A stretch of DNA of 64,000 nt from a virus (Duplodnaviria; Heunggongvirae; Uroviricota; Caudoviricetes), in IMG/VR virus record IMGVR_UViG_2823670853_000002, one strand, 5' to 3'. Positions 1 to 64,000 of the stretch are shown here, in pieces (the first letter of the stretch is position 1; the number at the start of each line of letters is the position of its first letter). Made by a program: the position numbers and the translations under genes. The notes below the pieces were generated by a model. The model worked only from the letters and a program-made list of their open reading frames with translations. It was not told where the DNA came from and did no database searches.

Positions 1-368
1 GTTTCTGTCAGAACAAAATAATCAGCAAGCCATGGGAAACGGCTGGTGGCAGTAGCCCAGTTTATCTTGATGTACTTGAATATACCGGTCATTACCTGCT
101 GAATTTTGTTCGCAACGATAATGGCACGGGCACCTGGATACATGATTATGAACAACATGATCATGATAGAAGTCATGTCTGATTTCCCGGTACCGTGACC
201 AGACGAAACAGATGTCTTGCTACCCTGTTCCTGCACAGACTCAATAATCAGATCCTGCTGCCAGGTAGGTGTTTTGCCGAACAAAACATCAGCGGCCGCA
301 ATCCAGTCATAACGATATAGCGCCACCAGCTCGCGCCAACGTGGATCCGTTACGCAACTTCTGGCCAT
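1..368 (-). CDS. pacB: Terminase large subunit PacB, N-terminal part (partial, runs off window start)
   Basis: Minus-strand frame open from ATG at 366-368 (overlapping pacA stop) to position 1; translation [22 protein letters not shown]...[10 protein letters not shown] contains a Walker-A motif; sits directly downstream of pacA. Confidence 0.65.
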
Positions 369-1561
369 TAATCATCATCCCCGTATAGCTTGCGGGTAAC
401 TTCTTCGTCTTCCTCCTCGTCTTCGTCCAGGTCTTGTTCCAGCCATGGGTCGTTTGATACACCTTCAGTATCAACATCTCCATAACCGCCTGTATCAACG
501 ATATCGGCGATTTCTTCCCTACGCTGCTCAATCCACAATGCGGCATCGGCGCGGCGGTTGGCGGCCCGTTCTCGCGCAACTTTGTCCAGATCTTCAAGAG
601 AAGGGCCACCGACGGCTGTTTGCCTTTCCTCATCATCGGTATTGGTCTTAGGAGCACGCAGATCGGCTTTGATTTGCTCCAGCATCAGGGGCGGCACTTT
701 CCCGCCATGCGCCTCGATGAATTCAGCTGCTTCCAGCACTGACCAGTTATTTTCACGCTTTCGTTCGTATGCCAGCTTAACAATGCCAGCTTGCCCCATA
801 GACAAAGCGTGCTTTTCCGCCTCCCGGCTTTCTTTTCGATAGTTATTCCGGATGCTGTAAATGGTGTTGATCAGGCTGCTTATCTGCGCGGAACAGCTGT
901 TTAGCATGCTCGCGATACGGTATTCAGGCGGAGTACCTTCATCATCGTCTTTTTGCTGATCGCGCATTTCCTGCACCAGGCGAATACACGTATCCCTGGC
1001 GTTCTCCAGCATAAGGAGATGAGAAAGAGACTTTTCCAGAAGAGTGGTTTCCAGAACATCGGCCCCGGACCGACGCAACATAGCGCGCGCGGCCTTCCGC
1101 GCTTCAACGTTATCTATCAGGTAATCGCCAGCTTCGAATTCAAAGCGTTCACCATCATCATCCAGGGTGTCGCGTTCCAGGCGATCACGTAAGGTCCGGT
1201 GGGCGCGGGTGATCACGTCATGATCATCAGAACGATCATTTATGCGCTTATTCTGGCGCTTCGCGTTCTCGACTGCGGCACTGACAACAGCATTAACTCT
1301 TTGTTTTTCAGCCATTTCAGCCACAATGTGATCACCTGCACGTTGATCATTAGCGTGATCAATGATCATGCTTTTTAGTGGTTTTCTGACAGGCTTATTT
1401 GGCTTACGGCTGTCCGCTGTTCCGGTGTCTTCTTTGAATGCACGGAGATAACGACGTGCGGTGTTTGGGTTGAGATTAAACTCGGCGGCATATTGTGCGA
1501 TGGTGTAACCACCATCTCGCGCCAGGCGAGCAAAATTCTTCTTGTGATCGTCCCAGGTCAC
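368..1561 (-). CDS. pacA: Packaging protein PacA (terminase small subunit / pac recognition)
   Basis: 397-aa ORF with N-terminal HTH-like segment ([22 protein letters not shown]); the TGATCA hexamer clusters typical of a P1-type pac site lie inside its 5' third. Confidence 0.7.
1205..1372. other. pac: pac packaging site: two clusters of TGATCA hexamers (with GATC Dam sites) flanking a ~90-bp spacer
   Basis: TGATCA at 1210, 1221 (plus CGATCA at 1233) and at 1329, 1344, 1356, 1363; the 3+4 arrangement inside pacA matches the described P1 pac architecture. Confidence 0.6.
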
Positions 1562-1647
1562 TTATGCTTCCTTTCGTATAAAACTCTTTTTGACGCGAGG
1601 GTAACGAAAGTCACATGTCAAAAGGCCCGGAACGGGCAAGCAATCAA

Positions 1648-2100
1648 TCAGATACGTGCGGATGTGGCATTACCGTAATGACGGTGCTGACGGACCACCT
1701 TATTGAAAAGTTGACGCGCCATCACCCAAGGCTGGTGCTCCCGGCGTTCCTTTTCGTCCTGCGTCATATAGAGTTCGTTCTGGAGTTTTTCATCAAACCG
1801 GCGCGGAGCGCGGCTGCGGCGAAAGAATTCAGGATTCAGAGAGTGGATCTGAAATCTACGTGGGCGTGTACTGTCATCAATCAAAACAGACGAATACTTA
1901 GACACAGCGATAGCCTTTAAGCGCAGATAAACATCGCGCTTATCGACATCCAGATGCGGGTATTCCTTTTCAAGAATTGCTGCGAGTTCTTTCGCTGATA
2001 GAAGAGATTTAGTGCGGATCATGTAATCCGCAATCTCGTACGATGTTATTCGTGAGTGATTTATTTCCATGAAGTGGCGTCCCTGCCAGTTAAGTAACAT
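1648..2100 (-). CDS. lpa: Late promoter activator Lpa-like protein (assigned mainly by position)
   Basis: 150-aa ORF immediately upstream of pacA with a C1-operator-like 17-mer in its promoter region; no strong motif of its own. Confidence 0.45.
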   Translation of the reverse strand: MLLNWQGRHFMEINHSRITSYEIADYMIRTKSLLSAKELAAILEKEYPHLDVDKRDVYLRLKAIAVSKYSSVLIDDSTRPRRFQIHSLNPEFFRRSRAPRRFDEKLQNELYMTQDEKERREHQPWVMARQLFNKVVRQHRHYGNATSARI

Positions 2101-2170
2101 CCTGTCACCTACTGATTAGCCCATGTCAACTAATCAACGTCGAATATAATACCCTCGATTAAATAAATAG

Positions 2171-2187
2171 CAATACATTAGAGCAAT
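2171..2187 (-). promoter_or_regulatory. C1 repressor operator-like site upstream of lpa
   Basis: Reverse complement ATTGCTCTAATGTATTG matches 14 of 17 positions of the P1 C1 operator consensus ATTGCTCTAATAAATTT. Confidence 0.5.
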
Positions 2188-2188
2188 T

Positions 2189-3232
2189 TTATCTAACGCT
2201 CGACGAATGACTTGTGATAGCGCCGACTCCAAGCGCGTAATCAAAGAACAATCGTTGATGCATCGCCAGCCTACCGTGCGTCTTCTCCCAATTATCGCGG
2301 TCACGCTCAATATCACGCTGGCATGACTGGCACAGAGGAATAGCATAAATGTCATGCGCGCATAATCGACTATGACGAACGATATAAGGCGTAATGTGAG
2401 CGCCAGCTCCCGCAGCTCCACAGCCACAGCATGGACGGGAAGCCACAAAATCCATGTACTCGGGCAATTTTAGCGATTGAAGTTTTGGTATTTTGAAATG
2501 CGCCATGCCAGGGTCGGAGTCAACATCCACAGGGCATACTTTTGCACGCATCGGCGCGGCGCGTTCTTCCATCATCTGAACATATGCTGTAGCGCGATCG
2601 TCATACGGGCGAATATCCGCCTCTTTCAGAGTTCCGCTATCCTGCGTTGCGGCTTTCATCTTATTTATTGATATACGGCAAACTTCTTCCGGCATCAGGT
2701 GCATCATGTTGCGCATGAAAGCCCACCAGCACAGTTCCTGAATACTTAAATCATGGCCATCTGAAAGCCCCATTTCCTGACGGGCGACATCCAGTATCCA
2801 GTTAACGCGATTATTATGCAGCGTTTCTTTCAGCTCATTAAAACCACGCATCCGGTAATGGTTATCGTGATGCCAGCACAACAACACCGCGCTATTGTCT
2901 CGTTCAGCGTGGACAATATGGTTGTCACACCAACTACGATCTGCGGCCTGGCATTGCCCCTCTTTCCTGCGCAACCACGCCACCAGCGAGTCAATTCCAC
3001 CAATACGGCGAAACAGTTCATCGCTGTTAAAAAACGGCTGCAACGCCTCATTTGTTGCCATAGTTTGCTCGGAAACAACGAGGCCGTCGTCCATGTGCTC
3101 GATTAACTCACGCGGCACCGGCTCCATAATAAATTTACGGCCAGCCTCCACAAGCTTTCTGACCTCCTGATCCACTTTGAAAGTGGCGAGGCCAAGCTCT
3201 TTCTGTACAAATGGAGTAATTACGGCTTTCAC
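2189..3232 (-). CDS. pdcB: Cysteine-rich DUF968-like protein (P1 PdcB position)
   Basis: 347-aa ORF with C-terminal cysteine cluster (CCGCG...C..C..C); length and architecture resemble E. coli prophage YdfU-type proteins; follows doc/pdcA. Confidence 0.4.
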
Positions 3233-3259
3233 ATCACACCTTTAATCACTGATTGGGCT

Positions 3260-3439
3260 TTATCTGCTGCCCGGCATTCTCTGTTTAAGCACAACCATTT
3301 CCTGACGGCATAACACAGCAATAGCTGTCCTGGCACCAATTTGCTTACCAACCAGGTATTGCTTTACCTTGCGGCGACTCACGCCATCAAGAAGCATCTT
3401 TAACGCTTCACGGGACAACTTGTTGTATTTACGTGCCAT
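3260..3439 (-). CDS. pdcA: Small basic protein (P1 PdcA position)
   Basis: 59-aa ORF from internal Met (MARKYNKLSREALK...) just downstream of doc stop; the longer 66-aa frame would overlap doc. Confidence 0.3.
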   Translation of the reverse strand: MARKYNKLSREALKMLLDGVSRRKVKQYLVGKQIGARTAIAVLCRQEMVVLKQRMPGSR

Positions 3440-3443
3440 TAAT

Positions 3444-3824
3444 CTACTCCGCAGAACCATACAATCTACGTAACGTGTCGGCGACAGAAGATACAGATAT
3501 CTCGCCAGTCGCAGCGCCTACGGTAAGGTCTGCCAGTTCAGGTGAATCAAATACCTGCACCCCGTTACGGCGTAGAAATAGAAGCGCACTGTTTAGCGCG
3601 GTACGCTTATTGGCATCATTGAATATATGCCCTCTCGCTGTAGCCACCAGGTAGGTGGCGGAGACTTCGAAAAGGTCGGTGATCTCTTCGTAGGCAACTC
3701 TGGCCTGAACTCTCCCGATAATGGCCTCTGCCCTACCCGGATCAGACATTCCCGGCAGGCCGCCGTAGCGGCTTATATTCGCATCATGAAGCGCAATAAG
3801 TTCTTCCGGTGATATATGCCTCAT
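3444..3824 (-). CDS. doc: Doc toxin (Fic/Doc family, translation-inhibiting kinase)
   Basis: 126 aa, [22 protein letters not shown]...[12 protein letters not shown] Fic/Doc core motif; to my recollection near-identical to P1 Doc; start overlaps phd stop. Confidence 0.95.
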
Positions 3825-4045
3825 TATCGGTTAACCAGTTCCTTGTTGGTGGAGTCCAGGGTGTCAAACAGGGATGCAAATTCAGCATCCAGCGCCGCTT
3901 TTTTGTAGGCTTCGAAAGTAGCCTTGCTGACAATTACTGCTGGCTCACGGCCTCTGCGGGTGATTTCAACCTCTTCCCCGGCTTCAACATTGTTGAGCAC
4001 TTCAGAAAGGTTGCCGCGCGCGGTACGGAAGTTAATGGATTGCAT
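3824..4045 (-). CDS. phd: Phd antitoxin (prevent host death)
   Basis: 73 aa from [32 protein letters not shown]...; classic Phd/YefM fold sequence; translationally coupled to doc. Confidence 0.95.
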
Positions 4046-4117
4046 AAACACCTCGTGTACTCGTTATGTGTACACAATTATAAACTTCACAGGCATAAAG
4101 CACCAGCACTTTGCAGC

Positions 4118-4507
4118 TTAAATGACCGGACAATCATCAAACTCCCCACTCCGGGCATCATTGATGACATGAGTGATCACACCAAAAACAGCATTACTGC
4201 CCGTGTATCCATCGTCATCTACTGGTAACGCCTCTTTCTTCCCGGTGCTTAAATCCTCCAGGTGCTGGCGCGGATACTTCCTGTATCTCTTTATGCGATA
4301 TTCACCCTCCATAGCGCACACAAGCAGAGAACCATCAACCGGAGTAAGCGAGGAATCAACCACCAGCAAAGCACCCTGCAATATTCCCTCACGGTGATGG
4401 CTGTCTGCCGCCCGCATGAAGTAGGTCGCTGATGGATGCCTGATTAGTTGCTGATCAAGAGAAATTCTGCTTTCAACATAATCCGCCGCAGGAGAAGGGA
4501 AGCCCAT
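4118..4507 (-). CDS. humD: HumD, UmuD'-like S24-family translesion polymerase accessory subunit
   Basis: 129 aa; C-terminal LexA/UmuD-like peptidase core (GALLVVDSSLTPVDGSLLV, EGEYRIKRY); LexA box in its promoter. Confidence 0.85.
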   Translation of the reverse strand: MGFPSPAADYVESRISLDQQLIRHPSATYFMRAADSHHREGILQGALLVVDSSLTPVDGSLLVCAMEGEYRIKRYRKYPRQHLEDLSTGKKEALPVDDDGYTGSNAVFGVITHVINDARSGEFDDCPVI

Positions 4508-4526
4508 AGCGTTTTCACCTCAATAA

Positions 4527-4546
4527 TACTGTTCATTTATACAGTA
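4527..4546. promoter_or_regulatory. LexA (SOS) box in the divergent humD / 4682 ORF promoter region
   Basis: TACTGTTCATTTATACAGTA fits the CTGT-N8-ACAG LexA consensus; 20 bp upstream of humD start. Confidence 0.75.
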
Positions 4547-4681
4547 TACATTAAAGAGACACCTTTGGTGCAAACGCGTTACGTACATCAACCACCGCTG
4601 ATGATTTTGTGCTCTTTGCTACTATTCATCACCAACGGATCAGCGTAACCTCGTTGCCAATCAGTTAATAAGGAATTAGCT

Positions 4682-5254
4682 ATGCCTAATCGCATTCCTC
4701 TCGATCCTGTATTGCCCAAAAATTTTGACTGCACTCCTAACGAGAAACGCTCTAAAGCTCAGCTGGACGCCTGGTGGGACCATCCCTATGGGGTTACAGA
4801 ACATGACGGGAAAATTGTTGTTTATTGTCTGAATGGTGGCGCGTGGGACCGTCCATCCGTGCTTGGTTTGGCAAATAACTATGATGAAGCCTGTGAACTT
4901 GCCGAAAGACAGCAGGCTAGATGGGTGAAAACACGGTCACAGCCGACATTCATGTTTTCAAAAGAACCGCCATTTATACTGGCGAGGATGCCGCAGCGAC
5001 CGGATCATCAACAAGAAATTGTTGCTGAATTTTCCTCAAGGGATGAGATGAATCTCTTCTCATTAAAGCAGGAAGAAAGGGAGCGCGTCGAAGTGTCTCC
5101 AACTCTCGACCACAACCGGATGAACCTGGCCCAACTCGCCTGGTACAGCAAAGAATTAGAGATGTCTATTGCCCGACTTGAAAACGAAAAAGCCGCTATC
5201 CAAGCCCAGCATGAAGCTGTCATTGCCAGGATACGAGAAGTTCAAAACGGTTAA
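4682..5254 (+). CDS. lxr: Hypothetical protein divergent from humD (lxr-like by position and LexA box)
   Basis: 190-aa ORF with coiled-coil C-terminus; no recognisable catalytic motif; shares the LexA-box intergenic region with humD. Confidence 0.4.
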   Translation: MPNRIPLDPVLPKNFDCTPNEKRSKAQLDAWWDHPYGVTEHDGKIVVYCLNGGAWDRPSVLGLANNYDEACELAERQQARWVKTRSQPTFMFSKEPPFILARMPQRPDHQQEIVAEFSSRDEMNLFSLKQEERERVEVSPTLDHNRMNLAQLAWYSKELEMSIARLENEKAAIQAQHEAVIARIREVQNG

Positions 5255-5260
5255 CTACCG

Positions 5261-5524
5261 CTATTTCTTTACGGCATCATCTTTCTGATATGCCGGATCG
5301 CTCCCTTTTGGCAACTGGAGGCTTAACTGCCGGTAGTGCCGTAGCCGTTCCATGAAATAGGTGCGCAGATTCTCTGGTTGCTCGCGGGCTACCTGTTCAG
5401 CTATGACAGGTATGTTCAATCGCTCTTTGTACGCCACACCGCTGGCAGCCAGATCAACGTTAACCTTATCCCGTTCTTCCTGACTTTTAGCTGCAATATT
5501 CCAATCGTACATATCAAATCCCAT
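5261..5524 (-). CDS. hot: Hot, homolog of DNA polymerase III theta subunit (HolE)
   Basis: 87 aa; [43 protein letters not shown] aligns closely with E. coli theta ([43 protein letters not shown]). Confidence 0.85.
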
Positions 5525-5961
5525 CCAGAATAATTGAGTAACGACTATTATTTAACCAGCAAAGTAACTTTTAATTTTTTTTCTTCTCCCATTGATTTTT
5601 GTGCACAGCTTATCTGCCTTGCCGTGCGCAGAATCAACTTTTTTCTTCCTGATTTATCCACAAAGTTATGCACTTGCAAGAGGGCCATTTTCTAAATATT
5701 GTGATGTTTCACAAATGAAATGAATTTTGATTAATGAAGATAAGGAGAAAATTTGAGATGCAATCATGACGTTAATAGATAGGGTCTGCATTACAGACCC
5801 CATCCGCATCAAGGAATTAGCCGTTCCCTGATGTTGTTCCGAAAACATGTGCCGTAAGCTCACGTTAACGACTTTCTTTCACCGAATCCAACTATATAGG
5901 GGTTGGGTTTCTACGTCAACGTGAGCAAGTGCTCCTTTACATTTGACAAGGAACCACCTTA

Positions 5962-6093
5962 ATGACTGCTTTTTTTCAGTTCCTGAGTGCATTTTTAGAT
6001 GCGCCTGTTATTAGCCAGATTCTGGCGATCATCCTCATCATCGTTTTGATATTGCTTTTAAGGTCAGTAAAAAATGGAATTATGCACTGGCTT
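5962..6093 (+). CDS. Small hydrophobic protein (43 aa), unlisted short ORF
   Basis: MTAFFQFLSAFLDAPVISQILAIILIIVLILLLRSVKNGIMHWLT; preceded by AGGAACCACC RBS-like sequence; single predicted TM segment. Confidence 0.3.
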
Positions 6094-6173
6094 ACTTAAT
6101 GTTCAGTGAAACATTAAAATCTCCTTGATGTGGAAACAATCATTTTCTGTATGTGCTGGTGGGTACCTGTAGT

Positions 6174-6536
6174 TCAGCTTTCGTTGGCATTTAACTTCGT
6201 CTTTGCTTTCTCCACCAGCAACTTCCAGATGCCTATTTCATTAGCAGCCGCCTTGATGGCGGCATAAAAAGCATCTTGCTGATCGTAACGCTGAATCTGT
6301 TTTTTCAGTTTTACCTCCACCAATTTAATTTCATTACGTGCTTTCTGAAGCCGCAGCGCCGCCCGGTTACGTCTGTTCTTGTATAGCGCGTTAATCTCTG
6401 ACAATTGCTTTAATTTACCAGCCTGACTGCGGATTATCGCCTCTCTGACTTCTGCCGTGCGTCTCATCTGATCTCTTAAGAGTTCACCGTTTTCGATAAT
6501 TCTTTCAAGGTGTTTGATGTGATCTGCAACTCTCAT
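6174..6536 (-). CDS. Hypothetical coiled-coil protein
   Basis: 120-aa ORF, stop overlaps next gene start (operon-like packing); no motif recognised. Confidence 0.4.
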   Translation of the reverse strand: MRVADHIKHLERIIENGELLRDQMRRTAEVREAIIRSQAGKLKQLSEINALYKNRRNRAALRLQKARNEIKLVEVKLKKQIQRYDQQDAFYAAIKAAANEIGIWKLLVEKAKTKLNANES

Positions 6537-7177
6537 ACTTCACCCTCGCTTGTATCGCCAGCATCCACCAGCGGCAATAAAGCCCTGGCCATCTTATGAA
6601 CCAATAGTGCATCAATAATGCCAAGCGTATGCCCCGGCTTAATGTTTAATGCCGCCTCAAGGTGACACCTTTCCAAGCCACTTTTCTCGGCTTGTTTATG
6701 ATGATCTGGCGTAATAACGTCGCCCAAAACACGGCTAATTCTTTCTCGTAATTGCTGGGTGCCCGCACACTTGATCGCTGTATCGTGGAGACGGTTAACC
6801 AGTTCGCGATAAACATGCGGTTTAATGCGGATACGTTCACCGGTGACGCCCTTTCCTGGCCCTGGCACCGAACTATCCGGAATATCCGGATAGTTGCCAG
6901 CCTCGTAAGCTACCCGCAGCCAGTGCATGAATGTTTCAGTGGACACACAACCACAGTCCACATCGATTTTCCCGCGTTGCTGTTCCAGCCACTGCTCAAA
7001 ATTCAATCTACACGTATTACTTTCATGTTGCTCTTTTTGTCTCAAGGCCAGCATCTGCTGGGCTATTTCCAATACTTCATCTGCCGTATATCCAGCACCG
7101 TGACCATACATTTCGATACGGGAAATAATCTCTGATATACGCTCTTCAGTGATTCTGGTCATTTCTTTTTGCGCCAT
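6533..7177 (-). CDS. Hypothetical protein
   Basis: 214-aa ORF tightly packed in the leftward operon; no motif recognised. Confidence 0.4.
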   Translation of the reverse strand: MAQKEMTRITEERISEIISRIEMYGHGAGYTADEVLEIAQQMLALRQKEQHESNTCRLNFEQWLEQQRGKIDVDCGCVSTETFMHWLRVAYEAGNYPDIPDSSVPGPGKGVTGERIRIKPHVYRELVNRLHDTAIKCAGTQQLRERISRVLGDVITPDHHKQAEKSGLERCHLEAALNIKPGHTLGIIDALLVHKMARALLPLVDAGDTSEGEV

Positions 7178-7533
7178 TTCTTTTCACATTCCTTAATCCA
7201 TTTTTCAATGTTCATTTTGGCAATATCAGTCATTCCATCACCTAAGAAATACTTTTTCCGGTATGTCTTGCACTTAAACCACACTACAACAGCCACCAGC
7301 CAGAAAATAAAAGGCCATACAGCAATACCAACGACAGCCGCGATAAAGCCCAATAGCCATAAATGAAGCTCTCCAACTTCTGTTTCCGGCAATATTCTTA
7401 AAGAATTAAACAGCAGGCTGAACGAATGGTCGTATGCATTGGCAGTATAAGACATGCAATCCATATAATTAAAGTCATAGCCTGCGGCTGCCGCCCATAA
7501 TGGGCGGTCAAGAAAATGTTTTAGTGTCATCAT
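7159..7533 (-). CDS. Predicted membrane protein
   Basis: 124 aa with hydrophobic stretch LWLLGFIAAVVGIAVWPFIFWLVAVVVWF and lysine-rich C-terminus. Confidence 0.4.
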   Translation of the reverse strand: MMTLKHFLDRPLWAAAAGYDFNYMDCMSYTANAYDHSFSLLFNSLRILPETEVGELHLWLLGFIAAVVGIAVWPFIFWLVAVVVWFKCKTYRKKYFLGDGMTDIAKMNIEKWIKECEKKWRKKK

Positions 7534-7539
7534 ATAAAT

Positions 7540-7929
7540 TTAAGGTTCAGACCAGTTATCTTCAATAGCAATGCTTAATCTTTGTAGCCATTCTGCTAAT
7601 TTCAGCATTGCTTCTCTTTCGCTTAAACCACGAGGAAAATCATCAAGCGAAATTGTTGGCTTGAAGCCCCCGTAATTATCCATTTCAACTGTCAGATTTT
7701 GTTCCAGCACGGTATTTCTTACGCGGCTATTGTGCCGGAGCAAATATACTGAGCGTGATTTATTGGTTTTGTGGTCTAGCTTATATTCGGTAAGTATCAT
7801 CTGGCTTTTGCCATGATTATTACCTCTCCACATACTTACCTCACTTAATAAAACAACTCCATGCGTAGTTGATGATTTTTTCCCACGTAATATAAATCTG
7901 CACTCCGGCAGTAAAACCAAAGCCAACAA
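7540..7929 (-). CDS. Hypothetical protein (start uncertain)
   Basis: 129-aa ORF; an alternative unlisted 41-aa hydrophobic ORF (MSKVNVLIFSAIVGFGFTAGVQIYITWEKIINYAWSCFIK) occupies 7838-7963 in another frame. Confidence 0.3.
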   Translation of the reverse strand: MLALVLLPECRFILRGKKSSTTHGVVLLSEVSMWRGNNHGKSQMILTEYKLDHKTNKSRSVYLLRHNSRVRNTVLEQNLTVEMDNYGGFKPTISLDDFPRGLSEREAMLKLAEWLQRLSIAIEDNWSEP

Positions 7930-8011
7930 TTGCTGAAAAAATCAAAACATTTACTTTTGACATTATAAATTTTCTCTCGGTGTCGTAGGTGATAGCACCA
8001 TAATTGATAAT

Positions 8012-8263
8012 TTAGTGAGTTAGCAGTTCCATTTTTTGGATGATTTCCGCATGAGCATCATCGTTATCAACACTTAACTCGTTTAATGCCTCTCGCACTA
8101 CATCAACTTCTTCTGGTTGGAAGAAGTCATCTCGGTAGTCACCAAATAGAACCGAAACAAGCCTGCCACCAGCAACATCAAGATTGGCGCTAACAGGTGG
8201 CTCTTTACCATCCTCAAATTCGACTACAAAAGTTAATTTTCCCATCGTTACCACCAGCGACAA
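8012..8263 (-). CDS. Small acidic hypothetical protein
   Basis: 83-aa ORF in operon context. Confidence 0.35.
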   Translation of the reverse strand: MSLVVTMGKLTFVVEFEDGKEPPVSANLDVAGGRLVSVLFGDYRDDFFQPEEVDVVREALNELSVDNDDAHAEIIQKMELLTH

Positions 8264-8330
8264 ATTGAATACAAACCCAGTGCTGCCGCCATCACAATTC
8301 CTACCGTTGCGAATGCTTCAGGCCAGCTCA

Positions 8331-8591
8331 TTATCTCACCTCCAGTCTCCATACCGCCTGACCAATCCGGCTGGCATGGGTATCTTTGGATACTGTTCCA
8401 TCTTTAGCCATCTCCATAAGAATTTTGCGCAAATCTGCCGAACGCCATTCTTCATCAGGAAATTCCTTCTCCATTGCCAACCGCAGATTCCAGGTTGCCA
8501 TCCTGAATGGATATTCCCCGCCGAGAGCTTTATCTTGCAGGGCAGCCCGGGAACGCATCACCTGCAAAACCTTCTCTTTTACATCCATCAT
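8331..8591 (-). CDS. Hypothetical protein
   Basis: 86 aa from internal Met whose ATG overlaps the upstream stop (ATGA); the longer 134-aa frame overlaps the neighbour by 148 nt. Confidence 0.35.
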   Translation of the reverse strand: MMDVKEKVLQVMRSRAALQDKALGGEYPFRMATWNLRLAMEKEFPDEEWRSADLRKILMEMAKDGTVSKDTHASRIGQAVWRLEVR

Positions 8592-9391
8592 TTCGCCTCC
8601 TGCGGCGGTTCTGGTAGCGGCATCCAGTACAAGGCGTTCCCTAACCACGATAAAGTGCCGTCGCTCAACTCCACGTATTCCCCTTGTACCTGTCCTGCCA
8701 TATACTCGCCGTGCTTTGAATAAATTAAAATCCAATCATCTTGAGCGGGCATTCGCTCACTACAGCTTATCCAACCATCCGGAGTTACCGGATAGTTGCC
8801 ATTCACAAGGTCAGCTCGAACATATAGCGTGTCATCATGGTGCTGATTGTGGCTGCACCACGTTAATTCGCTTAACTCGCCATCTTCTGGCCATACTCCA
8901 GCTGTTTGCAGCCAGATATGGGCTGGCGCATCTTGGCAAGGTGTATTAACTGGCAACTTGTAAGTTTGGCTTACAGGTTGGCTACCCTGAAGCATGGCAG
9001 CGTGGCAGGCATCCTCAACGTTCTTCACTGCATCTGCGCAGTAGTTATAGCGATTGCATTCCACTAATTTCTGCTTGAGGTTTTCAATTGCTAACTCGAT
9101 TTCATCCGGCACTACCGGCTCTGGTTGGATAGTGACGTTGGCAAAGGCAGCACGCAAACCGGCCTTAATTTCCTCTACTTCATCAGCGCCTAGCGATGAA
9201 TCTGACAATGCGTGATGGAATGCGTAAGCCATGTCGTCGTTTACTGCAACCGGTTCTGCTTCCAGCGATGCCAGAGCAATTCGTGCCAGTTCTTCCGCTT
9301 CTTCTGCTGGCAGTACAACGTTGCTACCAGGTCCGTATGTTTCGCGCCACTGCTTGATTGTCAGCAGTCGCTCTTTGGTAATAGTGATCAT
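8588..9391 (-). CDS. Phage protein with DUF551-like C-terminal domain
   Basis: 267 aa; C-terminus WISCSERMPAQDDWILIY...WMPLPEPP resembles the DUF551 signature common in enterobacterial prophages. Confidence 0.4.
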   Translation of the reverse strand: MITITKERLLTIKQWRETYGPGSNVVLPAEEAEELARIALASLEAEPVAVNDDMAYAFHHALSDSSLGADEVEEIKAGLRAAFANVTIQPEPVVPDEIELAIENLKQKLVECNRYNYCADAVKNVEDACHAAMLQGSQPVSQTYKLPVNTPCQDAPAHIWLQTAGVWPEDGELSELTWCSHNQHHDDTLYVRADLVNGNYPVTPDGWISCSERMPAQDDWILIYSKHGEYMAGQVQGEYVELSDGTLSWLGNALYWMPLPEPPQEAK

Positions 9392-9903
9392 GCCGCGTTT
9401 CCTTCTTTCTTATTAACAATTACACCGTCATATATTTCATTAAGGTGCCCTCTCAACTCCATGCGCCTTAATGCAGATAACATGTAATCGCATTCAACCT
9501 GCTTATTTCCAGTAAATGGCTTATCGTCAGGATTACCCCAACAGCAATTACCCTTGGGCCACCCATGTACTTTCCGTACTCTTCCGTTAACAACGTGAAG
9601 TAATCCCCAGCCAGGTGGTAAATCCTCAACTGAAATAATTCCCGGCTCACTAATAAAGAATCGCCAGTCGCCCATTCCAAGAGATGGATTTTTACGAAAA
9701 CGCTTTTTCCTATCTGCCAACAAGTCAGCACGAGAACACTTCGCCTCTATCAGGCATGATGCTGAATTTCTGAATCCCATAGCATCTGGCTGTTCTCCGG
9801 TACTGGTTACAGCTATAAAGCGGTCATGAAAACAAACCTTGAACCCGTTGCGCTTAAGGAACTTATACGCAATCTGACAGAGTTCGCGGTGTGTTAACGC
9901 CAT
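9388..9903 (-). CDS. Predicted PD-(D/E)xK-fold nuclease-like protein
   Basis: 171 aa from MALTHRELCQ; candidate catalytic motif ...GEQPDAMGF...CLIEAKCS (D...E-x-K). Confidence 0.4.
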   Translation of the reverse strand: MALTHRELCQIAYKFLKRNGFKVCFHDRFIAVTSTGEQPDAMGFRNSASCLIEAKCSRADLLADRKKRFRKNPSLGMGDWRFFISEPGIISVEDLPPGWGLLHVVNGRVRKVHGWPKGNCCWGNPDDKPFTGNKQVECDYMLSALRRMELRGHLNEIYDGVIVNKKEGNAA

Positions 9904-9904
9904 A

Positions 9905-10093
9905 TCACTCTCCTTTAGTGCGCAAGTGGTTTTTCCAGCGGTTTTGCGCCGCGCTGGGCTTTTTGCAAAAACCACAATCCATCATCCCGTAATATTTCAT
10001 CAACCCCATCCGTCGGTTGCTGAGTCTCACCCACTGCCAGACGCCAGGAGCGTTTCTACGAACTAACAGAATCTTTGCTTTACGGTTTTTCAT
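9905..10093 (-). CDS. Small basic protein, paralog 3 of a tandem trio
   Basis: 62 aa starting MKNRKAK; ATG overlaps stop of the upstream paralog (ATGA). Confidence 0.3.
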   Translation of the reverse strand: MKNRKAKILLVRRNAPGVWQWVRLSNRRMGLMKYYGMMDCGFCKKPSAAQNRWKNHLRTKGE

Positions 10094-10266
10094 CTTACAG
10101 CGTACCCTTTCTTCCGCCTGTTCTGTGACGCAGTAGGCTTACGCTTTGCGGCAAAAGCCACCTGACCAAATGGATGGAGTACCGCTATCTTATGGTTGCT
10201 AATAACCAGCTCCACCACACGCACAGGTCGCTGTAAAAAAAGTCGTTTTGCCTTACGGTTTTTCAT
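10090..10266 (-). CDS. Small basic protein, paralog 2 of a tandem trio
   Basis: 58 aa starting MKNRKAK; shares a ~20-bp nucleotide repeat at its start with paralog 3; ATGA overlap with upstream ORF. Confidence 0.3.
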   Translation of the reverse strand: MKNRKAKRLFLQRPVRVVELVISNHKIAVLHPFGQVAFAAKRKPTASQNRRKKGYAVR

Positions 10267-10439
10267 CGCTTTGCTCTCCTGCGTCTCTTTGCTGCTCGTC
10301 GTGCCGCTGCAATACCGGTATGGCGGCGCTTTGGTGCCGGGATGATGTTGTCAGCCATCAGGACATACGGCTTTGCAATTAGCGCAGAAGCCCAAAAACG
10401 AGTCGGGTACGGTAACAAGCCGATACATGCCACACGCAT
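10263..10439 (-). CDS. Small basic protein with arginine-rich C-terminus
   Basis: 57 aa ending AARRAAKRRRRAKR; ATG overlaps stop of the Ea22-like gene (TAATG). Confidence 0.3.
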   Translation of the reverse strand: MRVACIGLLPYPTRFWASALIAKPYVLMADNIIPAPKRRHTGIAAARRAAKRRRRAKR

Positions 10440-11191
10440 TACTCACCTCCTTTGATGCGAATGCCTGCGGCGCGGATTGCAGCGATGACTTCAGAAACTT
10501 TGTATGCCATTACCGTTTGGTAATCATCGTGAAAATCTGTTCGATGAAGCATGCTGCTACGTTCCGGGAGCGATATTTCCCGAGCATCCAGTTCCTTAAC
10601 GCGTTCCTCCAGTTCGTAGACCCTGCATTGTTCTCTATCATCAATCAGATATACCCCAAGACATTCGCTTTCTACCCAACCGCCAAAATCATGATCGTAA
10701 CGCTCACATGAAAACTCACCGTCACCGTCCTTTGTTGGAATGGTGTAACTATCTAATGGGCCACCATATGTCGGCACATTTCCCAATGTTGGATGCTCAA
10801 TCCACATGAAAAATGCACGTCCGGTTATTGGGCAAATATCTGGCCGCCATTGGTTACGAACAGCCTTGGTTTCGGATAATTCTTCAGCGTGTTGTTTTAC
10901 TTCCTCAAGCTCAACTCTCAGCTTCCCTACCGTTAGCGCAATATCCTCGTTCTCCTGATCGCGGCGTTTTATGTATTGCTGGTTTCTTTCCCGTTCATCC
11001 AGCAGCGCCAGCACGGTTTCTGGTCCGGTCAGAAATTTGAAGGCGTTGAGCGCATCAATATCCACGCCGTAATCTTTAAGTTCCTGTTCGCTTATCAGAT
11101 CATCATCAACTGGCAACATTAACAGGCGTTCCATTGCCGGAATTGCACGCTCTGCCGCCTCACGCAGTGCCTGATAGTCAATCTTGCTCAC
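10439..11191 (-). CDS. Ead/Ea22-like family protein
   Basis: 250 aa starting MSKIDYQALREAAERA..., the characteristic N-terminus of Ea22-like prophage proteins. Confidence 0.6.
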   Translation of the reverse strand: MSKIDYQALREAAERAIPAMERLLMLPVDDDLISEQELKDYGVDIDALNAFKFLTGPETVLALLDERERNQQYIKRRDQENEDIALTVGKLRVELEEVKQHAEELSETKAVRNQWRPDICPITGRAFFMWIEHPTLGNVPTYGGPLDSYTIPTKDGDGEFSCERYDHDFGGWVESECLGVYLIDDREQCRVYELEERVKELDAREISLPERSSMLHRTDFHDDYQTVMAYKVSEVIAAIRAAGIRIKGGE

Positions 11192-11919
11192 TGGTTGCCT
11201 CCTTTTCGAAGCTCTGCGGCAAAGTCAGTGGCATGTTCACCGAGTAGTTTCCAGTTATCGCGTATATCAGATGCAAATGACTGTTCGGATTTTGAGTTAC
11301 ATTTCTGTGCAAACATCTCCAATCCCTGCGCCCGCACTTCAGCCAGGCATTTGCGAAACTCGGAAACGTACTGTTCGACGCTCATTCCCCAGCTAAGTGG
11401 ACATTCATTGAATGTTTCGCCTTCGTGCTCTTCATCAGGTAGCTCTTTGGTAAAGAACTCACGCTCAATGGCGTGGAGTGTGTCAGCAAAACGACGTAAG
11501 TTACTCAAACCTACCGTAATGGAGAATTCAGGAGCATCACATCCGACGCCCATCTGCTGATAAACGGCGGTTTTGAAGGCCTTAAGCCCCGCATTCTCCG
11601 CCACCAGCGCCGCGAGATTAGTCTCAAGCTCTGCAATTCGACACATAGCATCAATATTTGTGTCCTCCAGGCGCTTAATTTCACCAAGCAGCTCCAGTGC
11701 AACCTTTGGGTTGAACGCGGCAACATAACGAGCGTTATTCTCTGCGTTTTCCTGTCCATCAAAGCCGGGCCATTTGATAACGTCTCCACATCGTTTATCA
11801 CCGGGTGTATGCACCGCATATGTACCAGTACCCGGCGAAATAAATGCGACCCATTCGTCTGGTGTTGCCTTTTCTGCCGCCTCACGCAGTACCTGATAGT
11901 CAATTGTCATTCTCGCCAT
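11188..11919 (-). CDS. Ead/Ea22-like family protein (second tandem copy)
   Basis: 243 aa, MARMTIDYQVLREAAEKATPDEW...; N-terminal module shared with the adjacent paralog, C-terminus divergent. Confidence 0.6.
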   Translation of the reverse strand: MARMTIDYQVLREAAEKATPDEWVAFISPGTGTYAVHTPGDKRCGDVIKWPGFDGQENAENNARYVAAFNPKVALELLGEIKRLEDTNIDAMCRIAELETNLAALVAENAGLKAFKTAVYQQMGVGCDAPEFSITVGLSNLRRFADTLHAIEREFFTKELPDEEHEGETFNECPLSWGMSVEQYVSEFRKCLAEVRAQGLEMFAQKCNSKSEQSFASDIRDNWKLLGEHATDFAAELRKGGNQ

Positions 11920-12533
11920 CCTTCACAGTTGTAATCACGACAGCCTTCAAAATCATATGGGCTGTACTGCCAGGTGATTTTTCCGCAATGCGGACAATTC
12001 CAACGCACCTTCCCGCTTCGCGACTTCTTTCTTCTGTTCTGCTTTTTCAACCAGTCAGGCATGACCAAACCTGCGCCCTGAACCATTGTTCTGCGGTTAA
12101 ATTTATTGATATTGAACGTCCGGCGCTTTGCTGCATCAGCAATGGAAAATGGCAACCAAACTATTCCTGGTTCGTTTTTGTTGGCGACGCTAAAGATGGT
12201 CGCTTTACTGAAGTCATCTGTTGGCAATCCACCGTGTTGAAGCCAGTAAACATCGTTGCCGTTCCAGCTACCTTTTTTGTAGGCCACATACGCAGTGCAA
12301 TCTGACTCAATCAGGCTTTCTGTAGGGATGTACTGGCAATCAACGTGCCACACAGCCATTGCATCCACACTATCGGCACAAACAGGCTGATCGATATCTC
12401 GCCCACAATTCCAGGCTTTTTGGGCTTCTTCCAGCGTGTAAACATGAGCGCGATCGATATCAGAACTGTAACCATTGCCGTTATGGCAATGGAATGAGGC
12501 GTTATTACCCACAGTTTCACGCAAGCACATCAT
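11907..12533 (-). CDS. Hypothetical protein with C-terminal zinc-ribbon-like motif
   Basis: Start placed at internal Met (MMCLRETVG); C-terminus CPHCGK...C..C; longer frame would overlap the upstream gene. Confidence 0.35.
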   Translation of the reverse strand: MMCLRETVGNNASFHCHNGNGYSSDIDRAHVYTLEEAQKAWNCGRDIDQPVCADSVDAMAVWHVDCQYIPTESLIESDCTAYVAYKKGSWNGNDVYWLQHGGLPTDDFSKATIFSVANKNEPGIVWLPFSIADAAKRRTFNINKFNRRTMVQGAGLVMPDWLKKQNRRKKSRSGKVRWNCPHCGKITWQYSPYDFEGCRDYNCEGWRE

Positions 12534-12547
12534 GTAAAAACGGTTAC

Positions 12548-12787
12548 TCACTGGATGCCTCCTTGGTGAAGTTGCGCTGCGATGCACGAAAAAAAAGACT
12601 CCCGAGTATGACTGTTAAGAGCTGGTGCGAACGCCTCGTTAAGAACGGCGGCATCACAGCCGTCATCAATATAGAGCGCAATTTTTTTCTCCAGGCGCGC
12701 TTTGGCTTCCTGCAACTGCATACCCCGGCACGCACGCGGGATATAATCAGCAATTTGAGCGATAGCTTTTTCGTTCTGTTTAAACAT
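12548..12787 (-). CDS. Small hypothetical protein
   Basis: 79-aa ORF, operon-packed. Confidence 0.3.
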   Translation of the reverse strand: MFKQNEKAIAQIADYIPRACRGMQLQEAKARLEKKIALYIDDGCDAAVLNEAFAPALNSHTRESFFSCIAAQLHQGGIQ

Positions 12788-12983
12788 GCTTCACCTCGAT
12801 AGGCTTGATGGTGTCTAACAGCAGTCGGCGGCGCGTATTTTCTGCAAAATGGCGGCGTCCAGTTTCTTTGTGGTAAAACTCGTTTTTGCCAACGACCCAC
12901 ATCCGCTCTGTTTGGTGCAGTTTTTTTACCTGCGGGCCATCTTTGGTGATCACGGTACCGGTATGGGTTTTTACGATTGTCAT
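12780..12983 (-). CDS. Small hypothetical protein
   Basis: 67-aa ORF, overlaps neighbours by a few nt. Confidence 0.3.
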   Translation of the reverse strand: MTIVKTHTGTVITKDGPQVKKLHQTERMWVVGKNEFYHKETGRRHFAENTRRRLLLDTIKPIEVKHV

Positions 12984-13858
12984 GCCACTACCTCTTCGAA
13001 TTTCAACTCCAATTGGTCACCCCAGATTTCACATGATTCGGAACACGAACCAGTATCAAACCGCTTGGCCTGCACCATCGCCTGATACAAATTTCTGTAG
13101 TCGCTGTCGGCATACATTCTGGCAATCCCGTCAAGCGTCAGGTGACCACGGTACATAACGTCTTTACCTGTTCTGCGATGACCATCCCTGACGTGTTTGC
13201 CTGTAACCAGTTCGTTAAAAACCCGCATCAGACCTGGTTCGTCTTTACATGCAAGCCCCAGCTTTTGCGTTGACTTTTTGATGCAAAAAACACAGTTCCC
13301 GAGGTGCTCCGGGATTTGCAAATCAAAAGGTTGTTTTCGCCACCACCGGATAACATCCGACTTATCAAAATCTGACAGCTCGGCAAGATACCGGACGCCC
13401 GGTTTCGGTTTCAGCCTACGGGGTTCGTCCGCACGAATACCGAGCCATGTGATGTAATTCCCTCGCCCAAAATGGTCATCGCAATATTTCGTGAAAGGGG
13501 TGAGTTTTAGCCTGTCAGTACAGAACGCGCCGCCGATGTATGGCGTACCGTACTTTTTAACCATGTCCATAAACGGTTTAAGCACCGGCGTTCGCGTCTG
13601 AATATCCTTTGGTCCCCATTCCGTATAACCATTTGGCTGCCCAAGTTCTGGATTTATATCGACCTGCAACACCGTTAGCGGTACGTTCCAGAACTTCACA
13701 ACCTCACGAATAAAGCGATACGTCAGAGGATGTTCACAGCCGGTATCCATAAAAATGAAATGGACGCTAGCGCCAGCTTTTCGCTGTGCTTCCATCAGAT
13801 GAACGAGATAAGCCGATGTTCGTCCACCTGAAAAGCTGACGACTTGATGCATACTCAC
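12980..13858 (-). CDS. Phosphoadenosine phosphosulfate (PAPS) reductase-like protein
   Basis: 292 aa with the PP-loop motif SFSGGRTS near the N-terminus, as in PAPS reductase/DndC-like ATP pyrophosphatases. Confidence 0.7.
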   Translation of the reverse strand: MSMHQVVSFSGGRTSAYLVHLMEAQRKAGASVHFIFMDTGCEHPLTYRFIREVVKFWNVPLTVLQVDINPELGQPNGYTEWGPKDIQTRTPVLKPFMDMVKKYGTPYIGGAFCTDRLKLTPFTKYCDDHFGRGNYITWLGIRADEPRRLKPKPGVRYLAELSDFDKSDVIRWWRKQPFDLQIPEHLGNCVFCIKKSTQKLGLACKDEPGLMRVFNELVTGKHVRDGHRRTGKDVMYRGHLTLDGIARMYADSDYRNLYQAMVQAKRFDTGSCSESCEIWGDQLELKFEEVVA

Positions 13859-13861
13859 GGT

Positions 13862-14590
13862 TTATTCCTGAATGCGCTTAAACTCAATTACCCATACCCA
13901 GGGATTAGCGTTCCAGCTTTCTTCACCATAGATGGATTCCCACAGACGCTGGAACGCAACCTTGGCCATTGCGAAATCCCCCTTGGGAGTAAGGAATGTT
14001 TCCGGGTAATCAGGAAGCAAACTTCCAGCAGGCGGAACGCCCTCAGCCCCTGCATCGCATTCGCTGATATCGTTCAACCGCTCAACGCGCACGTTGGTAA
14101 TTTCCAACAGAATGCGTGATGCCCATCGCGGCATGTGAATTGATGGACGCCACCCACCATCAAACTTTTCATTCACAGTGTGAGGTTTCCAGTCGGCATC
14201 ATCGGGTATCGACCATAAGCCGTAATCACCAGGCTTTTGCTCACAACTGGCCCGATAAATCCTTGCTGCGTTCTTCTCATCACCACGACAAAGGTTGTCG
14301 TTCCAGTCCACACTACAACCATCCTCATTGCCTAATATCGCCCATGTTTCACGAACCCAAATTCGATCGCCGACGATACCAAAGGGGCAATTGAAGACAC
14401 TGCTTACACCATCAGCCCCGTACCACTGAAAACCTGCACCAATTTTTCTAACCATCACTGGTGCTTCTGGACCAACTTCCGCAGGCTGATTTTTCATTAT
14501 CCGCCGCGTCTGCGTTTTCCTTCCTTCGATGATGGCCCGGACCATCTCATCGTTGAAAATCATGCCGCGCTCTTTCACTTCGCCTTTCAT
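13862..14590 (-). CDS. Conserved phage protein of unknown function
   Basis: 242-aa ORF; probable start at Met10 (MIFNDEMVRAIIEGRKTQTRR), an N-terminus seen in prophage proteins adjacent to PAPS-reductase-like genes. Confidence 0.4.
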   Translation of the reverse strand: MKGEVKERGMIFNDEMVRAIIEGRKTQTRRIMKNQPAEVGPEAPVMVRKIGAGFQWYGADGVSSVFNCPFGIVGDRIWVRETWAILGNEDGCSVDWNDNLCRGDEKNAARIYRASCEQKPGDYGLWSIPDDADWKPHTVNEKFDGGWRPSIHMPRWASRILLEITNVRVERLNDISECDAGAEGVPPAGSLLPDYPETFLTPKGDFAMAKVAFQRLWESIYGEESWNANPWVWVIEFKRIQE

Positions 14591-14768
14591 GCATCCCCCT
14601 TACCCATGTGCGACGATGCCGCCAAAAGTGATAGAGAACAGCCAGAAATAGATCGCGGCCATAATGATTTTGAATGCCGTGTTCATATTTTCAGCTCCTG
14701 TGATTGATTGGATACATGCCGCGCCTTGCGGCATGTTTTTATTTTCACTTTCTCTGTTTTAAAAATCA

Positions 14769-14785
14769 AGATTTATTAGAGCAAT
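14769..14785 (-). promoter_or_regulatory. C1 repressor operator-like site
   Basis: Reverse complement ATTGCTCTAATAAATCT matches 16 of 17 consensus positions; overlaps the stop of the HAD gene and precedes the next leftward genes. Confidence 0.6.
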
Positions 14786-15291
14786 TATTGTTGATGGAGA
14801 AGCGCGTTTTCATACTCCCTGACCATTAACGTAAGTACGCCGTGACTCCTGAAAACACGCGCCACTTCAATCTTATCTTCCAGCGCGAACGCGATTTTAC
14901 TTAGACCAATTTTCTTAAGGAGATCAATCTTTGCTGGGCCGTCATTTCTGTCATCGGTGGCAGGACGCATAGATAGCAAAGGCTCAGCCCCGTTTGTTAC
15001 GTGCTTACGCAACCAGGCTCGTGTTTTATCCCTGGCTATCTCACAGCGCCCGGTTACAAACCAGAGGGTGTAAATGCCGGACAACTGGCGCACCATATCA
15101 ATAACTGGAGTGATGGGAGCATCAGTGTCACAGGCAAGATTAAACTCGTTCCAGTGCTCTGTTAATGCACCTTTGCCCGGTGGTGGAAGTAAATGCAGCC
15201 TGTCTTCCGTTGCCTCTGATATCGTCCCATCAATATCTACTATGACGATGTACGGACGTTCCTGGTGTGCGTGTTTATTGAAAATACTCAA
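14785..15291 (-). CDS. HAD-superfamily phosphatase-like protein
   Basis: 168 aa; N-terminal VIVDIDGTI motif (DxDGT) typical of HAD hydrolases / polynucleotide 3'-phosphatases. Confidence 0.5.
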   Translation of the reverse strand: MSIFNKHAHQERPYIVIVDIDGTISEATEDRLHLLPPPGKGALTEHWNEFNLACDTDAPITPVIDMVRQLSGIYTLWFVTGRCEIARDKTRAWLRKHVTNGAEPLLSMRPATDDRNDGPAKIDLLKKIGLSKIAFALEDKIEVARVFRSHGVLTLMVREYENALLHQQ

Positions 15292-15363
15292 ATGCCCTCC
15301 TCATTGGACGAAAAAAATGCTGGTGGGCGCACTCCACCAGCATTAAAAGTGACACTGTAACTA

Positions 15364-16626
15364 TCAGCGAACGTAAATAGTGCCGCCGTTCTCTTTTTCC
15401 CATGCATCGCTACGTGCATAGCAAACATCGAGAAGTCTTCTTGCCGCTGTTTCCTCTAAACCCAATTCGACAACCAACTGCTCATGACGGCGGGTAACCA
15501 CATCAAACAGGGTATGCAACCCTTTAGTTGCCAGATCATCAATGAATTCCGGTTCGAACGGCAGCTCTGCATCTGCCAACATAACCTCTTGCGCCCACTC
15601 AACTCGACGGACCAATTCCGGGCGGCGGCTTTCCATCTCTTTACAGATTAATTCATGGAAGAACTCTACCCAACCTTCCGGCTGGAACTCGCGGAAAATT
15701 GCCAACGGCTGGAAGTTTGGCATCAACCATTCGTTGATTCGGATATCAATGGCATAGCCCATGTCGCAGCAGAACTGATAAGCAAAGTCCAGCTTAGAAA
15801 CGATATAAGGACGCTCGTTATTGAACTCTTTAGGCGATGAGATCCCATAAGCCAGGAGGCGCGGGAAGAAGGAGATTTGCCCTAACGTCGGATGAAGTTT
15901 GCTTGCAGGGAAACGGCGCTCAGTAATGCCATACATTTCCTTCTTGAGCGTCGCAAATTTGGCATTCTCATTAACCAGCGCGGTAACCTCTGCTTTTTTA
16001 TTAGCAAATGCCACGCGCGCCTCGCTTGCATCTTTAATAGTTTTTTTGAGCTGTTGGTTAAGGTCGGCGACCTGCTTACGCAGTTCCTGTCGCTCGCTTT
16101 TAGCTTTGTTATAGCGTTTCTCAAGGTTAAAAGGATCAAGTTTCATGATCTCTTTATATTGAGATTTTAGAGTTGAAATCTGTGAGTTCCGCAGTTCAAC
16201 CATCGCGGTCATTTCATTGAGTTTTGTTTCCAGCTCAATGCTTATACGTTCGGCATTATCAGCACGCTGGTTGGCGTCATGCGTCGCATCGTCGATCGCG
16301 TCCTGTTGCTGGCGTTTCAAATGTTCAATTTGCAGCTGAAGCTCTTCAATTTCTTTACCCTTCAGACCGAGATCCAACTGCATATTTTCAGCTGCATCTA
16401 CCAGGGAGTTATGGCTATCAGCTTCTGCGTTATAAACATCAATAAGCTGTGCGTGAAGCATCTCCGCTGACTGAACCGCATTATCAAAAAAACGTGCTGT
16501 GAGGTCATCACAACTAACGCGGCGTTGCGCGGCCCGGATGTTCTGGATAATGGCCGGGATACCGGCATTCAGGACGTCAGGGATAGATACATTTTCGATT
16601 GATTGGTTTTGTGCTGAAGTGCTCAT
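15364..16626 (-). CDS. Coiled-coil protein with uncharacterised C-terminal domain
   Basis: 420 aa; long heptad-rich central region, globular C-terminal ~180 aa without recognisable motif. Confidence 0.45.
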   Translation of the reverse strand: MSTSAQNQSIENVSIPDVLNAGIPAIIQNIRAAQRRVSCDDLTARFFDNAVQSAEMLHAQLIDVYNAEADSHNSLVDAAENMQLDLGLKGKEIEELQLQIEHLKRQQQDAIDDATHDANQRADNAERISIELETKLNEMTAMVELRNSQISTLKSQYKEIMKLDPFNLEKRYNKAKSERQELRKQVADLNQQLKKTIKDASEARVAFANKKAEVTALVNENAKFATLKKEMYGITERRFPASKLHPTLGQISFFPRLLAYGISSPKEFNNERPYIVSKLDFAYQFCCDMGYAIDIRINEWLMPNFQPLAIFREFQPEGWVEFFHELICKEMESRRPELVRRVEWAQEVMLADAELPFEPEFIDDLATKGLHTLFDVVTRRHEQLVVELGLEETAARRLLDVCYARSDAWEKENGGTIYVR

Positions 16627-16627
16627 T

Positions 16628-16846
16628 TCAAAGTTCCGTATTAGCTTGTGCTTCGGTCATTTTTCCTAAGTATGAAGGTGGAAGGACTACGCAATTTGTA
16701 TCCAGTCCCTCACCTATGGCAGCCTGTAAAATTCTGGCTAAGGTGAGTCTCTTGTTGCGATACCTGGTGATGACATGCCTGATACCGCCGGTCGGCGTAA
16801 CAAAGGCGATCAGCCAGTAGTGATATTTCCGTCGGAATGGCCACAT
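16628..16846 (-). CDS. Small hypothetical protein
   Basis: 72-aa ORF immediately downstream of the bipartite operator. Confidence 0.3.
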   Translation of the reverse strand: MWPFRRKYHYWLIAFVTPTGGIRHVITRYRNKRLTLARILQAAIGEGLDTNCVVLPPSYLGKMTEAQANTEL

Positions 16847-16860
16847 AGTGCACCTTATGG

Positions 16861-16926
16861 ATTGCTCTAATAAAAAACGTGATGAGTGTACATCACGTTT
16901 TAAAAATATGGAATTATTAGAGCAAT
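16861..16926. promoter_or_regulatory. Bipartite C1 operator-like pair flanking a palindrome
   Basis: ATTGCTCTAATAAAAAA (16861-16877, plus) and reverse complement ATTGCTCTAATAATTCA (16910-16926), each 14 of 17, bracket the inverted repeat CGTGATGAGTGTACATCACG. Confidence 0.45.
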
Positions 16927-16927
16927 A

Positions 16928-17629
16928 TTATTCTGATTCTCGCTCAAAAAACGAGCTAATGAGGGGAAGCCAATCCTCTGACACTTCGCGAGGCCGCGGT
17001 TTGCCGTGGAAAAAGATTATTCGGCAGTCCTTTGGTAATGTCCCATTCCCCCTGGAGTAACGCGCGCTCGCATATTTTGAACCAGGTTCCACAACATCGG
17101 CCTTGTAACTTACAAACCATCCTGGATACAGATCCTGAAATGCTGGTGTATCATCACCCATAACCTTCCGCAAAAACCCCTGATCACCCCAGCATTCAGT
17201 AGTAACACAACGAGCAATCCAACCTTCCGGATCTTGCCAGAATGCACTCCAGATATGCGCTTTTACACTATTTGGTATCCACAGGGCACCGCTACCACGA
17301 TATTGTGGATGGTAAAAATCCCTAAGCATGGTGAAGCTGGTTGGTGGATTCTCAAGGATTGGGCGTATATCACCGGCAATAACTGTGTCCAAATCCAGAT
17401 AGAACAGATCATCGGTTATATCCGGTCGGAACAACTCGATTTTCGCCCACCAGCCACGGCACTTTTGCCACTGGTTGATCAATGGGATAACTTTGACGCC
17501 AGGTACATGTAAACGCTTCAGGTCTGTCAGGCAAATAATTTCATAGCCTTTTGGCAGTTGATTAACCAGCCACTGCACATCGGAAGCGTTATAGTCACCA
17601 CCAGAGCGAAAAACTAAAGCAATCTTCAT
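16928..17629 (-). CDS. Putative GT-A-fold glycosyltransferase-like protein
   Basis: 233 aa; Rossmann-like start [12 protein letters not shown] and a DXD-type motif ([11 protein letters not shown]); assignment from motif only. Confidence 0.35.
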
Positions 17630-18318
17630 GCTGCACCATCACCTTTCACTTTCATCAATGTCAGGTTTCCGCAAAATACGGCACCAGTGTCGATATACTG
17701 CTGATTCCAGAATGTCTTCGGGCTTTTCACCGGAGTGTGACCAAAGATAAAACGATCTGCGCCCGAAATTTCGCCACCAATATCATCCATCGAATCACTG
17801 ATACGCTCGCGCGCCCAGACAACGTTGAAAAGCGGCACCTCCTTACCGAATTGGTATTCATTATCCGGATAGTCGGCATGGGCTATAACGATAGTTTCTT
17901 GCCCGGTGTTCAACTCAATGATATAGGGCAGACGCTTTACCAGCTCCACCAGCGCCCAGGCTAATATTTCCTGATCAGTGTCCAGCATGAAGAACCATTG
18001 TCCGCCATTCATTAGCCAGTTATTCACGTTGCCATCTGGACTTAACGCATCAATCATCAGCCGCTCATGGTTCCCCATCACTGCCCTGAACCAGGGCATC
18101 TGCAATAGTTCCAGACATTCGACATTTTCAGTACCGCGATCGATAAGGTCGCCGACCGATATCAGTAAATCCTGCGCCGGGTCAAAATCCACACGATGGA
18201 GTTCGGACATCAGTCTGGTGTAGCAACCATGCAGATCACCAACAACCCAGACATTCCTGTATTTGGTACCGTCGATACGGTGATAAATTGTGGGTGCCAT
18301 CATGTATTCTTCAGCCAT
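17626..18318 (-). CDS. Ser/Thr protein phosphatase (lambda-phosphatase-like metallophosphoesterase)
   Basis: 230 aa with GDLHG, GDLIDRG and GNHE motifs of the PPP family; occupies the position of the P1 protein phosphatase gene (ppp). Confidence 0.85.
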
Positions 18319-18926
18319 TCTTTAAGAGTCATCTGCGGAATACCTCCCATTTTCCCGCATGAAACAACGTCAATCTGTTCACGCGCAGACTGGAATAACA
18401 AAGGCAGGTGACTTAGATTTTTTGGCGTGCCGCCGGAGTGAACGCGTGGTTCTTGTGTAGCGTCAACGCCCACCAGGGCGACATGTTTGAATCCGATATG
18501 GAAAGCCAGGTTCAGAGCGCCATATGCACTATTGCCGCTGGCAATTTCATTCTCATCTTCGCAAAGTCCGAAATGTGCGGACCAGCGCCACGCCCACCAC
18601 TCGGGAGAATTCGTATTTTTTGGCTCCATGCCACGTTCAGCCACACGACGGAAGCACAGAACGCCGTCTCTGACTTCACGTTCTTTAACATCGGGTAGTG
18701 CCATGCAATAACAAACACCACGGCGACGGCGGCCACGACCAACGCGCCGCATATTGTCTAGCGATGGATCAAGTGTGAAAAAATAAGAAGCGCGGTTCAG
18801 CCAGTCGATGGCCCCATTGACCGCTATAATCGGCACTCCGCGCGGCGCAACAAAGTTTGCGGCGCTTGGGCCACTGCCGACGATAATAACGCGATCACTG
18901 CCTCTAAATTTATTCTTGGGAAACAT
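18300..18926 (-). CDS. DUF115 (MptE/Maf-like) domain protein, paralog B
   Basis: 208 aa; N-terminal [10 protein letters not shown] nucleotide-binding-like motif resembling the DUF115 signature. Confidence 0.4.
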
Positions 18927-19486
18927 TGAATTGCACTGCTCCTACTTGCATTCAAAATATGTAAATCTGCGTGTTTTTTGCGGGTATCCAGGAACTGCTG
19001 TTGCCATTTTGAAATAGACACCTGCGTTGGATTCCGTAGGGCTTGAGGGTGCGCGCCATGCCAATGAAGGCCGTTTTGCAGAGAACAGTCATAGCCGACT
19101 AATACAACTACTTCAGCCCCTGATTCAGCAGCCAGACTGATAGCCTGCGCGCCGCTATTTACCCCTTCCGCCGGTCCACAATATCGCCTGTACTCCAACG
19201 AAAATGATTTCGCCGCCGCCAGGTTGGCTGTCACTTTGCGGAATTTCCCTCCCGGTATGGTGGATCCGTATTGCTTCCACCATGACAAATCACCGGCGTA
19301 TAAGGCATAAATGTCATCGAACATCTGCCAGGAATTGTTAACCGCGATGATTGAACAGCCAGTTTTTTCTATAGCAGCACAGTCCTCACGAGTGAGTGAC
19401 GGACCGCTACCGACACAAAAAACAGTCCTAGTCGCCCTGGGTGGTATGTTCATTCTCAGCTGCAAATTCAGCCTCCAGGCGAGCAT
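18824..19486 (-). CDS. DUF115 (MptE/Maf-like) domain protein, paralog A
   Basis: 220 aa; FCVGSGPSL motif; overlaps paralog B by ~100 nt in a different frame. Confidence 0.4.
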   Translation of the reverse strand: MLAWRLNLQLRMNIPPRATRTVFCVGSGPSLTREDCAAIEKTGCSIIAVNNSWQMFDDIYALYAGDLSWWKQYGSTIPGGKFRKVTANLAAAKSFSLEYRRYCGPAEGVNSGAQAISLAAESGAEVVVLVGYDCSLQNGLHWHGAHPQALRNPTQVSISKWQQQFLDTRKKHADLHILNASRSSAIQCFPRINLEAVIALLSSAVAQAPQTLLRRAECRL

Positions 19487-19634
19487 TCATTTCAGCGATT
19501 ACCGGGTCCACTACAGCATCTGCTTCCTGTTCATTACGCGGCATGATCGATGCCAGCGATTCATAATTAGCCTTGGATGACACGATTATTCTCCCGATGT
19601 TAATGTGCGCTGTATCAAAGATACACATATGCAC
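19428..19634 (-). CDS. Small hypothetical protein (start uncertain)
   Basis: 68-aa ORF downstream of the VRR-NUC gene; acidic C-terminal half. Confidence 0.25.
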   Translation of the reverse strand: MHMCIFDTAHINIGRIIVSSKANYESLASIMPRNEQEADAVVDPVIAEMNARLEAEFAAENEHTTQGD

Positions 19635-19650
19635 TAATTAATTTATTATT

Positions 19651-30615: not shown

Positions 30616-32625
30616 TATACCTAAAACGTCATGAGCAACACCTCGAGTGTCCCCCTTACAAGACACAGAACGTCTGGCAAAAAGAGGTTCCACTCTGAAG
30701 CCATTGTCATGATAAAGCTCTCTGATGTTTGGCGCGCCACTGTTAGTAATGAGAACCTTTGCACCTCGGCGATGAGCATCCGTCAACAGAGACACCAGGC
30801 GTTTTTGCTCTTCAAACTTAAAGTCATGACCGGAATAGTTCGTGAATCCCTCTGTATTTGGAAGCGGTTCATATGGCGGATCGCAAAAAATGACATCTCC
30901 TTCTCCGGCAGCTTCAATCACCGCAGCAAAATCACCACATACAAACTCAGAACGACCTTCCGCACCGAGGAAGGCTTCCATCTCCTGTAATGGGAAATAC
31001 GGAGTTTTATACTTCCCATAACCGACATTGAACTCACCGGCCTGGTTGTAACGCGTCAATCCGTTAAAACAATGTCGGTTCAGGAACAAAAACGCCGCTG
31101 CGCGATGTAAATCATCATAGACTTGTTTGTTAAACGCATTCCGTACTGCCAGGTATCCTTCCTGTGTGTTGTAGTCCTGGAAAAACTGATGCGCCAGTGT
31201 GATAAGTGAATGCGCCTCGCGTTGCAGAGTCTTGTAAAAGTTAATCAGGTCAGCATTCACATCATTTAGCAGATTTTCCTGGTATCCGGCATTCATGAAG
31301 ACAGCTCCACCACCGACGAAAGGTTCAATCAGGCGCTTCCCTTCTGGCAAATAGCGAAAGATTTGTTCCAGAACACCAAATTTTCCACCAGCCCATTTGA
31401 ATATGGACCGTTCGAATTCTGCCGCTGGTTTAACTTTTCGCTCTTTTGTTTCACGCCCTTCATTCTGCCGACATGCAGCCTTGGTTATCCGCTCGCCAAT
31501 CCAGCGCATTACTGGTATCGCCATACTATTGCCGATCGCTTTGTAACGCGGTCCGTCAGCTGCAAGCATTGCGGCCTCTTCTTCGCTTAAATCTGGATAG
31601 TGATTGTGCAGATATGCCAGTTCATCTGAATTAACTTTTTTACGCTTTTCCGTAGGGATCAACGTATGCCAATCAGGAAAACCTTGCAGCCTTTCACATT
31701 CGACAGGGGTAAGACGGCGCATTCTACCGTCGCCGAGCAATACAATTGGTGCTTCATGGTTACATGTCAAAGTTGGTGCCGAATTATCGGTTTTTATCTC
31801 AGCCCCTCCTTGCCCATGTGCCATGGCAATTATGTTTGTATCATCGCAAGTTCTGATAGCGATGTTTGAAGTATATCTGGTAGTTTCCTTCCCCTCGCCT
31901 CTGCTCGGCGCAATATTCCGGCGCACGCCTTCGAACTCAAAAAGTACCGTTGCGGGATCGAGGTCTGTTCGAGCACTTGCGACAACAAACACGCGTCGGC
32001 GTCGTTGTGCCACTCCGAAGTATTGGGCATCAAGGATTCTCCAGGCCACCTTTCGCTGCGGTCCATAAATACAACCACACTGCGGCCACTTTGGAGCATG
32101 GCAACCGGTTTTGACATCCCACCGCCAGAACGTGTTACTTTTTCGTGATTCAGGTCGATCACCAGGTTCGAATGGCGCATCTTCTCCAGCCAATCCGGCA
32201 AGGAAACATCCGAACGCGTTGTCTGCTGATGACAGGACTCCTGGGACATTTTCCCAGACGATAACTGTCGGTTTGAGGAAGGACTCAGACCGTTTGTCGT
32301 CAATTGCATTTGCAAGCTCCACATACTTCAAAGTTAGCGCGCCGCGTTCATCATCAAGCCCACCACGTAAGCCCGCGATACTGAATGCCTGACAAGGCGT
32401 ACCCCCGACGAGCACATCAGGGGCTTCAATTTCTCCAGCCTGGACTTTTTGGGCGAGTTTTGTCATGTCGCCAAGGTTCGCGACATGGGGCCAGCGGTGC
32501 GCAAGAACGGCAGATGGAAAAGACTCGATTTCAGCAAACCACGCCGGACGCATACCCAACGGTTCCCAGGCAATACTCGCGGCTTCAATTCCACTGCAAA
32601 CAGATCCATAGCACAGCTCTTTCAC
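30607..32625 (-). CDS. dmt: Bifunctional DNA methyltransferase Dmt (C5-cytosine MTase fused to Dam-like N6-adenine MTase)
   Basis: 672 aa; N-terminal Dcm-like motifs ([17 protein letters not shown]), C-terminal Dam-like motifs ([12 protein letters not shown]). Confidence 0.85.
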
Positions 32626-33527
32626 TGCTTAGCCTCTCCACCAAGGGCATTTACCAGAGCATCAACCAGGCACGAAATTTCACTGGTCAACAGGAAGAAA
32701 TCTGCGTCCAGTCGCTGCGCAACATCTTCACTATCAATATCAGAGTTCTGCTCAAGCAATTCATCCGCAAATTTGACGCTGGTAAGGCTGAAGTTATGGT
32801 CCAGTGTAAATTTAATGCGGTTCTGCCAGTCGAGTGCCAACTTAGTGACGAGCTTGCCAGCTTCCAGGTGTGTGGAAATTTCATCGCTTCCCAAATCCTG
32901 CTTTTTCACTCGGGCAATACCGCCATCCTCAAGCACTGCCTTAAGTTCTGCCGCATCCCCCATTTGAAATCCCTGTGGAGCACTACCATCACGTACCCAG
33001 TCGGTCAGCGTTAATTCAATGGGATTTTCAACACTCAGGGGAACAACAGGAAGAGAACCCAGAGACTTACGCATAAGCGCGAGCATATCCTCTGCCTGCC
33101 GCGCGCTGGCATTGATATAGATACGTTTAGTTGAACCGTCGTAGATCGCCTGGATAACAGAAAACTTTGAAAAAGCCCGTGGCAGAAGAGAATGCAGAAC
33201 TTCGTCTTTCAGGGAGTCCTTCTCTGTTTTCTTAAGTTTACGCGCTTGTTCTTGCTCAAGTTTTTCAATTTTTTCTTGAATAGCTCGCTGGATAACCGGC
33301 GGGGGAAGAATTTTTGTTTCGCGCTTTGCTTCAACAAGGATAAAACCATTTCCATGCATAGCGATAACTTCGGAATTATCACCAAATGGCGATACAAAAC
33401 CGAACTTGGCCATATCCTGACTACCGCATGGCGTGAAAAGGATCATTTTCTTTTTATCTTCTAAGTCGGTCAGATCCGCCTCACGAGAAAGTTTATAAAT
33501 AGTAATGTTTTTCCAGTGCTTAAACAT
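32622..33527 (-). CDS. hrdC: RdgC-like recombination-associated protein (P1 HrdC position)
   Basis: ~301 aa from Met39 ([13 protein letters not shown]), resembling the RdgC N-terminus MLWFKNLMVYRL; stop overlaps dmt start. Confidence 0.65.
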
Positions 33528-33876
33528 GTTGTAACCCTTGAATATCAACCACAGAAAGCTCGTCTTTGTAGAAAAAGGCCAGGTTGTGGCACCCCCTCGT
33601 TTGAGCGTATGAGCTGGGACCAATTTCGTTCTTCCAGACAAATGGCTTCAAATCCGTACGGCGAAGCATAAAAACGCGATTTGTTCCGCTCTGATTCCCA
33701 ATGAGGCAAAAGCCTTCTTTCACCTTGATAGCCTGCAAGTTGTCGAGTTCACCGCTGGTTACACGGCTATCGAACTCCTTGCGGCTTATTAGCTCCATCT
33801 GCATCTGACGACTCCAAACAAATGCCCATTGAAGGGCGATGGCTGAATGGTACCGAAAACACGACATAAAAAACAA
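33520..33876 (-). CDS. Hypothetical protein (P1 uhr position)
   Basis: 118-aa ORF preceded by a strong C1 operator-like site. Confidence 0.35.
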
Positions 33877-33892
33877 TATTTATTAGAGCAAT
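33876..33892 (-). promoter_or_regulatory. C1 repressor operator-like site
   Basis: Reverse complement ATTGCTCTAATAAATAT, 16 of 17; in divergent region between 33876 (-) and 33974 (+). Confidence 0.6.
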
Positions 33893-33973
33893 TTTATAAT
33901 GAGTAAACGCCATGTAGACCACAAACAACCTAAGTTAAAATAACGAAAATCAGAGCAAATCATTGGTGATAAC

Positions 33974-34258
33974 GTGGCAAGTATTGCAACAAAAGACAGC
34001 ATTTGTTCGGGGCACGGAGGATTCCCATCCAGGCCTCCTGTAGAGAGTGAACCACTACTTAAAGTCAACGGAGTAGAAGTGTTAGTTGATGGTAAGCAAT
34101 ATGCACAGCATACCGATGGAAACAGTACGCACGGTGGGCAAGCTATATCAACCAGGGCATGGTTTACCGTCAATGGTAAAGGGGTCGTATGCGTTGGTGA
34201 CCCTGTTTCATGCGGCTCTACCGTAGCATCAGGAGACGGCCTGGTTCAGGTAAGTTAG
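33974..34258 (+). CDS. PAAR-like repeat protein
   Basis: 94 aa; ICSGHGG...HTDGNSTHGG...VNGKGVVCVGDPVSCGSTVASGDG resembles PAAR spike-tip repeats. Confidence 0.5.
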   Translation: MASIATKDSICSGHGGFPSRPPVESEPLLKVNGVEVLVDGKQYAQHTDGNSTHGGQAISTRAWFTVNGKGVVCVGDPVSCGSTVASGDGLVQVS

Positions 34259-34266
34259 GAGATATC

Positions 34267-35037
34267 ATGCTGGAAAAAGACTACCAGTTATCCGCATATA
34301 AAAAATTGGCCGCAGCCGGTGGGATGAAAACACCTGGTGCCATAACATCAGCACGAAACAGTGCTAACACGGCAAAACAGCTTGCAGAAGAATTGACGGG
34401 ATTAATTCTGGATACAATTGTCTATCCCGACACTATTACCAGCTATGTTTCAACGATCAGAACAACCACAACCGGCTTAACGAACATTGGAGAACTGGCA
34501 ACTAAGCACGCGGACCTGTTGGCTGATTATGCAGATCTGTCAATGCTGCTTCAACTCGATATTGGTTGGGATGTTTACTGCCGTGCTAATGAGCGAGAAG
34601 TTTCAGAACTGCCGATCTCTATTGCCATTGGTGATGTGAATATTACTAAATCGCTTGAGGACGCTGTTAATGCGCTTAATACATCAAGTTTAGTCGCTGC
34701 TATGGGGGAGATTAACCAGACCCTTAACACTGGCTCAGGAAGCTCGTCAGGCTCTGGTTCAGGCGGCGGAACTGCCACTCCCCCACCAGCACTAACAGAA
34801 GAACAAATTGAATCTCTGAAAGTAGCAACTGAACAGTTTGGGGTTGTTTTCAACCAGACAACAGCGCCCACAACTGCGTTACAACAGCAGTATGAACGAG
34901 CGAATGAAAGCGCCAACGTAGCCATAACTGCTTATAACCATGCTATCGGTACCGCGCTTGCGGAAGCATCAGCAAAGAACCACGGCAGCCTGGCGGCTGC
35001 AAATCGTGGTGTGGCAGAATATGAGCTTTCAGAGTAA
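34267..35037 (+). CDS. Hypothetical protein with Gly/Ser-rich linker
   Basis: ~256 aa from MLEKDYQL; central SGSSSGSGSGGGTATPPP linker; function unknown. Confidence 0.4.
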   Translation: MLEKDYQLSAYKKLAAAGGMKTPGAITSARNSANTAKQLAEELTGLILDTIVYPDTITSYVSTIRTTTTGLTNIGELATKHADLLADYADLSMLLQLDIGWDVYCRANEREVSELPISIAIGDVNITKSLEDAVNALNTSSLVAAMGEINQTLNTGSGSSSGSGSGGGTATPPPALTEEQIESLKVATEQFGVVFNQTTAPTTALQQQYERANESANVAITAYNHAIGTALAEASAKNHGSLAAANRGVAEYELSE

Positions 35038-35056
35038 CCATCCAGAATGAGTTCCC

Positions 35057-35329
35057 ATGTCACACAACCTGGAGCACCAGAAAGTCCACACCAGAATGGT
35101 GAAAGAGGTTCTGAAAGCCGTCGCCAGGGCCAATAATCACCCTTATCAGTCTGTATTTACAGACTTTATCGCCGGTCATCCCTCCTGTACGGTCTGTTTC
35201 TGGGAAACCTTCCACAAAATGTACCCGGATTCACCGTACGAATACGTCACGTTCTGCCATACCTGCCGTCGTTTTGATTTATACGAAACTGAAGCGGAGA
35301 TGAAGGCGGATGACCCGAAGTGGTGGTGA
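35057..35329 (+). CDS. Small cysteine-rich ORF upstream of the transposase
   Basis: 90 aa with CTVC...CHTC motifs; overlaps transposase start by 20 nt in another frame; may be an IS91 orf121-like accessory ORF. Confidence 0.35.
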   Translation: MSHNLEHQKVHTRMVKEVLKAVARANNHPYQSVFTDFIAGHPSCTVCFWETFHKMYPDSPYEYVTFCHTCRRFDLYETEAEMKADDPKWW

Positions 35330-36518
35330 TTTTCAGCCCCGACCGCTGAAACGCCTGTTCACAGCCAACCAGTGCTGGACATCCTTCCTGGATGCGGGCG
35401 GCCTGCGCGATATCGAGGTTGAGGCTGTCACAAAAATGCTGGCCTGCGGCACGCGGATACTGGGTGTGAAGGAATACAACTGCGATAAACCTGAGTGCCC
35501 CCACGTCAGATACGTCACTAACTCATGTGGCAGCCGTGCCTGCCCGTCCTGCGGAAAAAAGGCCACAGACCTGTGGATAGCGACACAGCTGAATCGTCTT
35601 CCTGACTGCGACTGGGTGCACCTGGTCTTCACCCTGCCGGACACGCTGTGGCCGGTGTTCGAAAGCAACCGCTGGCTGCTGAATGACGTGTGCCGTCTGG
35701 CGGTGGAGAATCTGCTGTATGCAGCCCGGAAACGGGGTCTGGAACCCGGTATCTTCTGCGCCATCCATACGTATGGCCGTCGTCTCAACTGGCATCCGCA
35801 TGTGCATGTGTCAGTGACCTGCGGAGGTCTGAATAAACACGGACACTGGAAAAAGCTGAGCTTCCTGAAAGACGCGATGCGTTCGCGGTGGATGTGGAAT
35901 ATGCGGCAGCTGCTTCTGAAAGCGTGGTCAGAAGGTCTGGCGATGCCGGAATCGTTGTCACATATCACGACGGAATCACAGTGGAGAAGCCTGGTGCTGA
36001 AAGCCGGCGGAAAATACTGGCATGTGTACATGTCGAAGAAGACAGCCGGAGGGCGGAATACGGCACGCTACCTGGGTCGTTATCTGAAGAAGCCACCAAT
36101 AGCGGCTTCCCGGCTGGCGCATTACAACGGAGGAGCGAGTCTGAGCTTCCGTTACCTGGACCACAAAACGGGAGAAACGGCGACGGAAACGCTGACACAG
36201 CGGGAGCTGGTCGCGAGGCTGAAACAGCACATCCCGGAGAAGTTTTTTAAGATGGTGAGATACTTCGGGTTCCTTGCCAACCGGGTGTGTGGAGAGAAGC
36301 TGCCGCAGGTGTACCGTGCTCTGGGGATGGATAAGCCGGAACCAGTGGCGAAAGTGTGCTATGCACAAATGGTGAAACAGTTCCTGAGTCGTGACCCGTT
36401 CGAATGCGTGCTGTGTGGCGGCCGGATGGTATACCGCCGGGCCATTGCGGGGCTGAATGTATCAGGGCTGAAGAAAAACGCGCGGGATATCAGTCTGCTG
36501 AGGTATATGCCGGCCTGA
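35310..36518 (+). CDS. tnpA: IS91-family transposase (HUH, Y2 type)
   Basis: 402 aa; N-terminal zinc-binding CGSRACPSCGKK, HUH motif NWHPHVHVSV, tyrosine motif ARYLGRYLKKPP. Confidence 0.75.
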   Translation: MTRSGGDFQPRPLKRLFTANQCWTSFLDAGGLRDIEVEAVTKMLACGTRILGVKEYNCDKPECPHVRYVTNSCGSRACPSCGKKATDLWIATQLNRLPDCDWVHLVFTLPDTLWPVFESNRWLLNDVCRLAVENLLYAARKRGLEPGIFCAIHTYGRRLNWHPHVHVSVTCGGLNKHGHWKKLSFLKDAMRSRWMWNMRQLLLKAWSEGLAMPESLSHITTESQWRSLVLKAGGKYWHVYMSKKTAGGRNTARYLGRYLKKPPIAASRLAHYNGGASLSFRYLDHKTGETATETLTQRELVARLKQHIPEKFFKMVRYFGFLANRVCGEKLPQVYRALGMDKPEPVAKVCYAQMVKQFLSRDPFECVLCGGRMVYRRAIAGLNVSGLKKNARDISLLRYMPA

Positions 36519-36780
36519 CACAGGCTAAGTGTGCCCGGGAATCGGTGCAGGTATAAAAAACAGCCTGTTACGGTATAAAAATCGACCATGCAGAGAGAGA
36601 AACCACCGGAGTGGAGGGAAAAGCAGAAAGGCTCACGTGGCATAAGGCGTGGACAGCGGTATCGTCTGGTTTTTCAATTTCCTATACGTCAAGGCCAGCA
36701 CAGCCAGCGCAGTCGCCGCTTTGGTTCCTGATTCTGTTCTTGATGAATTAAACAAAGCGGCACAGTAACAAAGGACTTCA

Positions 36781-37230
36781 TTGATAATTTTTCTTCAGGA
36801 GGAAGACATGTCATTCTTTTCTACGTTAAAAACAGCTTTGTCTTTGAAGGAGAAACTTGCTGCTACTGGTGTTCTTGTTCTGATTTGCGCACTTGTTGGT
36901 GCTGGGTTTGTATGGGAACGTCATCAGCTAAAGCAAGCCATGGAGAAAATTGGCAGTCTTGATCAGGCTGTTAAGGAACGTGATAAGTCAATAATGGATC
37001 TTAACCAGACCATTGAGACGATGAACAAAGCAGAGCAACATTTTCACAGCCAGGAAGTGAAAAATGAATCAGAACAAGCCAAATATGCTGACAGGCAAAT
37101 GGAACGAAAAGCTGAAGTTCAGAAACAACTGGTTGCGGCGGGTAATGTTCGCCAGCGCATTCCTGCTGACACTCAGCGGTTGCTCCGGGAGTCGATCAGC
37201 GAATTTAACGCCGACGCCGATAAAGGTTAA
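36781..37230 (+). CDS. i-spanin-like protein (N-terminal TM, periplasmic coiled coil)
   Basis: 149 aa; TM segment AATGVLVLICALVGAGFVW followed by coiled coil; overlapped by a lipoprotein ORF in +1 frame. Confidence 0.45.
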   Translation: MIIFLQEEDMSFFSTLKTALSLKEKLAATGVLVLICALVGAGFVWERHQLKQAMEKIGSLDQAVKERDKSIMDLNQTIETMNKAEQHFHSQEVKNESEQAKYADRQMERKAEVQKQLVAAGNVRQRIPADTQRLLRESISEFNADADKG

Positions 37231-37396
37231 CCACCCTGCCCCCAAAAGTGCATTTATGTGCAGGATGCCAGAGTTTAGCAGTGAATATTTTGATGATCTG
37301 CCAGCCTATATCCTTGATACAGAAACGATGCTGATGGGGATTAACAGGAAGAATCGCAACGTTAATGATTACAACCGCGCTATCAGCGGTAACTAA
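37145..37396 (+). CDS. o-spanin-like lipoprotein overlapping the i-spanin-like gene
   Basis: ~83 aa from MFASAFLLTLSGCSGS (lipobox LSGC); starts inside and extends beyond the preceding ORF. Confidence 0.45.
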   Translation: MFASAFLLTLSGCSGSRSANLTPTPIKVNHPAPKSAFMCRMPEFSSEYFDDLPAYILDTETMLMGINRKNRNVNDYNRAISGN

Positions 37397-37407
37397 AAGG
37401 GATTTTT

Positions 37408-37800
37408 ATGTCTGATAAAGTAACAGTAAAGCAAACTATCAACAAAGCGACTTCAATCTACAAAATTGAGCACATCACTGTTGGCAAGCCAGGATCTGAA
37501 CAATACCGTCATGCTTTCGAGCTTGCCGATCAGCTTGGTTTAAAACACCCGGATTGCATCGAGCATGTATTTCCGACCTATGCTGATGAGCAATGTACTC
37601 ATGTTCTTACCGAAGAGGATTTTTTCAGCACTGAAGAACGAGAAGGCGTTGATCGCTGCATTGGTGTGATTTGCTCTTCAGTGAGTTATGAGTTATTCCC
37701 TAATGTCCATGAAAATGGTGGTATTGGATACCAATTCCTGTACGAAGGCGATGAGCTTAAATGTTATGAACATGGCCTTCTCATCGAAAGCGTAGAATAA
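37408..37800 (+). CDS. Hypothetical protein
   Basis: 130-aa ORF followed by a hairpin (37814-37836) and the origin region. Confidence 0.4.
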   Translation: MSDKVTVKQTINKATSIYKIEHITVGKPGSEQYRHAFELADQLGLKHPDCIEHVFPTYADEQCTHVLTEEDFFSTEEREGVDRCIGVICSSVSYELFPNVHENGGIGYQFLYEGDELKCYEHGLLIESVE

Positions 37801-37842
37801 TACCCTTCCTTCTAACCGGCTATGTTGGCCGGTTTATTCAAC

Positions 37843-38058
37843 TTATCCACAGCATAGATCCAATAAACAGATCCTAAAGAGAACCTAGTAAGATCCAAAG
37901 AAGATCCCGGATCGCTGTAAGCCGCGTCATTTCTGGCCTGAAATGGGATCAACATTGACTATACGCGATTTTATGTTGACTGTGCACGATTTATTGTTGA
38001 CTGCACGCGATTTATTGTTGACTATACGCGACAGAAACATTGACTGTACGCGATTTTA
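37843..38058. other. oriR: Plasmid replication origin oriR: DnaA box, GATC cluster and five direct iterons
   Basis: DnaA box TTATCCACA (37843-37851); six GATC sites between 37857 and 37950; five ~21-bp direct repeats TTGACTrTrCrCGATTT (37956-38058). Confidence 0.6.
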
Positions 38059-38098
38059 GAGTCTGAATATTCACAGCTGTTGATAACAGCCATCCAAA

Positions 38099-39019
38099 TT
38101 GACGTCAGGCCGCGCCACACATGGAGAAACCACGATGCCGGAAGAAAGTAAAGGCTTCCTTAGCGTTGAAGAAGTTGCAGGAAATACAGGAGAAATCCAC
38201 AGCCTGAAGCCCAATAACAACAGCACTATACAACCCATCGCTTTGTTGCGTTTAGGTGTGTTTGTGCCAACCTTAAAATCTACCAATGTGGCGCTACGTC
38301 GCGGATCGTCAGTTACAACAAACACAACGAACGCAACTGAAGAACTATCAAGCCTCAAAATTGTTGAGCAGGAAGGCTATGAGGGAATTGAAATTCATGG
38401 TCCACGCCTGGATATGGATACTGATTTTAAGGTGTGGGTGGGCATAACCTCCGCGTTGTTTGACTATGCACCTGATGATGACGGTATAATCACCCTGCCA
38501 TTCTCCGAGTTTGCCGATCGATGCGGCTATCCACGTAAGCGCCTTTCAAAGGCGTTCCGTAAAAGTATTGATGACTCTCTGACACGCATTCAGCAGACAG
38601 TTGTCAAATTCCGCTTCCCGGCGGCAAAAGGTCATCTCAATAACATTAACGTCAACTTGTTGGCATATAGCAGCCTGAATACCGAGCTTGATGTTATCGA
38701 GATCCAGCCGCAGAAACAGCTATCTGAACTTTACTATGTTGACTATAAGCGAATCCTGAAGCTGAAGATGCTGGATAAACTAGGGCGCAAAGAGACGGCC
38801 AAGGTACTGTATACATTCTTTGAGGCTCTACCCGCCAACCCGGCACCTGTCAGCATTGAGCGCCTTAGGGCGAGGCTTAATCTCAAATCATCCGTTAGCG
38901 TGCAAAATAGCGTTATCAGAAAAGCCATGAAAGATTTAGAAGCTATTGAATATCTTAAATTTTCAGAGATAAAAAACGGCAGGAAAATCGGCTTCCAGAT
39001 CCATAAGCGCAATCCATAA
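38099..39019 (+). CDS. repA: Plasmid replication initiator RepA (P1 RepA family)
   Basis: 306 aa (294 if start at Met13, which has a GGAG RBS); conserved blocks IQPIALLRLGVFVP and GPRLDMDTDFKVW shared with P1 RepA; flanked by iterons. Confidence 0.8.
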   Translation: MTSGRATHGETTMPEESKGFLSVEEVAGNTGEIHSLKPNNNSTIQPIALLRLGVFVPTLKSTNVALRRGSSVTTNTTNATEELSSLKIVEQEGYEGIEIHGPRLDMDTDFKVWVGITSALFDYAPDDDGIITLPFSEFADRCGYPRKRLSKAFRKSIDDSLTRIQQTVVKFRFPAAKGHLNNINVNLLAYSSLNTELDVIEIQPQKQLSELYYVDYKRILKLKMLDKLGRKETAKVLYTFFEALPANPAPVSIERLRARLNLKSSVSVQNSVIRKAMKDLEAIEYLKFSEIKNGRKIGFQIHKRNP

Positions 39020-39020
39020 T

Positions 39021-39279
39021 ATTGACTATATGCGATAGCGAGAAGTTGACTATAGGCGACATTCGTTGACGCTGGTGGATTTTTGCTGGCGTCAATATTC
39101 TGCAAGTCTCTATTGAGATGGCTTTTAGGGCCATTTCATCGCGTATAGTCAACGTTTCTCCCGACAATATCTTACATAGTCGATCTTTGGTGGAGTTAAA
39201 TCGACTACAGTCAACTTTTGACTGTAGTCACATCGCGCATAGTCAACTATTCACATTAACCTTCGCGCATAGTCAACAT
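39021..39279. repeat. incA-like iteron cluster downstream of repA (copy-control locus)
   Basis: About eight copies of the TTGACTATrCGCG-type iteron in both orientations (e.g. 39021, 39046, 39140, 39200, 39235, 39265). Confidence 0.55.
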
Positions 39280-39311
39280 TTGCGCGGTTCTCATCAAGCA
39301 GTGGTATTGAT

Positions 39312-40121
39312 ATGCAAGAAGAAAAACAATACTACCTCTACGTTCTGGTGCCGGAGAACGGAGATACTTTTAAAATCGGCATTTCATGTGGTCCATTGGC
39401 ACGGTTTAAAGGGCTACAAGTGAGTCCCGATTTTGCGCTTTCACGGGTCTATCGTGGTACGCGTTTGGCAATGGTTAATCTTGAGCGAGCTTTACACGCA
39501 ACCTTTTTCCCCTGGAATGCGCCGTGGGAGAAAAGCGCCGGTGGCGGGCATACTGAATGGTTTACACGAGAGTGTCTTGATAAGGTTTTGGCTCATATCG
39601 AATATCTAAATGATATGTGGGGAGGGATTCTCGAGCGCATTAAGTCGAATGATTTACTTCAGCGTCCAGTAGATGCTGCTTGCTCTTTCGAAAAAGAGCT
39701 GGATGTTACTTCTATCGTGACTTTCAAAGATGACGCAGGAATGAGGGACGTGGCTTATGTCTCCATATCTGGCTATGAACCGGACGCGATCCGCGCTCAA
39801 TGTGAATTGCTGAAAGCAATGTTTATGCTTCGGACTAAATATCCCTGGGAGACAGGGCGGGTGTGCTTCCCTATGGAAGAGTTAACCGCCACCATTGATT
39901 CCCAGCTTTACCACGATAATCCAGAGAAGTTTTTTAGCCTTTTAGCCGGTAATGGGCTTAACTGTGTGTCCGGGCTGGGGCGAAGTAGAATCCAACATGC
40001 CTCGCTCTTCGGTCCCTTCTTTTACGATCGACACGGGTACTTTGAGGCTGAACTTCCGGCGCTTACGCGTGCTATAGATACTATCGATTTCGAACGATTA
40101 TTCGCTGCTCTTAGCAAATAA
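39312..40121 (+). CDS. T5orf172 (GIY-YIG-like) domain protein
   Basis: 269 aa; N-terminus YYLYVLVPENGDTFKIGIS...RFKGL...GGGHTEWF resembles the T5orf172/MUG113 signature; C-terminal ~170 aa unassigned; own terminator downstream. Confidence 0.5.
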   Translation: MQEEKQYYLYVLVPENGDTFKIGISCGPLARFKGLQVSPDFALSRVYRGTRLAMVNLERALHATFFPWNAPWEKSAGGGHTEWFTRECLDKVLAHIEYLNDMWGGILERIKSNDLLQRPVDAACSFEKELDVTSIVTFKDDAGMRDVAYVSISGYEPDAIRAQCELLKAMFMLRTKYPWETGRVCFPMEELTATIDSQLYHDNPEKFFSLLAGNGLNCVSGLGRSRIQHASLFGPFFYDRHGYFEAELPALTRAIDTIDFERLFAALSK

Positions 40122-40128
40122 CACTGAT

Positions 40129-40150
40129 GCCCCTGAACGGGGCTTTTTTG
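40129..40150 (+). terminator. Rho-independent terminator after the T5orf172 gene
   Basis: GCCCC-TGAAC-GGGGC hairpin followed by TTTTTT. Confidence 0.6.
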
Positions 40151-40289
40151 TGCCCTCCTTGTAACTCTCAATCGTGCAAAATGAACCAAACATGCAGAGA
40201 ATGCTATGTACAAGCATCTGTGCATACATTATTATTTTATGCAGCATTTTTAAGTAAATTCAAAAATACAGCATAAAGGATGACTTTCG

Positions 40290-41486
40290 ATGAGTGATTC
40301 CAGCCAGCTTCACAAGGTTGCTCAAAGAGCAAATAGAATGCTCAATGTTCTGACTGAACAAGTACAGTTGCAAAAGGATGAGCTACACGCGAACGAGTTT
40401 TACCAGGTCTATGCGAAAGCGGCACTGGCAAAATTGCCTCTACTGACTCGAGCGAACGTTGACTATGCCGTAAGTGAAATGGAAGAAAAGGGCTATGTTT
40501 TCGATAAACGCCCTGCTGGCTCTTCAATGAAATATGCGATGTCAATTCAGAACATCATTGACATATATGAACATCGCGGAGTGCCAAAATACCGGGATCG
40601 CTACAGCGAAGCGTATGTGATTTTCATCTCCAATCTTAAAGGCGGTGTGTCAAAAACTGTATCGACGGTTTCTCTGGCGCATGCAATGCGTGCCCACCCT
40701 CATCTTCTGATGGAAGATTTAAGGATTCTGGTTATTGACCTTGATCCGCAATCTTCAGCAACGATGTTTTTAAGCCATAAACACTCTATTGGTATCGTAA
40801 ACGCAACATCTGCACAGGCTATGTTGCAGAATGTAAGCCGTGAAGAGCTGTTAGAGGAGTTTATTGTTCCTTCTGTTGTACCTGGGGTTGACGTTATGCC
40901 TGCGTCGATTGACGATGCCTTTATTGCATCCGATTGGAGAGAGCTGTGCAATGAGCATCTACCGGGTCAGAACATCCATGCTGTCCTGAAAGAAAATGTG
41001 ATTGATAAGCTGAAGAGCGATTATGACTTTATCCTCGTTGATAGTGGTCCTCACCTTGACGCCTTCCTGAAAAATGCTTTGGCCTCGGCCAATATACTGT
41101 TTACACCTCTGCCGCCAGCAACTGTCGATTTCCACTCATCGCTTAAATACGTTGCCCGCCTTCCTGAGTTGGTGAAACTCATTTCGGATGAAGGCTGCGA
41201 GTGCCAGCTTGCGACTAACATTGGTTTTATGTCCAAGTTGAGTAACAAGGCAGATCATAAGTATTGCCATAGCTTGGCTAAAGAAGTGTTCGGTGGGGAT
41301 ATGCTCGATGTCGTCCTCCCTCGCCTTGACGGTTTTGAACGCTGCGGCGAGTCTTTTGACACTGTTATTTCAGCTAACCCGGCAACGTATGTTGGTAGTG
41401 CTGATGCATTGAAGAACGCGCGAATTGCTGCGGAAGATTTTGCTAAAGCAGTTTTTGACCGTATTGAATTTATCAGATCTAACTGA
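40290..41486 (+). CDS. parA: Partition ATPase ParA (type Ia)
   Basis: 398 aa; N-terminal HTH extension plus deviant Walker A (NLKGGVSKT); same length as P1 ParA; preceded by a palindromic operator-like region. Confidence 0.9.
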   Translation: MSDSSQLHKVAQRANRMLNVLTEQVQLQKDELHANEFYQVYAKAALAKLPLLTRANVDYAVSEMEEKGYVFDKRPAGSSMKYAMSIQNIIDIYEHRGVPKYRDRYSEAYVIFISNLKGGVSKTVSTVSLAHAMRAHPHLLMEDLRILVIDLDPQSSATMFLSHKHSIGIVNATSAQAMLQNVSREELLEEFIVPSVVPGVDVMPASIDDAFIASDWRELCNEHLPGQNIHAVLKENVIDKLKSDYDFILVDSGPHLDAFLKNALASANILFTPLPPATVDFHSSLKYVARLPELVKLISDEGCECQLATNIGFMSKLSNKADHKYCHSLAKEVFGGDMLDVVLPRLDGFERCGESFDTVISANPATYVGSADALKNARIAAEDFAKAVFDRIEFIRSN

Positions 41487-41502
41487 GGAGTAAGAAACCC
41501 CC

Positions 41503-42504
41503 ATGTCAAAGAAAAACAGACCAACAATTGGGCGAACCCTTAATCCTTCAATATTAAGCGGATTTGATAGTTCTTCAGCCTCTGGCGATCGAGTCGAGCA
41601 GGTATTCAAGTTATCAACTGGTCGCCAGGCCACATTTATTGAAGAGGTAATACCTCCGAACCAGGTAGAAAGCGATACCTTTGTTGATCAGCATAACAAC
41701 GGGCGTGACCAGGCATCTCTTACGCCAAAATCATTAAAAAGTATCCGAAGCACTATTAAGCATCAGCAATTTTACCCTGCAATAGGTGTTAGACGGGCTA
41801 CAGGGAAAATTGAAATTTTGGATGGTTCCCGGCGTCGAGCTTCTGCCATCTTAGAGAACGTAGGGTTGCGGGTTTTAGTCACGGACCAGGAGATCAGCGT
41901 TCAGGAAGCGCAAAATTTAGCGAAAGACGTTCAGACAGCATTGCAGCACAGCATTCGAGAAATAGGTCTGCGTTTGATGCGAATGAAAAATGATGGGATG
42001 AGTCAGAAGGATATTGCAGCCAAAGAAGGGCTGTCTCAGGCGAAGGTCACGCGTGCTCTCCAGGCAGCGAGTGCTCCGGAAGAATTAGTCGCCCTTTTCC
42101 CTGTGCAGTCGGAATTAACCTTTTCGGACTACAAAACACTTTGTGCTGTTGGCGACGAAATGGGGAACAAGAATTTAGAGTTTGATCAGCTTATTCAAAA
42201 CATATCCCCGGAAATAAACGACATCTTATCCATTGAAGAAATGGCCGAAGATGAAGTTAAAAATAAAATCCTGCGCTTGATAACAAAGGAAGCCTCACTA
42301 CTCACGGATAAAGGTTCTAAAGATAAGTCCGTAGTTACTGAATTATGGAAATTTGAGGACAAGGATCGCTTTGCAAGGAAGCGCGTGAAAGGCCGTGCAT
42401 TTTCTTATGAGTTTAATCGACTTTCAAAAGAGCTACAGGAAGAACTCGACAGGATGATTGGGCATATCCTTAGAAAGAGCCTCGATAAAAAGCCGAAGCC
42501 TTAA
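41503..42504 (+). CDS. parB: Partition protein ParB
   Basis: 333 aa; ParB/Spo0J-like centre; directly followed by a parS with P1-type A and B boxes. Confidence 0.9.
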   Translation: MSKKNRPTIGRTLNPSILSGFDSSSASGDRVEQVFKLSTGRQATFIEEVIPPNQVESDTFVDQHNNGRDQASLTPKSLKSIRSTIKHQQFYPAIGVRRATGKIEILDGSRRRASAILENVGLRVLVTDQEISVQEAQNLAKDVQTALQHSIREIGLRLMRMKNDGMSQKDIAAKEGLSQAKVTRALQAASAPEELVALFPVQSELTFSDYKTLCAVGDEMGNKNLEFDQLIQNISPEINDILSIEEMAEDEVKNKILRLITKEASLLTDKGSKDKSVVTELWKFEDKDRFARKRVKGRAFSYEFNRLSKELQEELDRMIGHILRKSLDKKPKP

Positions 42505-42508
42505 ACTT

Positions 42509-42591
42509 TCGCCATTCAAATTTCACTATTAAACTACTGTTTTTAAAGTAAATCCCTCTAAAATTTCAAGGTGAAATCGCCACGATTTCAC
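42509..42591. other. parS: Partition site parS (heptamer A boxes and hexamer B boxes around an AT-rich IHF-like core)
   Basis: B box TCGCCA (42509, 42577), A box ATTTCAC (42520, 42585) and its complement GTGAAAT (42571), arranged as in P1 parS. Confidence 0.75.
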
Positions 42592-42708
42592 CTTGGATTT
42601 TACCTTCCTCCCCTACTCCCGAAAAAAATAAAAAAATTGCTTGTCACGAGAAAGTCAACAAGTGACTTTCAATAAAATCTCTTCCGAAAAGGGATTCACA
42701 CAAGTGCC

Positions 42709-44436
42709 TTGTGTTTAAGGAAGAGTAAATTGAGTAACTTACGCGAATACCAGAATCGTATTGCAGATATCGCAAAACGCTCTAAAGCTGTGCTTGGCTG
42801 GGCAAGCACTGCGCAGTTCGGTACTGATAACCAATTCATTAAAGATGATGCCGCGCGTGCCGCATCTATCCTTGAAGCTGCACGTAAAGACCCGGTTTTT
42901 GCGGGTATCTCTGATAATGCCACCGCTCAAATCGCTACAGCGTGGGCAAGTGCACTGGCTGACTACGCCGCAGCACATAAATCTATGCCGCGTCCGGAAA
43001 TTCTGGCCTCCTGCCACCAGACGCTGGAAAACTGCCTGATTGAGTCCACCCGCAATAGCATGGATGCCACTAATAAAGCGATGCTGGAATCCGTCGCAGC
43101 AGAGATGATGAGCGTTTCTGACGGTGTTATGCGTCTGCCTTTATTCCTCGCGATGATCCTGCCTGTTCAGTTGGGGGCAGCTACCGCTGATGCGTGTACC
43201 TTCATTCCGGTTACGCGTGACCAGTCCGACATCTATGAAGTCTTTAACGTGGCAGGTTCCTCTTTTGGTTCTTATGCTGCTGGTGATGTTCTGGACATGC
43301 AATCCGTCGGTGTGTACAGCCAGTTACGTCGCCGCTATGTGCTGGTGGCAAGCTCCGATGGCACCAGCAAAACCGCAACCTTCAAGATGGAAGACTTCGA
43401 AGGCCAGAATGTACCAATCCGAAAAGGTCGCACTAACATCTACGTTAACCGTATTAAGTCTGTTGTTGATAACGGTTCCGGCAGCCTACTTCACTCGTTT
43501 ACTAATGCTGCTGGTGAGCAAATCACTGTTACCTGCTCTCTGAACTACAACATTGGTCAGATTGCCCTGTCGTTCTCCAAAGCGCCGGATAAAGGCACTG
43601 AGATCGCAATTGAGACGGAAATCAATATTGAAGCCGCTCCTGAGCTGATCCCGCTGATCAACCACGAAATGAAGAAATACACCCTGTTCCCAAGTCAGTT
43701 CGTTATCGCGGCTGAGCACACGGTACAGGCGGCGTATGAAGCACAGCGTGAATTTGGTCTGGACCTGGGTTCCCTACAGTTCCGCACCCTGAAGGAATAC
43801 CTGTCTCATGAACAGGATATGCTGCGTCTTCGCATCATGATCTGGCGCACTCTTGCGACCGACACCTTTGACATCGCTCTGCCGGTTAACCAGTCCTTTG
43901 ATGTATGGGCAACCATTATTCGTGGCAAATTCCAGACTGTATATCGCGACATTATTGAGCGCGTTAAATCTTCTGGTGCGATGGGGATGTTTGCTGGTGC
44001 TGATGCAGCATCTTTCTTCAAACAGTTGCCGAAGGATTTCTTCCAGCCAGCCGAAGACTATATCCAGACTCCGTATGTTCACTACATCGGTACCCTGTTC
44101 GGTAACGTGAAAGTGTACGAAGTACCTGCTGGTATTTGTAAGAACTTAACGACAGAGAACATTCAGTTCAGCTCGATGGATGTGCTGTGCTACGTCCGTG
44201 ATGAAAATCCGGGTAAAGCAGGCTTCGTGACTGGTGATGCTGTCCCGGCGATCCCGTTCCAGCATCCGACCACTCCGGCGCTGGTCAACCGTACCACACT
44301 GTGGGGTTCGGCTATCAACGATATGCACCCACGCAACGGCGCTGATTACTTCACTCGTGTAACGCTGACAATGGCCAAAAAAGGCGGGCTTAACTTCATA
44401 AGCGGCGACACGATTGATGCCGGTGACTCTGAGTAA
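42709..44436 (+). CDS. Putative major head protein (start probably TTG at 42730)
   Basis: 575-aa frame; AGGA RBS fits a TTG start at 42730 (MSNLREYQ...); first gene after parS, consistent with the P1 head gene 23 position. Confidence 0.5.
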   Translation: MCLRKSKLSNLREYQNRIADIAKRSKAVLGWASTAQFGTDNQFIKDDAARAASILEAARKDPVFAGISDNATAQIATAWASALADYAAAHKSMPRPEILASCHQTLENCLIESTRNSMDATNKAMLESVAAEMMSVSDGVMRLPLFLAMILPVQLGAATADACTFIPVTRDQSDIYEVFNVAGSSFGSYAAGDVLDMQSVGVYSQLRRRYVLVASSDGTSKTATFKMEDFEGQNVPIRKGRTNIYVNRIKSVVDNGSGSLLHSFTNAAGEQITVTCSLNYNIGQIALSFSKAPDKGTEIAIETEINIEAAPELIPLINHEMKKYTLFPSQFVIAAEHTVQAAYEAQREFGLDLGSLQFRTLKEYLSHEQDMLRLRIMIWRTLATDTFDIALPVNQSFDVWATIIRGKFQTVYRDIIERVKSSGAMGMFAGADAASFFKQLPKDFFQPAEDYIQTPYVHYIGTLFGNVKVYEVPAGICKNLTTENIQFSSMDVLCYVRDENPGKAGFVTGDAVPAIPFQHPTTPALVNRTTLWGSAINDMHPRNGADYFTRVTLTMAKKGGLNFISGDTIDAGDSE

Positions 44437-44496
44437 TCAGGGGAAGTTCTCCGTTTAACATAGCGCCCCCGTGCGGGGCGCATAACAGGGAAAGTT

Positions 44497-46086
44497 ATGT
44501 CTCAATATTCAATTCAACAGTCATTAGGTAATGCATCCGGCGTCGCGGTTAGCCCGATCAATGCCGATGCGACGTTATCTACCGGTGTTGCATTAAATAG
44601 CAGCTTGTGGGCTGGTATTGGCGTATTTGCGCGTGGCAAGCCGTTTACTGTTCTCGCTGTTACTGAGTCCAATTACGAAGATGTTCTCGGCGAACCGCTG
44701 AAACCGTCTTCCGGCTCACAGTTCGAACCAATTCGTCATGTGTACGAAGCTATTCAGCAAACGTCTGGTTATGTTGTTCGTGCTGTTCCGGATGATGCGA
44801 AATTCCCGATTATTATGTTCGATGAATCAGGCGAACCAGCTTACAGTGCGTTGCCATACGGTTCTGAAATTGAACTTGATAGCGGCGAAGCCTTTGCTAT
44901 CTACGTTGATGATGGTGATCCGTGTATTTCACCTACCCGTGAGTTAACCATCGAAACGGCAACAGCGGACAGCGCGGGTAATGAACGCTTCCTCTTAAAA
45001 CTGACCCAGACGACTTCGCTCGGCGTGGTAACGACCCTGGAGACACACACTGTGTCTTTGGCGGAAGAAGCGAAAGATGACATGGGCCGCTTGTGTTATC
45101 TGCCTACGGCTCTGGAAGCCCGTTCTAAATATCTGCGCGCGGTTGTTAATGAAGAGCTGATTTCGACAGCGAAAGTAACAAACAAAAAATCGTTGGCGTT
45201 CACTGGCGGTACCAACGGCGATCAGTCGAAAATCTCAACCGCTGCGTACCTGCGTGCGGTTAAAGTGCTGAATAATGCGCCGTACATGTACACCGCTGTT
45301 CTTGGCCTGGGCTGCTATGACAATGCGGCTATCACCGCATTAGGTAAAATCTGTGCAGATCGCCTGATTGATGGCTTCTTTGATGTCAAACCGACATTGA
45401 CGTACACGGAAGCGATCTCTGCTGTTGAAGATACCGGTTTACTTGGTACCGATTATGTAAGCTGTGCTGTCTATCACTACCCGTTCTCCTGCAAAGACAA
45501 ATGGACCCAATCCCGTGTGGTCTTTGGTCTGTCTGGCGTGGCGTATGCGGCGAAAGCTCGTGGCGTCAAGAAAAACTCTGATGTCGGCGGTTGGCATTAC
45601 TCACCGGCTGGTGAAGAACGTGCCGTCATTGCTCGTGCGTCAATTCAACCGCTGTATCCGGAAGATACCCCGGACGAAGAAGCAATGGTCAAGGGCCGTC
45701 TCAATAAAGTATCTGTTGGCACCTCTGGCCAGATGATCATCGACGATGCTTTAACTTGCTGCACGCAGGATAACTATCTGCACTTCCAGCACGTCCCATC
45801 CCTGATGAATGCAATCAGCCGTTTCTTTGTCCAGTTAGCCCGACAGATGAAGCATAGCCCGGACGGTATTACTGCGGCTGGCCTGACTAAAGGGATGACC
45901 AAACTTTTAGATCGCTTTGTCGCCTCCGGCGCTCTGGTGGCTCCTCGTGATCCTGATGCTGACGGTACAGAACCGTATGTGCTGAAAGTTACGCAGGCGG
46001 AATTCGATAAATGGGAAGTAGTCTGGGCCTGCTGCCCGACTGGCGTAGCCCGTCGTATCCAGGGCGTACCGCTGCTTATTAAGTAA
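44497..46086 (+). CDS. Contractile tail sheath protein
   Basis: 529 aa; size and conserved sheath-like central region (…LAFTGGTNGD…); follows the head gene as P1 gene 22 does. Confidence 0.7.
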   Translation: MSQYSIQQSLGNASGVAVSPINADATLSTGVALNSSLWAGIGVFARGKPFTVLAVTESNYEDVLGEPLKPSSGSQFEPIRHVYEAIQQTSGYVVRAVPDDAKFPIIMFDESGEPAYSALPYGSEIELDSGEAFAIYVDDGDPCISPTRELTIETATADSAGNERFLLKLTQTTSLGVVTTLETHTVSLAEEAKDDMGRLCYLPTALEARSKYLRAVVNEELISTAKVTNKKSLAFTGGTNGDQSKISTAAYLRAVKVLNNAPYMYTAVLGLGCYDNAAITALGKICADRLIDGFFDVKPTLTYTEAISAVEDTGLLGTDYVSCAVYHYPFSCKDKWTQSRVVFGLSGVAYAAKARGVKKNSDVGGWHYSPAGEERAVIARASIQPLYPEDTPDEEAMVKGRLNKVSVGTSGQMIIDDALTCCTQDNYLHFQHVPSLMNAISRFFVQLARQMKHSPDGITAAGLTKGMTKLLDRFVASGALVAPRDPDADGTEPYVLKVTQAEFDKWEVVWACCPTGVARRIQGVPLLIK

Positions 46087-46095
46087 GGGAATACA

Positions 46096-46911
46096 ATGAG
46101 CAAAAACTTTTTTCAATCCGGGGCATTTTTGGGGAATGGACTGTCTCGTTTCGCTTTGAACTCTGATCCTGTGCAGCTGATGGAGTCTGCCCGAGCAAGC
46201 GCTGAACCGCCAACAGATCCGGTTATTAATAATAATCCGGAACCGGCGGCACAGACTAACGATAACGTTCCATCTGCCCAGGCTCCTGAGCAAATCCTGG
46301 AAGGGAAAGACGGTAAAGAATGGACCGTCGAACAGGCGCACCAGATGATTCTGGAAGCTGCAAATCGAAGTGCTATGCAAAATGCGTTGAGTGATGCGGC
46401 CGACGCCGTTTTCGCCTGGGCTGATAGCGGTGATCTGACTTTCGACTCCCTTGATGGTTTCGTTCAGGCTATCGCTGGTATCTCTGATGACGACGACTCC
46501 GAAGTTACAGAAGAACAGGACGATGCCTATAACGAAGCATGGGCAAATGTTGCTGACTTCCTCGCAGCATGCGGTGTAGATGATGACCTGATCGAAGCAC
46601 TGGCTGACGATGAAGACGACGACGCAGCTGCTGATGTTGGTGCCTCTATCGCTGGTTTAGATAGCGACGACCGCGACGAACTGGAAGCGGCGTTTGTTGT
46701 TGCTGGCACTTCTGATGAAATGCTGACTGAAGCATTTAAGAAGGTTGTTCGTAACGGTGAGATCAAACTCATCCGTAAACGCCTGCGTAAAAAACGTCTG
46801 ACTGCGGCTCAAAAATCGGCGCTGAAAAAAGCGCGTCGAAAAGCCCAGACCGGCGCGGCAAAACTTGCCCGCAAAAAGTCAATGAAACTGCGCCGTAAGC
46901 GCCTTGGCTAA
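46096..46911 (+). CDS. Acidic protein with Lys/Arg-rich C-terminal tail (virion-associated?)
   Basis: 271 aa; highly acidic middle (DDDDSEVTEEQDD...), C-terminus KLIRKRLRKKRL...RRKAQ...RRKRLG. Confidence 0.35.
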   Translation: MSKNFFQSGAFLGNGLSRFALNSDPVQLMESARASAEPPTDPVINNNPEPAAQTNDNVPSAQAPEQILEGKDGKEWTVEQAHQMILEAANRSAMQNALSDAADAVFAWADSGDLTFDSLDGFVQAIAGISDDDDSEVTEEQDDAYNEAWANVADFLAACGVDDDLIEALADDEDDDAAADVGASIAGLDSDDRDELEAAFVVAGTSDEMLTEAFKKVVRNGEIKLIRKRLRKKRLTAAQKSALKKARRKAQTGAAKLARKKSMKLRRKRLG

Positions 46912-46946
46912 AGGAGGAGGCCGGGGAACTCCGGCCTTTAACTTGA

Positions 46947-47528
46947 ATGGCTCCTATAGCTTATGGGGTTTACAGCCAGGCTGACGGTGTATCGCCATAT
47001 CTGAAAGTTACTTTAACGAACTCTCAGTACCAGGTTACCGGATATATCAGCCAGGGAGCGGCAATGAACATGGCCCAGAATTGGGAAGCGCCGTTTACCG
47101 GTATGTCCATGGGATCTGTTTCTGGTGCTCTGGGTGGTTTTGTGCAAGTAGGTACTGAAACAACGTCGGTTGCCCGTTGGAATAGCTTAATGGTTTGGGA
47201 AGGGGGGACTCCGCCGACGTTCACGCTGCCTGTAACTTTCATTGCTTTGAACAATCCATTCATTGAAGTTTCAGGCGCTATCGCCGCGTTGACAGCCATG
47301 ATTAGCCCGGAACTAAAAGCGGCCAATGTTGGTGGTCGAATCCCGGAGCGCGTGACGCTAAACATTGGTCGCCGGATCAACATCACCGATGTCGCTATCC
47401 AGGACTTAAGTTTTGATCTCGATGCGCCAAGGGACAGTAATGGATATTTCCTGAAAAACACCGTCAACCTCCAGTTGACCGGTTCTTCGATATATAACAG
47501 CTCCGATATTGTTCGGGCGTTCCAGTAA
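46947..47528 (+). CDS. Putative tail tube-like protein
   Basis: 193 aa downstream of sheath; assignment by position and size only. Confidence 0.35.
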   Translation: MAPIAYGVYSQADGVSPYLKVTLTNSQYQVTGYISQGAAMNMAQNWEAPFTGMSMGSVSGALGGFVQVGTETTSVARWNSLMVWEGGTPPTFTLPVTFIALNNPFIEVSGAIAALTAMISPELKAANVGGRIPERVTLNIGRRINITDVAIQDLSFDLDAPRDSNGYFLKNTVNLQLTGSSIYNSSDIVRAFQ

Positions 47529-47539
47529 AAGGATTTTAT

Positions 47540-48049
47540 ATGGGGCACAATAACACTAAGGGAAACCGTAAATTTATTAAGGGCCGCTATACTGCCAACG
47601 CGGCCAAAGGCGAACGACTGGTATCTTCTGAATTCCAGCTCACTTTTGCAGGCCATGAAGATATCAGCGTACTGGTTCGCACGTCGCAAATCCCTGAAAT
47701 GACTCGCGAGGATGTGGAGGACTATGGTCCGAATGGTGTGAAGTTCAACCAGCACGGACCAATTCGAAACTCTGGGGAAATCCAGGTCCAGTGCGTGGAG
47801 ACTATCGAAGGCGATATTCTTCAGTTCATCAAGGATCGCATTGCGGCGAAGGACTATGTTGATATCACGATGGCTGCGACCCCTGAATCCAAATCTTCCG
47901 GGGTTAACGCTGTGACAAAAGCTGCTACAACAATTGAAATGTTGGACTGCAAAATCTACAGTGATGCAATCGACTTTAGTACCGAAGATGTGACTGCCGC
48001 TGTGCGCCCGTCACTTCGTATCGTCTACAACTGGATTGAGTGGGATTAA
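47540..48049 (+). CDS. Hypothetical tail-module protein
   Basis: 169-aa ORF ending at a bidirectional terminator. Confidence 0.35.
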   Translation: MGHNNTKGNRKFIKGRYTANAAKGERLVSSEFQLTFAGHEDISVLVRTSQIPEMTREDVEDYGPNGVKFNQHGPIRNSGEIQVQCVETIEGDILQFIKDRIAAKDYVDITMAATPESKSSGVNAVTKAATTIEMLDCKIYSDAIDFSTEDVTAAVRPSLRIVYNWIEWD

Positions 48050-48067
48050 GAGTCATCCCTTGTATTT

Positions 48068-48093
48068 TAAAGCTCCTTCGGGAGCTTTTTTAT
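48068..48093. terminator. Rho-independent terminator (bidirectional) between tail block and hok locus
   Basis: AGCTCC-TTCG-GGAGCT hairpin followed by TTTTTTA and preceded by TTTTAAA. Confidence 0.55.
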
Positions 48094-48165
48094 TTGGAGA
48101 GGAAAGGGTGCATTGAGGATACCTGACACACGAAGAGTGACGGGGATCTCTCCCCGCCAGGTCTC

Positions 48166-48321
48166 TTACCTTTCAGATTCGTAGGCTGTGAAGACAGTGA
48201 CCTCCGTCTGGCCGGTTCGGATTCGTACCTCGCAGAGGTCTTTCCTCGTTACCAGTGCCGTCACAATGACGGTTAAACAGATGACGATCAGAGCGATTAA
48301 CATCGCTTTTTGCTGCTTCAT
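48166..48321 (-). CDS. hok: Hok/Gef-family type I toxin (51 aa), unlisted short ORF
   Basis: MKQQKAMLIALIVICLTVIVTALVTRKDLCEVRIRTGQTEVTVFTAYESER matches the Hok pattern (…LTRKSLCEIRYRDG.REVAAFMAYES…). Confidence 0.8.
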   Translation of the reverse strand: MKQQKAMLIALIVICLTVIVTALVTRKDLCEVRIRTGQTEVTVFTAYESER

Positions 48322-48379
48322 AGCCTGCTTCTCCTTGACCTTTTGGTCGGTAAGAGGCTAATCTACGTATGCTAAGCAT
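48173..48379 (-). CDS. mok: Mok-like overlapping reading frame
   Basis: 68-aa ORF starting upstream of hok and overlapping it completely in another frame, as mok does in hok/sok loci. Confidence 0.5.
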   Translation of the reverse strand: MLSIRRLASYRPKGQGEAGYEAAKSDVNRSDRHLFNRHCDGTGNEERPLRGTNPNRPDGGHCLHSLRI

Positions 48380-48430
48380 AGATATGGCCTCAGATTAATG
48401 TTAAGCGTCTTGCAGGACGCGTAATGTTAT
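48371..48430 (+). ncRNA. sok: Predicted Sok-like antisense RNA (position inferred, not resolved)
   Basis: Plus-strand promoter-like TTGACC (48335) N18 TAATCT (48359) would drive a short transcript antisense to the mok start/leader; hairpin GCGTC-TTGCAG-GACGC at 48404-48419. Confidence 0.3.
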
Positions 48431-48502
48431 CTGGGGCTTTCTTCTATCTGCTTTTCGGGTAATGCCTGAAGCAGATAGCCTCAAGCACCCGCAACGATTG
48501 TA

Positions 48503-48748
48503 TCAATGTCTGGCTTTTTTTCTATAGAAATCACCAGGAAGGGTGAATATCCACATCAGAAGAAATGTTGCAGCAAACATGATCCCTAATGGCCAGACCG
48601 CGCCAAAGAAAATCCATACTAAGATCTCCTCTGCTCGTTCTTTGCGGTCGATATCGACAAGCATTTTTCGGCTGATCATGTATACACAGAAGCCAATACA
48701 AACATATCCTGCAAAAGCGATCGCTAACTGTAAAAAATCAGATTGCAT
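48503..48748 (-). CDS. Small membrane protein
   Basis: ~81 aa from internal Met (MQSDFLQLAIAFAGYVCIGFCVY...), three hydrophobic segments; longer frame would overlap repL. Confidence 0.35.
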   Translation of the reverse strand: MQSDFLQLAIAFAGYVCIGFCVYMISRKMLVDIDRKERAEEILVWIFFGAVWPLGIMFAATFLLMWIFTLPGDFYRKKARH

Positions 48749-48798
48749 CTCCGACCTCAAACTGAAAACGCCAGGTGACTCCAGATTAGAGCAATCTA

Positions 48799-49644
48799 TC
48801 ACCCTCTGAATCCTGCCGGTATACCCCATTGTTCGTTATCTTTATTTTTGGCTAAAACCGCATTAAGAGCTTCGTTTACCGTCATGCAATGCGGCAGATT
48901 ATCGAAGTTTGATATCCCGCCAATATCAGGAGAACGCTTGTTCTTCAGGTAAGCATATTTCCGCGCTGTCGCCTCTACTTTCTGCTTGAACTCATGTTTT
49001 TGAGCGCGTTTTTTGGATAACCGCAGATTGTCAGCCTTTGCTTTTGCCTCAGCGATCCATGAAGTCAGTTTTTTGAGGCTGCTCGTTCCGGCACCGCCGG
49101 AAACTGATCTTTTTGTTTTTTTAATTTGTGACTTCTTATTCTTTATTGCCACGTCATCCTGACAGGGGGAGGGGGTATCATTTTGACATGGGGGTGTGGA
49201 TAAAAAATCAAATAAAGCCAATGTCTTAGCGAGAACAGCTTTAACCTTGGTTGCGGCTGAAGAGATCTTTAATTTGCTTTCAATTAGCGCATTTTTGGCT
49301 TGTTGAGCAAAGGCTAAAAAGGATGGTGTAAACCGGTACAGGTTAGCGCGGCGTTCACGGTGATCGCCGATAACAATCTCTACAGACAGGATTCCTTTGT
49401 TTACAGCTTCACGGAATGCACGAACGACGGTTGATTGGCTATAACCAGTTTCTGCCGCGATCAGGCGGTGAGGCTTGTGAATGAAGTATTCACAGGTTGT
49501 TGCCGCGAGATTTGCACATTGCGATAGGATATGCCCGGCGCTACGGGATAGACCGGAGTGTGTTACAAAGCAGGCCAATTCATAGCCAGAAAAAGTAAAA
49601 TCGCTCATCGTTATACAGCTCAGGAAAGTGACTTTAGCCAGCAT
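48799..49644 (-). CDS. repL: Lytic replication protein RepL-like
   Basis: 281 aa; winged-helix-like N-terminal region, basic serine-rich middle; downstream of kilA in a C1-operator-controlled operon, as P1 repL. Confidence 0.6.
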   Translation of the reverse strand: MLAKVTFLSCITMSDFTFSGYELACFVTHSGLSRSAGHILSQCANLAATTCEYFIHKPHRLIAAETGYSQSTVVRAFREAVNKGILSVEIVIGDHRERRANLYRFTPSFLAFAQQAKNALIESKLKISSAATKVKAVLAKTLALFDFLSTPPCQNDTPSPCQDDVAIKNKKSQIKKTKRSVSGGAGTSSLKKLTSWIAEAKAKADNLRLSKKRAQKHEFKQKVEATARKYAYLKNKRSPDIGGISNFDNLPHCMTVNEALNAVLAKNKDNEQWGIPAGFRG

Positions 49645-49673
49645 TACAATGCTGGTGGTTCTTACTACGTCTG

Positions 49674-50474
49674 TTAGCGCGTAGCCGCGACAGGTACCAG
49701 CACACCAGCATCAAGCAATCGCTTCATTAGCCACTGCTGACCTTTGCCGGTTATACGAGTCGTGAAAGAAATCCTGCTTCCGTTGCTTGTATCGATCACG
49801 GTTTCTTTGAGGGTGAAGTACCCACGGGATATGTATTCTTGTTTGGGGACGTTCCTGCGTTCACCGGTTGCGATCAGAATTCCGTTATCACGCAACCAGG
49901 TGAAGAGATAGTTTTGGCCCAGGCCGAGCACTTTGGCATAGTTGCCGATTAGAACCCCGCTGGCGGTAGCAACGCGTTCGGCGAATTCGACTTTAGGTGC
50001 ATCCATAAGCATTTTTTGCTCCAGCCGTTGCTTTTGCTCTGCCAGGTCGGCAGCCAAACGGAGAGCTTCTGGGAGGCTCTTCGGAATAGCAGGTTGTAAT
50101 CTTCCAGCTCGATAGTCGATAAATGTCTGGTTTACCTTCAGCCGAAACGCGGGAGAAATCCAGCCTGCGTACTCCACAGCGAGCAATTCATGGGCAAAAG
50201 TGCCGCCGCCACGGCCTTCGAACGAAACTATGCAATTCTGCATAGTTTCTTTTTCAAGCTCTTCGATGAGCTGTTTGGCTGACAGCGTTCTTAGCCATTG
50301 AGCTGGCGCTTTATGGGCACCGAGTCCGCTCGCTCTGTGTAGAGCATTAAGGTTGTAACGGCCAGCGCGGTCGGTCGTAATTTCAACACCACAAATAACA
50401 GGCAGAGTGGTTGAAGGATCGACATTTTGATGAAGGTTTGATATATTCATATCCGCATTGAATGTTTGTTGCAT
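49674..50474 (-). CDS. kilA: KilA (KilA-N domain with antirepressor-like C-terminal domain)
   Basis: 266 aa; C-terminal ~110 aa are highly similar to the Ant C-terminus (PKVEFAERVATASGVLIGNYAKV... vs PKVDFADRVSVANGILIGNFAKV...). Confidence 0.65.
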   Translation of the reverse strand: MQQTFNADMNISNLHQNVDPSTTLPVICGVEITTDRAGRYNLNALHRASGLGAHKAPAQWLRTLSAKQLIEELEKETMQNCIVSFEGRGGGTFAHELLAVEYAGWISPAFRLKVNQTFIDYRAGRLQPAIPKSLPEALRLAADLAEQKQRLEQKMLMDAPKVEFAERVATASGVLIGNYAKVLGLGQNYLFTWLRDNGILIATGERRNVPKQEYISRGYFTLKETVIDTSNGSRISFTTRITGKGQQWLMKRLLDAGVLVPVAATR

Positions 50475-50533
50475 TTTTTCTCCAAATTTGCATCAACCTT
50501 CAATCACCAGCTCGAAATGGTGATTCTTTGCAC

Positions 50534-50550
50534 TTAGAAAACGAAATTTA
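50534..50550 (-). promoter_or_regulatory. C1 repressor operator-like site upstream of kilA-repL
   Basis: Reverse complement TTTGCTCTAATAAATTT, 16 of 17. Confidence 0.6.
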
Positions 50551-61168: not shown

Positions 61169-62004
61169 TGCAACGTTCCTGGTTTAATAACCGGCTTACA
61201 TCAGCTAAGCAAAAGTCATTGCTCTATAAATCATTGGCTGATTTGGTTCAGTCAATGATGGACACCTTTGTTGACCCATGGTTGGAGCGAATTACCAACC
61301 GGAAGTCTATTTTCTCCATGAGCAAGGAGGATCTGGAGACCAGGACAAATGAACTTGGCCAGTTTTTTACTATCAGAACGTCGAATTCATCTTCCGTTCC
61401 GATGTTGTTACAACAGCGGTTTGATGAGATCCATTTTAAGGGTACTGAACGCCCTATAAACCAGACAATTTATCGCGAATTTAACGGTATATCGGTTTTA
61501 TGGGATCCCATATATGCTCCGGTGGACTTTGAACGTCATCCCTATGGCACGGTCCTGATTCCAGAAAGCACACTGGAAACCACCGGCGGCACATTCGGTG
61601 AGATGTTTCTGACTTCCAGAGGAATGATCAGTATTCCCATAAACGACCTGGCCCGGACAATGGGTATTACTGGAACGATAGATCAGTCCGCAATTACAGA
61701 AGAAATTCTCAGAAAGTTTAATCAGTTCGTAAAGCCTCTACTGCCACTGCATATAGTGTTTGATGGGCTTACGCTCTATTTGTCGGTTGTTGTAAATGAA
61801 CAGGCCGACATGATCACTTTGAATGAGATTTCTGATACCGAAAAAGCATTCTGCTGGTTTGAAACTTCGGATACAACTTCGCTTACTGAAGTTACGTCGA
61901 TTAACGCCCCGATCACTGCAACGCCGGGCGGCACTATTGTGAAAGCAACGCCTACGTTTGATCGCACCCGCGCAGATGATTTGCTGTTGGATAGCGATGC
62001 GTGA
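61165..62004 (+). CDS. Putative baseplate/tail protein
   Basis: 279-aa ORF, ATGA-coupled. Confidence 0.4.
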   Translation: MMQRSWFNNRLTSAKQKSLLYKSLADLVQSMMDTFVDPWLERITNRKSIFSMSKEDLETRTNELGQFFTIRTSNSSSVPMLLQQRFDEIHFKGTERPINQTIYREFNGISVLWDPIYAPVDFERHPYGTVLIPESTLETTGGTFGEMFLTSRGMISIPINDLARTMGITGTIDQSAITEEILRKFNQFVKPLLPLHIVFDGLTLYLSVVVNEQADMITLNEISDTEKAFCWFETSDTTSLTEVTSINAPITATPGGTIVKATPTFDRTRADDLLLDSDA

Positions 62005-62082
62005 CAATCACCCCGTCCGCAGGGCGGGGTGACAAGTTACTTATCTTACAATGAGGCTTCACAACATTGATTAGGGAAAATC

Positions 62083-62517
62083 ATGTCTGACGTCTCAACA
62101 AACCTCTATAAGAGTCAGTTGTTGGACTATTACTATCAGCGGCGCGCTGAATCGTCCATTAACAAAGGCTCTCGATTTTTAATCAGCAAGGCCGTTTTCG
62201 GTACCAGTTCACTGGTTACTAAGAAAGGAGATGGCACTTATGAGATTGGAGAACTGCCAAAGGCTTTCGATCTGGCAGAACTGACCAGTCAATTTTGCAC
62301 CATCAACCTCGTTCCAACCTACTCAGGCGGGATAATTACTGTCCGAATGGACCTTGATCAAAGTCAGTTGCAGGAAGGGAAAAACTACCCATTCAACACT
62401 CTGGTTGTTCTGGATAACGAGAATAAGCCAATCGCCATTATTTGTGTCCAAGAAGACTCGCTGTATGTGGGCAAAACATATACCGCAGTTATGGCCATAA
62501 ACTCGACTACAGCATAA
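62083..62517 (+). CDS. Hypothetical protein upstream of the tail fiber gene (R-like position)
   Basis: 144-aa ORF. Confidence 0.35.
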   Translation: MSDVSTNLYKSQLLDYYYQRRAESSINKGSRFLISKAVFGTSSLVTKKGDGTYEIGELPKAFDLAELTSQFCTINLVPTYSGGIITVRMDLDQSQLQEGKNYPFNTLVVLDNENKPIAIICVQEDSLYVGKTYTAVMAINSTTA

Positions 62518-62528
62518 GGATATGCTTG

Positions 62529-64000
62529 ATGAATGACGTTACAGTTGTTACATCGGTTACTTACCCATCACCCGAGTCGTTGGCTCTGGTGGCTGATGTG
62601 CAATACCACGAACCATATCTGTCAGCCGCTCTAAACCGAAAATTCAGGGGAATTGTTGACCCAGGATTTTATGCTGGTTTCTTGCCTAAGCCTGGCGGTG
62701 GAATGAACCTGTTAATCACCTCAGTGGATGGAGATAAAACCGCTGGCGCGGCGTCAGTGGATATTGGTGAATTCTACCAGGTAACTATTCAGCATCGTAA
62801 GGATATCTCTCTTGCACTTAACGCAGGCAAGAAATATGCAATTGTGCTGAAGGGAAGATACCTTCTTGGAGAAGATACCTATCAGGTGAATACCGCGTCA
62901 CATATTCATGCAGCTGAATTTGTTGCCAGAACCTATACCGATTCATATCAGTTAGGTGATGGGGAACTGCTGGTTTGTACGGTGAATATCCCTGCTGGCG
63001 TATCTACCATTACTCAAGAGATGATTGATACATCCGAGCGTATCAACCGCACGATCGGCATTGATATTTCAGACTCTGTAACCAGTACCAGAAGTGATGT
63101 TGCTGCGAGTTCGCTGGCAGTTAAAAAAGCCTACGATCTGGCGAAAAGCAAGTATACGGCGCAGGATGCAAGCACAACGCAAAAGGGATTAGTTCAGCTC
63201 AGTAGTGCCACTAACAGTACGTCTGAAGTGCTGGCCGCCACACCGAAAGCTGTCAAGGCTGCATATGACCTGGCTAACGGGAAGTATACAGCCCAGGATG
63301 CAACCACGACACAAAAAGGGATAGTTCAGCTCAGTAGCGACACCAACAGCACTTCTGAAACATTAGCTGCAACTCCAAAAGCGGTTAAAGCTGCATACGA
63401 TCTAGCAGCCGGAAAGGCACCATCCAGTCATACACATCCCTGGAATCAGATCACTGGTGTGCCAACAGCTTCATTGACAGCGAAAGGCATCACTCAGCTC
63501 AGTAGTGCCACTAACAGTACGTCTGAAGTGCTGGCCGCCACACCGAAAGCTGTCAAGGCTGCATATGACCTGGCTAACGGGAAGTATACAGCCCAGGATG
63601 CAACCACGGCTCAAAAAGGGATAGTCCAACTCAGCAGTGCTACCAATAGCACGTCCGAAGTGCTGGCCGCCACACCGAAAGCTGTCAAGGCTGCATATGA
63701 TTTGGCTAATGGAAAGCAAGCGGCAGACGCTACGCTCACTGCTCTAGCGGCACTAGCTACAGCAGCAGATAAACTCCCTTATTTCACAGGTGTTGATCGT
63801 GCCGCGTTAACTGCATTGACAAGTGTTGGACGCGCCATTCTTGGTAAGACCAGTATTCAGAGCGTTCTTGATTACCTTGGTTTGGGAGAAGGCTCTGCAT
63901 TACCTGTTGGTGTCCCTGTTCCGTGGCCTTCCGCCACTCCGCCAACAGGCTGGCTGAAATGCAACGGTGCGGTTTTTTCTGCTGAAGAATACCCGGAACT
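62529..64000 (+). CDS. Tail fiber protein (partial, runs off window end), unlisted in ORF track
   Basis: Frame open from ATG at 62529 to window end; N-terminus MNDVTVVTSVTYPSPESLALVADVQYHEP typical of side tail fibers; repeated ~50-aa units (ITQLSSATNSTSEVLAATPKAVKAAYDLANGKYTAQDATT). Confidence 0.7.
   Translation, partial: MNDVTVVTSVTYPSPESLALVADVQYHEPYLSAALNRKFRGIVDPGFYAGFLPKPGGGMNLLITSVDGDKTAGAASVDIGEFYQVTIQHRKDISLALNAGKKYAIVLKGRYLLGEDTYQVNTASHIHAAEFVARTYTDSYQLGDGELLVCTVNIPAGVSTITQEMIDTSERINRTIGIDISDSVTSTRSDVAASSLAVKKAYDLAKSKYTAQDASTTQKGLVQLSSATNSTSEVLAATPKAVKAAYDLANGKYTAQDATTTQKGIVQLSSDTNSTSETLAATPKAVKAAYDLAAGKAPSSHTHPWNQITGVPTASLTAKGITQLSSATNSTSEVLAATPKAVKAAYDLANGKYTAQDATTAQKGIVQLSSATNSTSEVLAATPKAVKAAYDLANGKQAADATLTALAALATAADKLPYFTGVDRAALTALTSVGRAILGKTSIQSVLDYLGLGEGSALPVGVPVPWPSATPPTGWLKCNGAVFSAEEYPE
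63194..63608 (+). repeat. Perfect 115-bp direct repeat inside the tail fiber gene (63194-63308 and 63494-63608), plus degenerate copies
   Basis: Identical sequence read at both positions; additional diverged copies around 63120-63190, 63310-63420 and 63610-63720. Confidence 0.8.

What the first reader, a model, noticed from the sequence alone, without database searches (positions are those of the whole stretch)
48100..48500. hok/mok/sok-like type I toxin locus between the tail genes and repL
An unlisted 51-aa ORF is an unmistakable Hok-family toxin (…LTRKDLCEVRIRTGQTEVTVFTAYESER) fully overlapped by a mok-like frame, with a promoter-like element on the opposite strand positioned for a Sok antisense RNA. 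The element therefore carries a second addiction module in addition to phd-doc. Such a locus would be missed by any ORF caller using a 60-aa cutoff.
Basis: seen in the sequence. Interest (0 to 1): 0.55.

Follow-up and report, generated by a model that had tools for sequence, protein, structure and literature searches.

The report
Known hok/sok toxin locus, P1-like plasmid
The region is a complete, apparently intact hok/mok/sok type I toxin-antitoxin locus carried by a P1-like phage-plasmid; it is a well-known kind of module that databases already annotate in hundreds of near-identical plasmids, so it is real but ordinary.

Summary
A 51-aa Hok toxin ORF lies at 48166..48321 on the minus strand (Pfam HOK_GEF 78.7 bits, cut-off 22). 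Its leader matches Rfam 'sok' at 114.9 bits (gathering score 59). A mok frame starts at 48379. A Sok promoter on the opposite strand (TTGACC-18 nt-TAATCT, 48335..48364) aligns with the experimentally mutated -10 of sokW. The ~385-nt hok transcript (48490 to about 48100) shows the family's 5'/3' end-pairing (tac-fbi), with fold z = -9.3 and compensatory changes across 27 relatives.

The element is a P1-like phage-plasmid that also carries phd-doc (3447..4045). The hok locus sits in a 693-bp cassette (48092..48784) that replaces rlfA-rlfB-pmgF of classical P1.

None of this is new. PGAP labels the ORF 'hokD' in 216 PLSDB plasmids with this arrangement, against 99 with the classical one. PHROGs holds it as 'MokW-like host killing'. 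[quoted passage not shown] The replacement of rlfAB-pmgF by 'an antibacterial toxin' is already in the P1 literature.

Function here (post-segregational killing, possibly help with lysis at induction) is inferred. Verdict: interpretation supported, already known, low interest.

The parts
48092..48784 (.). 693-bp cassette absent from classical P1. It replaces part of the C1 operator Orlf plus rlfA, rlfB and pmgF, and holds ORF81 and the hok/mok/sok locus.
   Evidence: BLASTN of the window against P1 NC_005856 shows homology only at 46901..48091 and 48785..50370. Junction sequences are and the P1 annotation.
48497..48524 (-). Candidate hok promoter: -35 TAGAAA (48524..48519), 16-nt spacer, TG-extended -10 TACAAT (48502..48497). 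It overlaps the 3' end of ORF81.
   Evidence: Consensus scan. The -10 aligns with TATGAT of the R1-type locus, 6-7 nt upstream of the conserved 5' GG(G/C)GCUUGAGG. Function is inferred.
48099..48490 (-). hok (mok-hok) mRNA. The 5' end is at G 48490 by homology (Rfam model position 1, and where homology starts in other genomes). The 3' end is inferred to lie shortly after fbi, in the U-rich CUUUCCUCUCC; it is not determined.
   Evidence: Rfam hit starts at 48490. Homology in 47 loci from other genomes runs from tac to the end of fbi. MFE fold -166 kcal/mol, z = -9.28. Structure conserved: 84.3% of cells paired against ~41% in slid controls.
48479..48490 (-). tac (translational activator element), GGGUGCUUGAGG, at the mRNA 5' end.
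   Evidence: Pairs with fbi in the full-length fold. U4:A changes to C:G in 8 of 27 relatives. Can alternatively pair with ucb.
48433..48441 (-). ucb (anti-SD box), GAAAGCCCC, which sequesters the mok SD in the closed form.
   Evidence: Partners of mok SD nt 100-104 are nt 54-58 in the full-length MFE. Invariant in 27 relatives. Definition taken from PMC9841398.
48371..48445 (+). Predicted Sok antisense RNA (~75 nt): a 5' single-stranded tail, a long hairpin and a 3' GGGGCUUUCUUCU tail. It is complementary to the mok SD, the mok AUG and the target loop. Ends are approximate (about +/-3 nt).
   Evidence: Position follows from the homologous promoter. Fold -31.8 kcal/mol, z = -5.33. The stem shows 6 pairs with double changes and 92.3% pairing (helix 5). 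sokW is reported as 71 nt complementary to the hokW 5'-UTR and was seen on northern blots.
48335..48364 (+). Sok promoter: -35 TTGACC (48335..48340), 18-nt spacer, -10 TAATCT (48359..48364).
   Evidence: Coordinates. Aligns with R1-type TTGCGC/TATCCT and with sokW TTGCCT/TAACCT. The published sokW promoter-less construct changes exactly this hexamer (primer YO-421; alignment). Not found by the strict scan.
48173..48391 (-). mok: SD GAGG (48391..48388), ATG at 48379, 68 codons, stop codon at 48175..48173; +1 frame relative to hok.
   Evidence: ORF list. SD and ATG located. The ATG is conserved in 25 of 27 relatives, but its frame relation to hok varies. No Pfam or NCBIfam family.
48354..48359 (-). 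dcb (downstream complementary box), AGCCUC, which pairs with the mok SD in the open, processed form. It abuts the Sok -10 hexamer on the other strand (sharing base 48359) and lies in the Sok promoter spacer.
   Evidence: In the enforced tac/ucb fold of the trimmed RNA, the mok SD pairs with nt 133-137. This helix is pairable in 100% of cells across 27 relatives. Definition from PMC9841398.
48166..48321 (-). hok toxin gene (51 aa); SD AAGGAG lies upstream at 48336..48331.
   Evidence: Pfam PF01848 78.7 bits. PHROG 251 E = 4.9e-32. 48/50 identical to K-12 HokD. 47/51 identical to the HokW-type protein of Stx2 phage I.
48106..48118 (-). fbi (fold-back inhibitory element), CCUCAAUGCACCC, complementary to tac with one bulged U.
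   Evidence: Located. Paired to nt 1-12 in the MFE. Homology in other genomes ends exactly here. Covariation.
48503..48748 (-). ORF81, a small predicted two-TM membrane protein of unknown function that shares the cassette with hok. Probably not part of the toxin-antitoxin mechanism.
   Evidence: Annotated as hypothetical protein WP_001426344.1 in pE2-2. phrog_3772, E = 6e-54, unknown function. Found only in P1-like phages. Absent from hok loci elsewhere.

Best explanation
This is a complete hok/mok/sok type I toxin-antitoxin locus of the HokD/HokW clade, carried as cargo by a P1-like plasmid prophage. The inferred mechanism is as follows.

A weak constitutive promoter (around 48524..48497, minus strand) makes a stable mRNA of about 390 nt. 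Its extreme 5' end (tac) pairs with a 3' element (fbi). In this closed form the mok Shine-Dalgarno is held by the upstream anti-SD box (ucb), so neither ribosomes nor Sok can engage. Slow 3' exonucleolytic trimming removes fbi. tac then re-pairs with ucb, and the mok SD moves into a hairpin with dcb, which presents a loop to Sok.

While the element is present, the short-lived ~75-nt Sok RNA, made from the opposite strand (48371..48445), pairs with this region, blocks mok translation and triggers RNase III cleavage. If Sok synthesis stops, whether by plasmid loss or by transcription shut-off, the processed mRNA pool is translated. Ribosomes reading mok open the hok start, and the 51-aa Hok inserts in the inner membrane and collapses the membrane potential.

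On a one-to-two-copy plasmid prophage the main pay-off is post-segregational killing, adding to phd-doc. Shown here: the sequence elements, their conservation and covariation, and the closed fold. Inferred: transcription, processing, toxicity, and the selective benefit.
For: - Toxin: Pfam HOK_GEF 78.7 bits against a cut-off of 22. PHROG 251 'MokW-like host killing', E = 4.9e-32. 48/50 identical to K-12 HokD. 47/51 identical to the HokW-type protein, whose Sp5 orthologue is toxic on induction, localises to the inner membrane and is neutralised by sokW (PMC8621323).
- Leader: Rfam RF01794 114.9 bits against 59, full model 1-157.
- Closed fold: tac 48490..48479 paired with fbi 48118..48106, z = -9.28.
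- Conservation: across 27 relatives from Escherichia to Photorhabdus and Erwinia, the window's structure is 84.3% paired against ~41% when partners are slid. 40 pairs change on both sides against 15-20 in slid controls. This includes U:A to C:G in tac-fbi and six covarying pairs in the Sok/target hairpin.
- Conserved unit: homology elsewhere spans exactly tac to fbi.
- Switch: the open tac/ucb conformer is +15.4 kcal/mol in full-length RNA but +5.5 to +6.9 after 3' trimming, and it then gives the published mok SD/dcb stem. Both alternative helices are pairable in 97.5-100% of cells.
- Sok: the promoter is homologous to the mutationally validated sokW -10. The Sok hairpin has z = -5.33.
- mok: SD and ATG are conserved, with translation reaching the hok start in 25 of 27 relatives, matching the rule that mok translation, not the Mok protein, matters (PMC9841398).
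- Context and maintenance: a low-copy P1-like plasmid prophage with phd-doc. The cassette is 99% or more identical in hundreds of plasmids.
Against: - No experimental data exist for this copy. Sok transcription, mRNA ends, 3' processing, toxicity and plasmid stabilisation are all inferred.
- The Sok promoter fails a strict sigma-70 consensus scan (-10 matches only 3 of 6, 18-nt spacer).
- Plain MFE folding of the trimmed mRNA puts tac in a local 5' hairpin and keeps the mok SD sequestered. The activating refolding is therefore not reproduced thermodynamically, although the R1-type positive control behaves the same way.
- tac/ucb and SD/dcb are invariant, so they carry no covariation support.
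- There is no convincing intrinsic terminator for the hok transcript. The hairpin at 48069..48088 has its U-run on the other strand.
- Many chromosomal hok loci are known to be inactive, and NCBIfam Hok HMMs score below their cut-offs (49.5 against 73).
- The closest studied homologue (hokW-sokW) was assigned a different biological role, aiding phage release and not plasmid maintenance.
Confidence: 0.88

Rival explanations
1. Same locus and same RNA switch, but its selected role on this temperate phage is to assist the lytic cycle. On induction Sok disappears, Hok is made early, the membrane is damaged and progeny release is advanced or increased, as reported for hokW-sokW of prophage Sp5. This is not mutually exclusive with addiction.
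For: The closest experimentally studied relative is phage-borne. Its leader and Sok region are near-identical (alignment; Stx2-phage copies are ~88% identical in nucleotides over the shared unit). Its Hok is 47/51 identical. That relative halves phage yield when deleted, with sokW lost after mitomycin C in a RecA-dependent way (PMC8621323). The hokD/hokW clade is overwhelmingly prophage-borne. Here the locus sits directly downstream of, and co-oriented with, the C1-controlled kilA-repL lytic-replication operon, and convergent with the late tail operon. Induction could therefore perturb hok/Sok transcription.
Against: The Sp5 effect is modest (about 2-fold) and its trigger is not understood. 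Classical P1 and 99 PLSDB plasmids lack the cassette entirely and are viable phages. P1 has its own holin, antiholin and endolysin system (general knowledge of P1). A terminator-like hairpin (48546..48531, minus strand) lies between repL/ORF81 and the hok promoter. Nothing was tested for P1-like elements.
Confidence: 0.3
2. Same locus, but acting mainly as an abortive-infection or phage-exclusion device. A superinfecting lytic phage shuts off host transcription, Sok decays, Hok kills the cell and the competitor's yield falls, protecting clonal lysogens.
For: R1 hok/sok on a high-copy plasmid reduced T4 plating efficiency by 42% and plaque size by about 85%, as cited in PMC8621323. P1-like variable regions often hold defence cargo, and this slot is one of eight hypervariable regions (PMC9603915). 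The mechanism needs nothing beyond the elements shown.
Against: The reported effect is weak and was obtained at high copy number, whereas this element is low copy. No defence-specific feature was found, and I did not scan the PADLOC defence library. There is no experimental evidence for the hokD/hokW clade.
Confidence: 0.15
3. A decayed or silent hok relic with no current function, like several E. coli K-12 chromosomal hok loci, hitch-hiking in a recombination hot spot.
For: K-12 hokD retains only the ORF-to-fbi part and lacks the whole leader. Near-identity among P1-like plasmids could reflect recent spread and not selection. IS186B is known to have inserted into the 3'-UTR hairpin of this locus in one P1-like plasmid (PMC6906374; the target GGATCTCTCC is at 48144..48153).
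Against: Every regulatory element is present and unmutated at the positions that are invariant across 27 diverged relatives. The ORF is intact with a full-length Pfam match. Both promoters are present. An intact hok with a dead sok would be lethal, and an intact sok with a dead hok is not what is seen.
Confidence: 0.05

Closest known systems
hokW-sokW of Stx2 prophage Sp5 / 933W-type phages (Takada et al. 2021, PMC8621323)
   Same: Same clade. The Hok-type protein of Stx2 phage I is 47/51 identical. Stx2-phage copies are about 88% identical in nucleotides from the promoter -10 to fbi. Both have the extra GC-rich tip on the Sok/target hairpin and the same Sok -10 position. Both are carried by a temperate phage.
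   Different: The host element is an integrated lambdoid prophage, not a plasmid prophage. The Sok -35 is TTGCCT with a 17-nt spacer there, against TTGACC with 18 nt here; that 1-nt difference also shifts mok from in-frame to the +1 frame. The Hok C-terminal residues differ (AVFVDYESEK against TVFTAYESER). Its role was reported as aiding phage release.
hok/sok (parB) of plasmid R1, the founding member
   Same: Same architecture, element by element: promoter -10, tac, ucb, mok SD and ATG, dcb, Sok promoter, hok SD and ATG, and fbi all align. Same plasmid-maintenance context, and the same predicted closed fold.
   Different: Hok is only 42% identical. The R1 Sok/target hairpin lacks the ~19-nt GC-rich tip (16 extra nt against the Rfam consensus). 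R1 has a longer 5' hairpin. In the R1-type copy used here, mok is in frame with hok.
hokD (relF) of E. coli K-12, Qin prophage
   Same: The toxin is 48/50 identical, with 91% nucleotide identity from just upstream of the hok ATG to fbi. This is why PGAP names the window's ORF hokD.
   Different: K-12 hokD sits 71 nt downstream of relE and lacks the entire leader: no tac, ucb, mok start or Sok gene. The window's copy is the complete, regulated form.
Classical phage P1 (NC_005856), repL-bplB interval
   Same: The flanks are the same: repL is 97.6% identical, and bplB plus its terminator are 99.3% identical. phd-doc, the C4 RNA and the tRNAs are present as in P1.
   Different: P1 has Orlf, rlfA, rlfB and pmgF (about 1.8 kb) where this element has ORF81 plus hok/mok/sok (693 bp). 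This is already described as a variable region (PMC6906374; PMC9603915).

Membership tests
hok/sok type I toxin-antitoxin family (Hok/Gef toxins) | Toxin ORF of about 50 aa matching the Hok/Gef profile (N-terminal TM helix, conserved C-terminal region) | tested here: met
   Pfam PF01848 78.7 bits against a cut-off of 22, profile 1-42/42. PHROG 251 E = 4.9e-32.
hok/sok type I toxin-antitoxin family (Hok/Gef toxins) | Long structured 5' leader matching the curated covariance model of the hok leader / Sok region | tested here: met
   Rfam RF01794 114.9 bits against a gathering score of 59, full length 1-157, at 48316..48490 (-). Note that the model is in hok-sense orientation.
hok/sok type I toxin-antitoxin family (Hok/Gef toxins) | tac-fbi pairing between the extreme 5' end and a 3' element of the mRNA (closed, inert form) | tested here: met
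   12 bp with one bulge in the MFE, z = -9.28. 86.1% of cells paired across 27 relatives, with U:A to C:G compensation in 8. Homology elsewhere starts at tac and ends at fbi.
hok/sok type I toxin-antitoxin family (Hok/Gef toxins) | mok leader frame with its own SD, starting upstream of hok and translated at least up to the hok start | tested here: met
   SD GAGG 48391..48388, ATG 48379, 68 codons. The ATG is conserved in 25 of 27 relatives, and the frame always reaches the hok start although its phase varies.
hok/sok type I toxin-antitoxin family (Hok/Gef toxins) | ucb (anti-SD) sequestering the mok SD, with alternative tac/ucb and SD/dcb pairings after 3' processing | tested here: inconclusive
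   ucb-SD pairing is present in the closed fold. The alternative helices are pairable in 97.5% and 100% of cells but are invariant, so there is no covariation. The open form comes within 5.5-6.9 kcal/mol of the MFE after trimming but is never the MFE, and the R1-type control behaves the same.
hok/sok type I toxin-antitoxin family (Hok/Gef toxins) | Antisense Sok gene with its own promoter inside the leader, complementary to the mok translation-initiation region | tested here: met
   At sequence level: TTGACC-18-TAATCT at 48335..48364 (+), homologous to the R1 and sokW promoters. The sokW -10 was validated by mutation. The predicted 75-nt RNA folds with z = -5.33. The promoter fails the strict consensus scan. 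Transcription was not tested.
hok/sok type I toxin-antitoxin family (Hok/Gef toxins) | Hok toxicity, neutralisation by Sok, and post-segregational killing | not testable with these tools
   Shown only for relatives: HokW/sokW (PMC8621323) and R1 hok/Sok (PMC9841398).
HokD as named by NCBI (hokD/relF equivalog) | Protein-level match to curated NCBIfam Hok models above their cut-offs | tested here: not met
   The best NCBIfam hits are below their cut-offs: NF007279 Hok family 49.5 bits against 73, and NF007290 HokA 38.1 against 89. The hokD name in RefSeq records therefore rests on near-identity to K-12 HokD (48/50), not on an HMM.
HokD as named by NCBI (hokD/relF equivalog) | K-12 hokD locus organisation (relB-relE-hokD, no mok or sok) | tested here: not met
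   The window's copy has the full leader, mok and Sok, and no relBE upstream. The K-12 copy has 71 nt between relE and hokD.

The most novel reading that the evidence does not exclude
On P1-like phage-plasmids, the hok/sok cassette may be wired into the lysis-lysogeny circuit by its position and not act as a free-standing addiction module. It lies directly downstream of, and co-oriented with, the C1-repressed kilA-repL lytic operon. Its repL-side junction cuts the C1 operator Orlf, keeping 11 of 17 nt. It faces the late tail operon head-on across a shared hairpin. Read-through or transcriptional interference at induction could then shut off Sok or produce hok transcripts, so that Hok acts as an induction-coupled lysis or abortive timer. 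This would also explain why the hok version of the slot is about twice as common as the classical rlfAB-pmgF version.
Probability: 0.12. Interest if true: 0.4.

Novelty: already known. Interest (0 to 1): 0.13.

Why it matters
It matters little as a discovery. hok/sok is the textbook type I toxin-antitoxin system. This exact cassette is annotated in hundreds of P1-like plasmids. Its clade has been characterised experimentally on an O157 prophage. The replacement of rlfAB-pmgF by a toxin gene is already noted in the P1 literature.

Three practical points remain:
- Many medically relevant P1-like phage-plasmids, including carriers of resistance genes, have two independent addiction-type modules (phd-doc and hok/sok), which should make them harder to cure.
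- The hok arrangement, not the classical P1 one, is the commoner state of this slot.
- Annotation is inconsistent. The toxin ORF is variously called HokD, MokW or hypothetical, the Rfam 'sok' hit marks the hok-sense strand, and Sok and mok are almost never annotated.

Tried and rejected
1. The strict sigma-70 scan for a plus-strand Sok promoter found none. I replaced it with a homology argument.
2. Plain MFE folding of 3'-trimmed hok mRNA, meant to reproduce the activating switch, always gave the metastable 5' hairpin with the mok SD still sequestered. The R1-type control fails in the same way, so I treat this as a limit of the method.
3. In one search I enforced the wrong 'tac-ucb' pairing (GAGGCU with AGCCUC, +20 kcal/mol) because I had mislabelled ucb and dcb from memory. 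I corrected this after reading PMC9841398. The helix CCUCUUAC/GUAAGAG (nt 135-141 with 322-328) is a further conserved long-range helix, not ucb-dcb.
4. NCBIfam gave no hit above its cut-offs.
5. Pfam and NCBIfam searches on the Mok product found nothing, consistent with Mok having no conserved protein sequence.
6. I looked for a second hok copy or other Hok-like ORFs in the window and found none.
7. Base composition shows no clear anomaly over the cassette.
8. Literature searches for an explicit description of hok/sok on P1-like elements found only indirect mentions ('antibacterial toxin', PMC6906374) and no dedicated study.
9. I rejected a chance ORF or spurious small ORF (E-values and covariation) and a decayed relic (all elements intact).
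10. I did not use the large protein-database searches, structure prediction or PADLOC. The family assignment was already unambiguous.
Full report
**1. What is in the sequence**

On the minus strand there is a 51-aa ORF at 48166..48321 (MKQQKAMLIALIVICLTVIVTALVTRKDLCEVRIRTGQTEVTVFTAYESER). A 68-aa ORF at 48173..48379, in the +1 frame, overlaps all but its last 7 nt.

The 51-aa product matches Pfam HOK_GEF over the whole profile (78.7 bits, cut-off 22, E = 2.4e-22). It also matches PHROG 251 'MokW-like host killing' (E = 4.9e-32).

The 175 nt upstream of the hok ATG (48316..48490, minus strand) match Rfam RF01794 'sok' end to end, at 114.9 bits against a gathering score of 59. That hit is on the hok-sense strand, and the model ends at the hok AUG. 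It therefore models the hok mRNA leader, in which the Sok gene is embedded on the other strand. It verifies the locus but not an antisense transcript as such.

**2. Anatomy** (mRNA nt n corresponds to window coordinate 48491 - n)

- *hok promoter.* The candidate is TAGAAA, 16 nt, then TG-extended TACAAT at 48524..48497 on the minus strand. Its -10 aligns with that of an R1-type locus.
- *Transcript start.* By homology the transcript starts at G 48490 with tac, GGGUGCUUGAGG.
- *ucb.* The ucb anti-SD box GAAAGCCCC lies at 48441..48433.
- *mok and dcb.* The mok SD GAGG is at 48391..48388 and the mok ATG at 48379. The dcb AGCCUC is at 48359..48354.
- *hok.* The SD AAGGAG lies just upstream of the ATG at 48321, and the hok ORF ends (stop codon included) at 48166.
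- *3' UTR.* A GC-rich hairpin follows, then fbi, CCUCAAUGCACCC, at 48118..48106. Element definitions come from Le Rhun et al. 2022 (PMC9841398).
- *Sok promoter.* On the plus strand, TTGACC (48335..48340), 18 nt, TAATCT (48359..48364). It predicts a Sok RNA of about 75 nt (48371..48445) complementary to the mok SD and AUG.
- *Sok RNA.* It folds into a 5' single-stranded tail plus a long hairpin and a U-rich tail (-31.8 kcal/mol, z = -5.33).

The strict consensus scan does not find the Sok promoter, because the -10 matches only 3 of 6 positions. However, it aligns base for base with the R1-type promoter and with the sokW promoter of Stx2 phages. The published 'promoter-less' sokW construct changes exactly this hexamer (TAACCT to GAGCCG, primer YO-421) and loses antitoxin activity.

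**3. Is the RNA architecture real?**

The transcript folds with its 5' end paired to fbi, at -166 kcal/mol with z = -9.28 against dinucleotide shuffles.

I fetched 47 hok loci from one genome per species. Homology to the window begins at tac and ends at the last base of fbi in most of them (the same holds in E. coli genomes). The conserved unit is therefore the transcript itself.

On an alignment of 27 distinct sequences from Escherichia, Kluyvera, Citrobacter, Photorhabdus, Erwinia and Kalamiella, the window's own MFE structure holds up well:
- 84.3% of cells are paired, against about 41% when partners are slid by 1-3 columns.
- 40 pairs change on both sides, against 15-20 in the slid controls.
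- None of 500 shuffles reaches the observed values for four of the five measures.

The tac-fbi helix shows U4:A to C:G compensation in eight sequences. The Sok/target hairpin has six covarying pairs and 92.3% pairing.

**4. The switch**

In the closed fold the mok SD is paired to ucb.

I first tested a wrong tac/'ucb' pairing from memory. After reading PMC9841398 I used the correct register (G2-C58, G3-C57, G5-C55, C6-G54, U7-A53, U8-A52).

Enforcing it costs 15.4 kcal/mol in the full-length RNA, but only 5.5-6.9 kcal/mol once the 3' end is trimmed to 48130-48135. The mok SD then pairs with dcb (nt 133-137). A small hairpin also forms whose loop, CUUAGCAUA, is complementary to the predicted 5' end of Sok. 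This matches the published R1 model qualitatively.

The open form is never the MFE. The R1-type control sequence behaves the same way, so this is a limit of equilibrium folding and not evidence against function.

tac/ucb and SD/dcb can form in 97.5% and 100% of cells across the 27 relatives, but they are invariant, so they give no covariation signal.

**5. mok**

The mok ATG and SD are conserved in 25 of 27 relatives, but the phase relative to hok is not:
- It is +1 in the window and a few others, because of one extra base in ...AAAGGTCAAGG....
- It is in frame in most relatives, giving an N-extended Hok.
- In some it is a 19-codon frame that stops at the hok start.

No protein family matches Mok. 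This fits the experimental conclusion that translation of mok up to the hok start matters, and not the Mok product (PMC9841398).

**6. What the element is, and where the locus sits**

The window is a P1-like phage-plasmid. It is 99.3-99.7% identical to many E. coli and Salmonella plasmids and to phage records labelled P1 or Punavirus. bplB is at 47540..48049 (+) and repL at 48799..49644 (-). phd-doc lies at 3447..4045 (-). The P1 C4 antisense RNA, its targets and three tRNAs are also present.

Compared with classical P1 (NC_005856), homology stops at 48091 and resumes at 48785. The 693-bp segment between holds the hok locus plus an 81-aa membrane ORF. It replaces about 1.8 kb with rlfA, rlfB and pmgF.

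The bplB-side junction follows the T-run of the bplB terminator hairpin. The repL-side junction falls inside the C1 operator Orlf, keeping ATTGCTCTAAT.

In PLSDB, 216 plasmids carry the bplB-hok-repL arrangement (80% or more of a 1-kb probe) against 99 with the classical segment.

**7. Comparison with what is known**

- *Closest clade.* The toxin is 48/50 identical to K-12 HokD/RelF and 47/51 identical to the HokW-type protein of Stx2 phages.
- *K-12 hokD is truncated.* It lies 71 nt downstream of relE and lacks the whole leader. The window's copy is the complete, regulated form.
- *hokW-sokW is characterised.* In prophage Sp5, HokW is toxic and localises to the inner membrane. sokW (71 nt complementary to the hokW 5'-UTR) neutralises it, with help from RNase III and Hfq. 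Both RNAs were seen on northern blots. sokW disappears on induction, and deleting the locus halves phage yield (PMC8621323).
- *Distribution.* Sequences of this locus type occur in 4739 of 5426 complete E. coli genomes, mostly on chromosomal prophages.
- *Database labels.* RefSeq plasmid records call this ORF 'hokD: type I toxin-antitoxin system toxin HokD'. One phage record calls it 'MokW'.
- *P1 literature.* Venturini et al. [quoted passage not shown] A survey of 77 P1-like elements lists rlfA-rlfB-pmgF as one of eight hypervariable regions (PMC9603915). I found no paper that dissects hok/sok on P1-like elements.

**8. Function**

The best-supported reading is a standard hok/mok/sok module that adds post-segregational killing to a one-to-two-copy plasmid prophage already equipped with phd-doc.

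Two alternative pay-offs use the same molecular switch and are not exclusive. One is help with lysis and release at induction, as for hokW-sokW; the locus lies just downstream of the C1-controlled kilA-repL operon and faces the late tail operon. The other is exclusion of superinfecting lytic phages, as reported weakly for R1 hok/sok against T4 (cited).

A silent relic is unlikely, because every invariant position of the family is intact.

**9. Verdict**

The feature is already known and annotated, so interest is low. The unresolved points are experimental: Sok transcription, the mRNA 3' end (no convincing terminator in the hok direction), toxicity, and which of the three pay-offs applies on a P1-like element.

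Noticed in passing
window 48503..48748 (-): An 81-aa predicted two-TM protein (MQSDFLQLAI...RKKARH; the mechanical ORF call extends it to 108 aa from 48829) shares the 693-bp cassette with hok. It matches phrog_3772 (unknown function, E = 6e-54). It occurs only in P1-like phages (11 phage records, with a 44%-identical homologue in SJ46) and is not linked to hok elsewhere. The hok promoter overlaps its 3' end.
   Followed up: partly
window 48785..48801 (-), next to the repL stop: The repL-side junction of the cassette falls inside the P1 C1 operator Orlf (formerly Op55). The window keeps ATTGCTCTAAT (11 of 17 nt) and then diverges (CTGGAG against TATAAC in P1). Whether C1 still binds, and whether it controls ORF81, is unknown.
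   Followed up: partly
window 48144..48153: [quoted passage not shown] That insertion would separate fbi from the hok mRNA.
   Followed up: partly
window 48316..48490 (-), Rfam RF01794: The Rfam family named 'sok antitoxin' matches the hok-sense strand, is 157 nt long and ends at the hok AUG. It therefore models the hok mRNA leader and not the ~70-nt Sok RNA. Automated annotation from this model would place 'sok' on the wrong strand and with the wrong extent.
   Followed up: yes
window 48173..48379 (-) and alignment A2: The phase of mok relative to hok is not conserved in the family. It is +1 here and in a few relatives, in frame (an N-extended Hok of 68-70 aa) in most, and a 19-codon frame ending at the hok start in some Escherichia and Erwinia loci. 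A single extra T in AAAGGTCAAGG, which also creates the TTGACC Sok -35 with an 18-nt spacer, makes the difference from hokW.
   Followed up: yes
window 48404..48422 (hok mRNA nt 69-87) and alignment A2 columns 71-88: A 16-20-nt insertion (16 nt relative to the Rfam consensus, 18-20 alignment columns) forms a GC-rich tip (GCGUC...GACGC) on the Sok/target hairpin. It is specific to the hokD/hokW clade and absent from the hokC-type, Photorhabdus, Erwinia and R1 loci. Compensatory changes occur in two relatives (L025, L027).
   Followed up: partly
records MH422554.1 (L001 6267..6422), PHROG 251, NCBIfam: Naming is inconsistent. The Hok toxin ORF is labelled 'MokW' in a phage record and in PHROGs ('MokW-like host killing'), 'HokD' by PGAP, and 'hypothetical' or unannotated in other P1-like phage records. 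NCBIfam Hok HMMs score below their cut-offs (49.5 against 73 bits). mok and Sok are not annotated in any record examined.
   Followed up: yes
L014 (Acinetobacter idrijaensis, 275-bp contig), L026 (Xanthomonas pisi, 431-bp contig), L006 (Kluyvera cryocrescens): The 275-bp L014 contig is 99% identical to the window's hok locus and includes P1-specific flank; it looks like contamination by E. coli P1-like DNA. The 431-bp L026 contig is 88% identical over the hok unit only (Hok residues 1-41 identical), so it looks like contamination from an E. coli-type hok locus. The Kluyvera hit (99% over 467 nt on a 16.7-kb contig) may be a genuine P1-like plasmid.
   Followed up: no
window 51947..52153 (-) and 28068..29934 (-): The P1 immunity C4 antisense RNA (RF01695, 69.6 bits) and its a1/b1 targets (RF03163) are present, along with three tRNA genes. 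These are the expected P1 features.
   Followed up: no
window 48069..48088: The hairpin AAAGCTCCTTCGGGAGCTTT, shared with classical P1, has its T-run only in the bplB direction. In the hok direction it is followed by AAAAU. The hok transcript therefore has no obvious intrinsic terminator and converges on the tail operon, so its real 3' end is open.
   Followed up: partly
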